A stretch of 15,142 nt of DNA from an uncultured Deferribacteres bacterium (GTDB lineage Bacteria; Zhuqueibacterota; Zhuqueibacteria; Zhuqueibacterales; Geothermadaptataceae): the NCBI GenBank assembly GCA_964014485.1, contig CAXHAT010000189.1, positions 1-15,142 of the forward strand, written 5' to 3'. The notes below the pieces were generated by a model. It worked only from the letters and a program-made list of their open reading frames with translations. It did no database searches and had not been told where the DNA came from. Numbering within the stretch: the stretch's first letter is position 1; each line of letters opens with the position of its first letter. Shown one piece after another: positions 1 through 15,142 of this stretch. The position numbers and the translations under genes are program-made.

Positions 1-598
1 CTTCCGAAGAAAAATTGCCGGGGATTTTGGGCTGAGCAAAATCTGGCGCGCTCTCAGTTTGATTTAAGAAATTCGGTGATGTATCGTCTTGTTGTGCGGC
101 TTGCGGCCAAGTCAGCTTAAATTCTTTTGAAACCGGCTGTAAGCATGCGACGTCGTTGCAGGCTTGGTAATAGAATTCGCCCTGAATGGCGATATTTTCA
201 GCATTAACTTTTTCAGAGAGCTTAAGCTTGGCAGTAATCGTGAATCTCTCTTCAAAGACGGCGAGCTTTTTTTCTGAGAATGAAAATTTGGCGAGCTTGT
301 GCTGCGGATAGGAAATTTTTTCAATCGTGTAATCCGGCGAGTGCTGAAATTTTAAAGCCGTTGGGATTAAGAATTCTTCGAGAGGCGTGTTGCTGTTGAT
401 GTGCCACTCCGGGCGAATGTCCACTTCGACCGAAATGTCGAGCACTGCCCCGGGCTTGACGTTTTGGGAAACGATGTGCGGCCGAATTTCGAGAACCTCT
501 TCCGGGTTGACTATTTGAGCGAGGCCAAGAGTCCAGCCAAAAGCGAGCATGAAAAATGTTTTTGCAACAATTATGTATTTCAATTTGGCGGTCAACAT
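1..598 (-). CDS. dsbD: Thiol:disulfide interchange protein DsbD-like, N-terminal (alpha) domain; 3'-partial, runs off the window edge
   Basis: Manual translation of the minus strand from ATG 598 (AGGA 7 nt upstream) is open to base 1: MLTAKLKYIIVAKTFFMLAFGWTLGLAQ (signal peptide-like)...WHINSNTPLEEFLIPT...YPQHK...FYYQACNDVACLQP. The WHIxS, YP and YQAC-x4-C-xxP motifs are typical of the DsbD N-terminal Ig-like domain. Absent from the ORF track because there is no stop in the window. Confidence 0.85.
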   Translation of the reverse strand, partial: MLTAKLKYIIVAKTFFMLAFGWTLGLAQIVNPEEVLEIRPHIVSQNVKPGAVLDISVEVDIRPEWHINSNTPLEEFLIPTALKFQHSPDYTIEKISYPQHKLAKFSFSEKKLAVFEERFTITAKLKLSEKVNAENIAIQGEFYYQACNDVACLQPVSKEFKLTWPQAAQQDDTSPNFLNQTESAPDFAQPKIPGNFSSE

Positions 599-657
599 GT
601 TATTTTCCTGAATCTTGGGCGTGAGCGTTTGCAGATAATTGACTCAACGTTCTATCG

Positions 658-673
658 GCAAAAAAAATTCCAA
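658..673 (-). promoter_or_regulatory. Possible sigma54 (-24/-12) promoter for dsbD
   Basis: Minus strand reads TTGGAATTTTTTTTGC: GG-N10-GC spacing with TTGC at -12, about 60 nt upstream of the dsbD ATG. The -24 element (TGGAAT) deviates from TGGCAC. Confidence 0.3.
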
Positions 674-683
674 GCCAAACGTC

Positions 684-754
684 GTCAGATTGACAGAAGT
701 TGAAGCGTTGATCCGACATTGACAGGCTTTTGTGTCACATGGGCAAAATTGACA
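684..754. promoter_or_regulatory. Cluster of TGACA/TGTCA half-sites, candidate activator binding region
   Basis: ATTGACA occurs three times (TTGACA at 690, 719, 749; spacing 29 and 30). Palindromes GTCA-gat-TGAC (684-694) and TGACA-N8-TGTCA (720-737). None of the TTGACA hexamers has a good -10 at 16-18 bp. Confidence 0.35.
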
Positions 755-825
755 TTAATGAAGCGAGTTGTCGTAAGGTCTTCAAAGCTCTGTTTTTATT
801 GTATCTTAAGCAGATCAGTGTTAGC

Positions 826-841
826 TTGGTATAAACATTGC
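826..841 (+). promoter_or_regulatory. Putative sigma54 (-24/-12) promoter facing lon
   Basis: TTGGTATAAACATTGC: GG(828-829)-N10-GC(840-841), close to TGGCAC-N5-TTGC. The TGACA cluster lies about 100-165 bp upstream of the implied start site. Confidence 0.45.
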
Positions 842-926
842 GCAAAGCAGAATTTCAATTTTTTGATCCTGATAGATCGTCATTATTGTAGGCTACGTTT
901 CTTACAACTAAAATCCCGAATATAGA

Positions 927-1131
927 TTCACTGCCTGACACTTTTTGTATAGGCTTCTAAAACTGGCGAAAAAGGCCGGAATTGTCATGCTGGAAGCATC
1001 TTTTTTGATCCGTACCCTTGAACTTTTGAGCATGCTCTGTACTGGGCGATAACAAAGATTCCTACTCAATGACAAAGCGAGGCTTCTCGACGGCTCGAAA
1101 ATGCAGTTCACAAAAAGTGTCAGGTAGAGAG
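927..1131. mobile_element. Non-autonomous MITE / internally deleted IS remnant
   Basis: Terminal inverted repeats CTGCCTGACACTTTTTGT (931-948) and ACAAAAAGTGTCAGGTAG (1110-1127), 17/18 match. Flanked by direct repeat AATATAGA (919-926, 1132-1139), or GAATATAGA if the right end is 1130. No transposase. Confidence 0.75.
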
Positions 1132-1187
1132 AATATAGAAAAACCAATTTCGAGAAACAAACTTTTGAATATATACAAGGAATGGTC

Positions 1188-3620
1188 ATGAGCGAGAATA
1201 ACACAACCAGCGATGTTGCGGATGAATTGATCGATTTTGAAATCCCGCAGGTGCTGCCGTTGCTCCCTCTTCGAAACACGGTTATTTTTCCCCATCAAAT
1301 TCTGCCGTTACAGGTCGGCAGAGAAAAGTCTCTGCAATTGCTTGAAGAAGCGACTGGCGACGAGCGTCTTCTCATGGTCGTTGCTCAAAAGGACGCTGAG
1401 CTCGAAGATCCTGAGCCGGAAGATCTTTTCCGGTGGGGAACGATTGTTCGCGTATTGAAGATTTTCAAGCTCCCCGACGGTTCACGCAGCGCAATGGTGC
1501 AAGGCTTGGATCGCGCCCGCATACTCGATTTTATTGAAACCGACCCTTATTTGCGTGTTGCCGTTCAAGCGGCGAAGGAAGAACGCCAGGAAGGCTTGGA
1601 CGTGGAAGCTATGGTCTCCAATCTTCGCGGGTTGTTCCAAAAGGCAGTCGAATTGGCGCCTTATCTCTCGCCGGAACACACCATGTTGGTTCTGAATACT
1701 GAGTCGCCCGCCCGGCTGGCTGACATTGTCGCATGGAACTTAAACGTCCCGATGGAAGGGAAGCAGGACATCTTGGAAATTGTCGATATTCGCAAACGGC
1801 TGGAACGCGTTACGATTATTTTGAGCAAAGAATTGCAAATTCTTGAGTTAGGCAGCAAAATTCAGGATCAGGTTCAGGGCGAAATCAACAAGAACCAGCG
1901 CGAATATTATCTTCGCGAACAGATGAAAGCCATTAGAAAAGAGCTTGGCGAAGAAGGTGACGACGGCGCCATCGAGCAGAGGGAATTAAGGCAAAAGCTG
2001 AAAAAGGCAAGATTGCCGAAAGACGCGAAAAAAGTCGCGGAGAAAGAGCTGGACCGTTTGTCCCGAATTCCTCCGGCCGCCGCTGAGTATTCCGTTTCAA
2101 GAACTTACCTCGATTGGCTGCTTGACTTGCCGTGGAGCAAATCTACCAAGGATAACCTGGAGATTAAGGGCGCGCGAGAAGTGCTTGACGCCGATCATCA
2201 TGACCTTGAAAAAGTGAAAAAGCGCATTCTTGAGTTCCTCGCCGTTCGTCAGCTAAAGGCGGACATGAAAGGCCCGATTCTTTGCCTGGTTGGCCCGCCC
2301 GGCGTCGGAAAAACCTCACTGGGGCGTTCCGTTGCTCGCGCTATGGGGCGCAAATTCGTGCGCATTTCTCTGGGCGGCGTGCATGATGAAGCGGAAATTC
2401 GCGGCCACCGTCGTACGTACATTGGCGCGCTGCCGGGAAGGATTATTCAATCCGTCAAAAAAGCGGGCAGCAACAATCCGATTTTTATGCTCGATGAAAT
2501 TGATAAGATCGGACAAGATTTTCGTGGCGATCCCAGCTCTGCGCTCCTTGAAGTGCTTGACCCGGAGCAAAATTCAACCTTTTCCGATCATTATCTCGAA
2601 GTTGAATTTGATCTTTCGAAAATCATGTTTATCGCGACGGCGAATGTGGTTTCGAGCATTCAACCCGCATTGCGCGACCGGATGGAGTTTATCGAGATTC
2701 CGGGTTATACCGAAGAAGACAAAGTGCAAATCGCGAATAAGCATTTGTTGCCGCGTCAACTGGAAATGCACGGACTGACAGAAAAGCAAATCTCTTTCGA
2801 TGATTCAGCAATCCACCGTATTATCACGCGTTATACCCGTGAAGCGGGCGTGCGAAATTTGGAGCGCGAGATTGCGAATGTCTGCCGAGGCGTTGCGCGA
2901 GAAATCGTGGAAGGCGTGGCGGAAAGCAGGAGCATCTCGGACGAAGATATCCATAAATATCTCGGCGCTGAAAAATTCTTTCGCGACGTGAAGGAGCGCA
3001 CCTCAAGGAGCGGCGTCGCCACTGGTCTTTCGTGGACGCCGACCGGCGGAGATATTTTATTTATTGAAGCCACAAAAATGCCGGGAAAAGGCGGGCTTGC
3101 CCTAACAGGCCAGCTCGGCGACGTTATGAAGGAATCTGCTCACGCGGCGCTTTCATTAATTCGTTCAAAGGCTGAAGAATTCAACATTGATAAAGAAGTT
3201 TTTCAAAATCAGGATTTGCATGTTCATGTTCCGGCCGGGGCCATTCCCAAAGATGGGCCAAGTGCGGGCGTCACGTTGTTTACCGCGATTTTGTCGCTCC
3301 TGACCGAACAAAAAGTGCCTCATGACGTTGCGCTTACCGGCGAAATCACGCTTCGCGGGCTGGTCTTGCCAGTCGGCGGAATTAAGGAAAAAGTCCTGGC
3401 GGCAAAACGCGCCGGGATCGACAAAGTGATTATGCCGGATAAGAACGAGAAAGACCTCGAAGACGTTCCGGAGCACATCCGCAAGACGATGGAGTTTCAT
3501 TTTGTGAAGGAAATCGAGGACGTCATTAAACTGATTCTGGACAACAAGCCGAAGAAAAGACAGCGTCGTAAGAAAACAAAGCCAATCGATGAACTGCCTG
3601 TTGAAACGATGCTTGCCTAA
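1188..3620 (+). CDS. lon: ATP-dependent protease La (LonA)
   Basis: Lon N-domain ([13 protein letters not shown]), Walker A GPPGVGKT, Walker [24 protein letters not shown], catalytic PKDGPSAG (Ser) and GGIKEK (Lys). ATG 1188 preferred over 1182 because AAGGA (1177-1181) sits 6 nt upstream of it. Confidence 0.98.
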
Positions 3621-3624
3621 ATTC

Positions 3625-3663
3625 AAAAGCCCCGTAAGTTTCGCAAAAATCTACGGGGCTTTT
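3625..3663. terminator. Intrinsic terminator after lon (symmetrical, possibly bidirectional)
   Basis: AAAAGCCCCGTA (3625-3636) ... TACGGGGCTTTT (3652-3663), immediately after the lon stop. Confidence 0.8.
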
Positions 3664-3901
3664 CAATGACCGCGAACTCAAACCACTAAACAGCGTTCCG
3701 CCAAGACGCTCGATTCTATCTTATCCACGAAATAAAAACGCCTCCGCAGCCTTCTCTTGCCTTACATTTTTCATTCTGCCATTTGAATCCGACGAAAAGT
3801 CCAAATTATCAGGACAAGACTGTCTTTGATAGCATTTACTACCTGATGTTACGCACGCGTCGTATGGCACGCGCGATCAGAGTCCACGAGCAACTTTTGA
3901 T

Positions 3902-4035
3902 TCTCATTAGCTCCGCTCTTCAGAGCGGAGATTTTTGAAAGCGACCGCCCCTTCTCTTCCGCCGCGCCGGCGCGGCGGAAGAGAAGAAAAGGAGCGTCTT
4001 GTGCGTCACCGGGCTGAAGCTCGGCGCTAATGAGA
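3902..4035. repeat. Inverted pair of REP-like hairpins (REPIN-like)
   Basis: 3902-3930 TCTCATTAGCTCCGCTCTTCAGAGCGGAG versus reverse complement of 4007-4035 TCTCATTAGCGCCGAGCTTCAGCCCGGTG: 23/29 identical. Each folds into its own hairpin around TTCA, preceded by TTAG. Confidence 0.75.
3951..3986. repeat. Perfect 36-bp GC-rich palindrome
   Basis: CTTCTCTTCCGCCGCGCC|GGCGCGGCGGAAGAGAAG is its own exact reverse complement. Confidence 0.95.
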
Positions 4036-4281
4036 TAAACTTTGCTCCAAGACTCGGCATGTGCGCTGCTGCGCGTAACATGAGTTACTACAACATTGAT
4101 TGAGCTTCACAATCATGCCAATCTGTGCATAGCTGCGTTTGAAAGACTGTCTTGTCCTGAAGCTGGCTAAACATTGTCGAACTGTCCGGGGATCGCCTTC
4201 TGAGAAAGTAAATTGTTGGAGTCTGGCGTTTCAGGGTGACGGAAAACGGTTTCCCATTTTCCCCGCGGAGAAATTTTCTTC

Positions 4282-4309
4282 TTGGATTATTAGATTGAAA
4301 AACTATATT
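4282..4309 (+). promoter_or_regulatory. Putative sigma70-type promoter of the feo operon
   Basis: TTGGAT (4282-4287)-N16-TATATT (4304-4309); the -10 abuts the DtxR/MntR box. Confidence 0.35.
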
Positions 4310-4345
4310 TAGGCTAACCTAAAAATAATTTTAGGCAATCCGTTT
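4308..4345. promoter_or_regulatory. Tandem DtxR/MntR(SirR)-family operator boxes
   Basis: Near-palindrome TTTAGGCTAACCTAAA (4308-4323) matches the TTAGGTTAACCTAA-type box of DtxR-family repressors. A degenerate second copy TTTAGGCAATCCGTTT starts 22 bp later (4330). Lies directly upstream of a DtxR-family gene. Confidence 0.75.
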
Positions 4346-4387
4346 TTTTTTGTTGAGCGGCAAAAATATTTTGGTTGAAAAAACAAA

Positions 4388-5413
4388 ATGACCGATCCGT
4401 TACAAGCGTTAATTTTTGTGAGCGTACTCAGTCTGTTGACCGCATTTATTTTTTGGCCTGAACGCGGAATCTGGGGGCAGTTGAAGCGTGCGAGGCGAAA
4501 TACTGAGCGCGTGCTGATCGAAGATGCGCTTAAGCATTTGTACGACATGGAATCGAAGGAGCAGCCCGCAACAATTGAGAGCGTGGCTGGTGCCTTGGCG
4601 GTCAATCGCGATCAAATTGCGAAATTAATGGCCCGTCTTGAACAACTCAATCTCATTTCCTCGCAGCATAACGCGTTTGCTCTGAGCACGGAAGGCAGGG
4701 CGTACGCGCTGAAAATGATCCGGGTGCATCGTCTCTGGGAGCGCTACCTGGCTGATGAAACCGGCGTTCCTGAAATCGAATGGCACGACAAAGCTGAAAA
4801 TCTTGAGCACACCACAACGTCGGAACAAGCGGAAGATATGGCGGCGCAAATGGGCAATCCGCTCTATGATCCCCACGGCGATCCAATACCCACGAGTACG
4901 GGACATTTACCGCCCGTCAAAGGCGGCCCGTTGACTGATCTGAATGTCGGCGATATTGCGAGAATCACGCATCTGGAAGATGAGCCTAAGGTGGTTTATG
5001 CACAAATTATCGCTCAAGGCTTGCACCCGGATTTGATGATTCGCGTCGAAGAAAAATCACCTGAGAGAATCCGTTTGGTCGCTAACGGCGAAGAAGTGAT
5101 CCTTGCTCCCGTGATTGCTGCGAACGTCACAGTTGAAAAACAGAAAAAAAGTTCTTTTGTCAAGACTTCCCATGAAACGCTGGCTTCGCTCGATATTGGG
5201 GAAAAATGCGAAGTGATCGGCGTTTCGCAGCTTTGCAGAAGGACGCAGCGTCGGCGATTGATGGATTTAGGTCTGGTGCCTGGAACCGAAGTTTCAGCGG
5301 AATTGCGCAGCGCCGGCGGCGATCCAACGGCTTATTCTATTCGCGGCGCAACCATCGCCTTGCGAAAAGAACACGCTGAATTGATTCACGTTCGTCGAAA
5401 GGAGGCCGCGTAA
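4388..5413 (+). CDS. DtxR/MntR-family metal-dependent regulator with N-terminal hydrophobic segment and two C-terminal FeoA domains
   Basis: EDALKHLY (winged HTH start), [17 protein letters not shown] and DPHGDPIP are DtxR-family motifs. Two FeoA/SH3-like repeats follow, the second canonical ([15 protein letters not shown]...[17 protein letters not shown]). Residues ~7-23 are hydrophobic. Confidence 0.92.
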
Positions 5414-6213
5414 TGGCTGATATGAATAAACACGATTGCGCCAACTGCCCGGTGCATAACGTCGGCAATCTCGTCAAGCTCGGCGTGAACATGGACTCAT
5501 GGGATTATGTCGTCGCGTTGGCGGGCAATCCGAACACCGGCAAAAGCACGGTTTTCAATGCATTAACCGGTTTAAGACAACATACCGGCAACTGGCCCGG
5601 AAAAACCGTAACGCGAGCGGAAGGCGGTTTTAATTATCAGGAAAAGCGCTACAAAATCGTCGATCTCCCCGGAACGTATTCCTTGCTTTCTACCAGTACG
5701 GATGAAGAAGTGGCGCGTAACTTTATCCTTTTCGGACAACCGGACGTCACGTTGATCGTCGTGGATGCGACGCGTATTGAGCGTAATCTCAATCTCGTTT
5801 TGCAAGTGCTTGAGATCACCGACAGGGCCGTTGTCTGCGTGAACTTGATGGACGAAGCGCGCCGTCACGGGATCAAAATTGACGAACGTTCATTGGCGAA
5901 AAAATTGGGCGTTCCCGTCGTGCCTGCCGCGGCAAGAAGTGGTGAAGGAATCCCGGAAATTTTGACGCAGATTCACGCTGTTGCAACCGGTGAATTTGTT
6001 TGTAAGCCTTACCGTATAAAAAGCGGTTCAAAATCCGTTTCCGGCGCTTTGGAAAAACTCTCGGCATTAGTGGCTGAACGTTTTCCCGGGCTTGTCAACG
6101 CGAGATGGGTGGCGCTGCGTTTATTGGAAGGCGACCGTCGTATTGTTGAAGCTGTCTCGACTGGTGAAATCGCATCTTTGGCGCGCGAGGAAACGCTTGT
6201 CACCGCGCAGTAA
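5413..6213 (+). CDS. feoB: FeoB N-terminal GTPase domain as a stand-alone protein
   Basis: G1 GNPNTGKS, G2 NWPGKT, G3 DLPG, G4 NLMD. Start overlaps the upstream stop (TAATG), with GGAGG at 5401-5405. No transmembrane domain. Confidence 0.93.
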
Positions 6214-6232
6214 ATTGATCTAAACTCTGGCT

Positions 6233-7660
6233 ATGAATCATAAAACAAAAGAAAACGAAGCGATCATCAACGCCGCGAATGCGCTGCGTTGGGAAATCGG
6301 CGAGAATTTTCACGATGAATTGATGGCTTCGATTTACAAAGACGCGGCGGACATTTCCGCGCAGGTTGTTGAAAAAGAGGGCGTCAAACGCGCGTTTAAT
6401 TGGGATCGCACGCTTGATCGAATCTTGACTGGACGTTGGACAGGATTGCCTGTGATGCTCCTGCTTTTGACGTTTGTGTTCTGGTTCACCATCGCGGGCG
6501 CAAATGTGCCCTCGGCCATGCTCGCGACATTGCTGGTGGAAACCGTGCAGCCGATTTTGAAGGACGGTGCGGCTGCAATTGGGCTGCCGTGGTGGCTCAG
6601 CGGTTTTTTGATCGACGGCGCTTATCTTGCAATGGCGTGGGTGATCGCGGTGATGCTGCCGCCGATGGCCATCTTTTTCCCGCTCTTTACTTTGTTGGAA
6701 GACTTTGGCTACCTCCCGCGCGTCGCTTTCAATCTCGACAATCTTTTTCGCAAATCCGGCGCTCACGGCAAGCAAGCTTTAACAATGAGCATGGGCTATG
6801 GCTGTAATGCGGCGGGAATCGTCGCCACGCGGATTATTGACAGCCCGCGCGAACGGCTGATCGCCATTATTACCAACAACTTCGCGTTGTGCAACGGGCG
6901 CTGGCCAACACAGATTTTGGTCGCGTCGCTGTTTATCGGCGCATTGGCGCCGCCTGCGCTCGGTGGTTTGGTTTCCGCCGGAGCGGTCGTCGCTGTTGTT
7001 TTAATCGGCGTGGCGCTTACGTTTTTAACATCTTGGGCGTTATCGAAAACAGTCTTGAAAGGTGAAGCGTCATCTTTTAGTCTGGAATTACCGCCCTATC
7101 GTCCGCCGCGAATCTTACAAACATTGTACACCTCGTTGATCGACCGTACAATTTTTGTCCTTTGGCGCGCCATTCTTTTTGCCGTACCGGCAGGCATGGC
7201 TATTTGGCTGGTCTCTAACATCATGATCGGCGAAATCAGTCTGGCAGAGCACATCATCGATTTTTTTGATCCTTTCGGTTTGTTGATCGGATTGAACGGC
7301 GTCATTCTCTTGGCTTACATCATTGCGATTCCGGCGAACGAAATCATCATCCCGACGATTTTGATGTTGACAGTTCTAAGCGCGAAAATCGCGGGGATGG
7401 GGGAAGGGGCCGGCGTGATGTTCGAGTTGGGCGACGACGCGGCTTATATGACCGTTTTCCAAGCGGGCGGCTGGACATTGCTGACTGCGGTCAATTTGAT
7501 GCTTTTCAGCCTTGTACACAATCCGTGCTCGACCACGATTTATACAATTTACAAAGAAACCGGCAGTTGGAAATGGACGACGGTTTCGGCAATTTTGCCG
7601 GTGGTCATGGGCTTGGTTCTCTGCTTTTTTGTTGCGCAGTTTTGGCGATTGTTGAGTTGA
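6233..7660 (+). CDS. feoB: FeoB transmembrane (Gate/FeoB_C) permease domain as a stand-alone protein
   Basis: [58 protein letters not shown] and many hydrophobic helices are FeoB membrane-domain hallmarks. Confidence 0.93.
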
Positions 7661-7684
7661 GAAATGTTAAAATTTCCAATGCCG

Positions 7685-7712
7685 GTAGAGACGCGATGCA
7701 TCGCGTCTCTAC
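7685..7712. repeat. GTAG-type REP palindrome
   Basis: GTAGAGACGCGATGCATCGCGTCTCTAC is a perfect 28-bp palindrome with GTAG/CTAC ends, 24 nt after the feoB stop. Confidence 0.8.
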
Positions 7713-7721
7713 GAAAACCGA

Positions 7722-7749
7722 TTGCATTTTGAGCTATAATTTTTAAATT
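7722..7749 (+). promoter_or_regulatory. Putative ssrA promoter
   Basis: TTGCAT (7722-7727)-N16-TAAATT (7744-7749); a TATAAT is also present at 7735-7740, in an AT-rich stretch just upstream of the tmRNA. Confidence 0.3.
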
Positions 7750-7771
7750 ATTGCGCTTGACGCAAATTCCC

Positions 7772-8130
7772 GGGGACGACATGGTTTCGACGGGGGAACG
7801 AGCGTCGTGGATGGCATGTCGAGGTTGTCTGGCCCCTCGTAAAATAGCCTGACGCCTAAAATTAATTGCAGATGATTATTCATACGCAATGGCTGCCTAG
7901 AAATAGATAGCCCGTTTCCTCGATTTGGCGCCGCCACGGCTCGGGGAAGCGACGACATCGGCGGCTGGCTCGCTTTCGCGTCTGGAGGAAGCGGGTGAGA
8001 AACACCGGACTGGCGATGATGCGGGTTTGTTCATTGAGCCAATTCGTCGTGAGAAACAATCGATGAACTAAGCATGTAGAAGTCTGCGAGACTTGTCCTT
8101 CGGACGCGGGTTCGATTCCCGCCGTCTCCA
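7772..8130 (+). ncRNA. ssrA: Transfer-messenger RNA (tmRNA)
   Basis: 5' GGGGACGACATGGTTTCGAC pairs with 3' CGTCTCC-A, giving an alanyl-type G3-U acceptor stem. T-arm GCGGG-TTCGATT-CCCGC, GCATGTCGAGG and AAGCATGTAG conserved blocks, internal tag ORF. CAA rather than CCA follows the discriminator. Confidence 0.97.
7868..7900 (+). other. tmRNA proteolysis tag reading frame (A)ADDYSYAMAA*
   Basis: GCA resume codon after the AT-rich ATTAATT: GCA GAT GAT TAT TCA TAC GCA ATG GCT GCC TAG, ending in Ala-Ala. Confidence 0.92.
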
Positions 8131-8136
8131 CAACTT

Positions 8137-8179
8137 GAAAAAGCCGCAACCGCGCGTCAAACGCAGTTGCGGCTTTTTC
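8137..8179 (+). terminator. Intrinsic terminator of ssrA
   Basis: GAAAAAGCCGCAAC (8137-8150) ... GTTGCGGCTTTTTC (8166-8179) followed by more T residues. Confidence 0.85.
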
Positions 8180-8203
8180 TTTTTGCGTTCCGAAGCGAAA
8201 GCA

Positions 8204-8232
8204 TTGCAAAGCCGTCATAGTGAAATTATATT
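8204..8232 (+). promoter_or_regulatory. Putative sigma70-type promoter of the four-gene operon
   Basis: TTGCAA (8204-8209)-N17-TATATT (8227-8232), just downstream of the ssrA terminator. Confidence 0.45.
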
Positions 8233-8311
8233 TTGGCGAAAAGCAAAATTTACTCGCTGTAAAAATAGCCTGACAAAAATGCAAAGCGCTCACCTGAAAA
8301 ATTCCAGAAAA

Positions 8312-10060
8312 ATGTGCCGCCGTTCCCCAAAATGTCATCTAGAAGGAATCCATTTTGAACACGGGGTAAAAAGTAACCGCCGCTTCAAGAAGCTCTATCG
8401 AGAAATATTCTCGAGCCGCTCTGATTCTGATGAAATCAGGCGCCGGAAACGAGATGGGCAAGATAGATTCTTCCTGAATAACAGATACAAGAGCTGCGTT
8501 CTATCCGGGATTCTCGCCGTGCTTTTCTTCCTCGCAACGCTTCCGCTATCCGCTCAAAACTACGCCGCCTTCGACGTTCAGCATTACGATCTGCATCTTA
8601 AACTCTCCGACGAAAGCGACAACATCGAAGGCCTTGCCGCCATCAAAGTTCTCAGAAAAGGCGGTGCGTCTGAGTTCATCTTGAACCTGAACGGCTTGAC
8701 GGCGAAAAAGGTTAGTTTGAACGAACAAGCGATAGAATTCACACAAAAAGATTCGTTAATTCACATTCCGATTTCAGATAAAGCGTCAGAAGCATTCGTA
8801 GTTGAAATCGAATACGCCGGCGTTCCGAAAGACGGCCTGATTATTAAGGAAAACAAGCACGGGCGGCGCACGTTTTTCGCTGACAATTGGCCGAACCGCG
8901 CACAGTATTGGTTTCCCTCCGTCGACCATCCGTCCGACAAGGCGACCGTCAATTTTACCGTCACCGCGCCGCAAAAATATCAGGTGATCGCCAACGGCAG
9001 CCTTGACGATGTCACGGAAAACAGCGACGGCACAAAAACCTCAACTTTTTCGGAATCGCGCTTGATGCCAACCTATTGCATGGTCATCGGCGCGGCAGAA
9101 TTTGAAATTGTTGAAGGCCCAAGCGCCGGTTCAATTCCAGTGAGTTATTGGTTTTACTCCGAAGATCGCGAAGACGCGCTGCTGGAATTTAAGCGCACAA
9201 ACGAAATGATCAATTATTATGCAGATCGCTTCGGCGCGTTTCCATTCGAAAAACTGGCGATGGTGCAGTCTTCCACGCGCTTCGGCGGCATGGAAAACGC
9301 GGGCGCGATATTTTTTTCAGAGCGCAGCGTCGGCTCGGAACGGCGCATGGAAACCACCGTCGCTCATGAAGTGGCGCACCAATGGTTTGGCGACGATGTC
9401 ACCGAAACGGAATGGAACCACCTTTGGTTAAGCGAAGGGTTCGCCACCTATTTCGGGATGCAATTTTTCGAGTTCGCCGACGGTGAGGAAGCTTTTCAAA
9501 ACCTGATGCGCCGGAACCGCGAAAGATATTTTTCACAGGAAAAGTGGCACAAGCGCGCGATTGTAGAGGAAAACGTTACGAACCTTTACGAGCTTCTCAA
9601 CGCCAACAATTACAGCAAAGGCGGCTGGGTTTTGCACATGCTGCGCGACGTGATCGGCGAAGAAAATTTTTGGAAAAGCTTGCGCGCGTACTATCAAAAG
9701 TTTAACGGCAAAAATGCCCTGACCCAAGACTTGCTGGCAGTTTTCGAAGAAATCTCTCATCAAAACTTGGGCTGGTTTTTCAAACAATGGGTGCTTGAAC
9801 CTGGAATCCCGAAAGTAGCGGCCCGATGGCAATGGGATGAAAAAAACAGCGCCTTGAAGATCGATTTTGAACAACAACAAGAGCCTGTGATGCGCTTCCC
9901 GCTTGATGTTGGTATTGCTGGAGAAAACGGCGTCAAAAAGCGCGTTTGGCTTGAAAAAAAATCGCAGCAGGTCGTCATTCCTGTTGTGGTGGAGCCGTCC
10001 GGCGTAGTCCTCGATCCGGGCGTGAAGTTACTCGCCAAATTTGAAATTCAGGATCACTAA
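8312..10060 (+). CDS. M1-family zinc aminopeptidase, probably exported; start codon uncertain
   Basis: GGMEN exopeptidase motif, HEVAH...WLSEGFATY zinc motif, YSKG catalytic Tyr, DVQHYDL N-domain, signal-like VLSGILAVLFFLATLPLSA-Q. The ORF-track start at 8093 lies inside the tmRNA. 8312 is the last in-frame ATG before the signal segment; 8279 (ATG) and 8474 (CTG) are alternatives. Confidence 0.9.
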   Translation: MCRRSPKCHLEGIHFEHGVKSNRRFKKLYREIFSSRSDSDEIRRRKRDGQDRFFLNNRYKSCVLSGILAVLFFLATLPLSAQNYAAFDVQHYDLHLKLSDESDNIEGLAAIKVLRKGGASEFILNLNGLTAKKVSLNEQAIEFTQKDSLIHIPISDKASEAFVVEIEYAGVPKDGLIIKENKHGRRTFFADNWPNRAQYWFPSVDHPSDKATVNFTVTAPQKYQVIANGSLDDVTENSDGTKTSTFSESRLMPTYCMVIGAAEFEIVEGPSAGSIPVSYWFYSEDREDALLEFKRTNEMINYYADRFGAFPFEKLAMVQSSTRFGGMENAGAIFFSERSVGSERRMETTVAHEVAHQWFGDDVTETEWNHLWLSEGFATYFGMQFFEFADGEEAFQNLMRRNRERYFSQEKWHKRAIVEENVTNLYELLNANNYSKGGWVLHMLRDVIGEENFWKSLRAYYQKFNGKNALTQDLLAVFEEISHQNLGWFFKQWVLEPGIPKVAARWQWDEKNSALKIDFEQQQEPVMRFPLDVGIAGENGVKKRVWLEKKSQQVVIPVVVEPSGVVLDPGVKLLAKFEIQDH

Positions 10061-10852
10061 ATGAGCAATCAGCATGTTACAGAAGATGAATGGATTGCCT
10101 GGCTTTGTCGCGAACTGAGCGAAGAGCGAAAAACCGCTCTTGACGAACATGCTGCGCAATGTCGAAAATGCAGAATGGAGAGAATGCTCTATGAGTCGGT
10201 TTTCGAGCAAATCATGCAGCTCGCCAGCCCCTCGGAAGCCGGGCTTACCGGAACGGCATTGACGCAATTTGCCCTGAAAAGCCTCAAAGAATTGAAAGTT
10301 TACTACGCCTATATTTCCCCGGTCAATTTCTCTCAAATTTGCGTCGCAGTGACCGTGAACGGACTGGCCGCCGTGTTGATCGAGCACGAAACGTCGGATC
10401 ATTTTGAAAACTGGCTGCATGAACGTTTTCCGGAAAAATGGCTGATCGAATCGGAAAAAGAAACCACAGAAGTCAGGCGGCAATTGCAGGAATATTTTGA
10501 AGGAAAACGTACGCGATTTGAGCTTGAAATTGACGAAAGCGTCCTTGCCAGCCGTTTTCAAAAGCGCGTTTTGTGGGAATTAAAAAACGTCCCGTTTGGG
10601 CGTTTGACGACTTACGGCGAATTGGCGGAGCGCATCGGTCAGCCGGGAGCAAGCCGCGCAGTTGGCGGCGCCATGGGCAGCAATCCTATTCCCATTGTCC
10701 TGCCTTGCCATCGCGTTATCGCGGGCGACCAGACGCTGGGCGGATTCAGCGCAGGATTATCGAACAAAAAATTGCTGTTGGCGCACGAAGGCGTAACGAC
10801 TTTGCAGCCTACCGACCAGATGGACCTTTTCAGCATCGCGTATAATGGATAA
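10061..10852 (+). CDS. ogt: Methylated-DNA-protein-cysteine methyltransferase (Ogt) with N-terminal zf-HC2-like zinc finger
   Basis: QLQEYFEG, FQKRV, VPFG..TYGELA, ASRAVGGAMGSNP and active site PCHRV (10703-10717). The N-terminus has HAAQCRKC (Hx3Cx2C, 10148-10171). Confidence 0.9.
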   Translation: MSNQHVTEDEWIAWLCRELSEERKTALDEHAAQCRKCRMERMLYESVFEQIMQLASPSEAGLTGTALTQFALKSLKELKVYYAYISPVNFSQICVAVTVNGLAAVLIEHETSDHFENWLHERFPEKWLIESEKETTEVRRQLQEYFEGKRTRFELEIDESVLASRFQKRVLWELKNVPFGRLTTYGELAERIGQPGASRAVGGAMGSNPIPIVLPCHRVIAGDQTLGGFSAGLSNKKLLLAHEGVTTLQPTDQMDLFSIAYNG

Positions 10853-12626
10853 CGCCAACCTTGCGAGTCGCCTGGCCGCCGCCTACCCTGATTTTTCCAT
10901 CACAAATTTATTTGAAGATACGGCGCATAAATTGGGGTGCGGGCTTTCTTGGCGCAGAGTTCGTTTCACGCTTAAATCCAAAGAAGGAGAGAGCGCAGGA
11001 TTGTGTGTGAATGCTTTGAAATTTTCCGCCAAATCACTCCGCCCGTTTCCAATAAAATTTGGCGAGCAATCGCGTGAAGCCTTGCTCCAGGACGCAGATT
11101 TACAACGATCATTCGCTTCCGCTTATTGGTACACAACCTGGGCTGAAGGCGCTTTGCGCGGGGCAGGGCGCGAAACCAGTCCGGTCGCTTTTTGGCCGGT
11201 CGTTCGTTCGAAGGCGTTTCGAAAATCACGAAACGTGACCGCTGAAGATTTTCTCGAAATTGAAAAAGGATACTGGCTGGTCGGGCAAGACATTCTCGAA
11301 TTAAGACAAATTAGAGAAAAAGTCGAGACGGGCAAAATTCGCTGGCGAGACGGCCAGTTTTTTGGAGAAGTTTCAGCAAGCATTTTGGCCAAGCTGAACC
11401 AAAAAGCTTTTATTGATCGATACATCGGCAAGAATTCTGAACCGTCGAATAACTATGCGCCGCGAAAGCTCATCCCTGTGAATGGCAGCCATCTGATCAG
11501 CCGTTTACTAAACGATGAGTGGAGCGGCTTTGAAAACGGTTCATTGCTTAACAAAATTGCAGCCGTGGCAGCGGCGACGAACGGCGGCTTTTTTCTTAAC
11601 TTTCCCGAAGAATATGTGCACAATTTAAGTGCAATGAACGATCCCGTCGGGCTTTTGATGCAGGACGGCCAGATTGAGCAATTGCCTTTAGCGCTCCGGA
11701 GCGCATTGCTCGTGCGGCGGAGCGGCCAAGCGCGGATCGCCGTCGTCGGTTTGGAAGATTTCGAACTCCGACTGCCGTGGCGAAGAGAATGGCAAAGAAA
11801 CCGTCAAGATGACGGTTTTGTGGTGAACAAGGAAGATTTGGCGGGTAAAAGCAATGTCGTTTACACCCCGTTTTTCAACGCCCAAAAGCCGCCTGGGGAA
11901 CAAAGGACGCCGCCGGCGGAATCTATTGATTTAGCGGTTGTTTTTGGAGAAATTGCTGAGGTAAAGTTAGGCGGTCGACTGGAAATACCGCCCAACGGGA
12001 TTGTGCTTTCGCTTCCAATGTCCGAGATTTCTCTCTCAAACGCATTGAAGAAAATCGAAGAATTTGGCGGCAACGTCGCATTCCGCCCGGCGCAATCAAT
12101 CTCACCGAAGGACGATCCGCTTGTGACCGCGATTGGCGCCGGCCCTTTGCTGGTAAACCAACAGGGGATTGTTTCGGATGACTTTTTCGAAAAGGAATGC
12201 ACCGAGGAGTTTTTGGGAATGGATTCTCAGAGCGGAAATATCGTCGTCAACGGCGCGGCCCCAACGCGTTTCCCGCACGATTCGGCGCAAACGCGCGCGC
12301 CGAGAACCGTGCTTGGGTTGCTCGACGACAGAGAAGCTTTAATCCTGGTTATAGACGGGCGTAATTCTGAGCACAGCATCGGCGCCACGCTCGTTGAAGC
12401 CGCGAGAATTGCCCAGGCATTTAACTGCCGCCAAGCGCTCAACCTTGACGGCGGCGGATCGTCAGTGCTTTTCCTTAAAAGCAAAATCGCAAAAAAGGTT
12501 AAGATCAAATCCGAGATTAAAACGGGAATCGTCAACTTGCCTTCCGATCCGGGCGGGTGTGATCGTCTCATGCCGGTTCCGCTTTTTATCTCGGGAGCGA
12601 ATAAAATCCAGGAGGAAGTTCAATGA
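10845..12626 (+). CDS. Phosphodiester glycosidase (NAGPA/DUF2233 family) protein with unrecognised N-terminal region
   Basis: TNGGFF, AIGAGPLLV, APRTVLG, LVIDGR, GATL.EAA and ALNLDGGGSS are NAGPA-family motifs. Overlaps ogt by 8 nt. Confidence 0.85.
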   Translation: MDNANLASRLAAAYPDFSITNLFEDTAHKLGCGLSWRRVRFTLKSKEGESAGLCVNALKFSAKSLRPFPIKFGEQSREALLQDADLQRSFASAYWYTTWAEGALRGAGRETSPVAFWPVVRSKAFRKSRNVTAEDFLEIEKGYWLVGQDILELRQIREKVETGKIRWRDGQFFGEVSASILAKLNQKAFIDRYIGKNSEPSNNYAPRKLIPVNGSHLISRLLNDEWSGFENGSLLNKIAAVAAATNGGFFLNFPEEYVHNLSAMNDPVGLLMQDGQIEQLPLALRSALLVRRSGQARIAVVGLEDFELRLPWRREWQRNRQDDGFVVNKEDLAGKSNVVYTPFFNAQKPPGEQRTPPAESIDLAVVFGEIAEVKLGGRLEIPPNGIVLSLPMSEISLSNALKKIEEFGGNVAFRPAQSISPKDDPLVTAIGAGPLLVNQQGIVSDDFFEKECTEEFLGMDSQSGNIVVNGAAPTRFPHDSAQTRAPRTVLGLLDDREALILVIDGRNSEHSIGATLVEAARIAQAFNCRQALNLDGGGSSVLFLKSKIAKKVKIKSEIKTGIVNLPSDPGGCDRLMPVPLFISGANKIQEEVQ

Positions 12627-14125
12627 AACCAATAATGACATTCGTTTTACCGTTTTATGAAGAAACACAAGACTTAACACGGCAAATTCATGTGCTCAGC
12701 AAACAAACCAAGGCGTGTGAAATCATCATATTCGACGAGCGGCTTCGGCAAACGCCAAACGAAACGCTCGAACGTGCGAAGAGTATGGAAAACGTCAAAA
12801 TCTTTCAGCGCGCGCACCGCAATCGCGCTGCGCTTTTCAATGACGGCGTTGAACAAGCCGAGGCCGGGCTGGTCAGCATTCTACCGGCGGATATTTTTCC
12901 CAGACCAGATTTTTCCGAGCGTATTTCAAGCGAATCTCAAAAAGAAAATTTCAGCGTCGCTTATACTGATTTTGAAGTTGACGAGCCGGGGAAGCCTTTG
13001 CGTGAGGAAAAGCTCTGGCCTTTTCACAATGTAATCGAAGAGCGCTTTTCGCTTGGCTATTTTCGCGTTTATGAAAAAAAATGCGTGCTGGAAAACGGCG
13101 GCTTTGACGAAGATTTGGATTACGCCGAGGAGTATGATTTTCGTTTGCGTGTGCAGGATCGTTACGCCGTCAAGCATATTGCGCAACCGCTCTACCTTTG
13201 CGAAATACAAGAAGCGGCGGAAGCGGACGTGGCGACGAGCAGGTTCTTCTCACCGGGAGCAGGTTCGAAAGGCGGATTTAGCTACCTTTTTTATACGCCG
13301 GAAATGGAGCGCGAAACAGAAACTGTTTTCAAAAACTATCTCAAACGGATCGGCTGTTTTTTAACCCACAAAAATCAAACGGTTGCGTATACGCCGAATG
13401 AAGAGTTTGAAGTGATGGTTTCCATCGTCATTCCAATTCTAAATCGCAGGAGATTTATTGGGCATACGGTGCAAATCGTGCTTGACGGCACATTTAACGA
13501 CTTTGAAATTTTGATTGTAGACAACGGCTCGACAGACGGCACCCAGGACGAAGTGCGAAGTATTGCCGACCCGCGCGTGCGGCTTGTGCAACACGATGGA
13601 ACTTGCATCGCGGAGGCGCTGAATCGCGGTATTAGCGAGGCGCGAGGAAAATATATCGCCCAGTTGGATTCCGACGATGAGTACATGCCGGACACGCTGG
13701 AAACCATGACGGCGTACATGGAAACGCATCCCAAGTGCGGCCTTGCCATCAGCTACTATGATTTGATCGACATCGACAGCCAACCGATTGAAGAATTGGG
13801 CGTCATTAAACATCTGGAATTTGACCGCAACAACATTTTGCGCGTGGACGGCGGCGGCGCGCTGCGTTTTTTCCACAAAAAAGTCCTGGAAGAATTCGGC
13901 CTGTACAACGTTGATGATTATGGCAATTTTGGCGAGGACTATGACATGGTTCTGAAAATCTCAGAAAAATACGATGTAGATCGGGTGCATAAAGTGCTTT
14001 ACCGCTATCGCAGACATGACGACAACACGGACGTGCAGCGCCCGCCGGAAATGAAAGTCTTTAATAAAAACAATGCGAGGCAAGATGCGCTGAAGCGCAG
14101 GCGGGCAATCAACAACGACCGTTGA
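12623..14125 (+). CDS. Glycosyltransferase family 2 protein with two tandem GT-A domains
   Basis: C-terminal domain: VSIVIPILNR, ILIVDNGSTDGT, ALNRGI, QLDSDD, GEDYD. The N-terminal domain is a degenerate copy (FVLPFY, IIIFD, FNDGV, LPADI, GGFDE, AEEYDF). ATGA overlap and AGGAGG at 12610-12615. Confidence 0.92.
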   Translation: MKPIMTFVLPFYEETQDLTRQIHVLSKQTKACEIIIFDERLRQTPNETLERAKSMENVKIFQRAHRNRAALFNDGVEQAEAGLVSILPADIFPRPDFSERISSESQKENFSVAYTDFEVDEPGKPLREEKLWPFHNVIEERFSLGYFRVYEKKCVLENGGFDEDLDYAEEYDFRLRVQDRYAVKHIAQPLYLCEIQEAAEADVATSRFFSPGAGSKGGFSYLFYTPEMERETETVFKNYLKRIGCFLTHKNQTVAYTPNEEFEVMVSIVIPILNRRRFIGHTVQIVLDGTFNDFEILIVDNGSTDGTQDEVRSIADPRVRLVQHDGTCIAEALNRGISEARGKYIAQLDSDDEYMPDTLETMTAYMETHPKCGLAISYYDLIDIDSQPIEELGVIKHLEFDRNNILRVDGGGALRFFHKKVLEEFGLYNVDDYGNFGEDYDMVLKISEKYDVDRVHKVLYRYRRHDDNTDVQRPPEMKVFNKNNARQDALKRRRAINNDR

Positions 14126-14153
14126 TGGCTGAAGAATCTACGGCGGCATTCTA

Positions 14154-14199
14154 ACAAAAAAAGCCCTGCGTGCGTCTTGCACTCGCAGGGCTTTTTTGT
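14154..14199. terminator. Bidirectional intrinsic terminator between convergent genes
   Basis: ACAAAAAAAGCCCTGCG ... CGCAGGGCTTTTTTGT between the GT2 stop (14125) and the TPR stop (14219). Confidence 0.88.
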
Positions 14200-14218
14200 G
14201 AAAACTGAAGTTTTGAGC

Positions 14219-15097
14219 TTACTTGTCTTTCAACTGTTCGTGCTTGTCGAAAGCTTCTTTGCTCTTGTCGGCGTTGCCGGCGTGGGTGTGCGCAACGCCA
14301 AGGTTGAACCAGAGCGAAGCATTTTCAGGCTGGGATTCCAGCGCTTTCTCGATGAACGGAATCGCCGCAATATAATTTTCCTTGGCCTTTGCCATAAGAT
14401 CGGCGTACTCCGAAGAGTCCTTGTCTTCTACGTCTCTGGCTTGAGATTGATACTTGCCCGCCAATTGAATGTATGAATCACCGGTGTGCAAAATGACGTC
14501 GTAGTCGTCCGGCTTTACTTCATAGATCGCCTTGAATTTTTCGACGGCTTCTTCAAACATGTCCTTGTTATAAAACAGACGTGCGTAGTTGAATTGCAGA
14601 TCAGTGTTGTCAGGACTCGCGGCGATAGCGTTTTTGTATGCTTCCATCGCCTTGTCGGTCTGGCCCATCTGATCGTATGCGATCCCTAATGTTGAAATGG
14701 CGTCAGCGTTGCCTGGATCGAGTTCCAGGATTTTTTCCAGTACTTCAGTTGCTTCGGTGAAATTCTTTTCCTGATAGTGTACGATGGCAAAGTTATAGAG
14801 CGTCTCAACATGGTCGGGCTCGGCCTCAACGGCTTTCTCATAGTTGGCAATTGCTTTCGCGGGATCCGGCGGATCAATTTGCATGTATGCAACGCCCAAA
14901 TTGCGATAGGATTCAATTTTTTCAGGGGAGATGAGCGCGGCTGTTTCAAACGCCTCGATCGCGCTGTTCAAATCCTTTTGGTTGAAGCCGTTAACGCCCT
15001 TGTTGAAATTGTCTACCCAAAAACGCTCTTTTTCGAAAGTGATCTGGCTTTCGAATTTGTTGTCGATTTTCATGCTTTCTTCAAAGGACTCCACCAT
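14219..15097 (-). CDS. Tetratricopeptide-repeat protein, probably 5'-partial
   Basis: Multiple ~34-aa TPR units (YRNLGVAY, LYNFAIVHY, ISTLGIAY, QFNYARLFY, WFNLGVAH; A...Y/F.KA...P). The first five residues (MYKRQ) of the ORF-track call are adapter-derived. Confidence 0.88.
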   Translation of the reverse strand: MVESFEESMKIDNKFESQITFEKERFWVDNFNKGVNGFNQKDLNSAIEAFETAALISPEKIESYRNLGVAYMQIDPPDPAKAIANYEKAVEAEPDHVETLYNFAIVHYQEKNFTEATEVLEKILELDPGNADAISTLGIAYDQMGQTDKAMEAYKNAIAASPDNTDLQFNYARLFYNKDMFEEAVEKFKAIYEVKPDDYDVILHTGDSYIQLAGKYQSQARDVEDKDSSEYADLMAKAKENYIAAIPFIEKALESQPENASLWFNLGVAHTHAGNADKSKEAFDKHEQLKDK

Positions 15098-15142
15098 CTG
15101 TCTCTTATACACATCTGACGCTGCCGACGAGCTTCTTGGTGT
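15098..15142 (+). other. Untrimmed Illumina Nextera adapter (technical artefact)
   Basis: CTGTCTCTTATACACATCT (Tn5 mosaic end, 15098-15116) + GACGCTGCCGACGA (15117-15130) + 8-nt index-position sequence GCTTCTTG + GTGT (start of the P5 complement). Confidence 0.98.

Follow-up and report, generated by a model that had tools for sequence, protein, structure and literature searches.

A predicted membrane-anchored DtxR/MntR-FeoA protein encoded beside a split FeoB, with a possible part in metal feedback on uptake

The first gene of a split-feoB operon in an uncultured Deferribacteres bacterium codes for a 341-amino-acid protein in which a predicted membrane anchor, a DtxR/MntR-type metal sensor, and FeoA are joined in one chain. 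The gene (P0001; plus strand, positions 4388 to 5413) lies in a window of 15,142 nucleotides, the whole stretch of DNA that was analyzed (contig CAXHAT010000189.1 of assembly GCA_964014485.1). The best explanation, held with slightly less than even confidence, is that the protein is a membrane-held FeoA subunit of the Feo ferrous-iron/manganese transporter with a built-in cytoplasmic Mn2+/Fe2+ sensor that provides feedback on FeoB. It would span the inner membrane once (bitopic), leaving a short N-terminal tail outside and all that follows in the cytoplasm. The cytoplasmic part would comprise a complete MntR/DtxR-type sensor, made of a winged helix-turn-helix (wHTH), a dimerization and metal domain, and an SH3-like domain, followed by a true FeoA. 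Once the DtxR module is loaded with metal, the SH3/FeoA domains would move to a new position, and these may then contact the GTPase half of FeoB and alter the action of FeoA on it. The outcome would be direct post-translational feedback on uptake, with FeoB possibly throttled, and a soluble DtxR paralog would mainly take care of transcriptional control through an upstream palindrome.

The open reading frame runs from an ATG at 4388 to a TAA at 5413, with the content that a preliminary description of this DNA had given it. A four-residue tail is followed by a hydrophobic helix (residues 5–23), a WPxxG turn, a basic stretch, the DtxR/MntR module, which includes an SH3-like domain, and finally FeoA in its canonical form. 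The AlphaFold2 model of the protein has a mean pLDDT of 95.7 and a pTM of 0.89. By domain profile matches, the next two genes on the plus strand are the GTPase half of feoB (FeoB_N and the start of the helical domain; 5413 to 6213) and its membrane half (Gate and FeoB_C; 6233 to 7660). The stop codon of the anchored gene overlaps the ATG of the GTPase half in the string TAATG, and AAGGAGG is present upstream of that ATG. No Shine-Dalgarno motif was found before the ATG at 4388. A promoter scan of positions 3600 to 8100 returned four sigma-70-like sites, with 3.6 expected, and none of them was in front of the anchored gene. The upstream Lon gene is set apart by a terminator-like hairpin at 3911 to 3930.

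One alternative, possible but doubtful, is a dual role in which the tethered protein is both a metal-dependent repressor of its own operon at the palindrome and the FeoA subunit of FeoB. The preliminary description had likewise placed repressor and FeoA in one polypeptide; the FeoA part is supported, with the protein as the sole possible source of FeoA for FeoB in the genome, but the repressor part has become doubtful with the loss of the DNA contacts. In favor of the dual role, the DtxR fold and the metal site are both intact. The metal-binding and dimerization domain (residues 108–170; plus strand, 4709 to 4897) matches PF02742 at 5e-23. This Pfam model, Fe_dep_repr_C, lies at residues 101–169 with 81.3 bits against a cut-off of 27, and it matches all 134 members of the anchored family. 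In the alignment of these 134 sequences (A2), H114, E118, H133, E140, and H141 are invariant, D161, H163, and D165 are present at 90% or more, and D46 is found in 130 of the 134; E137 is invariant in an alignment of 23 close homologs (A1). The ligands of the primary and binuclear sites map to those listed for DR2539, DtxR, and MntR. The primary site is Asp/Glu/Glu/His, the combination also listed for manganese in Bacillus subtilis MntR. Judged from these alignments, the metal-sensing ligands of the anchored family are invariant or nearly so.

The wHTH domain (residues 45–107; plus strand, 4520 to 4708) combines a DtxR-like fold with divergent DNA-contact positions, as seen by Foldseek and in the alignments. 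Foldseek superimposes the model on DNA-bound DR2539 (8pw0) with a TM-score of 0.93 normalized to the target, an rmsd of 1.3 Å, and 38% identity, and on 5zr6 with a TM-score of 0.90, also normalized to the target. In the model, then, the wHTH and dimerization fold of the DtxR/MntR family is intact, and the identity to a repressor solved on DNA counts in favor of the dual role.

Against the dual role, the DNA-contact positions and the signature of the DNA-binding domain are lost. PF01325, the DtxR N-terminal DNA-binding model, gives no match to the anchored protein at E ≤ 0.01; at the same threshold, it matches 12 of 134 anchored-family members versus all 10 of the soluble DtxR genes tested (nine upstream neighbors and the source genome's own paralog). 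The DR2539 contacts Tyr12, Ala37-Pro38, Ser40, Thr42, Arg46, and Lys47 correspond here to A47, N73-R74, Q76, A78, A82, and R83. These positions vary across the 134 anchored sequences, but they are conserved in 16 soluble paralogs. For example, the Tyr12 position is Ala in 90 of the 134, and its seven commonest residues, which account for 133 of the 134, include no aromatic one; it is Tyr or Phe in all 16 soluble paralogs. The recognition helix has a pairwise identity of 0.24 in the anchored family versus 0.53 in the co-encoded soluble DtxR paralogs, and the metal domain has similar values in the two sets (0.56 and 0.60). Its charge differs as well, with 27 K/R and 28 D/E in the anchored set versus 32 K/R and 8 D/E in the soluble set. 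Among close relatives (54–62% identity), however, the recognition helix shows roughly the same conservation as the remaining protein and keeps its basic residues. This means that there is some constraint on the recognition helix, a point for the dual role. On these sequence comparisons, a repressor role of the anchored protein is doubtful.

The palindrome itself has to be weighed next to the protein. A pattern search finds a 14-bp palindrome-like box, TTAGGCTAACCTAA, at 4309 to 4322, 79 nt upstream of the ATG, with a half-similar second copy at 4331 to 4341; the box probably serves the operon as a DtxR-type operator. Its strict form, TTAGG-N4-CCTAA, has two occurrences in 8.4 Mb. AT-flanked boxes almost identical to it are found ahead of the soluble DtxR paralog (contig C162) and of an operon for a di-haem oxidoreductase and a Rieske protein (contig C23), so that three unlinked promoters of the source genome have the box in common, the soluble paralog's own among them, which weighs against the dual role. 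A relaxed pattern, drawn up by eye on the very loci in which it was later counted, is found in 27 of 57 loci when the 200 nt upstream are considered, versus 0–2 of 48–57 in coding controls and a mean of 0.7 after shuffling. In 27 of 57 loci, the box stands immediately ahead of the anchored gene and no soluble gene intervenes, which counts in favor of the dual role. In 18 of the 57, however, a soluble DtxR gene lies directly upstream of the anchored gene, in tandem with it, and in 10–11 of those 18 the box is at the head of the soluble gene.

The box also stays similar across phyla while the anchored recognition helix varies, another argument against binding by the anchored protein, and inspection of 35 loci gave no pattern relating box type to that helix. 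All five other genomes that were checked have the anchored form and one soluble form, and the source genome has a third DtxR-family gene. The soluble paralogs of four of four other genomes have no box within 220 nt upstream. This favors the dual role, and the argument from a shared box thus rests on the source genome and the tandem loci. A published relative, PgMntR of Porphyromonas gingivalis, adds a further point on the same side; this helix-less twin-FeoA member bound the promoter of its own operon in gel shifts (PMC4805248). Taken together, transcriptional control through the box is probably exerted mainly by the soluble DtxR paralog, which we infer to be the protein that binds it.

Part of the support for the preferred explanation of a membrane-held, metal-sensing FeoA subunit comes from the C-terminal half. 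Pfam FeoA matches the anchored protein in two stretches with 84.3 bits (cut-off 23), in agreement with the two FeoA domains claimed earlier. The first, SH3-like domain (plus strand, 4928 to 5140; 31.4 bits in the FeoA scan) is the counterpart of the DtxR ancillary domain and has a near-invariant HxEDEP motif at residues 195–200. The second (plus strand, 5177 to 5395; 61.3 bits) is a canonical FeoA domain that matches the solved FeoA proteins 2k4y, 2k5l, 2k5f, and 7r7b; the NCBIfam FeoA model also aligns at residues 275–337, below its own cut-off. Both domains were over the cut-off in a FeoA scan of the whole genome, which is 97% complete. The scan found FeoA domains in the anchored protein and one soluble DtxR paralog only, with no feoA gene in the operon, as had been claimed, and no free feoA elsewhere in the genome. 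The genome has one true feoB. By this count, no protein but the anchored one could supply FeoA to the single FeoB. The linkage is also strict: in all of 73 twin-FeoA loci, feoB starts on the same strand no more than 184 nt downstream. A complex prediction of the FeoB GTPase half with residues 176–341 scored 0.00 (mark 0.32), a result that speaks neither for nor against binding.

One could consider the protein to be a tethered regulator only, with both SH3-like domains serving the DtxR module and FeoB working without FeoA. The first SH3-like domain is indeed the normal ancillary domain of DtxR proteins, and PgMntR's second FeoA domain was required for both DNA and Mn binding (PMC4805248). This reading is unlikely, though, since the second domain here is matched both by canonical FeoA models and by FeoA proteins of solved structure, the gene overlaps feoB and is strictly syntenic with it, and a survey of Feo operons reported feoA or a fused FeoA-like domain in every operon (PMC8749426).

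The part of the protein that would hold FeoA at the membrane is its first 44 residues, which precede the wHTH and include the predicted transmembrane helix. This helix (residues 5–23, model helix 4–21; plus strand, 4400 to 4456) was assigned from Kyte-Doolittle hydropathy and homologs. It is the best 19-residue window of the protein, with a value of 2.19; all others fall below 1.4. It contains 19 uncharged hydrophobic residues, and the four-residue tail before it has no basic residue. The hydrophobic stretch noted earlier at 4406 to 4456 corresponds to residues 7–23 of this window, and the basic patch said to follow it was found at residues 32–37. Between the two is the WPxxG turn (W23 to G27; plus strand, 4454 to 4468), placed by homolog conservation and the model at the cytoplasmic end of the helix and seen as a loop at residues 22–27 in the AlphaFold2 model. 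W23 and G27 are invariant and P24 is present at 90% or more in the 23 close homologs, and the consensus FWPxxG is retained in the 134-sequence alignment. The turn leads into a basic juxtamembrane helix (residues 28–44; plus strand, 4469 to 4519), recognized from the model and an excess of K/R, that runs into helix 1 of the wHTH, so that residues 28–56 form one continuous helix in the model.

Conservation of the N-terminal helix across homologs had been set beforehand as a check, and it is borne out. Of 151 sequences, made up of the query and 150 cluster representatives (50% identity), 129 have the helix. So do 63 of the 68 twin-FeoA loci that could be evaluated, and in 62 of these 63 an in-frame start lies upstream of it. 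Its sequence varies among homologs while its hydrophobic character is retained. In 28 twin-FeoA loci, the distance from an upstream ATG to the wHTH is exactly 44 codons, and Shine-Dalgarno-like motifs precede that ATG in several loci. Together with the homolog conservation, this supports a true start upstream of the hydrophobic segment, as first described. The predicted helix is thus a family trait and not a chance feature. In the 151 sequences, 3–12 K/R (mostly 4–9) follow the helix and none precede it in nearly all, which is the charge pattern proposed for an N-out/C-in orientation; it fits a bitopic anchor, and membrane insertion would follow from it. In a tree of the 151 sequences and 16 soluble outgroups (FastTree, 207 columns, N-terminus excluded), which is not a formal test of helix loss, the 22 helix-less sequences form small groups scattered among the 129 that bear the helix. 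The scatter suggests repeated loss or miscalled starts. When 10 helix-less clusters were looked up, one carried names (a generic DtxR label and an Anaerolineales MAG), and none was from Porphyromonas.

A helix of this kind could also serve another purpose, namely to hold back a repressor, inactive while membrane-bound, from which a protease would free the soluble DtxR part. There is a parallel in Chlamydia, where YtgR is cut from the permease YtgC (PMC5599777), and the conserved WPxxG turn and basic linker between helix and wHTH would suit such an arrangement. Still, this seems quite improbable. The loci have no protease gene in common, and the Lon gene upstream is cut off by its terminator-like hairpin. 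In the model, a helix runs unbroken from residue 28 to within the wHTH, with no loose linker, and the same doubts about DNA contacts hold. Finally, an ordinary soluble repressor that starts downstream (for example, at TTG 4481 or GTG 4511) or packs the helix into the protein is very unlikely: the ATG at 4388 does lack a Shine-Dalgarno motif, in-frame TTG and GTG codons do exist, and the segment is missing in 22 of 151 representatives, but W23, P24, G27, and the hydrophobic character are conserved upstream of those codons, the ATG position and its Shine-Dalgarno-like motifs recur in homologs, and 19 uncharged hydrophobic residues come with a positive-inside pattern.

A twin-FeoA DtxR protein and a membrane-tied DtxR domain each have published precedents. 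PgMntR, described in 2016, has twin C-terminal FeoA domains and is in an operon with FeoB2 (PMC4805248), which overturns the earlier claim of no more than one SH3/FeoA domain in DtxR/MntR proteins. It shares with the anchored protein the order of wHTH, metal and dimerization domain, and two FeoA domains, an Asp at the position of DtxR Met10, and a feoB in the same operon (PMC4805248). By the numbering of that paper, its DNA-binding domain starts at residue 13, with Asp19 as the Met10 equivalent, which leaves no room for an N-terminal helix. Recombinant PgMntR stayed in solution up to 50 mg/mL, and its primary site is Asp/Cys/Glu/His in place of Asp/Glu/Glu/His (PMC4805248). In YtgC-YtgR of Chlamydia trachomatis, a DtxR-type domain is also covalently tied to the membrane beside a metal importer of the same operon (PMC5599777). 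There, the tether is a whole N-terminal ABC permease and not a single helix, and the YtgR repressor is freed by cleavage from YtgC (PMC5599777); the anchored protein differs further in having a separately encoded FeoB transporter and two SH3/FeoA domains. A literature search on membrane-anchored or transmembrane DtxR/MntR proteins with FeoA found only these two, and one on split FeoB found nothing relevant. The preliminary description had called the system undescribed; membrane-tied DtxR was already known, but we did not find an earlier description of the widespread membrane-anchored DtxR-FeoA arrangement beside FeoB.

Other relatives shed light on individual parts. Free-standing FeoA is cytoplasmic and smaller than 10 kDa (PMC8749426); here, it is the C-terminal part of a 341-residue chain. 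An SH3-like FeoA domain encoded with FeoB is common to FeoA, the Bacteroides fragilis FeoA-FeoB fusion, and the present operon (PMC8980893). The B. fragilis protein is also a natural fusion of FeoA to another Feo-related polypeptide (PMC8980893), although its partner is FeoB and here the partners are a metal sensor and a membrane anchor. The best solved relative is DR2539, a manganese sensor of Deinococcus radiodurans (PDB 8pvt/8pw0; E 5e-23, 38% identity). It has the same binuclear-site ligands but, unlike the anchored protein, is soluble with one ancillary domain (bioRxiv 10.1101/2024.02.12.579695). In the loci, the soluble paralogs retain its Tyr12, Ala37-Pro38 turn, and Arg46, and the anchored family does not.

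A bolder form of the preferred explanation, which is possible but tentative, is that the anchored protein is no transcription factor but an allosteric gate that opens and shuts FeoB uptake in response to cytoplasmic metal, with a soluble DtxR in charge of transcription. In such a gate, the SH3/FeoA domains would engage the GTPase half of FeoB, and the wHTH would perhaps do so as well, like FeoC. FeoC of gammaproteobacterial Feo systems is also a winged-helix protein in the feo operon, a small one (PMC8749426). It interacts with the N-terminal domain of FeoB, and its regulatory role is stated there to be unclear (PMC8749426). The likeness is only an idea about the possible role of a wHTH with divergent DNA contacts. 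If the gate is real, a repressor would have been recycled into a post-translational feedback loop that is present in at least eight phyla. The relation between FeoA and FeoB has been called enigmatic and its mechanism unclear (PMC8980893, PMC8749426). Here, a natural polypeptide joins a well-understood metal sensor to FeoA, with both apparently pinned to the membrane beside FeoB and a soluble paralog apparently kept for DNA work. This leads to a testable hypothesis, namely that FeoA relays the cytoplasmic metal status to the transporter, and the sensor's effect on the transporter may be a direct one, not exerted solely via DNA.

The anchored DtxR-FeoA arrangement was found in at least eight phyla and is conserved in hundreds of genomes. 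In the databases, these genes carry the label "DtxR family Mn-dependent transcriptional regulator," an annotation issue in that they are named as transcriptional regulators without the DNA-contact signature of the DtxR/MntR family. There are cultured carriers, two Maribacter species (L013, L043).

The gene at 4388-5413 (+ strand) is an uninterrupted open reading frame for 341 amino acids. In its product, Pfam assigns residues 101-169 to the DtxR domain for metal binding and dimerisation (81.3 bits against a cut-off of 27) and two stretches to FeoA (84.3 bits against a cut-off of 23). In a 19-residue Kyte-Doolittle window the protein peaks at residues 5-23 with a score of 2.19, all other windows staying below 1.4. 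The frame, the hydrophobic stretch, the metal domain and the two FeoA domains of the preliminary description are thereby confirmed. The Pfam scan gave no match to PF01325, the DtxR N-terminal DNA-binding model, and only a weak, sub-threshold match to an Rrf2-type HTH at residues 45-93; the top NCBIfam match is to a manganese-dependent MntR model (residues 45-251), far under its cut-off. Within the DtxR family, the protein falls into the twin-FeoA branch, which has been published.

A word-indexed search with this protein returned 7230 relatives, the best 120 of which are 325-377 amino acids long, 53-62% identical over 92-100% of the query, and have source names that include candidate division KSB1, Caldithrix and Nitrosomonadaceae. 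Among 23 aligned close homologues, the helix residues differ while their hydrophobic character is kept; in the turn that follows, all have W23 and G27 and nearly all P24, and the called start is later in three of the 23. When 1.84 billion cluster representatives were searched exhaustively with HMMER, 6075 matched, 384 of them with E≤1e-30. A DNA search of one genome per species found at least 601 relatives, and 80 loci were retained, from Ignavibacteria, Bacteroidota (two cultured Maribacter among them), Acidobacteriota, Calditrichota, Verrucomicrobiota, Chloroflexota, Gemmatimonadota and Actinomycetota.

The N-terminal helix in the preliminary description proved to be conserved across homologues. 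A segment scoring at least 1.6 lies ahead of the winged HTH (wHTH) in 129 of 151 sequences (the best 150 of the 6075 HMMER matches plus the query) and in 63 of the 68 loci reaching both FeoA domains (twin-FeoA loci) that have a readable N-terminus, five cut loci being excluded and one of the five without a segment, L042, running off its contig end. An in-frame start is present upstream of the segment in 62 of these 63 loci, and in 28 of them an ATG stands exactly 44 codons ahead of the wHTH. Shine-Dalgarno-like motifs precede the conserved ATG in several homologues, and none was found ahead of ATG 4388 in the window. In the 151-sequence set, the wHTH is preceded by fewer than 30 residues in 19 sequences. 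In those with the segment, most tails before it are about 0-6 residues long, and lysines and arginines number 3-12 (mostly 4-9) after it with almost none before it. The charge pattern is that of an N-out/C-in anchor and does not fit a signal peptide; membrane insertion itself is inferred.

The one characterised twin-FeoA member, PgMntR of Porphyromonas gingivalis, has no anchor, unlike this protein and most of the branch, in which an anchor is predicted. According to PMC4805248, PgMntR is a soluble dimer encoded in one operon with the manganese transporter FeoB2. EDTA did not prevent it from binding its own promoter, and a form without the second FeoA domain bound neither DNA nor Mn; homologues are reported there from 13 genera in three phyla. 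In that paper's numbering the DNA-binding domain of PgMntR begins at residue 13, leaving no room for a helix. In Chlamydia, a DtxR-like repressor is reported to be fused to the permease YtgC and then cut off, with similar fusions in 11 phyla (PMC5599777). A survey of Feo operons notes proteins with two FeoA-like domains or an added domain, and the words "DtxR", "MntR" and "split" are absent from its main text (PMC8749426). A literature search for membrane-anchored or transmembrane DtxR/MntR proteins with FeoA yielded nothing beyond PgMntR and the YtgC fusion; we found no description of the predicted anchor of this protein and most of its branch.

An AlphaFold2 model built on a 134-sequence family alignment (mean pLDDT 95.7, pTM 0.89) has a helix at residues 4-21, a loop at 22-27 and a single long helix at 28-56 that continues into the wHTH, followed by dimerisation helices and two SH3-like barrels. 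Foldseek matched it to DtxR-family repressors, the target-normalised TM-score being 0.90 against 5zr6 and 0.93 against DR2539, the manganese sensor of Deinococcus radiodurans, in its DNA-bound form (rmsd 1.3 Å, 38% identity). DR2539 is also the closest solved relative by sequence (5e-23, residues 44-175), and the last domain of the protein aligns with FeoA proteins of known structure. The metal-site residues coincide in alignment with the published ligands of DtxR, MntR and DR2539: D46 is present in 130 of the 134 proteins, conservation there is complete or at least 90% for H114, E118, H133, E140, H141, D161, H163 and D165, and E137 does not vary among the 23 aligned close homologues. The metal sensor is, judging by these residues, intact. 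The primary site is Asp/Glu/Glu/His, the same ligands with which B. subtilis MntR is said to bind manganese (PMC4805248); the metal could be Mn2+ or Fe2+.

The gene runs straight into feoB, whose ATG overlaps its stop codon (TAATG) and is preceded by AAGGAGG. In the window, feoB is cut within the cytoplasmic helical domain into a GTPase half (FeoB_N and the start of the helical domain, 5413-6213) and a membrane half (Gate and FeoB_C, 6233-7660). In all 73 twin-FeoA loci, a same-strand match to the GTPase half starts no more than 184 nt downstream; both halves are seen in 66 loci, 43 with a split and 23 with a fused FeoB. Six classical DtxR matches in the same locus set have no feoB nearby. The literature search found no description of split FeoB. 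The GTPase half also has a CxxCPxH motif ahead of its G domain (5434-5457, residues 8-15). In this possible metal or redox site, C9 and C12 are at least 90% conserved across 46 FeoB N-termini aligned from the family. In L076 (Actinomycetospora chlora), a split feoB of this subfamily lies 383 nt downstream of a helix-less DtxR relative whose alignment to the query stops short of the second FeoA domain; this may be a different regulator/transporter pairing.

The flanking genes are unrelated: Lon precedes (1182-3620), and M1 peptidase, methyltransferase, glycosidase and glycosyltransferase genes follow. A terminator-like hairpin with a T run (3911-3930) sets Lon apart from the feo operon, and the O6-methylguanine methyltransferase-like protein at 10061-10852 has a weak, sub-threshold N-terminal match to zf-HC2, an anti-sigma-type zinc finger.

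Whether the anchored protein is itself the repressor can be approached from its promoter and neighbors. A 14-bp palindrome-like box (4309-4322) lies 79 nt upstream of the gene; 8.4 Mb of sequence contain two copies of its strict form. Near-identical boxes with the same AT-rich flanks precede a soluble DtxR paralog by about 40 nt (contig C162, ~11600-11625) and, by about 37 nt (contig C23, 40632-40645), an operon whose products are a di-haem oxidoreductase (DHOR), a Rieske protein and an unknown protein of 441 aa; a Dyp-type peroxidase is encoded nearby. Together, the three look like a small metal regulon. Of 57 loci, 27 have a relaxed box in the 200 nt upstream, its pattern drawn from the same loci in which it was then counted (coding controls, 0-2 of 48-57; shuffles, mean 0.7 and maximum 4). 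In 18 of these 57 loci the anchored gene directly follows a classical soluble DtxR gene, so that soluble dtxR, anchored dtxR-feoA and feoB stand in a row (L003, L004, L007, L008, L012, L016, L022, L029, L046, L047, L053, L054, L067-L070, L072 and L077); the box heads the soluble gene in 10-11 of them, and all nine soluble proteins tested have PF01325, PF02742 and one FeoA (SH3) domain.

The DNA-contact positions likewise speak against the anchored protein as the main repressor. Only 12 of the 134 anchored proteins touch PF01325. In 16 paired loci, the pairwise identity of the recognition helix is 0.53 for soluble versus 0.24 for anchored proteins, while that of the metal domain is similar (0.60 and 0.56), and the helix charges are 32 K/R and 8 D/E versus 27 K/R and 28 D/E. 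DR2539 is described as contacting DNA through Tyr12, the Ala37-Pro38 turn (specificity), Ser40, Thr42, Arg46 and Lys47 (bioRxiv 10.1101/2024.02.12.579695); by alignment, these correspond to A47, N73-R74, Q76, A78, A82 and R83 of the anchored protein in the window. Position 47 is Ala in 90 of the 134, its seven commonest residues (133/134) include no aromatic, and the remaining positions vary; at the corresponding positions the 16 soluble paralogs have Tyr/Phe (16/16), Ala (15/16), Ser/Ala, Thr/Ser, K/R (14/16) and K/R (16/16).

We tentatively favor, at somewhat less than an even chance, a protein that would be held at the membrane and serve FeoB as a metal-sensing FeoA subunit, possibly contacting and gating it, with transcription left mainly to the soluble paralog. 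Against this reading count the intact fold, near that of a true repressor, the DNA binding of PgMntR (PMC4805248), a recognition helix that is conserved and basic in the close clade (23 sequences), and four soluble paralogs in other genomes with no box within 220 nt upstream. The dual role proposed in the preliminary description, repressor and FeoB subunit in one, ranks next and is rather unlikely.

In the genome, which is 97% complete, FeoA domains are confined to the anchored protein and the soluble paralog on C162, in agreement with the earlier remark that the operon has no separate feoA, and there is one true feoB. Five other genomes each have the anchored form and one soluble form. In the 97% complete genome, three genes carry a DtxR metal domain; the third (contig C7, 17997-18176, - strand, within a 176-codon open frame) is probably a short MntR-type regulator.
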